In this document: positions 1 through 64,000 of the stretch, in pieces
Numbering within the stretch: position 1 is the stretch's first letter
Layout of the letters: each line of letters starts with the position of its first letter
Source of the DNA: Escherichia coli
GTDB taxonomy: Bacteria; Pseudomonadota; Gammaproteobacteria; Enterobacterales; Enterobacteriaceae
DNA length: 64,000 bases
Direction: 5' to 3' (one strand)
Assembly (NCBI RefSeq): GCF_003334385.1
Contig: NZ_QOWN01000012.1
Notes under the pieces: generated by a model
Told to the model about the DNA's origin: nothing
Database searches by the model: none
The model's input: only the letters and a program-made list of their open reading frames with translations
Translations under genes and position numbers: made by a program

Positions 1-23785: not shown

Positions 23786-24526
23786 GTGAAGTTCAAAGTT
23801 ATCGCCCTGGCGGCATTAATGGGTATTAGCGGGATGGCAGCGCAGGCTAACGAATTGCCGGATGGACCGCATATTGTCACCTCCGGTACGGCAAGCGTGG
23901 ATGCGGTGCCAGACATTGCCACTCTTGCGATTGAAGTTAACGTGGCCGCGAAGGATGCCGCTACTGCCAAGAAACAGGCAGATGAGCGCGTCGCACAATA
24001 CATTTCCTTCCTTGAACTCAATCAGATCGCGAAAAAAGATATCAGCTCAGCGAACTTACGCACCCAGCCAGATTATGATTATCAGGATGGTAAAAGTATC
24101 CTTAAAGGCTACCGCGCTGTGAGAACGGTGGAAGTCACGCTCCGTCAGTTAGACAAACTGAATTCCTTGCTGGATGGCGCGCTGAAGGCGGGTCTTAACG
24201 AAATTCGTTCTGTGTCGCTGGGCGTGGCGCAGCCGGATGCCTATAAAGACAAAGCGCGTAAGGCAGCGATTGATAACGCGATTCATCAGGCGCAGGAACT
24301 GGCGAACGGCTTTCATCGTAAACTGGGGCCGGTATATAGCGTGCGCTACCATGTTTCCAACTATCAGCCCAGCCCAATGGTGCGGATGATGAAAGCCGAT
24401 GCCGCGCCGGTGTCCGCCCAGGAAACTTACGAGCAGGCCGCTATTCAGTTTGATGATCAGGTCGATGTGGTCTTCCAGTTAGAACCTGTGGATCAACAAC
24501 CCGCTAAAACACCTGCAGCACAATAA
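23786..24526 (+). CDS. yggE: periplasmic DUF541/SIMPL-family protein
   Basis: 246-aa ORF from GTG with N-terminal signal peptide MKFKVIALAALMGISGMAAQA. Confidence 0.8.
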   Translation: MKFKVIALAALMGISGMAAQANELPDGPHIVTSGTASVDAVPDIATLAIEVNVAAKDAATAKKQADERVAQYISFLELNQIAKKDISSANLRTQPDYDYQDGKSILKGYRAVRTVEVTLRQLDKLNSLLDGALKAGLNEIRSVSLGVAQPDAYKDKARKAAIDNAIHQAQELANGFHRKLGPVYSVRYHVSNYQPSPMVRMMKADAAPVSAQETYEQAAIQFDDQVDVVFQLEPVDQQPAKTPAAQ

Positions 24527-24692
24527 TATTTGTAGCCCGACGTATTCGTCGGGCTAATGCCTTTACCCGATATTGCCTCCTTTTTCTGTAATTTTCTGTA
24601 AAACCATGACGTAATCACCTATCTTTGCTCGCGGTTTCATCAAGGATAGGCTGACTGAAACGGTTAAGCGGACAAGGATGCGGGGGAGGGGG

Positions 24693-25589
24693 ATGGACAT
24701 TTTTATTTCGAAAAAGATGCGCAATTTCATTTTATTAGCGCAAACCAATAATATTGCCCGGGCGGCAGAAAAAATCCATATGACGGCTTCGCCATTTGGT
24801 AAAAGCATTGCCGCGCTGGAAGAACAAATTGGCTATACGCTATTTACCCGCAAAGATAATAATATCAGCCTCAATAAAGCCGGACAGGAACTGTATCAAA
24901 AACTGTTCCCGGTTTATCAACGGCTTTCTGCGATTGATAATGAAATCCATAACTCAGGGCGTCGTTCACGAGAAATTGTGATTGGCATAGATAATACTTA
25001 TCCGACAATTATTTTCGATCAGTTGATTAGTCTCGGAGATAAGTATGAAGGCGTGACCGCCCAGCCAGTTGAGTTCAGCGAAAATGGCGTTATCGATAAT
25101 CTTTTTGACCGCCAGTTAGATTTTATTATCTCCCCACAGCATGTATCTGCACGAGTTCAGGAACTGGAAAACCTGACTATCAGTGAACTACCACCGCTGC
25201 GATTAGGCTTTCTCGTTTCTCGCCGTTATGAAGAGCGACAAGAGCAAGAGCTGCTTCAGGAGCTGCCCTGGCTACAAATGCGCTTTCAGAACCGGGCCAA
25301 CTTCGAAGCAATGATTGATGCGAATATGCGACCTTGTGGGATCAATCCAACCATTATTTATCGTCCCTACAGTTTTATGGCCAAAATCAGCGCCGTGGAG
25401 CGCGGACATTTTCTGACGGTGATCCCGCATTTTGCCTGGCGACTGGTGAATCCGGCAACGCTGAAATATTTTGATGCACCGCACAGGCCGATGTATATGC
25501 AGGAATATCTTTATTCAATCAGAAATCATCGTTATACCGCCACGATGCTTCAGCATATTGCTGAAGATCGTGACGGGACGAGTCATTAA
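24693..25589 (+). CDS. ygfI: LysR-family transcriptional regulator
   Basis: ORF 24678..25589; start taken at MDIFISKKMRNFILLAQTNNIARAAEKIHMT (helix-turn-helix); converges on scpC with a 4-bp overlap. Confidence 0.75.
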   Translation: MDIFISKKMRNFILLAQTNNIARAAEKIHMTASPFGKSIAALEEQIGYTLFTRKDNNISLNKAGQELYQKLFPVYQRLSAIDNEIHNSGRRSREIVIGIDNTYPTIIFDQLISLGDKYEGVTAQPVEFSENGVIDNLFDRQLDFIISPQHVSARVQELENLTISELPPLRLGFLVSRRYEERQEQELLQELPWLQMRFQNRANFEAMIDANMRPCGINPTIIYRPYSFMAKISAVERGHFLTVIPHFAWRLVNPATLKYFDAPHRPMYMQEYLYSIRNHRYTATMLQHIAEDRDGTSH

Positions 25590-27064
25590 CCCAGCATCGA
25601 GCCGGTTGCAATTAAATTACGGTGTAAGTCGAAGACGTGGCTAAGATCGTGGTGAATATGTCCGCCAGGCGCATTTTCCAGATAGCGATGCAGATAATCC
25701 CGATACATAGGATGTGCACAATTATCAATGATAGTGCGGGCGCGTTGAAGCGGGGAAAGACCGCGCAGATCGGCGATCCCTTGTTCGGTGATGATCACTT
25801 TGACGCTGTGTTCGCTGTGATCAACATGGCTGCACATTGGCACGACGGTTGAGATCTTGCCTTCTTTAGCAATCGACGGGGCCATAAAGATCGACAGATA
25901 CGCGTTGCGTTCAAAATCACCGCTGCCGCCGATGCCGTTCATCAGATCGACCCCGGCTACGTGTGTTGAGTTGGCATGCCCGTAAATATCAAACTCCAGG
26001 CCGACGTTCAGAGCGATGACGCCCAGACGACGGATGATTTCCGGGTTATTGGAAATCTCCTGCGGACGCAACACAATGCGGCTGGCAAAGTAATCCATAT
26101 TGTCGTAAATCTTGCGCAGGGAATCGGCCGAGATTGTCAGGCTGGAGGCGCTGGCCCCGCTGATTTTGCCGGTTTCCAGTAAATGCACCACCGATTCCTG
26201 TAGCACTTCCGAATACATCATAAACGGAGGAATTACCGGGTTTTCCCCCAGACGCGCCATTACCGCATTATTGATATTGCCCACGCCACTTTGCAGCGGC
26301 AGAAATTCCGGCGGAATACGCCCATGCGCCATTTCCTGCAATAAGAACGTGACCACGTTATCGGCAATCTGCTGGCACATGGGATTTTGCTTATCCAGCA
26401 TATTACCGGCGTCGGGCAAGTTGGTTTCCACGACGGCGACAATCTTTTTCGGATCGATTTGCACATAGCGGGTACCGACGCGATCCATTGCATGGAAGAT
26501 CGACACGCTATTGCGCCGCGGTGGCGCGCCAGGAATCACAATATCCGCCAGTTCTGCAACGCGCGGATCGTGATAGTGATTGAGTTCAATGATCACTTTC
26601 TTCGCCCGCAGCAGCCAGGTCGGCGCATTACCGATCCCGCTGGTTAACCAGACTCGACCATCCGGTGCCAGTGCCGATGCTTCAATGACGGCAACATCAA
26701 TGTCGCCGAAGAAACCGTAATTGACCATTTGCGCCACTTCGCTCAAATGCAGGTCAACGAAACTCACCGCGCCCTGATTGATCTTTTTACGTAAACCGGA
26801 CGATGTTTGATATGGCGCACGCCAGGAAACAGCATCGGCGTCAGAAAGTACATCGTCAGCGGCGGCGCTGATTGACGCACCCGTCAGAAGGCGAATTTGA
26901 TACGGCTTTTTGGCCTCATGCTGTTCGTTAGCTCTGCGGGCAATCGCGGTGGGTAGGGCTTTCGGCGAACCCGCCGGGGTAAAGCCGCTAAATGCCACCA
27001 TGTCGTTATGCTGGATAATTTCTGCCGCTTCATTGGCGGTCATCCTTGTCCACTGAGTTTCCAT
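25586..27064 (-). CDS. scpC: propionyl-CoA:succinate CoA-transferase
   Basis: 492-aa ORF METQWTRMTANEAAEIIQHNDMVAF...; last gene of the sbm operon. Confidence 0.85.
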   Translation of the reverse strand: METQWTRMTANEAAEIIQHNDMVAFSGFTPAGSPKALPTAIARRANEQHEAKKPYQIRLLTGASISAAADDVLSDADAVSWRAPYQTSSGLRKKINQGAVSFVDLHLSEVAQMVNYGFFGDIDVAVIEASALAPDGRVWLTSGIGNAPTWLLRAKKVIIELNHYHDPRVAELADIVIPGAPPRRNSVSIFHAMDRVGTRYVQIDPKKIVAVVETNLPDAGNMLDKQNPMCQQIADNVVTFLLQEMAHGRIPPEFLPLQSGVGNINNAVMARLGENPVIPPFMMYSEVLQESVVHLLETGKISGASASSLTISADSLRKIYDNMDYFASRIVLRPQEISNNPEIIRRLGVIALNVGLEFDIYGHANSTHVAGVDLMNGIGGSGDFERNAYLSIFMAPSIAKEGKISTVVPMCSHVDHSEHSVKVIITEQGIADLRGLSPLQRARTIIDNCAHPMYRDYLHRYLENAPGGHIHHDLSHVFDLHRNLIATGSMLG

Positions 27065-27087
27065 TTTTACTCCTTCGTTCGCAGGGA

Positions 27088-27873
27088 TTAATGACCAACG
27101 AAATTAGGTTTACGTTTTTCGAGGAAAGCGTTCATCCCTTCCTGGTAATCTTCGCTGTCATACACCGCGCGGCGCATCCCCTGAATACGTTCAAATTCAT
27201 CGGAGTTCATGGTGTGTGCTTCGCCCAGTACACGCAGCTCTTCTTTGATAACGGCAATGGCTAACGGCGCTTTCTCAGAGATGTGGTGCGCCATTTGTAA
27301 GGTGAAATCTTCCAGTTCTTCCACTTCCACAACATGGTTGAGGATGCCGACAGCCAGCGCGCGCTGGGCGGTGATTGGCGAAGCGGTAAAAATCAGCTCT
27401 TTGACAATGTGGAAGCCCGCGTCGCGGGTCAGGTTGTGAATGCCGACCAGGTTATACGGGACGCCGAGGTTTACAGGCGTCATTGAGAAGGTTGAGGTAC
27501 TGGCGGCGATGATCAGATCGGAACTCATGATCATTTCAAATGCGCCACCCCAAACACTACCTTCCACCATCGAAATGATCGGTTTCGGGAATTTTTGGAT
27601 CATGCGGGTGATTTGACGCAATGGATCATCATAGGAGAGCGGATCGCGACCGCCAGACGGCAGTTCGTGAATATCGTGACCTGCGGAGAAGACTTTGGAT
27701 CCACTCGGTGCGCGCAAAATGATACAGCGAATTTCCGGCCGGTTGAGATCGCTTAACGCCTGCATAAGATCATCAATAAAGACTTTACTTAAGGCATTAA
27801 GTTTTCGGCCATAGTTAAACTCAATGACCGCCACTTTGTTGATAGTGACAACGTTAACATACTGATAAGACAT
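27088..27873 (-). CDS. scpB: methylmalonyl-CoA decarboxylase (crotonase fold)
   Basis: ORF 27088..27915 minus; N-terminus MSYQYVNVVTINKVAVIEFNYGRKLNAL begins 14 codons inside the ORF; 261 aa. Confidence 0.85.
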   Translation of the reverse strand: MSYQYVNVVTINKVAVIEFNYGRKLNALSKVFIDDLMQALSDLNRPEIRCIILRAPSGSKVFSAGHDIHELPSGGRDPLSYDDPLRQITRMIQKFPKPIISMVEGSVWGGAFEMIMSSDLIIAASTSTFSMTPVNLGVPYNLVGIHNLTRDAGFHIVKELIFTASPITAQRALAVGILNHVVEVEELEDFTLQMAHHISEKAPLAIAVIKEELRVLGEAHTMNSDEFERIQGMRRAVYDSEDYQEGMNAFLEKRKPNFVGH

Positions 27874-27883
27874 AAAAATTCCT

Positions 27884-28879
27884 TTAATCAAAATATTGCG
27901 TCTGGATAAATTCACTGAGCTGCCGCAGGCCGGTGCGCGGTGAGAGCGTATTGTTTTTGACCGCTAAAAGCGTCTGGCGGTAATAGCGATCGAAATCTTC
28001 ATTCGCGAACAGGTGATTCAGTACTTCTTCTTCGGTCTGCTTACGCAGCCATTCCACCGATTGTTGTTGCCGCACTTGTTGTAAACGACCACTGGCAGTT
28101 AGCGCGGTTTTGAAGTCGATGATGGCGTGCCAGATCTCATCGATTCCACGTTTTTCCAGTGCGCTACAAGTCAGAACCCGTGGCTGCCATTCGTCGTATT
28201 TACGTCGCAGAATATGCAGGGCACTCTCGTACATATGCCGGGCAATGGCGACATTGGTATGGTTATCGCCATCGTCTTTGTTGATAACGATCAGATCAGC
28301 CACTTCCATCAGCCCTTTTTTAATGCCCTGCAGATCATCGCCGCCACCGGCAATTTGCAACGAGATAAAACAGTCCACCATGCGGGCGACTTCTGTTTCC
28401 GACTGCCCGACGCCAACCGTTTCGACAATCACTACGTCATAACCCGCTGCTTCGCATAACAGCATTAATTCCCGCGCTCGCTGACTGGCACCGCCCAGAT
28501 GACCGGAGGATGGTACCGGGCGAATAAACGCCGCTTCGGCACGCGCCAGGTCATTCATGCGGGTTTTATCCCCGAGAATGCTACCGCCAGTGACCGGGCT
28601 GCTGGGATCGACCGCAATAACCGCGACCTTTAATCCCTCTCGAATCAACAACATGCCAAAGGCCTCAAGAAAGGTACTTTTCCCCGCGCCGGGGGTGCCG
28701 GTAACGCCCAGTCGCAGGGTGTTACCGCAGTACGGCATAATGGCATCAAGCAGCTGCGTACTTAGTGCCTGATGACGCGGGTGACGGCTTTCCACCAGCG
28801 TCATGGCCTGGGCGAGTGTGGCACGCTCACCCTGACGTAAGCGGCGAATACTTTCTGCCAGCGTGGCTTCATTAATCAT
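27884..28879 (-). CDS. argK: methylmalonyl-CoA mutase-associated GTPase (MeaB-like)
   Basis: 331-aa ORF; P-loop GTPGAGKST. Confidence 0.85.
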
Positions 28880-31016
28880 GATGCTGGCTTATCAGATTCA
28901 GTACGTCGCGCACACTGTCGAGCATAGGTGTACCTGGACCATAAATCGCCGCCACGCCGCGCTCTTGCAGGAAGGCGTAATCCTGCGGCGGAATGACGCC
29001 ACCCGCGACCACGCAGATATCTTCGCGTCCCCATTTTTTCAGCGCTTCGACCAGTTCCGGGATCAGCGTTTTATGACCGGCAGCCAGTGAGGATGCGCCC
29101 ACTACGTGAACGTCGTTTTCTACGGCCAGGCGGGCGATCTCTTCAGGTGTAGAGAACATCGGGCTTAAATCTACGTCGAAACCGAGATCGGAATAGGCGC
29201 TGGCGATCACTTTCGCGCCGCGATCGTGTCCATCCTGGCCCATCTTAGCGATCAGAATGCGCGGGCGACGACCATTGTCGGCAAGGAACTGCTCCGTTTG
29301 CGCAACAATGGCATCGAACTCGGAGGCCGATTTCTCAGACTGATGATAGCTTTGCGCAATCACGCCGGTAACACACTGGCTTGGCACCAGATAACGGTCG
29401 AAAGCGACTTCCAGCGCATCGGAAATTTCACCCAGGGTGGCGCGAACGCGAGCGGCATTAACAGCGGCAGCCAGCAGGTTTTCGTTATGCTGTGCGGCGT
29501 GAGTCAGGGCGTTCAACGCGGCGGTTACGGCGGCATCATCACGGGTGGCGCGAATGCGTTCCAGCGAAGCAATTTGCTCGTTACGCACCATCACGTTGTC
29601 GATCTCAAGTACATCGGTTTCGTCTTCGTGATCCAGTTTGTACTTGTTGACACCAACGATGACACGCTTGCCCTGGTCGATCAGCGACTGTTCGCGCGCT
29701 GAGGCCTCTTCGATCATTCGTTTTGGCAGACCTGCTTCGATCGCTTTCGCCATGCCACCGGCTTCGTCGATCTGTTGGATAATAGCTCTGGCTTGTTTGA
29801 CGATTTGATCGGTCAGCGACTCAATGTAATAGGATCCGGCCAGTGGATCGACGGTGCGGCAGAGTTCTGATTCTTCCTGGATGATGATCTGGGGGTTGCG
29901 GGCAATGCGTGCTGAGAAATCGGTAGGCAAACCAAGCGCTTCGTCAAAGGCGTTGGTATGCAGTGACTGAGTACCGCCCAGCGTCGCAGCCAGCGCTTCA
30001 ATGGTGGTGCGGATAACGTTGTTATACGGATCCTGTTCAGTCAGGCTCCAGCCTGAGGTCTGGCAGTGGGTACGCAGCGCCAGTGATTTCGGGTCCTGTG
30101 CGCCAAATCCACTGACCGCTTCGCTCCATAAATAACGTGCCGCACGCAACATGGCGACGTTCATAAACAGATCCATGCCGATGCCGAAGAAGAACGACAG
30201 GCGAGGAGCGAAGTCATCAATTTTCAGTCCGGCAGAGATTGCTGCTTTGATGTACTCAATCCCATCAGCGAGCGTAAATGCTACCTGCTGCACGCAGTTG
30301 GCACCCGCTTCACCCATGTGGTAACCGCTGATACTGATGGTATTAAATCGCGGCATGTTGCCGGAACACCAGGCGATGATGTCGGCGATAATGCGCATTG
30401 ACGGTTTTGGTGGGTAAATATAGGTGTTGCGGTAGAGGTACTCTTTGAGAATATCGTTTTGAATGGTGCCGGTCAGTTTATCAGGTGTAACACCTTGCTC
30501 TTCTGCGGCGACGATATAAAACGCCAGTACTGGTAGCACTGCGCCATTCATGGTCATCGAAACCGACATTTTATCCAGCGGGATCTGGTCGAACAGGACT
30601 TTCATATCTTCCACGGTGTCGATAGCGACGCCCGCTTTGCCGACGTCGCCCGCCACGCGCGGGTTATCGGAGTCGTAGCCACGGTGGGTGGCAAGGTCAA
30701 ACGCAACGGAAAGACCTTTTTGCCCGGCGGCCAGGTTACGGCGATAAAAAGCGTTGGACTCTTTTGCTGTTGAAAAACCAGCATACTGACGGATGGTCCA
30801 CGGTTGGGCGGTATACATAGTGGCACGCGGGCCACGAACGTAGGGCGGCAAACCAGGAAGGGTACCTGTCACCTCCAGATTATCGAGATCGGCTTCGGTA
30901 TACAGCGGCTTGATGGCGATCCCTTCCGCGGTTTGATGAACCAGCGAGTCGACAGTTTTCTCCCGACGGCTCAATTCCTTGTTGGCAAGCTGTTGCCACT
31001 CCTGCACGTTAGACAT
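28872..31016 (-). CDS. scpA: methylmalonyl-CoA mutase (B12-dependent)
   Basis: ORF 28872..31037 minus; N-terminus [20 protein letters not shown] begins 7 codons inside the ORF; 714 aa. Confidence 0.9.
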
Positions 31017-31218
31017 TATTTGCTCCGTAAAACGCAATCAAAATGAGGGTATTTGCGCCTACGGTGAGCTTTTTACGTGGGTTTGTCGCCAGCAAAAAAA
31101 TGCATTCAGACGTCGTTTTTTGCCGCCTGAGATTTGTCTATTTTGTGATGTGATTCAAGGAATACAAAAAGAAGTGAGGACAACGCCTGATATGTGCTAT
31201 CAGGCATTATTTGATGGA

Positions 31219-32112
31219 TTAATCCTGACGAAGGACTTTGTGACCATAATCGAGTAACGCATCAGTGACTTTACGCATCATGCGGCTTTCAGGAGCAAAG
31301 CGGTGCCAGTAGAGCATCCGTCGTTGAAATAGCCCAGGCGTTAAGTCAATCAGTTCACCGCTGGCCAGCTCTTTCTCGATTTGCAGGTGCGGGATCATAC
31401 AGCAGGTGGTGCCCTGGCGAGCAAGTTGTACGAACGCTTCTGAAGAATTAACGATATGGCAGGGCACGCTGCCTGGAGGCAGATCGAAGTTTTGCTGCAA
31501 AAAGGCCTGGTGCATATCGTCAAGATGGTCAAACGCGACCACTGGCGCTTTCAGTAATGCCGAACGCGTTACGCCGTTAGGGAAATATTTTTCGGCAAAG
31601 GGTTTTGAGCTGACGAACAGATAGTCGAGCGCACCAAGTTTATCGACAAGACAACTCGGCAGCGCCTGATGTTGAATACTCACCGCGCCGACCACTTCGC
31701 CGCGGCGCAGACGTTCCTGAGTGCGGGTTTCATCTTCTACCTGCAAGTTGAGGCGGATAGGCGAATCAGCCAACACAGGAGCCAGTGCAGGAAGCAACCA
31801 CGTCGCCAGACTGTCGGCGTTGACCGCCAGTGAAAGCAGCAGCGGAGTCGAACCGGTTTGTTCATCGCCCAGCCACTCTTCTTCCAGCAACTCCACCTGG
31901 CGCAGCAGTGCCAGCAGTTTTTGCCCTTGTTCCGTCGGGCGCGGCGGTACGGTACGCACCAACAGCGGCTGCCCGAACATATTTTCCAGTTGCTTAATGC
32001 GCTGTGAGACGGCTGATTGTGTAATGCACAGCTTTTGTGCCGCGCGCTCAAATCCTCGTTCACGTATCACCGCATCCAGTGCCTGTAATGTTCTGTAGTC
32101 CGGGCGTTTCAT
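31219..32112 (-). CDS. argP: LysR-family regulator ArgP (IciA)
   Basis: ORF 31219..32178 minus; N-terminus [28 protein letters not shown] begins 22 codons inside the ORF; 297 aa. Confidence 0.85.
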
Positions 32113-32253
32113 TGCTGTTGTCTGCTCCTGGTAAATGCTTTTTCCTGCACTATGACACAATTTTGTGTCAGGTTGCATATACCGAAGCCGTCGGCGGGTA
32201 ACATTTGTATCCGTGGTTAAAAGCGCAGCTTAAAAGATCAGGGATTTGCGCTA

Positions 32254-32484
32254 ATGCATTTCGCTCAGCGAGTTCGCGCCCTGGTTGTGTTGAATGGCGT
32301 GGCGTTATTGCCTCAATTTGCCTGTAAACAGGGGCTTGCGAACGGTGAACTGGTGCGCCTGTTTGCACCGTGGAGCGGCATACCCAGACCGTTGTATGCT
32401 TTATTTGCGGGGCGAAAGGGGATGCCTGCCATTGCGCGATATTTTATGGATGAGTTAACCACGCGGCTTGCCAACGGGGTCTGA
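32254..32484 (+). pseudogene. yqfE: LysR-family C-terminal remnant
   Basis: 76-codon ORF MHFAQRVRALVVLNGVALLPQFACKQGLANGELVRLFAPW... resembles the C-terminal substrate-binding part of a LysR regulator and has no N-terminal helix-turn-helix; sits between argP and rpiA. Confidence 0.4.
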
Positions 32485-32539
32485 ATCGCTTTTTTTGTAT
32501 ATAATGCGTGTGAAATTTCATACCACAGGCGAAACGATC

Positions 32540-33199
32540 ATGACGCAGGATGAATTGAAAAAAGCAGTAGGATGGGCGGCACTTCAGTATGTTCAGCCCG
32601 GCACCATTGTTGGTGTAGGTACAGGTTCCACCGCCGCACACTTTATTGACGCGCTCGGTACAATGAAAGGCCAGATTGAAGGGGCCGTTTCCAGTTCAGA
32701 TGCTTCCACTGAAAAACTGAAAAGCCTCGGCATTCACGTTTTTGATCTCAACGAAGTCGACAGCCTTGGCATCTACGTTGATGGCGCAGATGAAATCAAC
32801 GGCCACATGCAAATGATCAAAGGCGGCGGCGCGGCGCTGACCCGTGAAAAAATCATTGCTTCGGTTGCAGAAAAATTTATCTGTATTGCAGACGCTTCCA
32901 AGCAGGTTGATATTCTGGGTAAATTCCCGCTGCCAGTAGAAGTTATCCCGATGGCACGTAGTGCAGTGGCGCGTCAGCTGGTGAAACTGGGCGGTCGTCC
33001 GGAATACCGTCAGGGCGTGGTGACCGATAATGGCAACGTGATCCTCGACGTCCACGGCATGGAAATCCTTGACCCGATAGCGATGGAAAACGCCATAAAT
33101 GCGATTCCTGGCGTGGTGACTGTTGGCTTGTTTGCTAACCGTGGCGCGGACGTTGCGCTGATTGGCACACCTGACGGTGTCAAAACCATTGTGAAATGA
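32540..33199 (+). CDS. rpiA: ribose-5-phosphate isomerase A
   Basis: ORF 32468..33199; N-terminus [31 protein letters not shown] begins at 32540; 219 aa. Confidence 0.9.
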
Positions 33200-33454
33200 T
33201 CTGACGGGGGAACCTCCCCCGTTAAAAAAATTCTCTTCATTAAATTTGGTGACATGTGTCACGCTTTTACCAGGCAATTGTCGATTGCTCTAAATAAATC
33301 CTCTAAACCAGCATATTCATCCAAGAATTACCTTTGCGTGATATTTCCTCAACATCGCGACGCAAACGTTCATATTGCCGCAATATTATTTTTTGATATG
33401 TTGAAAGGCGGATGCAAATCCGCACACAACATTTCAAAAGACAGGATTGGGTAA

Positions 33455-34687
33455 ATGGCAAAGGTATCGCTGGAGAAAGACAAGATTAAGTTTCTGCTGG
33501 TAGAAGGCGTGCACCAAAAGGCGCTGGAAAGCCTTCGTGCAGCTGGTTACACCAACATCGAATTTCACAAAGGCGCGCTGGATGATGAACAATTAAAAGA
33601 ATCCATCCGCGATGCCCACTTCATCGGCCTGCGATCCCGTACCCATCTGACTGAAGACGTGATCAACGCCGCAGAAAAACTGGTCGCTATTGGCTGTTTC
33701 TGTATCGGAACAAACCAGGTTGATCTGGATGCGGCGGCAAAGCGCGGGATCCCGGTATTTAACGCACCGTTCTCAAATACGCGCTCTGTTGCGGAGCTGG
33801 TGATTGGCGAACTGCTGCTGCTATTGCGCGGCGTGCCGGAAGCCAATGCTAAAGCGCACCGTGGCGTGTGGAACAAACTGGCGGCGGGTTCTTTTGAAGC
33901 GCGCGGCAAAAAGCTGGGTATCATCGGCTACGGTCATATTGGTACGCAATTGGGCATTCTGGCTGAATCGCTGGGAATGTATGTTTACTTTTATGATATT
34001 GAAAATAAACTGCCGCTGGGCAACGCCACTCAGGTACAGCATCTTTCTGACCTGCTGAATATGAGCGATGTGGTGAGTCTGCATGTACCAGAGAATCCGT
34101 CCACCAAAAATATGATGGGCGCGAAAGAAATTTCACTAATGAAGCCCGGCTCGCTGCTGATTAATGCTTCGCGCGGTACTGTGGTGGATATTCCGGCGCT
34201 GTGTGATGCGCTGGCGAGCAAACATCTGGCGGGGGCGGCAATCGACGTATTCCCGACGGAACCGGCGACCAATAGCGATCCATTTACCTCTCCGCTGTGT
34301 GAATTCGACAACGTCCTTCTGACGCCACACATTGGCGGTTCGACTCAGGAAGCGCAGGAGAATATCGGCCTGGAAGTTGCGGGTAAATTGATCAAGTATT
34401 CTGACAATGGCTCAACGCTCTCTGCGGTGAACTTCCCGGAAGTCTCGCTGCCACTGCACGGTGGGCGTCGTCTGATGCACATCCACGAAAACCGTCCGGG
34501 CGTGCTAACTGCGCTGAACAAAATCTTCGCCGAGCAGGGCGTCAACATCGCCGCGCAATATCTGCAAACTTCCGCCCAGATGGGTTATGTGGTTATTGAT
34601 ATTGAAGCCGACGAAGACGTTGCCGAAAAAGCGCTGCAGGCAATGAAAGCTATTCCGGGTACCATTCGCGCCCGTCTGCTGTACTAA
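33455..34687 (+). CDS. serA: D-3-phosphoglycerate dehydrogenase
   Basis: 410-aa ORF MAKVSLEKDKIKFLLVEGVHQKALESLRAAGYTNIEFHKGALDDEQLKE... Confidence 0.95.
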   Translation: MAKVSLEKDKIKFLLVEGVHQKALESLRAAGYTNIEFHKGALDDEQLKESIRDAHFIGLRSRTHLTEDVINAAEKLVAIGCFCIGTNQVDLDAAAKRGIPVFNAPFSNTRSVAELVIGELLLLLRGVPEANAKAHRGVWNKLAAGSFEARGKKLGIIGYGHIGTQLGILAESLGMYVYFYDIENKLPLGNATQVQHLSDLLNMSDVVSLHVPENPSTKNMMGAKEISLMKPGSLLINASRGTVVDIPALCDALASKHLAGAAIDVFPTEPATNSDPFTSPLCEFDNVLLTPHIGGSTQEAQENIGLEVAGKLIKYSDNGSTLSAVNFPEVSLPLHGGRRLMHIHENRPGVLTALNKIFAEQGVNIAAQYLQTSAQMGYVVIDIEADEDVAEKALQAMKAIPGTIRARLLY

Positions 34688-34707
34688 TTCCCCTTCTCTG
34701 AAAATCA

Positions 34708-34739
34708 ACGGGCAGGTCACTGACTTGCCCGTTTTTTTA
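34708..34739 (+). terminator. intrinsic terminator after serA
   Basis: acgggcaggtca / tgacttgcccgt stem followed by ttttttt. Confidence 0.6.
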
Positions 34740-34875
34740 TCCCTTCTCCACACCGTTGCCGCGTTGCGCATTCTACTTTGCGAGTCTGCTCCAGAAAATA
34801 AATCAAAGTCAGATCAATGCGTTGTGTTTATTTAATGGGGATTTACGATGGCAGGGCAGCATGGGGCTGTAACGG

Positions 34876-35014
34876 TAAAGCCCTCACCGAAGCGAGGGCT
34901 TGAAGGAGAAGGGTTATGATGCGACTTGTCATCATACTGATTGTACTGTTACTCATAAGTTTCAGCGCTTATTAACAGTCAGTCTCAGGGGAGGAGCAAT
35001 CCTCCCTTACCCTT
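34876..35014 (-). ncRNA. sibC: SibC antisense RNA (type I antitoxin); boundaries approximate
   Basis: Minus-strand promoter with -35 TTGACA (35045-35050), 17-bp spacer and -10 TAATTT (35022-35027); hairpin at 34878-34901 as the probable 3' end; fully covers the ibsC ORF on the opposite strand; about 140 nt as expected for Sib RNAs. Confidence 0.5.
34916..34975 (+). CDS. ibsC: 19-aa hydrophobic type I toxin peptide IbsC
   Basis: Perfect SD AAGGAG 8 nt upstream; tandem ATG ATG; peptide MMRLVIILIVLLLISFSAY; TAA stop; below the ORF-track length cut-off. Confidence 0.65.
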   Translation: MMRLVIILIVLLLISFSAY

Positions 35015-45963: not shown

Positions 45964-46707
45964 ATGGCTATAGCACTTGTGACTGGTGGCAGTCGCGGCA
46001 TCGGGCGGGCAACTGCATTACTGTTGGCGCAAGAAGGGTATACGGTGGCGGTTAATTATCAGCAAAACCTCCACGCGGCGCAGGAAGTGATGAACTTAAT
46101 AACGCAAGCCGGTGGCAAAGCATTCGTGCTCCAGGCGGATATCAGCGACGAAAACCAGGTCGTTGCGATGTTTACAGCAATCGATCAGCACGATGAACCG
46201 CTAGCAGCGCTGGTCAATAACGCCGGGATCTTGTTTACCCAGTGCACCGTTGAAAACCTTACCGCAGAGCGAATCAACCGAGTACTTTCCACCAACGTGA
46301 CGGGATATTTTCTCTGCTGCCGCGAGGCGGTAAAACGCATGGCGCTTAAAAATGGTGGCAGTGGCGGCGCTATCGTCAATGTCTCTTCGGTGGCCTCACG
46401 GTTGGGTTCGCCAGGGGAATATGTTGATTACGCGGCATCGAAAGGGGCGATTGATACGTTAACCACCGGACTATCGCTGGAAGTCGCCGCGCAGGGGATC
46501 CGCGTTAACTGCGTGCGGCCAGGGTTTATTTATACCGAAATGCACGCCAGCGGCGGCGAGCCTGGACGCGTCGATCGCGTTAAGTCGAACATCCCCATGC
46601 AGCGTGGTGGACAGGCAGAAGAGGTCGCGCAGGCCATTGTCTGGCTACTAAGTGATAAAGCCTCTTACGTCACGGGAAGTTTTATCGATTTGGCGGGCGG
46701 GAAATAA
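45964..46707 (+). CDS. ygfF: short-chain dehydrogenase/reductase, function unknown
   Basis: 247-aa ORF with SDR glycine motif TGGSRGIGRA and an SDR-like catalytic Tyr-Lys pair (YAASK). Confidence 0.8.
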   Translation: MAIALVTGGSRGIGRATALLLAQEGYTVAVNYQQNLHAAQEVMNLITQAGGKAFVLQADISDENQVVAMFTAIDQHDEPLAALVNNAGILFTQCTVENLTAERINRVLSTNVTGYFLCCREAVKRMALKNGGSGGAIVNVSSVASRLGSPGEYVDYAASKGAIDTLTTGLSLEVAAQGIRVNCVRPGFIYTEMHASGGEPGRVDRVKSNIPMQRGGQAEEVAQAIVWLLSDKASYVTGSFIDLAGGK

Positions 46708-46763
46708 AACAGGGAAGTTGTCTGACCGGATGCAACAAGTATTGCATCCGGTACTTCATCGAC

Positions 46764-48224
<1,461 letters not shown>

Positions 48225-48241
48225 TTACAGGAAATAGTACC

Positions 48242-48553
48242 ATGCAGCCAAACGACATCACTTTTTTTCAACGTTTCCAGGATGACATTCTGGCTGGGCG
48301 TAAAACCATCACCATCCGCGACGAGTCTGAATCGCACTTCAAAACGGGTGATGTGCTTCGTGTCGGACGTTTTGAAGATGACGGTTATTTTTGCACGATT
48401 GAAGTCACCGCAACCTCAACCGTAACGCTGGATACGCTGACTGAAAAACATGCAGAGCAGGAAAATATGACCCTGACTGAACTGAAAAAAGTCATTGCTG
48501 ACATCTATCCCGGTCAGACACAATTTTATGTGATTGAATTTAAATGTCTTTAA
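48242..48553 (+). CDS. yqfB: ASCH-domain protein (N4-acetylcytidine amidohydrolase-like)
   Basis: 103-aa [37 protein letters not shown]... Confidence 0.75.
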
Positions 48554-48713
48554 ATTGAACTCACGCCTGTTAGTTGAAATTTCGCATTTAATTTCATGAT
48601 TTTTAGGAGATTAGTCTCAAATCAGAATTTATTTTAGCTAACAGGTGTTCACTGGAACTATTCTCAGTTACGCTGGAGAGGTATACATGTGCGTGTACGT
48701 TTCTCCGGAGTAA

Positions 48714-49376
<663 letters not shown>

Positions 49377-49384
49377 TGGGTATG

Positions 49385-49566
49385 CCTTTGTAGGCCTGAT
49401 AAGACGCGCCAGCGTCGCATCAGGCATCGGAGCACAACTGCCGGATTCGGCGTGAACGCCTTATCCGATCTACGGGCCTCGTCCCTGTTGTGATAAAGGC
49501 ATCAAATCCCAGACATGATAAGACGCGCCAGCGTCGCATCAGGCGATAAATGCCTGATGCGATAAA
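49385..49566. repeat. BIME cluster: at least three REP units in alternating orientation
   Basis: REP cores at about 49391-49426, 49441-49472 and 49515-49545 between convergent yqfA and ygfZ. Confidence 0.7.
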
Positions 49567-49571
49567 GAGAT

Positions 49572-50552
49572 TTACTCTTCGAGCGAATACGGCAGCGGCT
49601 CGATATGCAATGTATTCGCATCGTCGCGTACGCGGAAGATGCTATCCGGTTCCATATCGTTATTCATGACGACCTGTACCACGACCTGACCATCTTCCAG
49701 TTTTACCGCAGCCAGTACCGTACCGGTACGACGCCAGTTCTCGCCCATTTTCAGCTCTAAGTCTTCACCAGCTTCCGGCAGTCGGCTGGCGCTACCTGCC
49801 AGCAACCAGAGCGCACGTTTATTGGCACCACGGAATTTTGCTCGCGCCACCATCTCTTGTCCGGTATAACAGCCTTTCTTAAAGCTGATACCGCCCAGCG
49901 CCTGGAGATTGGTCGCCTGTGGGATAAACTGCCCGCTGTTGGCGGCATCAATCACCGGGAAACCCGCTTCAATGTTTAATGCCAGCCACTGTTGGCTATT
50001 GTTCAGTTCCGCTTCACCGCGCAGTTTATCGGTCAGCATATTAGCAGTAGCTTCATCGGTTACGATCAGGAAACGTTCTGCCGGGTGTTCAAACCATAGC
50101 AAAGTGGTCGCGCCTTCTTTGACTACCTGTTTTTCTTTCGAAGGCAGTTCGCTAAAGAGATTTGCCAGCGCGGCGCGCGCCTGAAAACCGGCAACACCAA
50201 GCAGCACACGCTCGTCGTCTGGCGCGATGGTCACTTTAGAGAATACCGCATATTTTTTCAGTTCAGTCAGCTGCGGTTCACGCACGCTGCGCCGTTCAAT
50301 CCATGCAAAGCCATCGCCGTCGCGGAACAGACGTAAATTGCTCCACATTTTACCTTTGGCGTCGCAATGGGCGGCGAGCAGGTGCTGATCTTCTGCCATC
50401 TGGCTGACATCTGCTGTCACCTGACCCTGCATATATTTTTCGCTGTCCGCGCCAGTAATGGTGGCAAGCGCCCAGTCATCAAGCGTCATCAGCGTCAGCG
50501 GTAAACGGGCAGAAGCCGTAGGCTGACGGGGAGGAAAAGGTGTAAAAGCCAT
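49572..50552 (-). CDS. ygfZ: tRNA-modifying / Fe-S cluster repair folate-binding protein YgfZ
   Basis: 326-aa [37 protein letters not shown]...; GcvT-like fold by recognition. Confidence 0.85.
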
Positions 50553-50782
50553 AATAGAGTCCTGAGTTGCTTAACGGCGTATTAATGACTAATGGTAAAA
50601 GAGCTATGAGGCAATGCAAGTGCTTTCACTACGCGATCTGTGCCTTCTGCGAGGCGACTTCCAAAAAAATGAAGCCATTGAATTGTTGTGAATTAATTTC
50701 GCGATCGCGATGGTGTTTACTGATATTCCCGTAAAAGAAGGCGAAAAACACGTTACAATAGCCGGGTACTGGATTTTCGTGA

Positions 50783-51449
<667 letters not shown>

Positions 51450-51488
51450 AGATGACGGCAAAGCATATGCGCTAAGCCGTCAGTGAGA

Positions 51489-52010
51489 TCAGGCGTAATG
51501 CTCTGCCATTTCGTTGAGGATTTGCTCGCACCAGCTCTGAATACGCTCGTCGCTAAGGTCATACTGGTTAGTTTCATCCAGCGCCAGACCCACGAACAGT
51601 TGCCCGTCAGCAATCACCGGTTTCGGGCTGGTAAATTCATATCCTTCCGTTGGCCAGTAGCCGACGAACTTCACGCCTTTGGTCGAGAGTTTGTCATGCA
51701 GCATACCGAGCGCATCGAGGAACCACTCGCCGTATCCCAGTTGATCGCCAAGCCCATACAGCGCAACAATTTTACCTTCAAGGTTCAGGTCGTCGAGCTG
51801 ATCCCAGACGGCTTCCCAGTCTTCCTGGATTTCACCAAAATCCCAGGTCGGGATACCCAGAATGAGCACATCGTACTGCTCCATTAATTTCGGGGAGTCG
51901 TCCTTGAGGTTATGTAAGGTCACCAGTTCTGGGCCGATAATATCGCGGATTTTTTCTGCCGCCATTTCGGTGTAACAGGTGCTGGAACCGTAAAAAAGAC
52001 CCATATTCAT
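51489..52010 (-). CDS. fldB: flavodoxin 2
   Basis: 173-aa [29 protein letters not shown]... Confidence 0.9.
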
Positions 52011-52121
52011 AACGTAAGCTTCTCGATTCTGCTGTGGCTTTTGCGGCTAGTGTATCAGAATCGCTTTAGTCACGGCACAATAAGGCATAATGGATCAAAT
52101 GAGTGACCATAAGGGGCGCAA

Positions 52122-53018
52122 GTGAAACAGGATCTGGCACGCATCGAGCAGTTTCTTGATGCTCTGTGGCTGGAAAAAAATCTGGCTGAAAATACGTTGA
52201 ACGCTTACCGTCGCGATCTGTCAATGATGGTGGAGTGGTTGCATCACCGCGGGTTGACGCTGGCGACGGCGCAAAGTGACGATTTGCAGGCATTACTGGC
52301 AGAACGGCTGGAGGGCGGGTATAAAGCCACCAGCTCAGCGCGTTTGCTGAGTGCAGTGCGCCGATTGTTCCAGTATCTTTATCGCGAAAAGTTTCGTGAA
52401 GACGATCCCAGTGCGCATCTCGCTTCACCGAAATTGCCCCAGCGTTTGCCAAAAGATTTAAGCGAAGCGCAGGTCGAACGTTTATTACAGGCACCATTAA
52501 TCGATCAGCCACTGGAGCTACGCGATAAAGCCATGCTTGAAGTGTTGTATGCTACCGGGCTGCGTGTCTCTGAACTGGTCGGACTGACAATGAGTGATAT
52601 CAGCCTGCGTCAGGGCGTGGTACGGGTCATTGGTAAAGGCAACAAAGAGCGTCTGGTGCCGTTAGGTGAAGAGGCGGTTTACTGGCTGGAAACCTATCTG
52701 GAACATGGGCGTCCGTGGCTGCTGAATGGTGTGTCAATTGACGTGTTGTTTCCCAGCCAGCGTGCGCAGCAGATGACGCGACAGACCTTCTGGCACCGTA
52801 TTAAACATTATGCTGTGCTGGCGGGTATCGACAGCGAAAAGCTGTCACCGCATGTGTTGCGTCACGCTTTTGCCACTCATTTATTAAATCATGGTGCGGA
52901 TTTACGCGTGGTGCAGATGCTACTGGGCCACAGCGATCTCTCCACCACGCAAATTTATACGCATGTCGCTACCGAGCGTCTGCGGCAACTTCATCAACAG
53001 CATCACCCGCGGGCGTGA
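52122..53018 (+). CDS. xerD: site-specific tyrosine recombinase XerD (chromosome dimer resolution)
   Basis: 298-aa ORF from GTG; catalytic R..HxxR..Y region (LRHAFATHLL ... IYTHV); housekeeping context, no adjacent mobile-element genes. Confidence 0.9.
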   Translation: MKQDLARIEQFLDALWLEKNLAENTLNAYRRDLSMMVEWLHHRGLTLATAQSDDLQALLAERLEGGYKATSSARLLSAVRRLFQYLYREKFREDDPSAHLASPKLPQRLPKDLSEAQVERLLQAPLIDQPLELRDKAMLEVLYATGLRVSELVGLTMSDISLRQGVVRVIGKGNKERLVPLGEEAVYWLETYLEHGRPWLLNGVSIDVLFPSQRAQQMTRQTFWHRIKHYAVLAGIDSEKLSPHVLRHAFATHLLNHGADLRVVQMLLGHSDLSTTQIYTHVATERLRQLHQQHHPRA

Positions 53019-53042
53019 TGTCTGAAAAGAACGGGAAGATTT

Positions 53043-53753
53043 ATGAAGAAAGGTTTTATGTTGTTTACTTTGTTAGCGGCGTTTTCAGGCTTTGCTCAGG
53101 CTGATGACGCGGCAATTCAACAAACGTTAGCCAAAATGGGCATCAAAAGCAGCGATATTCAGCCCGCGCCTGTAGCTGGCATGAAGACAGTTCTGACTAA
53201 CAGCGGCGTGTTGTACATCACCGATGATGGTAAACATATCATTCAGGGGCCAATGTATGACGTTAGTGGCACGGCTCCGGTCAATGTCACCAATAAGATG
53301 CTGTTAAAGCAGTTGAATGCGCTTGAAAAAGAGATGATCGTTTATAAAGCGCCGCAGGAAAAACACGTCATCACCGTGTTTACTGATATTACCTGTGGCT
53401 ACTGCCACAAACTGCATGAGCAAATGGCAGACTACAACGCGCTGGGGATCACCGTGCGTTATCTTGCTTTCCCGCGCCAGGGGCTGGACAGCGATGCAGA
53501 GAAAGAAATGAAAGCTATCTGGTGTGCGAAAGATAAAAACAAAGCGTTTGATGATGTGATGGCAGGTAAAAGCGTCGCACCAGCCAGTTGCGACGTGGAT
53601 ATTGCCGACCATTACGCACTTGGCGTCCAGCTTGGCGTTAGCGGTACTCCGGCAGTTGTGCTGAGCAATGGCACACTTGTTCCGGGTTACCAGCCGCCGA
53701 AAGAGATGAAAGAATTCCTCGACGAACACCAAAAAATGACCAGCGGTAAATAA
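53043..53753 (+). CDS. dsbC: periplasmic disulfide isomerase DsbC
   Basis: 236-aa ORF with signal peptide and CGYC active site. Confidence 0.9.
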   Translation: MKKGFMLFTLLAAFSGFAQADDAAIQQTLAKMGIKSSDIQPAPVAGMKTVLTNSGVLYITDDGKHIIQGPMYDVSGTAPVNVTNKMLLKQLNALEKEMIVYKAPQEKHVITVFTDITCGYCHKLHEQMADYNALGITVRYLAFPRQGLDSDAEKEMKAIWCAKDKNKAFDDVMAGKSVAPASCDVDIADHYALGVQLGVSGTPAVVLSNGTLVPGYQPPKEMKEFLDEHQKMTSGK

Positions 53754-53758
53754 TTCGC

Positions 53759-55492
53759 GTGAAACAACAGATACAACTTCGTCGCCGTGAAGTCGATGAA
53801 ACGGCAGACTTGCCCGCTGAATTGCCTCCCTTGCTGCGCCGTTTATACGCCAGCCGGGGAGTACGCAGTGCGCAAGAACTGGAACGCAGTGTTAAAGGTA
53901 TGCTGCCCTGGCAGCAACTGAGCGGCGTCGAAAAGGCCGTTGAGATCCTTTACAACGCTTTTCGCGAAGGAACGCGGATTATTGTGGTCGGTGATTTCGA
54001 CGCCGACGGCGCGACCAGCACGGCTCTAAGCGTGCTGGCGATGCGCTCGCTTGGTTGCAGCAATATCGACTACCTGGTACCAAACCGTTTCGAAGACGGT
54101 TACGGCTTAAGCCCGGAAGTGGTCGATCAGGCCCATGCCCGTGGCGCGCAGTTAATTGTCACGGTGGATAACGGTATTTCCTCCCATGCGGGGGTTGAGC
54201 ACGCTCGCTCGTTGGGCATCCCGGTTATTGTTACCGATCACCATTTGCCAGGCGACACATTACCCGCAGCGGAAGCGATCATTAACCCTAACTTGCGCGA
54301 CTGTAATTTCCCGTCGAAATCACTGGCAGGCGTGGGTGTGGCGTTTTATCTGATGCTGGCGCTGCGCACCTTTTTGCGCGATCAGGGCTGGTTTGATGAG
54401 CGTAACATCGCAATTCCTAACCTGGCAGAACTGCTGGATCTGGTCGCGCTGGGGACAGTGGCGGACGTCGTGCCGCTGGACGCTAATAATCGCATTCTGA
54501 CCTGGCAGGGGATGAGTCGCATCCGAGCCGGAAAGTGCCGTCCGGGGATTAAAGCGCTGCTTGAAGTGGCAAACCGTGATGCACAAAAACTCGCCGCCAG
54601 CGATTTAGGTTTTGCGCTGGGGCCACGTCTCAATGCTGCCGGACGACTGGACGATATGTCCGTCGGTGTGGCGCTGTTGTTGTGCGACAACATCGGCGAA
54701 GCGCGCGTGCTGGCAAATGAACTCGATGCGCTAAACCAGACGCGAAAAGAGATCGAACAAGGAATGCAAATTGAAGCCCTGACCCTGTGCGAGAAACTGG
54801 AGCGCAGCCGTGACACGCTACCCGGCGGGCTGGCAATGTATCACCCCGAATGGCATCAGGGCGTTGTCGGTATTCTGGCTTCGCGCATCAAAGAGCGTTT
54901 TCACCGTCCGGTTATCGCGTTTGCGCCAGCAGGTGACGGTACGCTGAAAGGTTCCGGTCGCTCCATTCAGGGGCTGCATATGCGTGATGCGCTGGAGCGA
55001 TTAGACACACTCTACCCTGGCATGATGCTGAAGTTTGGCGGTCATGCGATGGCGGCGGGTTTGTCGCTGGAAGAGGATAAATTCAAACTCTTTCAACAAC
55101 GGTTTGGCGAACTGGTTACTGAGTGGCTGGACCCTTCGCTATTGCAAGGCGAAGTGGTATCAGACGGTCCGTTAAGCCCGGCCGAAATGACCATGGAAGT
55201 GGCGCAGCTGCTGCGCGATGCTGGCCCGTGGGGGCAGATGTTCCCGGAGCCGCTGTTTGACGGTCATTTCCGTCTGCTGCAACAGCGGCTGGTGGGCGAA
55301 CGTCATTTGAAGGTGATGGTCGAACCGGTCGGCGGCGGTCCACTGCTGGATGGTATTGCTTTTAATGTCGATACCGCCCTCTGGCCGGATAACGGCGTGC
55401 GCGAAGTGCAACTGGCTTATAAGCTCGATATCAACGAGTTTCGCGGCAACCGCAGCCTGCAAATTATCATCGACAATATCTGGCCAATTTAG
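53759..55492 (+). CDS. recJ: ssDNA-specific 5'-3' exonuclease RecJ
   Basis: 577-aa ORF from GTG; DHH phosphoesterase motifs (VVGDFDADG, DHH). Confidence 0.9.
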   Translation: MKQQIQLRRREVDETADLPAELPPLLRRLYASRGVRSAQELERSVKGMLPWQQLSGVEKAVEILYNAFREGTRIIVVGDFDADGATSTALSVLAMRSLGCSNIDYLVPNRFEDGYGLSPEVVDQAHARGAQLIVTVDNGISSHAGVEHARSLGIPVIVTDHHLPGDTLPAAEAIINPNLRDCNFPSKSLAGVGVAFYLMLALRTFLRDQGWFDERNIAIPNLAELLDLVALGTVADVVPLDANNRILTWQGMSRIRAGKCRPGIKALLEVANRDAQKLAASDLGFALGPRLNAAGRLDDMSVGVALLLCDNIGEARVLANELDALNQTRKEIEQGMQIEALTLCEKLERSRDTLPGGLAMYHPEWHQGVVGILASRIKERFHRPVIAFAPAGDGTLKGSGRSIQGLHMRDALERLDTLYPGMMLKFGGHAMAAGLSLEEDKFKLFQQRFGELVTEWLDPSLLQGEVVSDGPLSPAEMTMEVAQLLRDAGPWGQMFPEPLFDGHFRLLQQRLVGERHLKVMVEPVGGGPLLDGIAFNVDTALWPDNGVREVQLAYKLDINEFRGNRSLQIIIDNIWPI

Positions 55493-55582
55493 CGTCATCT
55501 TCTCTATAAAAAAGAGCGTGGATTGGGTACAATCCCGCTCTTATCACCGCATTTTGACTAGCTCAATAAAAGAAATCAGACC

Positions 55583-56681
55583 ATGTTTGAAATTAATCCG
55601 GTAAATAATCGCATTCAGGACCTCACGGAACGCTCCGACGTTCTTAGGGGGTATCTTTGACTACGACGCCAAGAAAGAGCGTCTGGAAGAAGTAAACGCC
55701 GAGCTGGAACAGCCGGATGTCTGGAACGAACCCGAACGCGCACAGGCGCTGGGTAAAGAGCGTTCCTCCCTCGAAGCCGTTGTCGACACCCTCGACCAAA
55801 TGAAACAGGGGCTGGAAGATGTTTCTGGTCTGCTGGAACTGGCTGTAGAAGCTGACGACGAAGAAACCTTTAACGAAGCCGTTGCTGAACTCGACGCCCT
55901 GGAAGAAAAACTGGCGCAGCTTGAGTTCCGCCGTATGTTCTCTGGCGAATATGACAGCGCCGACTGCTACCTCGATATTCAGGCGGGGTCTGGCGGTACG
56001 GAAGCACAGGACTGGGCGAGCATGCTTGAGCGTATGTATCTGCGCTGGGCAGAATCGCGTGGTTTCAAAACTGAAATCATCGAAGAGTCGGAAGGTGAAG
56101 TGGCGGGTATTAAATCCGTGACGATCAAAATCTCCGGCGATTACGCTTACGGCTGGCTGCGTACAGAAACCGGCGTTCACCGCCTGGTGCGTAAAAGCCC
56201 GTTTGACTCCGGCGGTCGTCGCCACACGTCGTTCAGCTCCGCGTTTGTTTATCCGGAAGTTGATGATGATATTGATATCGAAATCAACCCGGCGGATCTG
56301 CGCATTGACGTTTATCGCGCGTCCGGCGCGGGCGGTCAGCACGTTAACCGTACCGAATCTGCGGTGCGTATTACCCACATCCCGACCGGGATCGTGACCC
56401 AGTGCCAGAACGACCGTTCCCAGCACAAGAACAAAGATCAGGCCATGAAGCAGATGAAAGCGAAGCTTTATGAACTGGAGATGCAGAAGAAAAATGCCGA
56501 GAAACAGGCGATGGAAGATAACAAATCCGACATCGGCTGGGGCAGCCAGATTCGTTCTTATGTCCTTGATGACTCCCGCATTAAAGATCTGCGCACCGGG
56601 GTAGAAACCCGCAACACGCAGGCCGTGCTGGACGGCAGCCTGGATCAATTTATCGAAGCAAGTTTGAAAGCAGGGTTATGA
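55583..56681 (+). CDS. prfB: peptide chain release factor 2, expressed through a programmed +1 frameshift: join(55583..55657, 55659..56681)
   Basis: Frame 0 gives [25 protein letters not shown] then an in-frame TGA at 55658-55660; the +1 frame continues [11 protein letters not shown]... into ORF 55800..56681 with the GGQ motif; total 365 aa. Confidence 0.9.
55646..55661 (+). other. prfB +1 frameshift site: internal SD-like AGGGGG, then TAT CTT TGA C
   Basis: AGGGGG at 55646-55651, 3 nt before the CUU slippery codon (55655-55657) and in-frame UGA (55658-55660). Confidence 0.85.
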
Positions 56682-56690
56682 GGAACCAAC

Positions 56691-58208
56691 ATGTCTGAAC
56701 AACACGCACAGGGCGCTGACGCGGTAGTCGATCTTAACAATGAACTGAAAACGCGTCGTGAGAAGCTGGCGAACCTGCGCGAGCAGGGGATTGCCTTCCC
56801 GAACGATTTCCGTCGCGATCATACCTCTGACCAATTGCACGCAGAATTCGACGGCAAAGAGAACGAAGAACTGGAAGCGCTGAACATCGAAGTCGCCGTT
56901 GCTGGCCGCATGATGACCCGTCGTATTATGGGTAAAGCGTCTTTCGTTACCCTGCAGGACGTTGGCGGTCGCATTCAGCTGTACGTTGCCCGTGACGATC
57001 TCCCGGAAGGCGTTTATAACGAGCAGTTCAAAAAATGGGACCTCGGCGACATCCTCGGCGCGAAAGGTAAGCTGTTCAAAACCAAAACCGGCGAACTGTC
57101 TATCCACTGCACCGAGTTGCGTCTGCTGACCAAAGCACTGCGTCCGCTGCCGGATAAATTCCACGGCTTGCAGGATCAGGAAGCGCGCTATCGTCAGCGT
57201 TATCTCGATCTCATCTCCAACGATGAATCCCGCAACACCTTTAAAGTGCGCTCGCAGATCCTCTCTGGTATTCGCCAGTTCATGGTGAACCGCGGCTTTA
57301 TGGAAGTTGAAACGCCGATGATGCAGGTGATCCCTGGCGGTGCCGCTGCGCGTCCGTTTATCACCCACCATAACGCGCTGGATCTCGACATGTACCTGCG
57401 TATCGCGCCGGAACTGTACCTCAAGCGTCTGGTGGTTGGTGGCTTCGAGCGTGTATTCGAAATCAACCGTAACTTCCGTAACGAAGGTATTTCCGTACGT
57501 CATAACCCAGAGTTCACCATGATGGAACTCTACATGGCTTACGCAGATTACAAAGATCTGATCGAGCTGACCGAATCGCTGTTCCGTACTCTGGCACAGG
57601 ATATTCTCGGTAAGACGGAAGTGACCTACGGCGACGTGACGCTGGACTTCGGTAAACCGTTCGAAAAACTGACCATGCGTGAAGCGATCAAGAAATATCG
57701 CCCGGAAACCGACATGGCGGATCTGGACAACTTCGACTCTGCGAAAGCAATTGCTGAATCTATCGGCATCCACGTTGAGAAGAGCTGGGGTCTGGGCCGT
57801 ATCGTTACCGAGATCTTCGAAGAAGTGGCAGAAGCACATCTGATTCAGCCGACCTTCATTACTGAATATCCGGCAGAAGTTTCTCCGCTGGCGCGTCGTA
57901 ACGACGTTAACCCGGAAATCACAGACCGCTTTGAGTTCTTCATTGGTGGTCGTGAAATCGGTAACGGCTTTAGCGAGCTGAATGACGCGGAAGATCAGGC
58001 GCAACGCTTCCTGGATCAGGTTGCCGCGAAAGACGCAGGTGACGACGAAGCGATGTTCTACGATGAAGATTACGTCACCGCACTGGAACATGGCTTACCG
58101 CCGACAGCAGGTCTGGGAATTGGTATCGACCGTATGGTAATGCTGTTCACCAACAGCCATACCATCCGCGACGTTATTCTGTTCCCGGCGATGCGTCCGG
58201 TAAAATAA
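56691..58208 (+). CDS. lysS: lysyl-tRNA synthetase (constitutive)
   Basis: 505-aa [36 protein letters not shown]... Confidence 0.95.
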
Positions 58209-58226
58209 GCATTACGTTATGCTCAC

Positions 58227-58255
58227 AACCCCGGCAAATGTCGGGGTTTTTTTAT
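58227..58255. terminator. shared terminator for convergent lysS and idi
   Basis: ccccg gcaaatgt cgggg followed by ttttttt on the plus strand and preceded by an A-rich tract; overlaps the idi stop codon. Confidence 0.5.
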
Positions 58256-58800
58256 TTAAGCTGGGTAAATGCAGATAATCGTTTTCTGGCTTCGCGATTT
58301 GTCGCCTGCATCACCATCCACGGACTGAACGCCCACGGCGTGGCATCAATACCGTGTAATACATCTGCTAAATCACACCATTGATAATCCATCACTTCAT
58401 CATCATTGATCTGTAACGCACTAGTGGTGCGTGCGGCAAATACCGGACACACTTCATTTTCCACAATGCCACTCGGATCGGTGGCGCGGTAGCGAAAGTC
58501 AGGATAGATAGATTCAGGAGGCGTAATTTCCACGCCAAGCTCATAACGGCAACGGCGGATCACTGCGTCTTCGTTGCTTTCTCCCAGTTGTGGGTGCCCA
58601 CAAACCGAGTTAGTCCACACGCCAGGCCATGCTTTTTTGCTCAGTGCGCGGCGGGTAACTAATAATTGTCCTTTGGCATTAAACAGCCAACTGGAGAACG
58701 CGAGATGTAAGCGGGTGTCTGCCGTGTGTGCGGCATACTTTTCCAGCGTACCCGTGGGAACTCCCTGTGCATTCAATAAAATGACGTGTTCCGTTTGCAT
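58252..58800 (-). CDS. idi: isopentenyl-diphosphate delta-isomerase (type 1, Nudix)
   Basis: 182-aa [44 protein letters not shown]... Confidence 0.9.
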
Positions 58801-59049
58801 AATTTCTCACATGTAATTCTGATCACTCATCATTATAGATAATTGAAGAGTGAAATGATTAACCAAGTGAGCGTTTATCGACAACCGCCCGTTTTGAGCG
58901 GATGCCGACAGGTAAAAACCATTTAAAAAAGTAGCATCATATATTTGAAGCGACTTTCAATGGCCATTGCAACACAGTCAGAAATGACAGGAATAGAGAG
59001 AGTAAAAAGCAACAACAGACTGAATATAGCGCGCATTAAAAAATTCATA

Positions 59050-64000: not shown

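Follow-up and report, generated by a model that had tools for sequence, protein, structure and literature searches.

The region described here is the published scpA(sbm)-meaB(argK)-scpB(ygfG)-scpC(ygfH) operon of Escherichia coli together with the convergent LysR gene srsR(ygfI), an arrangement that was already known. It lies within a window of 64 kb, the whole stretch of DNA that was analysed, and we are highly confident that the observations taken together are best explained by the identity of the sbm operon, its silence in the laboratory behind a predicted weak promoter, the overlap at its 3′ end and a mutase that is probably impaired in this strain. The gene coordinates given below derive from the ORF listing and from RefSeq, which annotates the genes of the matching K-12 region as scpA, meaB, scpB, scpC and srsR.

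24693-25589, plus strand: srsR (ygfI, alias dhfA), LysR-type regulator, 298 aa (NCBIfam, RefSeq annotation, Citrobacter homology)
25586-27064, minus strand: scpC (ygfH), propionyl-CoA:succinate CoA-transferase, 492 aa (TIGR03458, annotation)
27088-27873, minus strand: scpB (ygfG), methylmalonyl-CoA decarboxylase of the crotonase fold, 261 aa (NF008506)
27884-28879, minus strand: meaB (argK/ygfD), G-protein chaperone of the mutase, 331 aa (NF006958)
28872-31016, minus strand: scpA (sbm), B12-dependent methylmalonyl-CoA mutase, 714 aa (NF006944)

Gene identities, coordinates and junction geometry had been given in the original prediction and were found correct to the base against the ORFs, annotation, profiles and sequence. 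Longer mechanical ORF starts at TTG 31037 (scpA), GTG 27915 (scpB) and ATG 24678 (srsR) were unsupported; that of ScpB was rejected because the profile alignment covers 1-261/261, and that of srsR because the SrsR profile alignment runs 2-295 to 1-294 and Citrobacter homology begins exactly at 24693. Comparison with K-12 MG1655 shows 10 substitutions and one indel over the 64 kb of the window, with three differing positions only in the 8-kb region, and an alanine at prfB codon 246 marks the strain as other than K-12. Genes, gene order, junctions and the 4-bp convergent overlap are those of the K-12 sbm operon, from which this strain differs by ScpA C195Y and T375P and by a T7 rather than T8 poly-T tract upstream.

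Protein families and the propionate pathway

Full-length family alignments had been proposed as a check on these identities, and in a search of NCBIfam equivalog and subfamily models with curated cut-offs each of the five proteins matches a model end to end, over its cut-off and far beyond chance. ScpA scores 1246 bits against the NF006944 equivalog (cut-off 876) over residues 5-713. Membership of the mutase family is defined by an N-terminal (β/α)8 substrate domain and a C-terminal B12-binding domain, and the profile search places TIGR00641 over residues 27-547 and TIGR00640 over 583-713 of ScpA, for which the pLDDT of the AlphaFold model averages 92.8. Comparison with the human, Mycobacterium tuberculosis and P. 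shermanii mutase structures gives E values of 1e-277 to 1e-269 (1.8e-277 for human MMUT). The B12-binding motif (DxHxxG), which supplies the cobalt ligand, reads DGHDRG, with His597 aligning to human His627, and the substrate-binding arginine is Arg196, which aligns to human Arg228 (P. shermanii R207; alignment-derived numbering throughout). MeaB shows the features of a mutase chaperone, with 494 bits against the NF006958 equivalog (cut-off 329), a P-loop, GTPGAGKST, read from the translation, and an 8-bp overlap of its gene with scpA. ScpB scores 487 bits against NF008506 (cut-off 257), while generic enoyl-CoA hydratase models reach at most 162 bits, under their cut-offs. ScpC matches TIGR03458 (YgfH subfamily) with 753 bits (cut-off 659) over residues 4-490, and SrsR matches the NF047842 equivalog with 635 bits (cut-off 425); the identical cluster representative of SrsR carries the Pfam domains PF00126 and PF03466 (HTH_1 and LysR substrate-binding).

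Among the known systems closest to this arrangement, besides the K-12 operon itself, are those that pair a mutase with a MeaB/MMAA chaperone, such as human MMUT-MMAA, P. shermanii MutAB and M. extorquens MeaB. ScpA is a full-length homologue with the DxHxxG motif, and a P-loop G-protein gene directly downstream of the mutase gene is common to both. The E. coli enzyme is, however, a single-chain, alpha-type mutase, whereas P. shermanii MutAB is an alpha-beta heterodimer. Its partners, too, are different: a CoA-transferase and a decarboxylase that needs no biotin take the place of the Wood-Werkman epimerase and transcarboxylase (PMC5512728).

The enzymology of the sbm operon is established (Haller et al. 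2000). Once charged with adenosyl-B12, for which the G-protein MeaB assists, ScpA isomerises succinyl-CoA to methylmalonyl-CoA, which ScpB decarboxylates to propionyl-CoA; ScpC then moves the CoA from propionyl-CoA onto succinate and so frees propionate. The original prediction spoke of a complete route, and the four genes are indeed there, but its completeness is disputed: the mutase is reported to yield (R)-methylmalonyl-CoA and the decarboxylase wants the (S) form, so that the route requires an epimerase that E. coli lacks (PMC5512728), and B12, which E. coli is unable to synthesise, has to be supplied externally (PMC3850637). No annotated epimerase is found within the 64-kb window.

Two rare substitutions in ScpA and the persistence of the operon

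None of the four operon frames contains a stop or a frameshift. The earlier statement that all are intact therefore holds for open frames, while the function that it implied is overstated in view of two rare missense changes in ScpA.

29892-29894, minus strand: ScpA codon 375, CCC (Pro) here, ACC (Thr) in K-12
30432-30434, minus strand: ScpA codon 195, TAC (Tyr) here, TGC (Cys) in K-12

Both are non-conservative, while yqgG, speA, pgk, dsbC and uacT carry five synonymous changes. T375P lies in the middle of a predicted helix (366-382), within a block of 15 residues that the common E. coli allele (Thr375) shares letter for letter with human MMUT; threonine occupies this position in 109/124 diverse family representatives and proline in none, and the Pro375 allele is carried by 5/4268 E. 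coli genomes. C195Y adjoins the substrate-binding Arg196, at a position held by a small residue (V, A, S, T or G) or by L in family representatives (Tyr in 0/138), and yields one full-length exact match among 3442 E. coli genomes (~1/3442). Because two rare substitutions fall at conserved positions, the mutase of this strain is probably impaired, its open frame notwithstanding, an effect predicted solely from residue conservation and the place in the helix. Several public draft genomes encode exactly this double-variant protein (Y195, P375), which indicates a real lineage, and the allele is not necessarily null.

It could be argued that the operon is a relic on its way to loss, never usefully expressed in E. 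coli, whose frames are simply unbroken yet. Consistent with this, the reputation of the sbm operon as cryptic is borne out by published reports of silence in laboratory strains (PMC3850637, PMC5512728), the pathway is without epimerase and B12 synthesis as described above, and this strain has acquired its two ScpA changes. The operon region is also less than 80% covered in 1148/5426 genomes, and 5/5 operon-deleted strains examined share one deletion junction (25740 to about 30089). Some 21% of E. coli genomes carry one ancestral 4.3-kb operon deletion, so that the operon is dispensable in some lineages. However, comparison with four divergent strains that retain the operon gives a pN/pS of 0.00-0.09 for each of the four genes, and scpA reaches 0.16 when O55:H7, a fifth operon-intact lineage, is compared. 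These values place the ‘cryptic’ genes under ongoing purifying selection, which probably maintains the operon in most E. coli lineages. Furthermore, at least five other genera keep the module intact, its junction architecture unchanged, and the operon proteins are active when overexpressed (PMC3850637, PMC5512728). We therefore regard a relic as quite improbable and favour an operon that is silent in the laboratory and yet maintained.

Gene junctions, convergent 3′ ends and the upstream region

The junctions were read directly from the sequence.

28872-28879, minus strand: scpA/meaB overlap, 8 bp, ATGATTAA
27874-27883, minus strand: meaB-scpB spacer, 10 nt, AGGAATTTTT
27065-27087, minus strand: scpB-scpC spacer, 23 nt, Shine-Dalgarno AAGGAG 7 nt before the ATG
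25586-25589: shared stop/stop TTAA, with the srsR TAA at 25587-25589 and the scpC TAA at 25588-25586 (minus strand)

The 8-bp scpA/meaB overlap is called in 9/9 non-E. coli SrsR-bearing loci, and this conserved overlap may couple translation of the mutase to that of its chaperone. At the other end of the operon, the convergent 4-bp overlap of srsR and scpC that had been predicted is borne out, the two coding sequences sharing the palindrome TTAA (25586-25589). This tail-to-tail abutment is also kept in 9/9 non-E. coli loci, the spacing varying between a 3-nt gap and a 30-bp overlap. No strong intrinsic terminator was found near the two stops, that is, no hairpin with U-tract stronger than about -13 kcal/mol. 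Since the stops are shared and neither gene is followed by such a terminator, the srsR and scpC transcripts would each run into the opposite gene. In MG1655 RNA-seq data, scpC-ygfI is one of 165 convergent excludons, a listing for which the overlap is seen in at least 50% of 58 samples (PMC12288877). Like other convergent excludons, the pair lacks an intergenic terminator; unlike them in general, it overlaps within the coding sequences, in an arrangement that other genera conserve. Interference between scpC and ygfI transcription is plausible, and, as the operon is nearly silent, would be mainly that of srsR read-through acting on scpC.

Upstream of scpA, the following elements were recognised.

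31061-31125, minus strand: conserved non-coding block, upstream of scpA across genera (alignments A3 and A5, 8 taxa)
31116-31123 and 31092-31100, minus strand: inverted repeat arms GCAAAAAA and TTTTTTTGC, N15 between
31094-31100, minus strand: poly-T tract in the right arm, T7 here, T8 in K-12
31084-31089 and 31061-31066, minus strand: candidate promoter, -35-like GCGACA, 17-nt spacer, -10-like CACCGT
31185-31205, minus strand: hairpin GCCTGATA-GCACA-TATCAGGC, just past the argP stop and outside the module

The hairpin is probably a weak argP terminator. A single mRNA carrying the four genes would start in the 200-bp argP-scpA spacer, where the best promoter candidate, GCGACA-17-CACCGT, has a 6/12 match. 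The original prediction had pointed to the promoter quality of 31017-31218 as worth examining, and the promoter scan found no sigma-70-like site of at least 9/12 there, which fits the reported silence of the operon. A homologous GCGACA-17-TATTAT site in the non-E. coli locus L021 is flagged as promoter-like. A weak promoter, together with B12 that is imported rather than made, could explain why laboratory strains do not express the operon. A search for Rfam families, riboswitches included, gave no match. The pattern GCAAAA-N15-25-TTTTGC has one match in 64 kb, the upstream repeat itself, against 0.16 expected. The T7 tract brings the repeat arms 1 nt closer than in K-12, Citrobacter, Kosakonia, L021 and L022, and the exact 81-mer that carries it occurs in 458/5426 genomes. 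We infer a function for this conserved block, the nature of which is considered below.

A five-gene module and the role of SrsR

The operon and srsR are shared with Citrobacter as one unit.

24693-31162, minus strand: shared five-gene module, ~79.5% nucleotide identity with Citrobacter, flanks unrelated (blastn against L011 and L012)

The homology extends exactly from srsR to 146 nt upstream of scpA. In all nine non-E. coli loci examined (two Citrobacter species, Yersinia, Hafnia, Sodalis, Acerihabitans, Kosakonia and two others; at least five named genera), an SrsR orthologue of 62-92% identity closes the scpA-meaB-scpB-scpC array, placed tail-to-tail with scpC. The module occupies seven distinct chromosomal contexts, E. 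coli included, and the taxa with ScpB of at least 74% identity are largely the same set as those with SrsR.

Current descriptions make SrsR (YgfI/DhfA) a stationary-phase stress regulator or a dhaKLM regulator. The orthologue abutting scpC in all nine loci, together with the conserved repeat and weak promoter upstream of scpA, suggests instead that it may be the module's own regulator, which would bind GCAAAAAA-N15-TTTTTTTGC and activate scpA-scpC with a putative co-inducer; the operon would then ‘sleep’ because the inducer is missing under laboratory conditions. The boundaries of the Citrobacter homology and the common distribution of ScpB and SrsR are in keeping with this, as is strict synteny with a metabolic operon, a trait of LysR regulators of adjacent catabolic operons. 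In 8/9 regions compared, two invariant blocks upstream of scpA are separated by a spacer of variable sequence and fixed length, and the arms fall at predicted positions -69 to -62 and -46 to -38 (~-65 and ~-42) of the weak candidate promoter, the classical layout of LysR regulatory and activation sites. The repeat is unique in the window and has a TTTTGC core, which within the published SrsR box, TCAGATTTTGC, is the best-preserved stretch. In lineages with an intact operon all 43 differences in srsR are synonymous and none is nonsynonymous, whereas operon-deleted lineages show 4-8 nonsynonymous changes and, in ST131, two stops as well. The two published SrsR/YgfI target sets have no gene in common, which leaves the regulon unsettled. 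Neither set, however, includes scp: genomic SELEX with purified SrsR gave 10 sites, none at scp, and ChIP-exo gave dhaK and mdtL only. Binding at the scpA promoter has never been reported. The ygfI-deletion RNA-seq paper never mentions scp genes, and matches to the published box occur in the window at chance (24 against 22.8 expected). LysR regulators are mostly divergent from their target genes, whereas srsR converges on the operon at its 3′ end. Moreover, srsR is intact in 4/5 operon-deleted strains examined, O55:H7 has a stop in srsR beside an intact operon, and the promoter model on which the site positions depend is itself putative. On balance we consider regulation of the operon by SrsR quite possible, at a little under an even chance.

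The same block could alternatively be an intrinsic terminator or insulator, or a leader attenuator, that shields scpA from upstream read-through, rather than a protein-binding site. In Kosakonia it has the form of a textbook terminator (11-bp stem, 7 G-C pairs, T7; -20 to -23 kcal/mol), and in E. coli it can form a 7-bp stem, TCAGGCG/CGTCTGA, five nt ahead of the T-run; across genera the stem sequences vary while the T-run is invariant. The corresponding hairpins are, however, weak in Citrobacter, L022, Yersinia and Hafnia (-5 to -10 kcal/mol), and the RNAalifold consensus, in essence the pairing of the invariant A-run and T-run, reaches only -6.9 kcal/mol and has a covariation term that counts against it. 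The E. coli scan reported no terminator at the block. As both arms and GCGACA are invariant, DNA recognition fits better than RNA structure, and a terminator or attenuator appears unlikely.

We tentatively propose, while inclining against it as a whole, that scpA-meaB-scpB-scpC and srsR form a transferable module of ~6.5 kb in which SrsR is the dedicated regulator, with antisense feedback in addition. If this is true, the module has landed at differing chromosomal places in Escherichia, Citrobacter, Kosakonia, Yersinia, Hafnia and the Sodalis/Acerihabitans group, and SrsR would act at the repeat upstream of an scpA promoter that is weak by design. Regulator and operon would in addition be linked by antisense feedback through their conserved tail-to-tail overlap, and discovery of the co-inducer would ‘wake’ the sleeping beauty mutase.

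The sbm operon and the convergent srsR gene

The locus is the published and already known 'sleeping beauty mutase' operon, which faces the LysR-type regulator gene srsR (also ygfI or dhfA). An 8-kb query around it finds matches in all 5426 complete E. coli genomes, and this region differs from K-12 MG1655 at three positions, while across the whole 64-kb window the two sequences are separated by 10 substitutions and a single 1-bp indel. With gene names taken from the MG1655 annotation of the region, the features are as follows.

Genes of the locus
24693-25589, plus strand: srsR (open reading frame and MG1655 annotation)
25586-27064, minus strand: scpC, CoA-transferase (open reading frame and MG1655 annotation)
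27088-27873, minus strand: scpB, decarboxylase (open reading frame and MG1655 annotation)
27884-28879, minus strand: meaB, G-protein chaperone of the mutase (open reading frame and MG1655 annotation)
28872-31016, minus strand: scpA, B12-dependent methylmalonyl-CoA mutase (open reading frame and MG1655 annotation)
31219-32112, minus strand: argP (MG1655 annotation)

The reading frames and junctions of the original prediction were all found in the sequence. The five proteins each match NCBIfam equivalog or subfamily models over their full length and above the curated cut-offs, and ScpA aligns with the human, M. tuberculosis and P. shermanii mutases at E = 1e-277 to 1e-269. Between scpA and meaB there is an 8-bp overlap (ATGATTAA); meaB and scpB are 10 nt apart, and scpB and scpC are separated by 23 nt, in which AAGGAG occurs. 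The palindrome TTAA, common to srsR and scpC, produces a 4-bp overlap of their coding sequences.

In the established pathway, which reportedly goes back to Haller et al. in 2000, ScpA with adenosyl-B12, aided by the G-protein MeaB, converts succinyl-CoA to methylmalonyl-CoA, ScpB converts the latter to propionyl-CoA, and ScpC transfers CoA to succinate. The enzyme genes for the predicted 'complete route' are present, but its completeness is contested because an epimerase requirement has been reported: the native operon was argued to be an incomplete pathway, the mutase product being the (R)-enantiomer and the decarboxylase substrate the (S)-form, a mismatch for which methylmalonyl-CoA epimerase had to be supplied to obtain propionate from glucose (PMC5512728). 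B12 synthesis is itself absent from E. coli, and the native operon is described as silent (PMC3850637).

The possible transcriptional interference between srsR and scpC, also proposed originally, has been anticipated in print, where the pair is listed as an excludon. ExcludonFinder reports scpC-ygfI as one of 165 convergent excludons of MG1655, a listing which means that the overlap appeared in 50% or more of 58 RNA-seq samples (PMC12288877). No convincing intrinsic terminator was found after the srsR or scpC stop; the best hairpin-plus-U candidates near both stops reach about -13 kcal/mol or weaker and sit within the partner gene, so that each transcript must run into its partner. As written, the original prediction describes a much-engineered textbook E. 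coli locus, and its worth is that of confirmation.

Selection, deletion and the mutase of this strain

The scp genes are under strong purifying selection in operon-intact lineages. Comparison with four divergent operon-intact strains gives a pN/pS of 0.00-0.09 for scpA, meaB, scpB and scpC, with scpA reaching up to 0.16 against O55:H7; these low values indicate that the operon is 'cryptic' in the laboratory rather than a relic. Even so, in 1148 of the 5426 complete genomes (~21%) coverage of the region falls below 80%. Five such strains were examined (L004 and L007-L010, ST131 included) and share one junction, having lost 25740 to ~30089, a deletion of ~4.3 kb that leaves scpA, cut down to its 5' third, joined to the final 150 nt of scpC and keeps the TTAA overlap with srsR. 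The common junction marks the deletion as a single ancestral event. Purifying selection, together with an ancestral deletion in about one-fifth of sequenced E. coli, argues for a real, niche-dependent role and not for a dead relic.

Of the three positions at which the 8-kb region departs from K-12, two lie in scpA and are missense: C195Y (30433) and T375P (29894). Among complete E. coli genomes, 5 of 4268 carry Pro375, and for Tyr195 a single exact match over the full length turned up in 3442 genomes; M7424, the closest complete genome, encodes the K-12 protein, and several public draft genomes contain an identical ScpA sequence. In a conservation check on 150 diverse family representatives, position 375 could be scored in 124 and is Thr in 109 of these and Pro in none, while position 195 is occupied by V, A, S, T, G or L and never by Tyr. 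Residue 195 directly precedes Arg196; this arginine aligns with human Arg228, which is equivalent to Arg207, the substrate-binding residue of the P. shermanii enzyme. Residue 375 falls in a 15-residue block that human MMUT and the common E. coli allele (Thr375) share unchanged, and a confident AlphaFold model (mean pLDDT 92.8) places it midway along helix 366-382. Judged by conservation and helix position, the open scpA frame of this strain probably encodes an impaired enzyme. Hence, of the original claim that all four reading frames are intact, the openness of the frames stands, while function is doubtful for a ScpA in which C195Y and T375P are both rare and atypical for the family. An 'intact' sbm operon can hold a mutase that is probably crippled by missense changes, which matters for cloning from non-K-12 strains.

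We considered whether the differences from K-12 reflect sequencing noise or an artificial origin. This was ruled out by the ScpA found in the draft genomes, by the changes in yqgG, speA, pgk, dsbC and uacT, all five of which are synonymous, and by prfB codon 246 (56319-56321), which is the wild-type GCG (Ala), whereas ACG (Thr) is specific to K-12. The prfB Ala246 codon, together with the count of 10 substitutions in 64 kb, places the window in a very close non-K-12 relative.

Outside scpA, the only non-synonymous differences from K-12 are at prfB codon 246 and endA codon 214 (window 879; His here, Arg in K-12). Pro375 (plus strand GGGTG to GGGGG) is found in five unrelated complete genomes, two from O157:H7, two from cattle and one from a frog, a spread that suggests repeated mutation or else an error specific to this sequence context. 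Elsewhere in the window, a 231-bp 'LysR substrate-binding domain' coding sequence in the argP-rpiA interval (32254-32484, plus strand) is a deletion scar; in strain F344 (L005 8286-11576) the matching site is occupied by an intact LysR gene, alongside a divergent operon for an azoreductase, a DUF1471 protein and a ferric-reductase-like protein. The trhA-ygfZ spacer contains a 29-bp exact direct repeat (49397-49425 and 49516-49544, 119 bp apart), probably a REP-type element.

A conserved module and its upstream element

The module-level synteny is the sole part of the analysis that goes past the published record we found. Synteny was established from homologous proteins and the contigs encoding them, at nine non-E. 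coli loci from Citrobacter amalonaticus, C. freundii, Yersinia, Hafnia, Sodalis, Acerihabitans and Kosakonia, and from two further contigs, L021 and L022. In all nine, an SrsR gene lies tail-to-tail against scpC at the end of scpA-meaB-scpB-scpC. As called, the two genes are anywhere between 3 nt apart and overlapping by 30 bp, and each locus also has the 8-bp scpA/meaB overlap. The SrsR orthologue family is narrow (61-92% identity), and a convergent regulator is absent from related operons outside the SrsR-bearing clade. On one metagenomic contig (L019), a LysR gene upstream of a related operon was rejected as an SrsR orthologue, its similarity being confined to the HTH region (E = 3e-07). 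The flanks of the module vary by genus.

Flanking genes of the module
E. coli: yggE and argP
Citrobacter: modE and modF
Yersinia: yniB and fructosamine kinase
Hafnia: AI-2E transporter and intimin-like gene
Sodalis and Acerihabitans: MFS transporter and alcohol dehydrogenase
L022: eut/BMC genes adjoin the module

The L022 surroundings are a B12-related neighbourhood: at 14956-16897 of this contig, labelled Aeromonas sp. MdU4, genes for a bacterial microcompartment protein, EutP, EutQ and cobalamin adenosyltransferase adjoin the module.

Nucleotide homology between the window and Citrobacter is limited to 31162-24693 (~79.5% identity), that is, the five genes and 146 nt upstream of scpA. The promoter check proposed for 31017-31218 was run, and a sigma-70 scan returned no site at 9/12 or better. 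An Rfam search of 23000-34000 gave no match at E <= 1, and so no B12 riboswitch or known leader, and a sigma-54 promoter in the argP-scpA spacer was rejected as its -24/-12 spacing is unfit by eye and not conserved. A hairpin just past the argP stop (31185-31205) is followed by a T-run only at a distance, so some argP read-through is possible.

Eight of the nine compared regions have two invariant blocks upstream of scpA, separated by a variable spacer of near-constant length, with the pattern CGGCAAAAAAYGA ... T6-7 GC NN GCGACAA. In the window they form an inverted repeat, GCAAAAAA (31116-31123) and TTTTTTTGC (31092-31100), and GCAAAA-N15-25-TTTTGC has one match in 64 kb where 0.16 is expected. 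The repeat is followed by GCGACA, 17 nt and an xAxxxT hexamer (CACCGT in E. coli, CATCGT in Citrobacter, TACTAT in Kosakonia and TATTAT in L021), and the promoter scan flags the L021 version at 9/12. If GCGACA-17-hexamer is the promoter, the repeat arms would lie at about -65 and -42, a classical LysR layout. The poly-T tract is T7 in the window and T8 in K-12; the T7 81-mer occurs in 458 of 5426 genomes. With the T7 tract, the repeat arms stand nearer to each other by 1 nt than those of K-12 and four other taxa. Alternatively, the block could be a terminator or insulator, as the strong hairpin followed by T7 in Kosakonia would suggest, but the hairpins are weak outside Kosakonia, and RNAalifold gives just -6.9 kcal/mol, without supporting covariation.

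SrsR as a candidate regulator of the operon

SrsR may be the module's own regulator, acting on the sbm operon, a candidate role that we hold tentatively and at somewhat less than even confidence. It is favoured by the synteny of srsR with the operon, by the conserved upstream element, whose TTTTGC core is shared with the published SrsR box, and by the substitution pattern of srsR, which has 43 synonymous and 0 nonsynonymous differences among operon-intact lineages, compared with 4-8 nonsynonymous changes, and two stops in ST131, among operon-deleted ones. Against it, the 10 sites recovered with purified SrsR in published genomic SELEX include none at scp, ChIP-exo recovered dhaK and mdtL only (PMC8464067), and the scp genes go unmentioned in the ygfI-deletion RNA-seq paper. 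The two published target sets have no gene in common and so disagree on the regulon. The ChIP-exo strain carried ygfI-8myc, a C-terminal tag (PMC8464067 supplement), which is necessarily placed at TTAA (25586-25589), and we infer that the 3' end of scpC was altered in that strain too. A search with the published SrsR box, TCAGATTTTGC, allowing up to two mismatches, gave 24 matches against 22.8 expected, none of them in the scpA spacer; at such a background, the search is uninformative.

Co-decay of srsR with the operon is mixed. In ST131 (L004 1795-2691) srsR is a pseudogene with two internal stops and the operon is deleted, but srsR is intact in four of the five deletion strains, and in O55:H7 RM12579 (L026 394-1290) it has one internal stop while the scp operon is intact, which also speaks against a role for SrsR on this operon.

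The strict co-inheritance of srsR with the operon calls the present functional names of SrsR/YgfI into question. Combined with the upstream element, this co-inheritance across genera offers a cheap and direct experimental handle on what switches the operon on, a 25-year-old question.

Follow-up and report, generated by a model that had tools for sequence, protein, structure and literature searches.

The yqfE open reading frame between argP and rpiA of Escherichia coli: a probable deletion scar of a LysR-type regulator gene and its divergent redox cluster

In E. coli K-12 MG1655, a 231-nt feature between rpiA and argP is annotated as the pseudogene yqfE (b2915). UniRef names the exact 76-aa protein "Uncharacterized protein YqfE", and this protein occurs on at least 1000 contigs. 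PGAP labels the same open reading frame (ORF) as a CDS with the product "LysR substrate-binding domain-containing protein" (WP_000545308.1). Wherever PGAP annotates anything at the site in the remnant-type RefSeq genomes inspected, it calls a CDS, and the labels "type 2 periplasmic-binding domain-containing protein" and "hypothetical protein" are also used. In the literature searched, the one mention of this yqfE is as an entry among the genes of a large engineered deletion, and the name otherwise refers to a Bacillus gene; matches to b2915 are unrelated to the locus, one of them being a strain number. As far as we checked, the database entries record neither the chimeric nature of the ORF, which is described below, nor the composition of the intact island that is found at this site in other strains.

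The intact form of the locus is seen in E. coli strains 1504D004 and SMS-3-5 (locus sequences L002 and L004, respectively). In both, a gene encoding a 298-aa LysR-type protein (WP_024189814.1 in 1504D004 and WP_000568123.1 in SMS-3-5) is located between argP and rpiA and is read towards rpiA. Pfam assigns HTH_1 to residues 4-63 and LysR_substrate to residues 88-294 (model positions 2-208). A divergent cluster lies beside the regulator and encodes an FMN-dependent NADH-azoreductase of 209 aa, a DUF1471/BhsA-like protein of 86 aa, and a 441-aa protein labeled "ferredoxin reductase family". The last contains the Ferric_reduct (TM), FAD_binding_8, and NAD_binding_1 domains of Pfam, an NOX/FRE-like architecture. 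When the regulator was compared with NCBIfam, the best-scoring named models were PRK14997 (NF011573), YafC (NF040888), and AaeR (NF007917), with 171.8, 150.9, and 125.5 bits, far under the curated cut-offs of 380, 470, and 425 bits. Since all scores are far below the cut-offs, the protein is an unnamed member of the LysR family and an orthologue of none of PRK14997, YafC, and AaeR.

We analyzed a 64,000-nucleotide stretch of E. coli DNA (contig NZ_QOWN01000012.1 of assembly GCF_003334385.1), hereafter called the window. The listing of its ORFs and the RefSeq annotation of identical sequence both bear out the 76-codon ORF that the first-pass annotation had reported between argP and rpiA. It occupies 32254-32484 on the plus strand, starts with ATG, and encodes a 76-aa product (MHFAQRVRALVVLNGVALLPQF...RLANGV) within an argP-rpiA gap of 427 bp. 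Window positions 32140-32300 are 100% identical to MG1655, and the ORF has the locus and the sequence of MG1655 yqfE (YqfE in UniProt and UniRef) with no difference. The window ORF is the already-known pseudogene yqfE, an ordinary gene remnant. What is added here is incremental: the antisense-azoreductase origin of its N-terminus, the exact position of the junctions, the gene content of the island that was lost, and a census of allelic states. The wider biological importance of the locus is small. The features of the region are as follows, with the basis of each assignment in brackets.

31219-32112, minus strand: argP, intact, given as context (RefSeq annotation of identical sequence)
32113-32173, no strand: argP-proximal flank, comprising the argP leader and upstream region, common to remnant and island genomes (alignment)
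32174-32212, no strand: 39 nt at the left junction with no match in intact island alleles (blastn, flank alignment)
32213-32290, minus strand: 3'-end remnant of the azoreductase gene, residues 182-207 of 209 (BLASTP, tblastn, blastn)
32254-32484, plus strand: yqfE ORF (b2915 in MG1655), 13 non-LysR codons followed by 63 LysR codons and a stop
32291-32292, no strand: right-hand deletion junction (adjacent blastn segments)
32292-32484, plus strand: what is left of the 3' end of the gene for the 298-aa LysR-type regulator, with codons 236-298 and the stop (blastn, protein identity, Pfam)
32485-32539, plus strand: spacer between the yqfE stop and the rpiA start, with TATAAT at 32500-32505 (sequence)
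32540-33199, plus strand: rpiA, intact, given as context (RefSeq annotation of identical sequence)

The descent of the ORF from the LysR family is directly observed at several levels. Residues 15-72 match model positions 151-208 of the 209 positions of LysR_substrate (PF03466) with an E-value of 7.1e-7, and residues 14-76 are identical (63/63) to residues 236-298 of the intact LysR proteins of SMS-3-5 and 1504D004. The SMS-3-5 protein used as a tblastn query matches 32272-32481 with an E-value of 6e-37. In NCBIfam, the 76-aa product gives weak matches to the extreme C-termini of AaeR, PRK14997, and YafC, the same three models that are the best-scoring named ones for the intact regulator. Judged from these alignments, the similarity is not due to chance, and the likeness to LysR C-terminal domains on which the first-pass annotation depended is present. 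Its view that the ORF is only the C-terminal portion of a LysR-type regulator holds for codons 14-76. It fails for codons 1-13, including the ATG, which are antisense azoreductase sequence. The N-terminal DNA-binding domain is indeed missing, as had been stated: a Pfam scan of the 76-aa product detected no HTH_1 (PF00126), and the intact orthologue carries this domain. Out-of-frame LysR fragments, for which an upstream search had been proposed, were absent: no such fragment was detected upstream of 32272, and no piece of the HTH, when 32113-32539 was searched with the intact protein in all frames by tblastn. The upstream sequence consists of 26 azoreductase codons on the opposite strand.

The effector domain of LysR-type regulators has a two-lobed fold of the periplasmic-binding-protein type, in which the chain crosses between the lobes. 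As read from its sequence, the 76-aa product has no winged helix-turn-helix, no linker helix, and about the last quarter of the effector-binding domain. It thus has neither the winged helix-turn-helix nor the complete effector-binding domain of about 209 positions of a functional LysR-type regulator. On the basis of LysR structure, the product should be unable to bind DNA or to fold as a two-lobed ligand-binding unit. The tblastn searches, in which the intact 298-aa LysR protein and the three island proteins were compared with the whole window (word size 2, E-values up to 10), gave two matches within 32113-32539, to LysR residues 229-298 and azoreductase residues 182-207; the other, weak matches fall in other genes. 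One of these is another LysR-type helix-turn-helix at 24726-24890 on the plus strand (31% identity over 55 aa to the intact LysR query, E-value 9e-5), presumably part of a separate LysR family gene in the window.

The remnant of the window and the intact regulator share their last 63 residues, their position, their orientation upstream of rpiA, and the downstream spacer. The window lacks codons 1-235, which encode HTH_1, the linker, and about three quarters of the effector domain, together with the whole divergent cluster. The missing island corresponds to positions 1218-4508 of the SMS-3-5 locus and 905-4193 of the 1504D004 locus. Comparison of the window with the latter by blastn resolved three collinear blocks.

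Window 32038-32165, 1504D004 locus 760-887, 100% identity: argP 5' end and leader
Window 32231-32291, 1504D004 locus 2593-2654, 87% identity: 3' end of the azoreductase gene
Window 32292-32590, 1504D004 locus 4001-4299, 99.3% identity: LysR 3' end, spacer, and rpiA

The right-hand junction is sharp. Compared with 1504D004, 1346 bp are missing here (positions 2655-4000 of its locus), comprising azoreductase codons 1-181, the divergent promoter region, and LysR codons 1-235. The azoreductase remnant to the left of the junction retains 21 of 26 identical residues (81%, E-value 2e-13 in BLASTP), and the rest of this gene was not found in the window by tblastn. The antisense strand of this azoreductase tail supplies the ATG at 32254 and codons 1-13 of yqfE. 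These codons are fused in frame to LysR codons 236-298, which gives the chimeric 76-codon ORF. Downstream of the ORF, the spacer and rpiA (32485-33199) are 99.7% identical to positions 4194-4908 of the 1504D004 locus; since the spacer is near-identical in genomes with the intact regulator, it was not created by the deletion.

The left junction is less simple. On the argP side, 32113-32165 is 100% identical to both 1504D004 and SMS-3-5, and the sequences can be aligned to about 32173. The following 39 nt (32174-32212) replace 1682 bp of SMS-3-5, which contain the NOX-like gene, the DUF1471 gene, and the last two azoreductase codons. This segment is conserved in all remnant alleles, and blastn with a word size of 7 found no match to it in any intact island allele. 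It could be filler DNA or a piece of a lost divergent allele. In total, the gap is 3416 bp in SMS-3-5 and 427 bp in the window, a net loss of 2989 bp (1346 + 1682 - 39). The rearrangement postulated by the first-pass annotation is thus visible as a deletion scar with mapped junctions.

We consider it very probable that yqfE is a non-functional deletion scar, that is, a pseudogene. It has what is expected of one: an intact counterpart at the orthologous position, and a definable lesion by which parts of the parent were lost. In the proposed sequence of events, the ancestral Escherichia chromosome would have carried the 298-aa LysR gene between argP and rpiA, read towards rpiA. In the E. coli ancestor, the opposite-strand cluster beside it would have encoded the FMN azoreductase, the DUF1471/BhsA-like protein, and the 441-aa ferric-reductase-TM/FAD/NAD (NOX-like) flavoprotein. 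The net loss of 2989 bp would then have occurred in the lineage leading to most E. coli, through two deletions or a single complex event; the number and order of these events are what we infer from the present-day junctions. One deletion of 1346 bp may have had its ends at azoreductase codon 181 and LysR codon 235, with the promoter region in between, and the other may have exchanged the 1682 bp of the NOX-like and DUF1471 genes for the 39 nt. An ATG in the antisense azoreductase tail would by chance have been in frame with the 63 surviving LysR codons, giving rise to the 76-codon ORF. The slowly decaying scar is probably kept by its position, flanked by the control regions of two genes that were retained. 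On this reading the ORF would have neither a product nor a function, and the scar is a record that most E. coli have lost a redox island of four genes (LysR, azoreductase, DUF1471, and NOX-like). The evidence argues for a pseudogene flag on the PGAP CDS calls, in agreement with the curated MG1655 record.

The distribution of the alleles was examined across a collection of complete E. coli genomes, and the argP-rpiA gap was matched in all 5426. Allele classes were set by BLAST coverage of junction-spanning probes, with a long asymmetric probe for the 45-bp deletion. Three states account for 5418 of the 5426 genomes.

Uninterrupted 76-codon-type sequence across 32252-32331: 3567 genomes (65.7%)
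Additional 45-bp deletion of codons 21-35: about 1602 genomes (29.5%)
Intact LysR gene: 249 genomes (4.6%)

The intact copy that the first-pass annotation had suggested looking for is thus found at the orthologous site in a minority of E. coli, as well as in other Escherichia. The island is at least 80% covered in 233 of these 249 genomes, and its alleles differ from each other by up to 4.5%. The island is often degraded where it is kept. In 1504D004, the island has frameshifts and the NOX-like gene is split into three CDSs; IS1 insertions are present in several genomes. The three states can serve as a simple lineage marker, with about 4.6% intact, about 66% carrying the 76-codon remnant, and about 30% carrying the 45-bp deletion.

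Further lesions are seen in individual remnant alleles. In O157:H7 strain F8797, the ATG is also changed to TTG and codon 5 from CAG to TAG, in addition to the 45-bp deletion. In strain E09, deletions of 89 bp and 24 bp break the frame, and the ATG is lost. PGAP annotates no CDS at the site in either strain. In a genome-reduced strain, the yqfE region is absent through an engineered deletion. The natural secondary changes (the 45-bp deletion, the start loss and TAG of F8797, and the deletions of E09) are suggestive of the relaxed constraint of a pseudogene and fit neutral decay. The right-hand junction is the same in all aligned remnant alleles except that of E09, where a secondary deletion removed it. 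Across the 61 nt of azoreductase sequence, five of the six other remnants compared show no difference (100% identity), while the divergence from every intact allele is 7-15%. The shared junction and the identity of this piece indicate, at the level of sequence, a single deletion event. The pattern suggests one old deletion whose junction spread, or whose 3' part recombined with intact alleles.

Selection on the remnant was evaluated by pairwise Nei-Gojobori counts over the 63 LysR codons. The window differs from N1420 by four synonymous and no nonsynonymous changes and from E2348/69 by eight synonymous and one nonsynonymous change. These counts resemble purifying selection, yet most of the variants are common to intact alleles, and selection on the remnant itself was rejected as their explanation. 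The variants at 32310, 32316, 32346, 32364, and 32415 are the same as those that segregate among intact alleles, as seen when window positions 32292-32484 were compared with L002, L004, and three further locus sequences (L011, L012, and L014). The best reading of the synonymous excess is that these polymorphisms date from the intact gene, where they arose under selection, and were later either kept or exchanged through recombination. The private changes of remnant alleles have no such clear bias, with about three nonsynonymous and two synonymous changes in BL21 and one and four, respectively, in E2348/69, although these numbers are small. The 90% cluster of YqfE proteins has 528 members, and scattered non-conservative substitutions are found among the 15 members listed.

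The alternative that survives best is that the chimeric 76-aa ORF encodes a functional small protein. Such a protein, a LysR tail without the HTH, might interfere with the oligomerization of another LysR regulator; selection would maintain it in most E. coli, with secondary loss in some lineages. This would explain why the frame is open in two thirds of E. coli, and the locus would be a domesticated gene fragment whose start arose de novo. Several points speak in its favor: the ORF is open in roughly two thirds of complete genomes, the exact protein is found on at least 1000 contigs, synonymous differences outnumber nonsynonymous ones between some of the remnant alleles, and a weak AGGGA is located 8 nt upstream of the yqfE ATG. 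However, most of the synonymous variants are common to intact alleles and so need not postdate the truncation. Fifteen codons in the middle of the ORF are deleted in about 30% of genomes, the O157:H7 allele has lost the ATG and has a stop at codon 5, and many single-residue variants in the 90% cluster are non-conservative. Antisense sequence supplies the start codon and the N-terminus by accident, and of the 209-position domain only about the last 58 positions are left. The consensus scan for promoters and terminators over 32000-32650 on both strands detected no promoter-like or other site, a result that is in itself uninformative on transcription of the ORF. We regard a functional small protein as very unlikely. 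The same low probability is given to a translated fusion with an acquired function, for example one that titrates or caps the C-terminal oligomerization surface of another LysR regulator.

Outside E. coli, the regulator was detected in four more genomes by a scan that took a single genome for each species; its amino acid identity to the SMS-3-5 protein is as follows.

Escherichia sp. MOD1-EC7003: 98%
Escherichia whittamii: 96%
Escherichia sp. E1V33: 94%
Pseudocitrobacter (MAG): 72%

In E. whittamii and Pseudocitrobacter, the ORF listings place the gene between argP and rpiA, and in E1V33 and MOD1-EC7003, blastn finds argP, rpiA, and azoreductase sequence around it. The argP and rpiA genes that flank the regulator in Pseudocitrobacter have 82-83% nucleotide identity, a divergence that fits vertical inheritance of this gene order. 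In E. whittamii, only a 174-aa ORF is found where the 441-aa NOX-like gene would be. Since the intact regulator occupies the same site in a minority of E. coli and in the outgroups, its presence is ancestral and the short form is derived.

A reversed polarity, in which the short form is ancestral and a 3-kb island with the full-length LysR gene was inserted later in a minority of strains, is a shade less probable still than a functional small protein. In its favor, only 4.6% of E. coli have the island, and the divergence of up to 4.5% among its alleles could hint at import from another source. An insertion cannot, however, leave 63 truncated LysR codons and 26 azoreductase codons in a supposedly empty site. 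The regulator and at least part of the cluster are also present at the same site in E. whittamii and, with 72% amino acid identity, in Pseudocitrobacter, where the flanks have diverged comparably. Insertion instead of deletion is rejected on the strength of the two truncated fragments of flanking genes together with the LysR gene at the same site in the outgroups.

The least credible alternative, to the point of being negligible, is that yqfE is a decayed tandem duplicate of argP, which it adjoins and with which it shares the LysR family; it is refuted by the scores of the intact ancestor, which has 28% identity to ArgP over 36 residues (E-value 0.003, BLASTP) and matches the ArgP models of NCBIfam with about 55 bits, far lower than PRK14997, YafC, and AaeR, and by the presence of a distinct intact LysR gene at the site in other genomes. 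The "decayed paralogue" of the first-pass annotation therefore stands at the level of the family, but not as a duplicate of argP, and the truncation occurred by deletion rather than by erosion through frameshifts.

Farther upstream than about -60 from its ATG, argP is preceded by scar DNA in K-12-type strains and by coding DNA in island-bearing strains, and this difference may be relevant when argP regulation is compared between strains. No coordinates of an argP transcription start were found in the iciA/PhoB literature. The left junction, upstream of argP, is spanned by an imperfect inverted repeat of 15+15 nt (32146-32160 and 32163-32177). The core of this repeat is a perfect 8+8 nt, TGACACAA-tt-TTGTGTCA, in five of the seven remnant alleles aligned, whereas E09 and the intact-island alleles have mismatches in the right arm. 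In SMS-3-5 and 1504D004, this arm has the sequence TTGCGTTG, and in the remaining intact-island genomes of the alignment it is imperfect as well; the perfect palindrome is therefore specific to the scar allele. It could be the binding site of a regulator or a product of chance.

No known RNA family of Rfam was detected within 32113-32539. Elsewhere in the window, four families on the minus strand reached the gathering score: 6S RNA (ssrS) at 35699-35882, Sib antitoxin RNA at 34900-35050, naRNA4 at 49393-49470, and ES036 at 21787-21829. The Sib match is SibC, with ibsC annotated nearby, and all four are expected for a K-12-like region.

In E2348/69 and E09, the TATAAT upstream of rpiA is the exact insertion site of an ERIC/IRU-like repeat, at whose far end the TATA motif recurs. 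The repeat spans about 270 bp in E2348/69 (about 690-960 of L005) and is shorter in E09 (from about 690-700 of L008 onward). It contains CGCTCACCCCAGTCACTTACTT, which we take to be the reverse complement of the ERIC2 primer.

Follow-up and report, generated by a model that had tools for sequence, protein, structure and literature searches.

A REP cluster of probable BIME-2 type between the convergent genes trhA and ygfZ of Escherichia coli

REPs and BIMEs have been catalogued in Escherichia coli K-12 for decades. BIME-1 contains one Y and one Z1 unit with a long linker carrying an IHF site and occurs in single copy, BIME-2 is a tandem array of two to twelve units, Y and Z2, in which the linker is short, and every other combination of units is classed as an atypical BIME; that the number of BIME-2 units differs between strains has already been published (PMC3333891, PMC1187871). 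In the naRNA4 RNA, a short linker connects a Y motif with a Z2 motif (Qian et al., PMC4550694). The E. coli gene of the REP-associated transposase, yafM, is flanked by Y and Z2 (PMC2817692), and the REP-associated transposase needs both the GTAG and the mismatch in the stem (PMC3333891). With regard to function, REP hairpins in 3' UTRs block exonucleases and stabilise the upstream mRNA, BIMEs attenuate transcription and REPs near a stop codon can stall ribosomes (summary in PMC12306157), and gyrase prefers BIME-2, where Y units are cleaved more often than Z2 (PMC6379681).

The window, that is the whole 64-kb stretch of DNA analysed here, corresponds as its reverse complement to positions 3,027,865-3,091,865 of MG1655 with 99.98% identity from end to end (10 mismatches and one gap in the alignment). 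The genes trhA and ygfZ are convergent, and the gap between their stop codons (49377-49571) is exactly 195 bp, as the initial annotation of this DNA had given it. The gap in MG1655, at 3,042,294-3,042,488, has the same 195 bp, and the MG1655 RefSeq annotation gives no repeat features for it.

Comparison with the described systems indicated that the trhA-ygfZ cluster is very probably a BIME-2 in the 3' region shared by the two genes in K-12-like E. coli, which is the best explanation of the cluster as a whole; the element is thus of an already known kind and lies at a locus of the reference genome. It resembles other BIME-2 in the alternating Y and Z2 units, the short head-to-head linker, the extragenic position at the 3' ends of genes and a tandem number that varies with the strain while the locus is still occupied in all strains read. 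It differs from them in its small size (three units and a fragment, one unit having a decayed GTAG foot) and in its tail-to-tail linker (the position of the s, l or r motifs), which at megablast sensitivity is specific to the locus. With REP325/naRNA4 it shares the Y-linker-Z2 unit, matching above the Rfam gathering score, but it lies at another locus, has one such unit where REP325 has six, and this unit is absent from most E. coli. BIME-1/RIB/RIP elements belong to the same REP superfamily and share the Y unit, while their short Z1 unit, their long tail-to-tail linker with an IHF site and their single-copy state were not found at trhA-ygfZ. As in the subterminal hairpins of IS200/IS605 and of REPtrons (TnpA_REP/RAYT, yafM), GTAG-footed imperfect palindromes with an internal mismatch are present; unlike in these, there is no transposase gene near trhA-ygfZ (no tnpA_REP (RAYT) gene is annotated in the MG1655 region matching the window) and R3 is without GTAG.

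REP units in the trhA-ygfZ gap

Units were located by blastn-short with three E. coli REP consensus sequences, by a repeat finder and by nhmmer, using a REP profile built from the window's own units and a significance level of E<1e-3. These searches revealed four REP-derived pieces in the gap (Table 1). The BIME that had been claimed between convergent yqfA and ygfZ, with at least three REP units, two of them sharing a subtype and one of another, was therefore borne out, the units being two Z2 and one Y; the 11-nt Z-head fragment is a piece additional to those reported before.

Table 1. Positions of the features at the trhA-ygfZ locus and at the other REP sites of the window, with calculated hairpin energies
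Feature	Position	Strand	Hairpin energy (+ / -), kcal/mol	Basis or remark
trhA (formerly yqfA) CDS	48717-49376	+		ORF list and MG1655 annotation b2899; stop TAA 49374-49376
REP unit R1, Z2 type	49390-49425	-	-20.5 / -21.4	36/36 to long Z consensus; nhmmer E 4e-9; hairpin with typical REP internal mismatch
Head-to-head linker R1/Y, 14 nt, S-like	49426-49439			Aligned to the 13-nt linker of the naRNA4 model
119-bp variable unit	49426-49544			Absent, single or double by strain; register arbitrary within the Z2 repeat
REP unit R2, Y type	49440-49473	+	-14.1 / -14.4	GCGTGAACGCC loop region; nhmmer E 2.7e-9; CTAC 49470-49473; hairpin with typical REP internal mismatch
Tail-to-tail linker, 35 nt, locus-specific	49474-49508			51-nt query across linker, one place per genome
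REP unit R3, Z2 type, decayed foot	49509-49544	-	-12.0 / -12.7 (R3 alone)	nhmmer E 2.7e-7; 32/36 (manual count)
R3 head with fragment	49534-49544 and 49552-49562		-21.9 / -20.3	z -6.3 and -7.2
Z-head fragment, 11 nt	49552-49562	+		Inverted repeat, 100% complementary to 49534-49544
ygfZ CDS	49572-50552	-		ORF list and MG1655 annotation b2898; stop TAA 49572-49574
Truncated Y REP between metK and galP	3929-3953			First two thirds left, tail lost; fourth site, not named in the initial annotation
speB-loiP cluster	9030-9176			Three units (Y-like, hybrid, Y-like); convergent genes
fbaA-mscS element	21766-21863			Z1 21766-21794 (+), 35-nt linker, Y 21830-21863 (-)

The pieces alternate in orientation, being -, +, - and (+) for R1, Y, R3 and the fragment. 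R1, which begins 13 nt past the trhA stop codon and has its stem beginning 17 nt past it, reads GCC...CTAC on the - strand, its GTAG lying on the + strand at 49390-49393. The Y unit R2 agrees with the Y consensus at 31 of 34 positions by manual count, and BLAST aligned 28 nt of it at 96%. R3 repeats R1 directly, with a spacing of 119 and 94% over 34 nt in the repeat finder; the core of R3 at 49516-49544 is the same 29-nt core as that of R1 (29/29), and its foot reads CCAGACA in place of GTAGGCC. The GTAG/CTAC foot is accordingly present in R1 and Y and replaced by CCAG in R3. The units are imperfect palindromes of 30-40 nt; R1 and Y fold with two stem segments on either side of a 2x2 internal loop, and R3 is weaker. 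The units match the Y or Z consensus and belong to a dispersed extragenic family, a query of the region including both flanking gene ends finding a median of 11 places per genome (megablast, 5426 E. coli genomes).

Two further similarities were seen in this stretch. A 15-nt direct repeat (13/15) joins 49484-49498 and 49553-49567, with a chance probability estimated at roughly 0.03, and the tail-to-tail linker may hold a decayed copy of the Z-head fragment with ATAAAG, which would hint at an older duplication. A 12-nt inverted repeat (11/12) pairs the head of the Y unit (49438-49449) with the last ygfZ codons (49584-49595); about 0.07 pairs of this type are expected by chance in that stretch, and a K-12-specific G-to-T change in the Y head takes the repeat from 10/12, as in the divergent Escherichia genome E69, to 11/12.

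Subtype of the cluster and other REP sites of the window

The Rfam model RF02564 (naRNA4), for which the gathering score is 59.5, reached 75 bits on the - strand at 49393-49470, and in this alignment R1 falls on the half of the model reading GCCUGAUGCGACGCUUGCGCGUCUUAUCAGGCC. This is the Z2 half of naRNA4 as defined by Qian et al. (PMC4550694), and therefore the long Z form is Z2. A reading of the long Z form as Z1, which would have led to a BIME-1-like or atypical element, was rejected on the same alignment and definition. The gap contains no match to the exact IHF consensus, and none anywhere in its 195 bp to the IHF motif WATCAANNNNTTR with up to 1 mismatch. Since the units are Z2 alternating with Y, the head-to-head linker (S) is short, with 14 nt, and an IHF-like site is lacking from the gap, the trhA-ygfZ locus is assigned to BIME-2; the tandem variability of this class was also found, the 119-bp unit being present 0, 1 or 2 times among strains.

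The same Rfam match could instead mark a dedicated gene for a small RNA of the naRNA4 type, the two-hairpin Z2-Y RNA of which would, together with HU, form bridges between DNA cruciforms and condense the nucleoid. According to Qian et al. (PMC4550694), transcription reaches about 80% of REP elements, and for such RNAs the two hairpins matter and not the exact sequence. The naRNA4 model is, however, in effect a Y and Z2 pair of REPs that any BIME-2 unit should match, and naRNA4 was described from a different locus, REP325. A promoter and terminator scan inside 49377-49571 gave no promoter-like and no terminator-like site, so that any naRNA4-like RNA would be a by-product of read-through from ygfZ, and about 63% of E. 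coli genomes are without the Y unit. A dedicated RNA gene is for these reasons very unlikely.

The REP profile (E<1e-3) found significant units at 3929, at 9030, 9075 and 9143, at 21766 and 21830, and in the trhA-ygfZ cluster. These are four sites only, all intergenic, which is the number that the initial annotation had counted in the 64 kb. With up to 2 mismatches allowed, the REP tail motif CTTATCMGGCCTAC matches the window 9 times where 0.30 matches are expected, far more than chance would give, and a count of 9 was reached in 0 of 100 shuffles. Alignment of all REP units in the window, which had been proposed as a check with a failure to align as the contrary outcome, revealed that the units align with one another across clusters with a mean column identity of 79%, and such a failure was therefore not observed. 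The claim that trhA-ygfZ is of the same family as the speB-loiP and fbaA-mscS clusters holds for the REP superfamily but not for the BIME subtype.

The speB-loiP site is an atypical Y/hybrid/Y cluster, the hybrid unit (9075-9110, - strand) having a Y-type stem and a Z2-like loop, and naRNA4 matched there with 53.5 bits, below the gathering score. The flanks of this cluster are also duplicated, with a period of about 113 bp. Directly next to the Y remnant between metK and galP, the metK strand has a hairpin and T run resembling a terminator (about 3959-3990).

At fbaA-mscS the short Z unit (GCCTGATGCGCTACGCTTATCAGGCCTAC) is Z1, and the linker carries an IHF-like site at 21805-21817 (-) within 1 mismatch of WATCAANNNNTTR. 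These sequence features make the element BIME-1/RIB-like, unlike the subtype at trhA-ygfZ. A BIME-1 or RIB/RIP element with an IHF-binding role might also be suggested for trhA-ygfZ itself, where REPs in inverted orientation flank a linker at the 3' ends of transcription units. This is hardly credible, because there the Z units are the long Z2 and not Z1, R1 and Y are separated by a head-to-head linker of 14 nt, the IHF motif found in the fbaA-mscS linker has no match in the gap, and the locus varies in tandem number, which BIME-1 does not (PMC3333891, PMC1187871).

Some Rfam matches were recorded elsewhere in the window. ES036 (RF02751) matched 21787-21829 (-) with 47.3 bits against a gathering score of 37.6; this match spans the last 8 nt of the fbaA-mscS Z1 unit and the entire linker, and the ES036 'sRNA' family appears to model mainly the BIME-1 linker. 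V_AS5 matched in the pgk-fbaA intergenic region, 20468-20587 (+), with 38.9 bits, far below its gathering score of 96. Strong matches were given by SIB RNA (sibC, with ibsC) and 6S RNA (ssrS) at 34900-35050 and 35699-35882, which agree with the MG1655 annotation and are unrelated to the REP cluster.

Alleles of the gap in E. coli and related species

A query of 451 nt spanning the gap recovered the locus from 5,426 of 5,426 complete RefSeq E. coli genomes, with three spans, and the examples read had gaps of 76, 195 and 314 bp, the steps being whole 119-bp units. The 76-bp gap is present in about 63% of these genomes, the 195-bp gap in 37% and the 314-bp gap in one. A 51-nt query for the tail-to-tail linker matched 2,031 of the 5,426 genomes (37.4%), in one place each except for one genome with two, and had no matches away from the locus in this collection, which is not a random sample of the species and in which megablast could miss a strongly diverged linker. 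Among the genomes free of the linker, 17 of 17 sampled had a span of 331-332 nt, and the nine gaps that were read were all 76 bp. About 63% of the complete genomes are without the Y unit and without one of the two Z2 units, and E. coli can thus dispense with the full cluster. In a single genome of the 5,426, that of ETEC1716, the 119-bp unit occurs twice, and the two copies are 100% identical (Tandem Repeats Finder: period 119, 2.2 copies, 100% matches); the 314-bp allele of this genome reflects either an expansion of recent date or an artefact of assembly.

A degenerate pattern covering the last eleven trhA codons was run against one genome per species and returned four loci, those of E69, E. 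albertii and two Pseudocitrobacter genomes. E69 is a divergent Escherichia genome, which by the design of the collection forms a separate species-level cluster, with a record titled E. coli. It has a 195-bp gap with the parts in the same order as in the window. Identity between E69 and the window is 85.1% in the gap, 94.2% in trhA and 94.9% in ygfZ, and third codon positions differ by 15% in trhA and 12.8% in ygfZ. By part, the matches are 31/36 for R1, 13/14 for the short linker, 31/34 for Y, 26/35 for the tail-to-tail linker and 33/36 for R3. The linker of E69 was not found in the 5,426 RefSeq E. coli genomes, and 21 nt of the K-12 linker gave nothing in the scan of one genome per species. 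As E69 has the same 195-bp architecture, the long architecture is older than the split from E69, and the short forms have therefore most likely arisen by repeated deletion from one Z2 copy to the other.

Each of the short alleles that were read has the REP variant of one of the long lineages. Those of JE86 and 21B8 match K-12, that of WP3-W18 matches the F3_13 lineage exactly, and those of M172, CE2050, JNE120442, VTB97432 and FCI51 have the GAAAAGACAC tail as in R1 of E69. The most economical account of these sequences would be that the direct Z2 repeats recombined or slipped to give three or more independent deletions and that one rare expansion took place, the deletions being counted on a handful of alleles and not on a tree. 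The cores of R1 and R3 are identical over 29 nt in K-12, differ at one position in F3_13 and at five in E69, and both Z2 cores of F3_13 carry T where both K-12 copies have C, which suggests that within a lineage the two Z2 copies have been homogenised.

Both Pseudocitrobacter genomes have two tail-to-tail REPs in the trhA-ygfZ gap (3040-3125 of locus L011 and 4480-4565 of locus L012). The REP on the trhA side is in the orientation opposite to that of R1 in E. coli and the arrangement is not orthologous, from which we conclude that the gap in Pseudocitrobacter was occupied independently. The contig of E. albertii NBRC 107761 ends 62 nt past the trhA stop codon, in decayed REP-like sequence (GTATGCTTGAAAAGACAC...; locus L010, 1-62), and this end is probably an assembly break at the repeat.

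Hairpins and proposed function

Folding of 221 nt around the gap gave -92.7 kcal/mol on the + strand and -90.4 on the - strand (z -4.65 and -4.76). The head of R3 and the fragment form a perfect hairpin of 11-12 bp with a 7-nt loop, which is the strongest of the gap, ends 9 nt from the ygfZ stop codon and is present in every allele read. In a manual reading, VTB97432 and FCI51 have an A-to-T change in the REP head that pairs with the A of the fragment, where E69 has an A-A mismatch. For the Z2 stem, 88% of cells were paired among nine copies from the trhA-ygfZ locus, against 16-39% with the partner slid by 1-3 columns. Two pairs of the stem change on both sides, one being G-C to A-U (three alleles, one unpaired intermediate), and the covariation score of these nine sequences was reached by 31 of 500 shuffles. 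The covariation of the Z2 stem is thus only weakly positive, which is consistent with maintenance of the hairpin and is not proof of it. That the hairpin of R3 head and fragment is a selected element for ygfZ, serving translation termination or the mRNA 3' end, and not repeat debris, with the copy number of the 119-bp unit perhaps tuning trhA and ygfZ, seems unlikely.

Strong GC-rich hairpins on both strands, placed directly after both stop codons, might also be expected of a bidirectional intrinsic (Rho-independent) terminator that serves the convergent genes and is merely REP-like. None of the hairpins in the gap is followed by a T/U run, however, the terminator scan inside 49377-49571 was empty, and the hairpins are members of a dispersed family of repeats, for which megablast gave a median of 11 places per genome. 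An intrinsic terminator is accordingly a highly improbable explanation of the cluster, and BIME-2 is retained.

Because the gap has no intrinsic terminator, the trhA and ygfZ transcripts probably both run into the REP cluster. By analogy with described REPs, the hairpins of this BIME-2 would block 3'-to-5' exonucleases, and in this way define and stabilise the 3' ends of both mRNAs, and they may damp read-through into the opposing gene. The hairpin 9 nt past the ygfZ stop codon would be near enough to interfere with terminating ribosomes. The distance criterion of Liang et al. 2015 for ribosome stalling is reportedly about 15 nt from the stop codon. At the DNA level, the Y unit would be a candidate gyrase site. 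The gene names trhA and ygfZ are absent from the supplements examined of the gyrase Topo-seq paper (PMC6379681) and from those examined of the RepRanger paper; a literature search found no paper that discusses the trhA-ygfZ REP locus.

The features required by TnpA_REP, GTAG and the mismatch, are both kept by R1 (on the + strand) and by Y (on the - strand); R3 is without the GTAG. The cluster may be a non-autonomous relative of IS200/IS605 ends, which would depend on the tyrosine transposase yafM elsewhere in the genome, and its copy number would shift by recombination or slippage between the directly repeated Z2 copies.

Beyond its correct annotation, the trhA-ygfZ cluster matters little. On a small scale it illustrates cleanly how directly repeated REPs undergo recurrent deletion and, rarely, expansion, how two Z2 copies are homogenised in a lineage, and how REPs occupy the same convergent-gene gap independently in a second genus, Pseudocitrobacter. 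It also gives a caution, since the Rfam 'sRNA' families naRNA4 and ES036 fire on ordinary parts of BIMEs. If the hairpin next to ygfZ were selected, the number of 119-bp units might tune the expression or the antisense read-through of trhA and ygfZ between strains.

What the first reader, a model, noticed from the sequence alone, without database searches (positions are those of the whole stretch)
55493..55582. Strong 14-bp stem-loop in the recJ-prfB spacer without a T-tract
aagagcg-t-ggattg ggta caatcc-c-cgctctt forms a nearly perfect 14-bp stem (one mismatch) 20 nt after the recJ stop. It is preceded by an A-run and followed by atcaccgcatttt, so it is not a canonical plus-strand intrinsic terminator. 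It could be an RNase III site, a partial terminator setting the recJ:prfB ratio, or a protein-binding site.
Basis: seen in the sequence. Interest (0 to 1): 0.25.

Follow-up and report, generated by a model that had tools for sequence, protein, structure and literature searches.

The report
Stem-loop wrapped around the prfB promoter
The stem-loop after recJ in E. coli is real and kept by evolution, but it sits on the promoter and start site of the next gene, prfB; it looks like a leaky gene-end hairpin squeezed into a very short spacer, which is a tidy but fairly ordinary piece of gene architecture.

Summary
The window is the E. coli chromosome and this stretch is identical to K-12 MG1655. The stem-loop exists at 55512-55542. 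It has 13 pairs plus one bulged U, not 14 pairs with a mismatch.

The -10 hexamer TACAAT (55528-55533) spans the loop and 3' arm. The G+C-rich discriminator forms the rest of the 3' arm. The published primary start site (MG1655 3036324 = window 55541) lies two bases from the end of the stem. Ordinary prfB mRNA therefore does not contain the hairpin.

Across 80 Enterobacteriaceae loci the two arms co-vary:
- 25 double changes are inferred on a tree.
- Native arm pairs average -14.6 kcal/mol against -11.2 for swapped arms (0 of 1000 permutations as stable).
- Cedecea and some Pantoea carry a different stem around the same -10.

Neither strand is consistently a textbook terminator. The sense tail UUAUCACC never scores as one. 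The antisense tail U6 scores in E. coli and in 24 of 66 rows. The 3'-end tables I could search list no RNA end here.

Best reading: a leaky gene-end hairpin for xerD-dsbC-recJ transcripts, fused to the prfB promoter and terminator-shaped on the antisense strand. Function is inferred, not shown. Interest is modest.

The parts
53759..55492 (+). recJ coding sequence (stop codon TAG ends at 55492)
   Evidence: ORF list. Annotated recJ in all matching E. coli genomes. MG1655 b2892 at 3036373-3038106, mapped by m = 3091865 - w.
55505..55510 (+). -35-region hexamer TATAAA of the prfB promoter. It matches TTGACA at 3 of 6 positions and lies 17 bp upstream of the -10.
   Evidence: Read from the sequence. 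T55505 and A55509 are invariant and A55508 nearly invariant in 66 rows. The same TA(T/C)AAA at the same spacing occurs in Cedecea and Erwiniaceae. Its role as a -35 is inferred.
55508..55513 (.). A6 run, which reads as U6 on the minus strand directly after the stem. It overlaps the -35 hexamer and the first two stem pairs.
   Evidence: The minus-strand tail UUUUUUAU gives a positive terminator score in E. coli and in 24 of 66 rows.
55512..55525 (.). 5' arm of the hairpin (AAGAGCG-U-GGAUUG, with U55519 bulged). This is the promoter's -35/-10 spacer.
   Evidence: Folds. On the tree most single changes fall on this arm (A>G, G>A), consistent with it being the freer side.
55526..55529 (.). Loop GGUA. 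It holds G-14 and the first two bases (T-12, A-11) of the -10 hexamer.
   Evidence: G55526, T55528 and A55529 are invariant in the alignment.
55530..55542 (.). 3' arm of the hairpin (CAAUCC-CGCUCUU). It comprises the last four bases of the -10, the discriminator and the start site.
55528..55533 (+). -10 hexamer TACAAT of the sigma-70 promoter of prfB-lysS
   Evidence: The TAnnnT positions are invariant in 66 rows. It lies 7 nt upstream of the mapped primary start site. prfB is preferentially transcribed by sigma-70 holoenzyme in vitro (PMC3141248).
55534..55540 (+). G+C-rich discriminator CCCGCTC
   Evidence: Sequence. Conserved as C(C/T)CGC(T/C)C in most rows. A role in stringent or supercoiling control is inferred from promoters of this type, not tested.
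55541..55541 (+). Primary transcription start site of prfB-lysS (MG1655 3036324, reverse strand)
   Evidence: SMRT-Cappable-seq Supplementary Data 1 and 2 of PMC6131387 record 620 reads starting here, 159 of which end at 3033612. The coordinate map is checked. That end, 3033612, equals window 58253, just after the lysS terminator hairpin at 58227-58248.
55541..55582 (+). 42-nt 5' UTR of prfB, including the nearly invariant block ACCGCATTTTGAC (55547-55559)
   Evidence: The function of the block is unknown.
55583..56681 (+). prfB coding sequence, with the programmed +1 frameshift site CTT TGA C at 55655-55661
   Evidence: MG1655 b2891 is joined from 2 pieces.

Best explanation
The inverted repeat is a gene-end hairpin of the upstream xerD-dsbC-recJ transcripts that has been fitted into the core promoter of prfB-lysS. 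The recJ-prfB spacer is only 90 nt, and the promoter begins almost at the recJ stop codon.

The only G+C-rich segment available is the promoter's discriminator. The freely evolving -35/-10 spacer has been kept complementary to it. This places the A+T-rich -10 hexamer in the loop.

Transcripts started at the prfB promoter begin two bases before the end of the stem, so they never contain the hairpin. RNA polymerases arriving from recJ transcribe the whole hairpin just as they cross prfB +1.

There the hairpin, followed by the weak U-tract UCUUAU/UUAUCA, most likely has two effects:
- It releases a fraction of polymerases, acting as a leaky intrinsic terminator.
- It leaves a 3'-terminal stem that protects recJ mRNA from 3' exonucleases.

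The remaining polymerases read on into prfB-lysS, for example under sigma-E induction.

In E. coli and relatives that carry the A6 run, the same hairpin is a canonical terminator for the opposite strand. It would stop any antisense transcription from running into recJ.

Shown:
- the structure;
- its overlap with the mapped start site and the conserved -10;
- co-variation of the arms;
- read-through operon variants.

Inferred: termination, 3'-end protection, and which strand matters.
For: Structure:
- 13 bp plus a bulge, about -20 kcal/mol for the 45-nt core on the + strand.
- It starts 20 nt after the recJ stop, the usual place for a gene-end hairpin.

Promoter overlap:
- The primary start site is at w55541 with 620 reads (PMC6131387).
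- TAnnnT and G-14 are invariant in the alignment.

Selection for pairing:
- 79.4% of cells are paired against 75.2% in shuffles.
- There are 66 double-change cells against 23 +/- 4 in shuffles (0 of 500 as high) and 7-23 in slid controls.
- 25 Watson-Crick to Watson-Crick double changes are inferred on a neighbour-joining tree, at pairs 21:45, 26:41 and 27:40.
- Native arm combinations average -14.6 kcal/mol against -11.2 for chimeras, with 0 of 1000 permutations as stable.
- Cedecea and Pantoea cypripedii/eucrina have stems of different sequence around the same -10.

Gene-end role:
- Where prfB is not downstream (Erwinia sp. L088, Mixta L089), recJ ends with an ordinary hairpin plus UUUUAAUU.
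- Superficieibacter L048 has acquired a separate canonical terminator upstream, and its promoter hairpin has decayed to -7 kcal/mol.

Leakiness:
- SMRT-Cappable-seq lists both dsbC-recJ / xerD-dsbC-recJ and dsbC-recJ-prfB operon variants.
- Sigma-E overproduction raises dsbC, recJ and prfB (PMC2731931).

Antisense shape: the minus-strand tail UUUUUUAU gives a score of +18.6 in E. coli and a positive score in 24 of 66 rows.
Against: - No RNA 3' end at MG1655 30363xx, and no recJ or prfB entry, appears in the Term-seq tables of PMC7815308. The same is true of the defined TSS-TTS list of PMC6131387 apart from the start site itself, and of the TERMITe supplements, whose organism coverage I did not check. 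recJ is weakly expressed, so this is weak negative evidence.
- The sense tail is U-poor and scores as a non-terminator in 66 of 66 rows.
- A polymerase that terminates here has already crossed the prfB promoter, so the hairpin cannot shield the promoter from occlusion.
- Wobble statistics give no strand preference: 21 changes to + strand G-U against 22 to - strand G-U. Mean fold energies are equal at -15.0 and -14.7.
- RNAalifold finds no consensus structure on the alignment.
- Escherichia sp. L003 has lost the hairpin through three changes with no visible replacement.
- Some Pantoea keep a promoter hairpin even though a strong separate hairpin follows recJ. This is not expected if lack of space were the only reason for the overlap.
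Confidence: 0.45

Rival explanations
1. The selected function is on the minus strand. The hairpin plus U6 is an intrinsic terminator that stops antisense transcripts coming from the prfB/lysS side, or from divergent initiation, before they enter recJ. The sense-strand hairpin is a by-product.
For: - On the minus strand it has the canonical shape: stem followed at once by UUUUUUAU, score +18.6.
- It is the only hit of the simple terminator scan at this site.
- The minus orientation scores positive in 24 of 66 rows against 0 of 66 for the plus orientation, and its tails are U-richer throughout (median T 2.77 against 2.19).
- In most genera the minus-strand hairpin gains two apical G-U pairs and a tetraloop.
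- Intestinirhabdus L052 keeps a minus-strand hairpin plus U8 while the plus-strand lower stem is lost.
Against: - Both flanking genes are on the + strand, and no minus-strand promoter-like site is found in 52000-59500.
- No feature is annotated there in the listed E. coli genomes.
- No minus-strand 3' end is listed.
- The U-tract is the complement of the conserved -35-region A-tract, so it may be there for promoter reasons.
- It is not canonical in Salmonella, Klebsiella, Kluyvera, Raoultella, Kosakonia or Cedecea.
- The ERIC-carrying Citrobacter L009, L011 and L016 keep the + strand hairpin through G-U pairs, while the minus-strand fold over the same columns falls to -6 to -8 kcal/mol.
Confidence: 0.2
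2. The structure acts at the DNA level. Under negative supercoiling the inverted repeat extrudes as a cruciform, or as hairpins in transiently single-stranded DNA. This places the -10 hexamer in a single-stranded loop and tunes the supercoil- and ppGpp-sensitive prfB promoter.
For: - The hairpin is always locked to the promoter, not to the recJ stop, when insertions of 30-130 bp separate the two.
- A-11 of the -10 lies in the loop in the Enterobacteriaceae version and in the different-sequence Cedecea and Pantoea versions.
- There is no strand bias in wobble changes or fold energy, as expected if both strands fold together.
- DNA-parameter folds give -12.9 and -12.2 kcal/mol, z about -6.
- Some Pantoea keep it despite a separate hairpin after recJ.
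Against: - A 13-bp arm with a bulge and a 4-nt loop is short for cruciform extrusion at physiological superhelicity, by established knowledge.
- Many orthologues tolerate mismatches and 8-nt loops.
- -10 in the loop follows trivially if the only G+C-rich partner available is the discriminator.
- No experimental sign of a cruciform here was found in the searchable literature.
Confidence: 0.1
3. There is no function of its own. The 3' arm is conserved because it is the promoter, and the apparent pairing of the spacer is chance plus shared ancestry.
For: - Many stem columns are promoter positions.
- The shuffle control only moves pairing from 75% to 79%.
- RNAalifold finds nothing.
- On the tree, 36 changes from Watson-Crick to mismatch are inferred.
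- L003, L022 and L048 have lost the hairpin.
- No RNA ends are mapped here.
Against: - 25 double compensatory changes are inferred at three pairs, each showing both A-U and G-C states in many genera.
- The arm-swap test gives 0 of 1000 permutations as stable.
- Slid-register controls are clearly lower.
- Cedecea and Pantoea have stems of different sequence at the same place.
Confidence: 0.12
4. It is a binding site for a dimeric regulator (a palindromic operator over the -10/-35 spacer), or an RNase III processing site in read-through RNA. These are the first reader's other two ideas.
For: - Dyad symmetry centred on the promoter is where repressor operators often lie.
- A double-stranded RNA segment between two cistrons could be a processing site.
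Against: - Arm sequences differ between genera while complementarity is kept (E. coli GGATTG/CAATCC, Salmonella CGAAAT/ATTTCG, Cedecea CGTAAATCCGG/CCGGTTTACG). That is the signature of nucleic-acid pairing, not of a conserved protein half-site.
- The dyad spans 31 bp, which is long for an operator.
- A 13-bp bulged helix is well below the roughly 20 bp of typical E. coli RNase III substrates, by established knowledge.
- No Rfam family matches.
Confidence: 0.04

Closest known systems
Intrinsic (Rho-independent) terminators, including bidirectional ones with an A-tract upstream and a U-tract downstream of one hairpin
   Same: A G+C-rich stem of 9-13 bp and a 4-nt loop, placed 20 nt after a stop codon. 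On the minus strand it is followed directly by U6. The A-tract, stem and U-rich layout resembles a degenerate bidirectional terminator.
   Different: The sense-strand U-tract is poor (UUAUCACC) and never reaches a terminator score. The flanking genes are co-directional, so the canonical orientation has no known transcript to stop. No mapped 3' ends were found. The 3' arm is itself a promoter.
Intercistronic stabiliser hairpins, and the stem-loops at which 3' exonucleases stop on Rho-terminated or processed transcripts (as described for REP sequences, and in PMC6061677 for Rho-dependent 3' ends)
   Same: A stable stem-loop without a U-tract sits just after a poorly expressed upstream cistron, within an operon that is partly read through.
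   Different: It is single-copy (one place per genome), not a REP or ERIC family member. Protection of recJ mRNA has not been measured.
Sigma-70 promoters with a G+C-rich discriminator, of the type that drives translation-apparatus genes
   Same: TACAAT -10, G at -14, discriminator CCCGCTC and a mapped primary start. prfB groups with ribosomal-protein and tRNA genes as preferentially sigma-70-transcribed in vitro (PMC3141248).
   Different: The -35 is poor (TATAAA). The -35/-10 spacer is complementary to the -10-distal half and the discriminator, which is not a described feature of this promoter class.
Promoters regulated by hairpin or cruciform extrusion (phage N4 virion-RNA-polymerase promoters; the engineered cruciform-repressed bla promoter)
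   Same: An inverted repeat is centred on promoter elements, with recognition bases in the loop.
   Different: Those cases were shown experimentally and use a different polymerase or an artificial repeat. Here extrusion is untested, and the repeat is short and bulged. This comparison is recalled from memory and is a lead only.

Membership tests
Intrinsic terminator, sense (+) strand, for recJ | Stable G+C-rich stem-loop (about 5-14 bp, loop 3-8 nt) | tested here: met
   13 bp plus a bulge, loop GGUA. The G-C-closed core folds at -16.5 kcal/mol.
Intrinsic terminator, sense (+) strand, for recJ | U-rich tract immediately 3' of the stem | tested here: not met
   The tail is UUAUCACCGCAUUUU, with T-score 2.19 and discriminant -18.2. 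The score is negative in 66 of 66 orthologous rows. The site is not listed by the + strand consensus scan.
Intrinsic terminator, sense (+) strand, for recJ | Lies shortly downstream of a same-strand gene end | tested here: met
   The stem starts 20 nt after the recJ stop.
Intrinsic terminator, sense (+) strand, for recJ | RNA 3' ends map just after the stem | tested here: inconclusive
   There are no entries for recJ, prfB or 30363xx in the Term-seq tables of PMC7815308 or the TERMITe supplements. No TTS is defined there in PMC6131387. Operon variants ending after recJ are listed without coordinates. recJ expression is low.
Intrinsic terminator, antisense (-) strand | Stem-loop followed directly by a U-tract | tested here: met
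   The tail is UUUUUUAU and the discriminant is +18.6 in E. coli. It is positive in only 24 of 66 orthologous rows.
Intrinsic terminator, antisense (-) strand | A transcription unit on that strand that it ends | tested here: not met
   Both neighbours are on the + strand. There is no minus-strand promoter-like site in 52000-59500. No feature is annotated under the site in the listed E. coli genomes. The scan is crude, so weak antisense promoters are not excluded.
Sigma-70 promoter (prfB-lysS) | -10 hexamer at the right distance from an experimentally mapped primary 5' end | tested here: met
   TACAAT lies at 55528-55533. The start site at 55541 comes from cap-enriched full-length reads (620 reads). 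TAnnnT is invariant in 66 rows.
Sigma-70 promoter (prfB-lysS) | -35 hexamer 16-18 bp upstream | tested here: inconclusive
   TATAAA at 17 bp matches TTGACA at 3 of 6 positions. It is conserved but below the threshold of the consensus scan, which does not list this promoter.
RNase III processing site | About 20 bp or more of near-continuous double-stranded RNA | tested here: not met
   13 bp with a bulge in E. coli, and 7-11 bp in most orthologues.
REP / ERIC and other repeated extragenic palindromes | Many copies per genome | tested here: not met
   One place per genome in 5423 E. coli genomes.
Palindromic operator for a dimeric regulator | Half-site sequence conserved among relatives | tested here: not met
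   The arms change sequence while staying complementary.
Any curated RNA family (Rfam 15) | Match reaching the family's gathering score | tested here: not met
   Only chance-level matches (E from 4 to 8, far below the gathering scores) in 55000-56000.

The most novel reading that the evidence does not exclude
The hairpin is a device that couples two transcription units through one piece of DNA. There are two possible forms:
- Polymerases ending the recJ transcript inside the prfB promoter are handed over for re-initiation at that promoter. This would be terminator-promoter recycling by one-dimensional diffusion, so far shown only in vitro (PMC6978380).
- The repeat extrudes under supercoiling and presents the -10 hexamer as single-stranded DNA, making prfB (release factor 2) output sensitive to DNA superhelicity or to upstream transcription.

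The recurrence of a different-sequence stem around the same -10 in Cedecea and Pantoea would then reflect selection on the promoter-in-a-loop geometry itself.
Probability: 0.08. Interest if true: 0.65.

Novelty: new member of a known kind. Interest (0 to 1): 0.3.

Why it matters
prfB encodes release factor 2, an essential and famously autoregulated gene. Its frameshift has been studied for decades, while its promoter has drawn little attention. I found no paper in the searchable library that discusses the promoter or this hairpin.

Showing that the conserved stem-loop after recJ is physically the prfB promoter clarifies three things:
- which transcripts can contain it;
- why it lacks a U-tract;
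- why its 3' arm is so conserved.

If it is a leaky terminator or 3'-end barrier, it sets how much stress-induced (sigma-E) transcription of xerD-dsbC-recJ spills into prfB-lysS. It is also a clean natural example of a promoter spacer evolving under a pairing constraint. That is useful as a caution for terminator predictors and for covariation-based RNA-motif searches. As it stands this is a refinement of the annotation of a well-known locus, not a new mechanism.

Tried and rejected
Searches that found nothing:
- An Rfam search of 55000-56000 at a permissive threshold gave only chance matches.
- The repeat finder did not report the repeat, because the bulge splits it into 7- and 6-nt arms.
- RNAalifold on the 66-row alignment, on trimmed columns, on either strand, and without Cedecea gave no or almost no consensus helix. 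I attribute this to register shifts of the bulge and to the many single mismatches. It remains a negative result.

Strand assignment:
- I tried to identify the functional strand from G-U against A-C pairs. Raw counts point to the + strand in the lower stem and the - strand in the upper stem.
- On a tree the totals are equal, 21 against 22.
- The pattern is explained by most single changes falling on the 5' arm, because the 3' arm is the promoter. The test is therefore uninformative.

Literature and supplements:
- No recJ or prfB 3' ends were found in PMC7815308 or PMC12207403.
- No supplements were held for PMC8848933, PMC6061677, PMC9023263 or PMC9122600.
- The classical papers were not held under the PMC ids I recalled for them (PMC207194, PMC281811, PMC6814526, PMC4288677), so I cannot say whether the original sequencing papers noted the hairpin.
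- The phrases 'prfB promoter', 'prfBp' and 'recJ-prfB' occur in no searchable paper.

Distant relatives:
- The first protein search was saturated by close relatives.
- Two 50%-cluster representatives came from A+T-rich genomes, one only 1.15 Mb, probably endosymbionts. Their spacers were uninformative.
- Erwiniaceae were reached through a second search.

Readings rejected, with reasons given under rivals and membership: RNase III site, protein operator and REP/ERIC membership.

Full report
**What the window is**

The 501 bases around the finding match all 5426 complete E. coli genomes at 95-100% identity. They are annotated recJ | prfB.

MG1655 is identical over the 111 bases compared around the spacer (window 55485-55595), and coordinates convert as m = 3091865 - w. 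Key positions:
- recJ ends at 55492.
- The prfB ATG is at 55583.
- The prfB frameshift site is at 55655-55661.

**The observation**

Folding 55493-55582 as RNA gives one dominant hairpin (-22.1 kcal/mol; z = -3.4):
- 55512-55518 AAGAGCG pairs with 55536-55542 CGCUCUU.
- U55519 is bulged.
- 55520-55525 GGAUUG pairs with 55530-55535 CAAUCC.
- The loop is GGUA.

The stem is 13 bp plus a bulge, not 14 bp with a mismatch.

The rest of the description is right: 20 nt after the stop, an A-run before it, and atcaccgcatttt after it.

Further measures of strength:
- With DNA parameters the 46-nt core has z about -6 on both strands, with 0 of 200 shuffles as good.
- It ranks about 19th among + strand 40-nt windows in the 64 kb. 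The stronger ones include REP and ERIC elements, terminators and coding-sequence structures.
- Within E. coli, 5104 of 5423 genomes match at >=99% over 55497-55560, which over 64 bases means identical.
- 14 genomes carry a Citrobacter-like allele that still forms a 9-bp bulged hairpin.

TACAAT at 55528-55533 spans the loop and 3' arm. The rest of the 3' arm is a G+C-rich discriminator, CCCGCTC.

SMRT-Cappable-seq enriches primary 5' ends and reads full-length transcripts. It lists a prfB-lysS transcript from TSS 3036324 (reverse) to TTS 3033612, with 620 reads starting at the TSS (PMC6131387 Supplementary Data 1 and 2).
- 3036324 is window 55541, 7 nt after TACAAT and two bases from the end of the stem.
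- The TTS maps to window 58253, just after the lysS terminator hairpin at 58227-58248. This validates the coordinate map.

The alignment of 66 distinct spacers shows these features as invariant or nearly so:
- TAnnnT of the -10;
- G at -14;
- T at -17;
- T..AA of a poor -35 (TATAAA, 17 bp upstream).

prfB is among the genes transcribed preferentially by sigma-70 holoenzyme in vitro, together with ribosomal-protein and tRNA genes (PMC3141248).

Consequence: prfB mRNA made from its own promoter does not contain the hairpin. Only read-through RNA from recJ, or antisense RNA, can contain it.

**Conservation and covariation**

A scan of one genome per species returned 80 Enterobacteriaceae loci with recJ-prfB adjacent.

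Most spacers are 85-91 nt. A few are longer because of insertions between the recJ stop and the promoter, including an ERIC-like element in four Citrobacter.

The hairpin always stays at a fixed distance from the -10, not from the recJ stop. Nearly every row folds into a homologous hairpin on either strand (mean -15.0 on + and -14.7 on -).

On the E. coli register:
- 79.4% of cells are paired, against 75.2 +/- 0.5% in shuffles and 38-50% for slid registers.
- There are 66 double-change cells, against 23 +/- 4 in shuffles (0 of 500 as high).
- Three pairs alternate between A-U and G-C in many genera: 21:45, 26:41 and 27:40.

Two further tests agree:
- Parsimony on a neighbour-joining tree of flanking coding sequence infers 25 Watson-Crick to Watson-Crick double changes.
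- Swapping 5' and 3' halves between species costs 3.4 kcal/mol on average, with 0 of 1000 permutations as stable as the native pairing.

Cedecea has a different and longer stem, CGTAAA-T-CCGG / CCGGTTTACG. It is extended by AAAATGCGG / CCGCATTT, and the -10 TAAACT lies wholly in the loop.

In Erwiniaceae:
- Pantoea cypripedii and P. eucrina have another different stem, ACG(C/U)GCU ... AGCGCGU, around TAAACT.
- Duffyella, P. ananatis and Paramixta do not have a strong promoter hairpin.

Caveats:
- RNAalifold returns no consensus.
- Many single mismatches are tolerated. On the tree there are 36 changes to a mismatch.
- L003, L022 and L048 have lost the hairpin.
- Related sequences inflate shuffle-based tests.

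**Which strand?**

On the minus strand the E. coli hairpin is followed by UUUUUUAU, and it is the only terminator-like hit at this site.

A d'Aubenton-Carafa-type score is +18.6 for the minus orientation and -18.2 for the plus. Across orthologues the plus orientation is never positive (0 of 66). The minus orientation is positive in 24 of 66, but not in Salmonella, Klebsiella, Kluyvera, Raoultella, Kosakonia or Cedecea.

The U-tract is the complement of the conserved -35-region A-tract, so it may exist for promoter reasons.

I found no minus-strand promoter-like site or annotated feature that would supply a transcript.

Wobble pairs do not decide the strand. Changes to + strand G-U (21) and to - strand G-U (22) are equal. 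The lower-stem and upper-stem asymmetry arises because most single changes fall on the 5' arm: A>G gives G-T and G>A gives A-C.

**Experimental traces**

Operon variants:
- dsbC-recJ and xerD-dsbC-recJ are listed alongside dsbC-recJ-prfB.
- Sigma-E overproduction raises dsbC, recJ and prfB (PMC2731931).
- Read-through therefore exists, and some upstream transcripts do not fully cover prfB.

No defined 3' end at 30363xx appears in the tables I could search.

**Natural experiments**

- Where prfB is not downstream (Erwinia sp., Mixta), recJ ends with an ordinary hairpin plus UUUUAAUU.
- In Superficieibacter a canonical bidirectional terminator has been inserted after recJ, and the promoter hairpin has decayed to -7 kcal/mol.
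- Duffyella has a strong separate hairpin and no promoter hairpin.

These fit the idea that recJ needs a 3' hairpin, and that in the compact 90-nt spacer the hairpin had to be built from the promoter's own discriminator.

P. cypripedii and P. eucrina have both a separate hairpin and a promoter hairpin. The sample is also tiny.

**Verdict**

The stem-loop is real and under selection for pairing. It is best described as a gene-end, terminator-type hairpin fused to the prfB-lysS core promoter. It is leaky or merely protective in the sense direction and terminator-shaped in the antisense direction in E. coli.

Confidence in the sense-strand gene-end role is about 0.45. The rivals are:
- an antisense terminator (0.2);
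- no function (0.12);
- a DNA-level promoter structure (0.1);
- a protein site or RNase III site (0.04).

It is a new, well-supported member of a known kind in a heavily studied locus. Interest is modest at 0.3. The most novel reading not excluded is a promoter-in-a-loop device that couples upstream termination or supercoiling to prfB initiation. I put its probability at about 0.08.

Noticed in passing
window 55547-55559 (prfB 5' UTR, +7 to +19): The block ACCGCATTTTGAC is nearly invariant in 66 Enterobacteriaceae spacers although it is untranslated. In Cedecea its CCGCATTT pairs with an upstream AAAATGCGG and lengthens the hairpin to 17-20 bp. Its function in E. coli is unknown.
   Followed up: partly
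L009, L010, L011, L016 (Citrobacter), about 2400-2530 in each locus; also window about 20509-20548: An ERIC-like imperfect palindrome of roughly 127 bp (core ...CCCCAGGAGCGTAC...GTACGTGACTGGGG...) is inserted between the recJ stop and the promoter hairpin in four Citrobacter species. A similar core sequence appears elsewhere in the window. The ERIC identification is from memory of the consensus and was not tested.
   Followed up: no
L082 (E. coli GMF054, NZ_CM183924.1 917795-918090): Fourteen of 5423 E. coli genomes fall in the 80-90% identity band for this stretch. The one inspected (GMF054) carries a recJ 3' end and spacer allele almost identical to that of Citrobacter youngae (L007). This suggests inter-genus recombination at the locus. 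The allele still forms a 9-bp bulged hairpin around the same -10.
   Followed up: partly
L048 (Superficieibacter electus) 2400-2582: The spacer is 182 nt and holds a separate canonical bidirectional terminator (CCGGCAGA...TCTGCCGG followed by GTATTTTT). The promoter-overlapping hairpin has decayed to about -7 kcal/mol.
   Followed up: partly
L003 (Escherichia sp. MOD1-EC7003) 2407-2493: A close relative of E. coli has three substitutions in the stem, all disruptive, while the -10 and A-run are intact. No replacement hairpin is visible in its 90-nt spacer.
   Followed up: no
window 58227-58253: The lysS-distal terminator (9-bp stem AACCCCGGC/GTCGGGGTT plus a T-run) coincides with the SMRT-Cappable-seq transcript end 3033612 (= window 58253), which that paper calls a novel TTS.
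   Followed up: yes
window 55541: The mapped primary start of prfB-lysS falls on a T, which is an uncommon initiating base. The true +1 may be a base or two away, for example A55543. Only one dataset could be consulted.
   Followed up: no
window about 49387-49561, 9022-9175 and 21826-21865: Clusters of very stable GCCTGATGCG/GCCGGATAAGGCG-type palindromes look like REP elements. They are the strongest hairpins in the window. The identification is by eye only.
   Followed up: no

Follow-up and report, generated by a model that had tools for sequence, protein, structure and literature searches.

The essential translation factor RF2 (release factor 2) is encoded by prfB, a gene that serves textbooks as the bacterial example of both programmed +1 frameshifting and translational autoregulation. 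The frameshift site of prfB became known in the 1980s, and annotations of public genomes already include it. In Escherichia coli K-12 the frameshift was reportedly worked out by Craigen and Caskey in 1985–86 and by Weiss et al. in 1987–88.

Interrupted prfB genes are found in 8,164 of 12,753 species genomes (64%) (PMC12421855). The rule that defines such a site is an RF2-specific stop codon early in the gene, which is UGA, rarely UAA and never UAG, and the consensus of the interrupted genes consists of AGGGGG, a 3-nt spacer, CTTT, TGA and C (PMC12421855). The slippery tetranucleotide, CUU-U, is nearly invariant across bacteria (PMC12421855).

How often ribosomes change frame at prfB has been measured in several ways. 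Ribosome profiling of the endogenous gene puts frameshifting at about 28% in K-12 and at about 47% when RF3 is deleted and termination is impaired; for RF2 of the Ala246 ‘B-type’ the figure is about 21% (PMC5373646). Reporters carrying the prfB site show 40–90% frameshifting, and about 10% once the Shine-Dalgarno (SD)-like element has been inactivated (PMC6815119). The mechanism needs no folded mRNA (PMC6815119). It has also been shown that the stability of codon pairing in the ribosomal E site and the level of frameshifting are inversely related (PMC2377451).

Here we analyze the prfB gene in a stretch of 64,000 nucleotides of E. coli DNA, which we call the window. The interruption in this gene almost certainly marks the canonical programmed +1 ribosomal frameshift through which E. 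coli prfB is autoregulated. Our own grounds for saying so are the anatomy of the sequence, the identity of the product, conservation and public annotation; the kinetics, the pairing between SD and anti-SD, the effect of the E site and autoregulation itself are taken from the literature. As a discovery, the site is nothing new. It does bear on the quality of annotation, for naive open reading frame (ORF) calling shortens an essential gene to 293 amino acids. The recoding site also proved to be correctly recognizable by a model reader from raw sequence.

Anatomy of the frameshift site

The elements of the site and the two segments of the gene are as follows.

55583..55657, + strand: prfB frame-0 segment, ATG and codons 1–25, the N-terminus of RF2; aligns with residues 1–25 of solved RF2 chains and is the first piece of the two-piece prfB CDS in RefSeq
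55646..55651, + strand: internal Shine-Dalgarno-like stimulator AGGGGG, 3 nt 5' of the slippery CUU
55652..55654, + strand: spacer and weakly pairing E-site codon UAU (TAT, Tyr24)
55655..55658, + strand: slippery sequence CUU U, in which codon 25 is CTT (55655-55657) and the skipped base is T 55658
55658..55661, + strand: in-frame RF2-specific stop UGA (codon 26) and the following C (55661), a weak termination context
55659..56681, + strand: prfB +1-frame segment, starting with GAC (Asp26) and comprising codons 26–365 and the stop, with the GGQ motif and Ala246

Translated in frame 0, the gene runs for 25 sense codons from the ATG at 55583 and then meets TGA at 55658-55660, which is codon 26. 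The +1 frame, read from the GAC at 55659, stays open for 340 codons until the TGA at 56679-56681 and contains SGAGGQH, and with it the GGQ motif. 5' of the site this frame is not open: only 7 codons past position 55584 it runs into a stop. Hence, with frame 0 ending at codon 26 and the +1 frame closed upstream, the whole protein cannot be encoded in any single frame.

The local sequence reads CTT AGG GGG TAT CTT TGA C, the last seven bases of which (CTTTGAC) occupy 55655-55661. The pattern AGGGGGNNNCTTTGAC, which has 13 specified bases, occurs once in the 64-kb window, where only 0.07 occurrences would be expected even with one mismatch allowed. All of the features that place a gene among the prfB-type sites are present: an early in-frame UGA after which RF2 continues in the +1 frame, a CUU U that overlaps the stop codon, a C directly after the stop and an AGGGGG exactly 3 nt upstream.

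The original prediction was that the RF2 reading frame is interrupted by a UGA at codon 26, preceded by CUU and by an AGGGGG 3 nt further upstream, that the exact CTT TGA C site is retained, and that the +1 frame continues for 340 codons to a C-terminus containing GGQ. Direct reading of the sequence bears out each of these points. It was also expected that the frame-0 product would be only 25 amino acids long and that a naive ORF call would return nothing but a C-terminal fragment of 293 amino acids. This agrees with the mechanical ORF list, which for this gene contains only a 25-aa ORF (55583..55660) and an ATG-started 293-aa fragment (55800..56681).

We also looked for an RNA structure that might stimulate frameshifting from downstream. 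The 101 nt between 55640 and 55740 fold no better than shuffled sequences do (z = −0.52), and the lack of a predicted downstream fold fits a mechanism that works without folded mRNA (PMC6815119). In Rfam no family covers the frameshift site, and all matches in the window are to unrelated small RNAs.

Identity and annotation of the product

Joining the two segments, join(55583..55657, 55659..56681), yields a product of 365 amino acids with GGQ at residues 250–252. Against two solved structures of E. coli RF2, 1gqe_A and 1ml5_Z, it aligns over residues 1–365 with E values of about 1e-240 and a single substitution each, and many RF2 chains from ribosome complexes also match it across residues 1–365. 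The NCBIfam model for prfB, TIGR00020, gives the joined product 525.9 bits, above its cut-off of 370. The models for RF1 score it at 305.7 and 303.8 bits, which is under their cut-offs of 400 and 423. Because the joined product aligns from end to end with solved RF2, the 25 codons in frame 0 must be the true N-terminus of RF2.

At the identical E. coli locus, the prfB CDS in RefSeq (PGAP) is made up of two pieces (flag j2) and labelled “programmed frameshift”. Its join, when expressed in the coordinates of the window, spans 55583..56681 and is the same as ours. The RefSeq label thus supports the central claim made earlier about this gene, namely that it contains a programmed +1 frameshift. Two outcomes had been named that would have spoken against that claim. 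One was a failure of the upstream 25 codons to align with the N-terminus of RF2; the alignment of the join covers the full length, residues 1–365, and includes these codons. The other was a full-length RF2 that needs no change of frame, which turned out to be unobtainable, given the stop at codon 26 in frame 0 and the stop in the upstream part of the +1 frame.

Could the two segments instead be two independent products, a 25-aa leader and an RF2 that is made by internal initiation, either behind AGGGGG or at the ATG at 55800, without any frameshifting? The AGGGGG does look like a ribosome-binding site, there is a TTG 5 nt downstream of it (55657-55659), and ORF callers do report the ATG-started ORF of 293 amino acids at 55800. 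However, this TTG is the sole start-like codon nearby, and it lies in the third frame, where a stop follows after 12 codons. We therefore reject internal initiation after the SD-like element. The +1 frame itself, whose ORF begins at 55800 in the ORF list, has no start-like codon (ATG, GTG or TTG) from the site up to that position, and a product that started there would be without residues 1–72 of RF2 domain 1. Furthermore, frame-0 residues 1–25 belong to the deposited RF2 chains that match the joined product over residues 1–365, and in other genera these residues are conserved as protein (MFEINP...LRGYL). In the original work of 1985–86 the junction peptide LRGYLDYDAK is said to have been detected in native RF2. 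Taken together, the evidence makes a leader and a separately initiated RF2 extremely unlikely, and we return to a single protein that is joined by a +1 frameshift.

Codon 246 of RF2 in the window is GCG (56316-56318), which encodes alanine. Ala246 characterizes the canonical, more active ‘B-type’ RF2 that is found in most E. coli, whereas Thr246 is specific to K-12 (PMC5373646). Having Ala246 and not Thr246, the window comes from an E. coli that is not a K-12 strain.

Deposited annotations do not always contain the frameshift. In Klebsiella aerogenes NCTC10006 (LR134124.1, 368-1249) prfB has been deposited as an ATG-started fragment of 882 nt and 293 amino acids, and the frameshift was missed.

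Conservation within E. coli

RefSeq contains 5426 complete E. coli genomes, and every one of them has the locus (1401 bases), many at 100% identity. A 56-nt stretch around the site (55625-55680) shows no difference in 4411 genomes, and the other 1015 depart from it at one or two positions. In the E. coli variants that we sampled, the substitutions lie 3' of the core, where TAC is changed to TAT in codon 27 and GCC to ACC in codon 29. The AGGGGG is invariant in the aligned variants save for one genome, in which the run of five Gs is reduced to four. The frame-interrupted form of prfB is present in 5425 of the 5426 genomes, and the sole insertion or deletion is found in NZ_CP024650.2.

This record belongs to E. 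coli BH100 substr. MG2014 (NZ_CP024650.2, 159-275). Here one G of the five has been lost, which puts prfB into a single frame (…LRGIFDYD…) with Ile24-Phe25 where the interrupted gene has Tyr24-Leu25, and the gene is annotated as an ordinary CDS. No other of the 5426 genomes shares the in-frame variant. It is either a homopolymer error in the assembly or a natural isolate without autoregulation of RF2.

A frame disruption by a single base, like the one in the window, resembles a sequencing or assembly error. It could also resemble a pseudogenizing mutation, so that the gene would really be single-frame or dead, and the BH100 assembly with its missing G and its ordinary in-frame CDS may seem to point the same way. 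We reject this explanation on the grounds of conservation. The interrupted form is the one that practically every complete E. coli genome carries, only one record has the in-frame variant, and other genera and phyla show an interruption at this very codon, flanked by the same motif. RF2 is, moreover, essential, and prfB is otherwise intact. That the interruption is an error or a sign of decay is practically out of the question.

Conservation in other species

To look beyond E. coli, relatives were retrieved by similarity over the whole gene, and thus were not selected for the motif. They are Enterobacter hormaechei, Klebsiella aerogenes, K. pneumoniae, Salmonella Senftenberg and Aeromonas caviae. 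All five have a frame-0 segment of 25 codons, the core AGGGGG-NNN-CTTTGAC and a +1 frame of 340 codons. A comparison with prfB from other Enterobacteriaceae had been suggested together with the prediction: Enterobacter, the two Klebsiella species and Salmonella carry an identical TTAGGGGGTATCTTTGACTAC.

Among five enteric sequences, the window included, the site falls within an invariant run of 29 nt (gene positions 56–84). This run is only the third longest in prfB, as there are two longer ones elsewhere in the gene. In this small sample, the local conservation among enteric bacteria is by itself not exceptional; it is supportive but not decisive.

A wider view comes from a motif scan for TAGGGGGNNNCTTTGAC in one genome per species from about 100,000 species. 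The scan returned at least 120 matches, a number that, being selected for the motif, measures the breadth of the site and not its frequency or prevalence. Of the 120 matches listed, at least 98 lie in prfB, where the +1 product aligns with E. coli RF2 exactly from residue 26, at 23–98% identity over the part that is available. Two more listed loci (L028 and L030) are too short to be scored, yet they have leaders that are similar to RF2. The other 20 listed matches are chance matches in unrelated sequence.

The hosts among the matches listed belong to Gammaproteobacteria, Bacillota, Clostridia, Gemmatimonadota and Deltaproteobacteria-type MAGs. At the listed prfB loci, RGYL or RGSL closes the frame-0 leaders, which are about 23–30 residues long. 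The E-site codon at the 98 listed prfB sites of other species is TAT in 46 cases, TCT in 37 and TAC in 12. It follows the lineage among these matches, with TAT or TAC in Gammaproteobacteria and TCT in Bacillota.

Some individual records deserve a comment. In Aeromonas caviae KAM479 (NZ_AP026896.1, about 250-270) the E-site codon is TGC (Cys), while two other Aeromonas species have TAT or TAC. The G:C pair in the E site of A. caviae would be expected to lower frameshifting (PMC2377451). In Psychrobacillus sp. NEAU-3TGS (NZ_JAPNOZ010000012.1, about 11591-11607, − strand) the site is canonical, and the +1 frame comprises only 30 codons, compared to 342 codons in prfB of the related P. soli. This suggests a second disruption of the frame in Psychrobacillus sp. 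NEAU-3TGS, caused by a sequencing error or by the gene having become a pseudogene.

Some records that are labelled as plasmids carry recJ-prfB-lysS as well, for example pEh5_2 of Enterobacter hormaechei (NZ_CP126871.1, 58.7 kb). Several of the PLSDB records of this kind are between 0.7 and 5.4 Mb long, and two from Enterobacter are about 51–59 kb long. They are probably chromosomes or pieces of chromosomes that have been mislabelled. The single ‘plasmid’ match in the E. coli collection is probably due to the same kind of mislabelling.

Genomic surroundings

The window is part of an E. coli chromosome, on which recJ, prfB and lysS follow one another and idi comes next on the opposite strand. 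Besides prfB, we located the following features.

56691..58208, + strand: lysS (lysine--tRNA ligase), starting 9 nt past the prfB stop
58227-58248: terminator-like hairpin 3' of lysS
35699-35882, − strand: 6S RNA (ssrS), Rfam match above the gathering threshold, 139.8 bits
34900-35050, − strand: Sib antitoxin RNA, Rfam match above the gathering threshold, 133.8 bits
49393-49470, − strand: naRNA4/CssrE, Rfam match above the gathering threshold, 75 bits
21787-21829, − strand: ES036/CssrF, Rfam match above the gathering threshold, 47.3 bits

No tRNA genes were found by ARAGORN in the 64-kb window.

The 90-nt spacer between recJ and prfB folds at −22.1 kcal/mol (z = −3.44) and contains a stable hairpin at 55512-55542 (AAGAGCG-GGATTG…CAATCC-CGCTCTT). 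There is a run of As ahead of the hairpin on the + strand and a run of Ts on the minus-strand side, and our scan flags a terminator-like site on the minus strand. The hairpin could be the terminator of recJ, or it could be a bidirectional or an antisense terminator. A simple scan of the same spacer for a consensus sigma-70 promoter found none.

Two long ORFs without stops run antisense to the genes of this region, one of 334 amino acids over prfB (55644-56648, − strand) and one of 471 amino acids over lysS (56676-58091, − strand). These are most likely ‘shadow’ ORFs that arise because of how the sense genes use their codons.

Discussion

Following the published experiments, for which prfB of E. 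coli with the identical site was used, the locus in the window would operate as follows. Ribosomes would start at the ATG at 55583, translate 25 codons and meet the UGA at codon 26. The weak context UGA-C would serve as a sensor of the RF2 concentration (PMC12421855). As long as RF2 is abundant, the UGA would be read and the 25-aa peptide released. When RF2 becomes scarce, ribosomes would pause at the UGA for longer. The AGGGGG would then pair with the anti-SD sequence of the 16S rRNA (PMC12421855, PMC6815119), the tRNA in the E site, where UAU pairs weakly, would be displaced (PMC2377451), and the tRNA-Leu in the P site would re-pair from CUU to UUU, one base forward (PMC12421855). With GAC (Asp26) now entering the A site, 340 more codons could be translated to give the 365-aa RF2. 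RF2 would thereby set the rate of its own synthesis.

One could ask whether the 25-aa product of frame-0 termination, which would be made whenever there is enough RF2, does something in the cell instead of being a mere by-product. We consider this very unlikely. None of our results support the idea, and the conservation of the peptide is fully explained by its being the N-terminus of RF2.

Readthrough or some other kind of recoding, such as a −2 shift or hopping, has next to no chance of being what joins the two frames in place of a +1 slip of tRNA-Leu: judged by the sequence alone, −2 and +1 shifts would end up in one and the same frame, but the −2 shift would add a residue, while deposited RF2 has Leu25 followed by Asp26 and no extra residue, as a slip from CUU to UUU and decoding of GAC would produce; readthrough would remain in frame 0, which encodes no RF2 downstream; and the CUU-U tetranucleotide hardly varies among bacteria (PMC12421855). 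Our search turned up nothing substantive that speaks against the canonical +1 frameshift.

The closest described system is prfB of E. coli K-12 itself. The 56-nt site of K-12 W3110 is 100% identical to that of the window, and the K-12 gene is like ours in the position of the stop codon (26), the SD-like element and its 3-nt spacing, the CUU U, the UGA-C and the gene order recJ-prfB-lysS. The only difference from the K-12 reference is residue 246 of RF2, threonine in K-12 and alanine in the window, and this residue lies outside the recoding site. The more active Ala246 protein goes along with slightly lower frameshifting, the about 21% versus 28% mentioned above (PMC5373646).

The prfB sites of other bacteria among the matches listed share AGGGGG-N3-CTTTGAC, a leader of about 23–30 codons and a +1 product from residue 26 with the window. 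They are unlike it in the E-site codon and in the sequence of the leader, both of which vary by lineage.

A more distant comparison is the −1 frameshift of E. coli dnaX, where, as in prfB, the stimulator is an SD-like element that lies within the gene, upstream of the shift, and pairs with 16S rRNA (PMC6815119). In other respects the two systems differ. The shift in dnaX goes in the −1 direction, takes place on a heptanucleotide slippery site and requires a downstream stem-loop, whereas in prfB of the window it is the stop codon that causes the pause, and the downstream sequence is not predicted to form a stable structure.

Follow-up and report, generated by a model that had tools for sequence, protein, structure and literature searches.

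Junction of the convergent genes lysS and idi, in a 64,000-nucleotide stretch of Escherichia coli DNA (the window). lysS (lysine--tRNA ligase, 56691..58208, plus strand) is present in the ORF list with 100% identity to MG1655 b2890, is the final gene of the prfB-lysS operon and ends with the stop codon TAA at 58206-58208. idi (isopentenyl-diphosphate Delta-isomerase, 58252..58800, minus strand) converges with it and was assigned from the ORF list and genome matches. The spacer is 43 nt in length (58209-58251). The order on the plus strand is TAA GCATTACGTTATGCTCAC AACCCCGGC AAAT GTCGGGGTT TTTTTATTTAAGCTG. The junction sequence in the window (lysS plus, idi minus) is base-for-base the same as in E. 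coli K-12 MG1655, and MG1655 coordinates are obtained as 3,091,865 minus the window position. A 301-nt junction query matched all 5,426 complete E. coli genomes, with a median of one place per genome and with lysS/idi annotation among the matches listed.

Divergence between K-12-type and O103-type idi (E. coli O103:H2 12009) is concentrated at window 58255-58303, the last 52 nt of the gene, where 17 of the 25 differences lie. It is about 33% in these 52 nt and about 1.6% in the remaining idi; 0 of 200 nt differ upstream of idi and 8 of 709 nt in lysS. Six of the last 16 residues are different (...QLK* versus ...QHN*), and the divergent patch stops exactly at the T-tract of the lysS terminator. 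Of all allele groups in the 5,426 genomes, the O103-type one (90-95% identity across the 301-nt query) has the most members. The patch resembles a short tract imported by recombination, or else a relaxed tail at the C-terminus. On the far side of idi, the idi-uacT spacer (58801-59066) holds the tiny annotated ORFs yqfH and yqfG (MG1655 b4753 and b4684); a 47-aa minus-strand ORF at 58923-59066 is the yqfG frame with an alternative start upstream. These ORFs are relevant to the question of a separate idi promoter as against read-through from uacT.

The prfB-lysS terminator hairpin, AACCCCGGC-AAAU-GUCGGGGUU, occupies 58227..58248 on the plus strand and begins 18–20 nt past the lysS stop. The inverted repeat (arms AACCCCGGC and GTCGGGGTT, loop AAAT) was found with two independent tools, and the hairpin was characterized further by folding, scoring and comparison of alleles and genera. 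Its core is CCCCGGC-AAAU-GUCGGGG, the G/C core being 58229-58246 with a G58234.U58241 wobble. Folded as lysS RNA it forms a 9-bp stem (6 G-C, one G.U) with a 4-nt loop, -14.8 kcal/mol, z = -4.8; none of 200 shuffles was equally stable. Directly past the hairpin stands T7-A-T3-AA (58247-58259). The U-tract proper, T7 A T3, is 58247..58257 and also complements the last codon and the TAA stop of idi. The stop codon lies at 58252-58254 (TTA on the plus strand), embedded in the tract; the last codon AAA (58255-58257) is the source of the distal TTT. About 6 bp of sequence therefore serve two purposes, and the lysS and idi transcripts are mutually complementary over the hairpin. An earlier note on this DNA, made from the sequence alone, had named the two genes as convergent and had described a GC hairpin followed by a T-run with the idi TAA inside it; the ORF list, the MG1655 identity, the fold and the coordinates bear this out.

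Terminator scores (d) are of the d'Aubenton-Carafa type, with ViennaRNA energies and an approximate zero threshold, and were computed on G/C-closed hairpin cores. The lysS terminator, d = +57, has the highest score on either strand of the 64-kb window. Eight candidates with d of at least 25 were found on both strands of the window versus 0.5 expected, and the best d in 40 dinucleotide-preserving shuffles of the window was 41.6, below +57. All three features, hairpin, T-run and stop-codon overlap, are real and non-random. REP/BIME or another repeat origin was considered for the hairpin and rejected; it is single-copy, unique in the window and found at one place per genome. Membership of a known RNA family was likewise rejected, Rfam returning for the hairpin sub-threshold, terminator-like sRNA matches only.

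Published 3' ends agree with the hairpin and its U-tract. SMRT-Cappable-seq gives a full-length b2891|b2890 transcript from a TSS at 3,036,324 to a TTS at 3,033,612, window 58253; this TTS carried the label "novelTTS", no terminator being annotated then (PMC6131387). TRS, based on Term-seq and RNAtag-seq, locates the lysS terminus, very strong and classed "Primary", at 3,033,609-3,033,611 (window 58254-58256), gives a 47-nt lysS 3' UTR and draws the same hairpin (PMC10687069). The two maps together span 58253-58256, inside the idi stop and last codon, so that the lysS 3' UTR of about 47 nt reaches the idi stop. The ends are 7–10 nt past G58246 and within the U-tract, at or beside the 7–9 nt past the stem expected of an intrinsic terminator. 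In the lysS direction the element is a GC-rich stem-loop followed by U7AU3, a canonical intrinsic terminator of prfB-lysS with predicted Rho-independence. It is already known and represents no new kind of element. The end of the prfB-lysS transcript at this terminator is experimentally settled by the published 3'-end maps.

Other ends and palindromes of the operon are as follows. An ORF-internal lysS 3' end was reported by Adams et al. 2021 at MG1655 3,034,626 (-), 548 nt into the gene, window about 57239 (+). The recJ-prfB spacer contains a strong palindrome, A6-GAGCGTGGATTGGGTACAATCCCGCTC, at window 55512-55549. Its T6 run is on the minus strand of the window (d = 32), on which no converging gene is annotated. 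On the recJ-sense strand the tail is poor in U, yet 3' termini have been published just past the palindrome on that strand (MG1655 3,036,316-319). The prfB-lysS TSS, window 55541, falls in the 3' arm of this palindrome, and TACAAT in its loop is the likely -10 element of prfB-lysS.

The lysS region was taken from 80 species genomes for comparison. A lysS-direction terminator with d of at least 25 is present in 57 of 74 prfB-linked Enterobacterales/Aeromonas loci, mostly starting 17–22 nt past the lysS stop, irrespective of whether idi follows; the hairpin is therefore foremost the operon's own terminator. Convergent idi occurs in Escherichia, Citrobacter, Pseudocitrobacter, Superficieibacter, Phytobacter, Kluyvera, several Enterobacter and Pluralibacter gergoviae. 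Its stop codon lies 2–4 nt past the G/C core and inside the T-tract in 10 loci besides K-12; therefore the dual-use arrangement is old and conserved. The consensus of an 18-sequence alignment is AAAAAA-GCCCCGGCG...CGTCGGGGC-TTTTTTTT. RNAalifold recovered the stem from this alignment, and 6 of 10 pairs show compensatory changes. Among E. coli alleles the stem is invariant and the loop alone varies (AAAT, AGAT, AACC). The structure is thus conserved as befits an intrinsic terminator of lysS.

A symmetric A-tract/hairpin/T-tract occupies the orthologous junction in Enterobacter, Pluralibacter and Kluyvera. Upstream A-tracts are A7 in Enterobacter cloacae (whose junction reads A7-hairpin-T6), A7 in a soil MAG, AAAAGCAAAAA in Kluyvera, A5 in Pluralibacter and clear in Phytobacter; the loci that carry such a tract are L010, L014, L015, L024, L026, L061 and L066. 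Reverse scores (d-) of the A-tract orthologues range from +10 to +67, and from +42 to +67 in E. cloacae, Pluralibacter gergoviae, Kluyvera and others with A5-A7 upstream. The fewest upstream A's in the idi-adjacent set are found in E. coli and E. albertii; read from this comparison, Escherichia is the lineage that has lost the tract. A-tracts also aid forward termination. Neither A-tracts nor reverse scores were enriched where the next gene is convergent versus co-directional (Mann-Whitney p = 0.68 and 0.47, n = 17 and 23, crude ORF calls), and the A-tracts of the orthologues are therefore not proof of selection for two-way termination.

Several junctions are rearranged. In E. albertii NBRC 107761 (L006:4018-4227) two copies of the hairpin sequence CCCCGGCAATCGTCGGGGTT form a 20-nt direct repeat, and between them lies an insert of about 165 bp with REP-like palindromes. 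The lysS-proximal copy is without a T-tract (d+ = 11); the idi-proximal copy retains TTTTTTATTTA and the idi stop. The arrangement looks like an insertion into the terminator with target duplication. Citrobacter werkmanii (L009:4018-4104) and C. youngae (L012:4018-4115) have REP-like palindromes (GCCGGATGGCGGCTGATGCCTTATCCGGC...) in the lysS-idi spacer and no hairpin-plus-T-tract terminator in either direction, d+ being about -16 to -19. In E. coli FDAARGOS_944 (L005, about 1645 onward) IS4 lies inside the 3' arm of the terminator hairpin; the sequence diverges after ...CCCCGGCAAATGTCG, lysS is without its native terminator, and idi was not found in the 1.5 kb downstream of lysS.

In the idi direction the E. 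coli element is different. The 9 nt that precede the G/C core, TGCTCACAA, contain 3 A and no A-tract; the sole A's adjoining the stem are the two paired with the first two T's. The opposite strand past the stem reads UUGUGAGCA, not a U-tract, and the tail of the idi RNA past the hairpin is UUGUGAGC / UUGUGAGCAU. The G58234.U58241 wobble becomes an A.C mismatch on idi RNA, where the hairpin has 7 bp, an 8-nt loop and -10.9 kcal/mol (-8.3 for the G/C core alone). The idi-strand score of the main hairpin is d = -12, sub-threshold, and a consensus terminator scan found the plus-strand site only, with no minus-strand site at the junction. The main stem starts about 4 nt past the idi UAA. Ribosomes repress a terminator almost completely when it stands a few bp past a stop codon, and it attains full strength only at a distance of more than about 30 bp (Li et al., PMC4824070); an upstream A-tract is described as the essential feature of bidirectional terminators (PMC12207403). 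To judge by these features, the E. coli terminator is strand-asymmetric and looks built for the lysS direction only.

Two further features lie on the idi-sense strand past the hairpin. The first is a small AU-rich palindrome, GCATTACGTTATGC, at 58209..58226 (listed on the plus strand, from folds and allele comparison), which makes up the first part of the lysS 3' UTR and forms a 4–5 bp hairpin on lysS RNA. Its counterpart on idi RNA (58226..58205) is a stem of 8 bp, rich in G.U, with UUUAC behind it overlapping the lysS stop. This stem has 2 G-C pairs only, a core of -1.7 kcal/mol and d = -29; stacked in tandem on idi RNA, the two hairpins reach -19.5 kcal/mol, z = -4.4. The function of the palindrome is doubtful because it is altered in E. 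albertii; it is absent in other genera. The second is a candidate Rho-utilisation region at 57940..58140 (minus strand), proposed from composition, in which the idi-sense (antisense-lysS) RNA has more C than G: 78-nt windows contain C 28–35% and G 19–26%, C/G up to 1.69, at 100–300 nt past the idi stop. It could serve as a Rho-utilisation region for idi transcripts that read through.

No idi 3' end or idi-containing transcript is present among the entries listed in Adams 2021, TRS 2023 and Yan 2018. The sole entry listed at the locus by Adams 2021 is the lysS-internal end; TRS 2023 has lysS ends only among its entries listed; Yan 2018 has no b2889/b2888 transcript among the entries listed. The TERMITe 2025 supplements gave no match for an idi end, and a full-text literature search for a lysS/idi or lysS/prfB terminator gave nothing relevant. 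Since expression of idi is probably poor, the missing idi 3' end counts only as absence of evidence.

The claim of a bidirectional terminator is thus only partly supported for E. coli: its lysS half stands on the published ends, and its idi half is not supported by the sequence, given the missing A-tract, the weaker hairpin, the sub-threshold score and the proximity of the stop codon. Mapping of 3' ends on both strands, proposed with the claim as its check, shows in the published data a lysS end, and no idi end among the entries listed. The A-rich run said to flank the hairpin on its other side is not there. Nor does it follow that idi has essentially no 3' UTR, since action of the hairpin on idi RNA needs a 3' UTR of at least 26 nt. 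To go by the sequences compared, the description fits the ancestral or sister-genus junction better than that of Escherichia.

The preferred explanation, which we hold to be probable, is a one-way canonical lysS terminator, with idi transcripts released otherwise than by efficient intrinsic termination and with sequence shared with the idi stop. On lysS RNA the 9-bp GC-rich hairpin is followed by U7AU3, and polymerase releases the transcript in the U-tract, as the 3'-end maps show. Intrinsic release of idi transcripts would be inefficient because of the A.C mismatch, the lack of a U-tract and a stem that, about 4 nt past the stop, would fall inside the footprint of the terminating ribosome. 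On idi RNA the hairpin would most likely act as a pause site and as a barrier to 3' exonucleases. Release may then be due to idi polymerases meeting the denser lysS traffic head-on, to Rho, or to both; Rho would act on the untranslated antisense-lysS RNA downstream of the hairpin, and the released idi RNA would be trimmed back as far as the stem-loop. The routes proposed do not exclude one another: weak pausing or termination at the hairpin; collision with lysS polymerases at a point set by the hairpin, as in the model of Ju et al. and Wang et al.; and Rho with 3'-exonuclease trimming. In E. coli mRNAs terminated by Rho, the steady-state 3' ends are marked by stable stem-loops that lack a U-tract (Dar & Sorek, PMC6061677). 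The poor idi-strand score does not exclude function, because many in vivo bidirectional sites do not resemble intrinsic terminators (bioRxiv 10.1101/2022.10.23.513370).

Next to the preferred explanation, the best of the alternatives is an overlapping bidirectional terminator of the collision type described by Ju et al. 2019 and Wang et al., in which the hairpin only pauses polymerase and head-on and trailing collisions of lysS and idi polymerases release both transcripts; it is held to be unlikely, although less so than those that follow. The genes are convergent with a hairpin-encoding overlap, the idi side is unlike an intrinsic terminator, as described for the class (bioRxiv 10.1101/2022.10.23.513370), and lysS, with its strong termini, is well expressed, so opposing traffic is supplied. 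The lysS side, however, is a textbook strong intrinsic terminator for which collisions are unneeded, and idi is apparently too weakly transcribed for detection, whereas efficiency in the model rises with the expression of both partners (same source).

That the single hairpin is an efficient intrinsic terminator of both convergent transcripts is rated improbable. Both RNAs of the convergent pair can fold at the palindrome (-14.8 and -10.9 kcal/mol), a spacer of just 43 nt offers no other element, and the orthologous lysS-idi junctions with d- of +42 to +67 are symmetric. Bidirectional terminators are common between convergent E. coli genes: an earlier sequence-based study, as cited in bioRxiv 10.64898/2026.03.23.713779, called about 306, and the preprint counts about 704 convergent pairs. 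The E. coli junction, however, has no A-tract to give an opposite U-tract (TGCTCACAA upstream, UUGUGAGC as the tail), a negative reverse score and no match in the minus-strand scan; its hairpin begins almost at the idi stop, and none of the three data sets has an idi 3' end among the entries listed.

A further reading is speculative and is offered at long odds. The asymmetry would be functional and Escherichia-specific, loss of the A-tract with retention of the G.U wobble making a one-way gate and leaving idi 3'-end formation dependent on prfB-lysS traffic or on Rho. If so, idi polymerases would read into antisense lysS, and the idi mRNA level would be tied to that traffic or to Rho. A non-essential isoprenoid gene would then be coupled to expression of a translation-machinery operon, and ribosome occupancy at the idi stop would additionally gate folding of the hairpin.

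The weakest alternative, two back-to-back one-way terminators with idi ended by the AU-rich hairpin (58226..58205) and a U-run, UUAUUUUAC, that overlaps the lysS stop and mirrors the lysS/idi-stop overlap, draws on the tandem stacking of the two hairpins, on the position of the AU-rich hairpin outside the ribosome footprint and before the sole U-rich stretch of that strand, and on the invariance of GCATTACGTTATGC in five E. coli alleles, but is very improbable given a stem with so few G-C pairs and so low a score, its disruption in E. albertii, its absence from other genera and a substitution in strain 115 that breaks one pair.

Beyond annotation the result matters little: prfB-lysS is confirmed as an operon with a strong intrinsic terminator at its end. 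The lysS U-tract is under dual constraint, as a termination signal of lysS and as stop and last codon of idi, an arrangement kept in several enterobacterial genera. Before a palindrome between convergent genes is called bidirectional, it should be checked for an A-tract, G.U wobbles and distance to the stop codon. For chromosomal overexpression of idi in metabolic engineering, the arrangement suggests possible read-through antisense to the essential lysS.

Compared with symmetric bidirectional intrinsic terminators, the junction shares a short convergent spacer and a fold on both RNAs, and its orthologues have that architecture; the E. coli and E. albertii copies differ in the absence of an A-tract, a reverse hairpin weakened by G.U and a sub-threshold reverse score. 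The SEnd-seq tables of Ju et al. 2019 reportedly list bidirectional and overlapping TTS sites. With collision sites (Ju, Li & Liu 2019; ynaJ-uspE, bioRxiv 10.1101/2022.10.23.513370) the junction shares a convergent gene pair, a potential pausing hairpin and an idi side that does not look intrinsic. The ynaJ-uspE model site is weak alone in either direction (bioRxiv 10.1101/2022.10.23.513370), whereas at this junction termination of lysS is strong and of the classical kind. As in protective 3' stem-loops (Dar & Sorek 2018, PMC6061677), the idi RNA has a stable stem-loop without U's and a C-rich, G-poor stretch downstream; unlike them, its hairpin is near enough to the stop codon for occlusion by ribosomes. 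REP/BIME elements (bioRxiv 10.64898/2026.03.23.713779) are likewise extragenic palindromes common to two 3' UTRs, and REP-like elements occupy the same junction in Citrobacter werkmanii and C. youngae and are inserted in E. albertii. The E. coli hairpin differs from them, being single-copy, having a U-tract and not being a REP. With canonical E. coli intrinsic terminators (lambda tR2, trpA) it shares a GC-rich stem of 7–9 bp, a tetraloop, 7–8 U directly 3' of the stem, an RNA end in the U-tract, a position about 20 nt past the operon's last stop and a covarying structure. No essential difference from these was found, other than that the distal U-tract of lysS doubles as the stop and last codon of idi.
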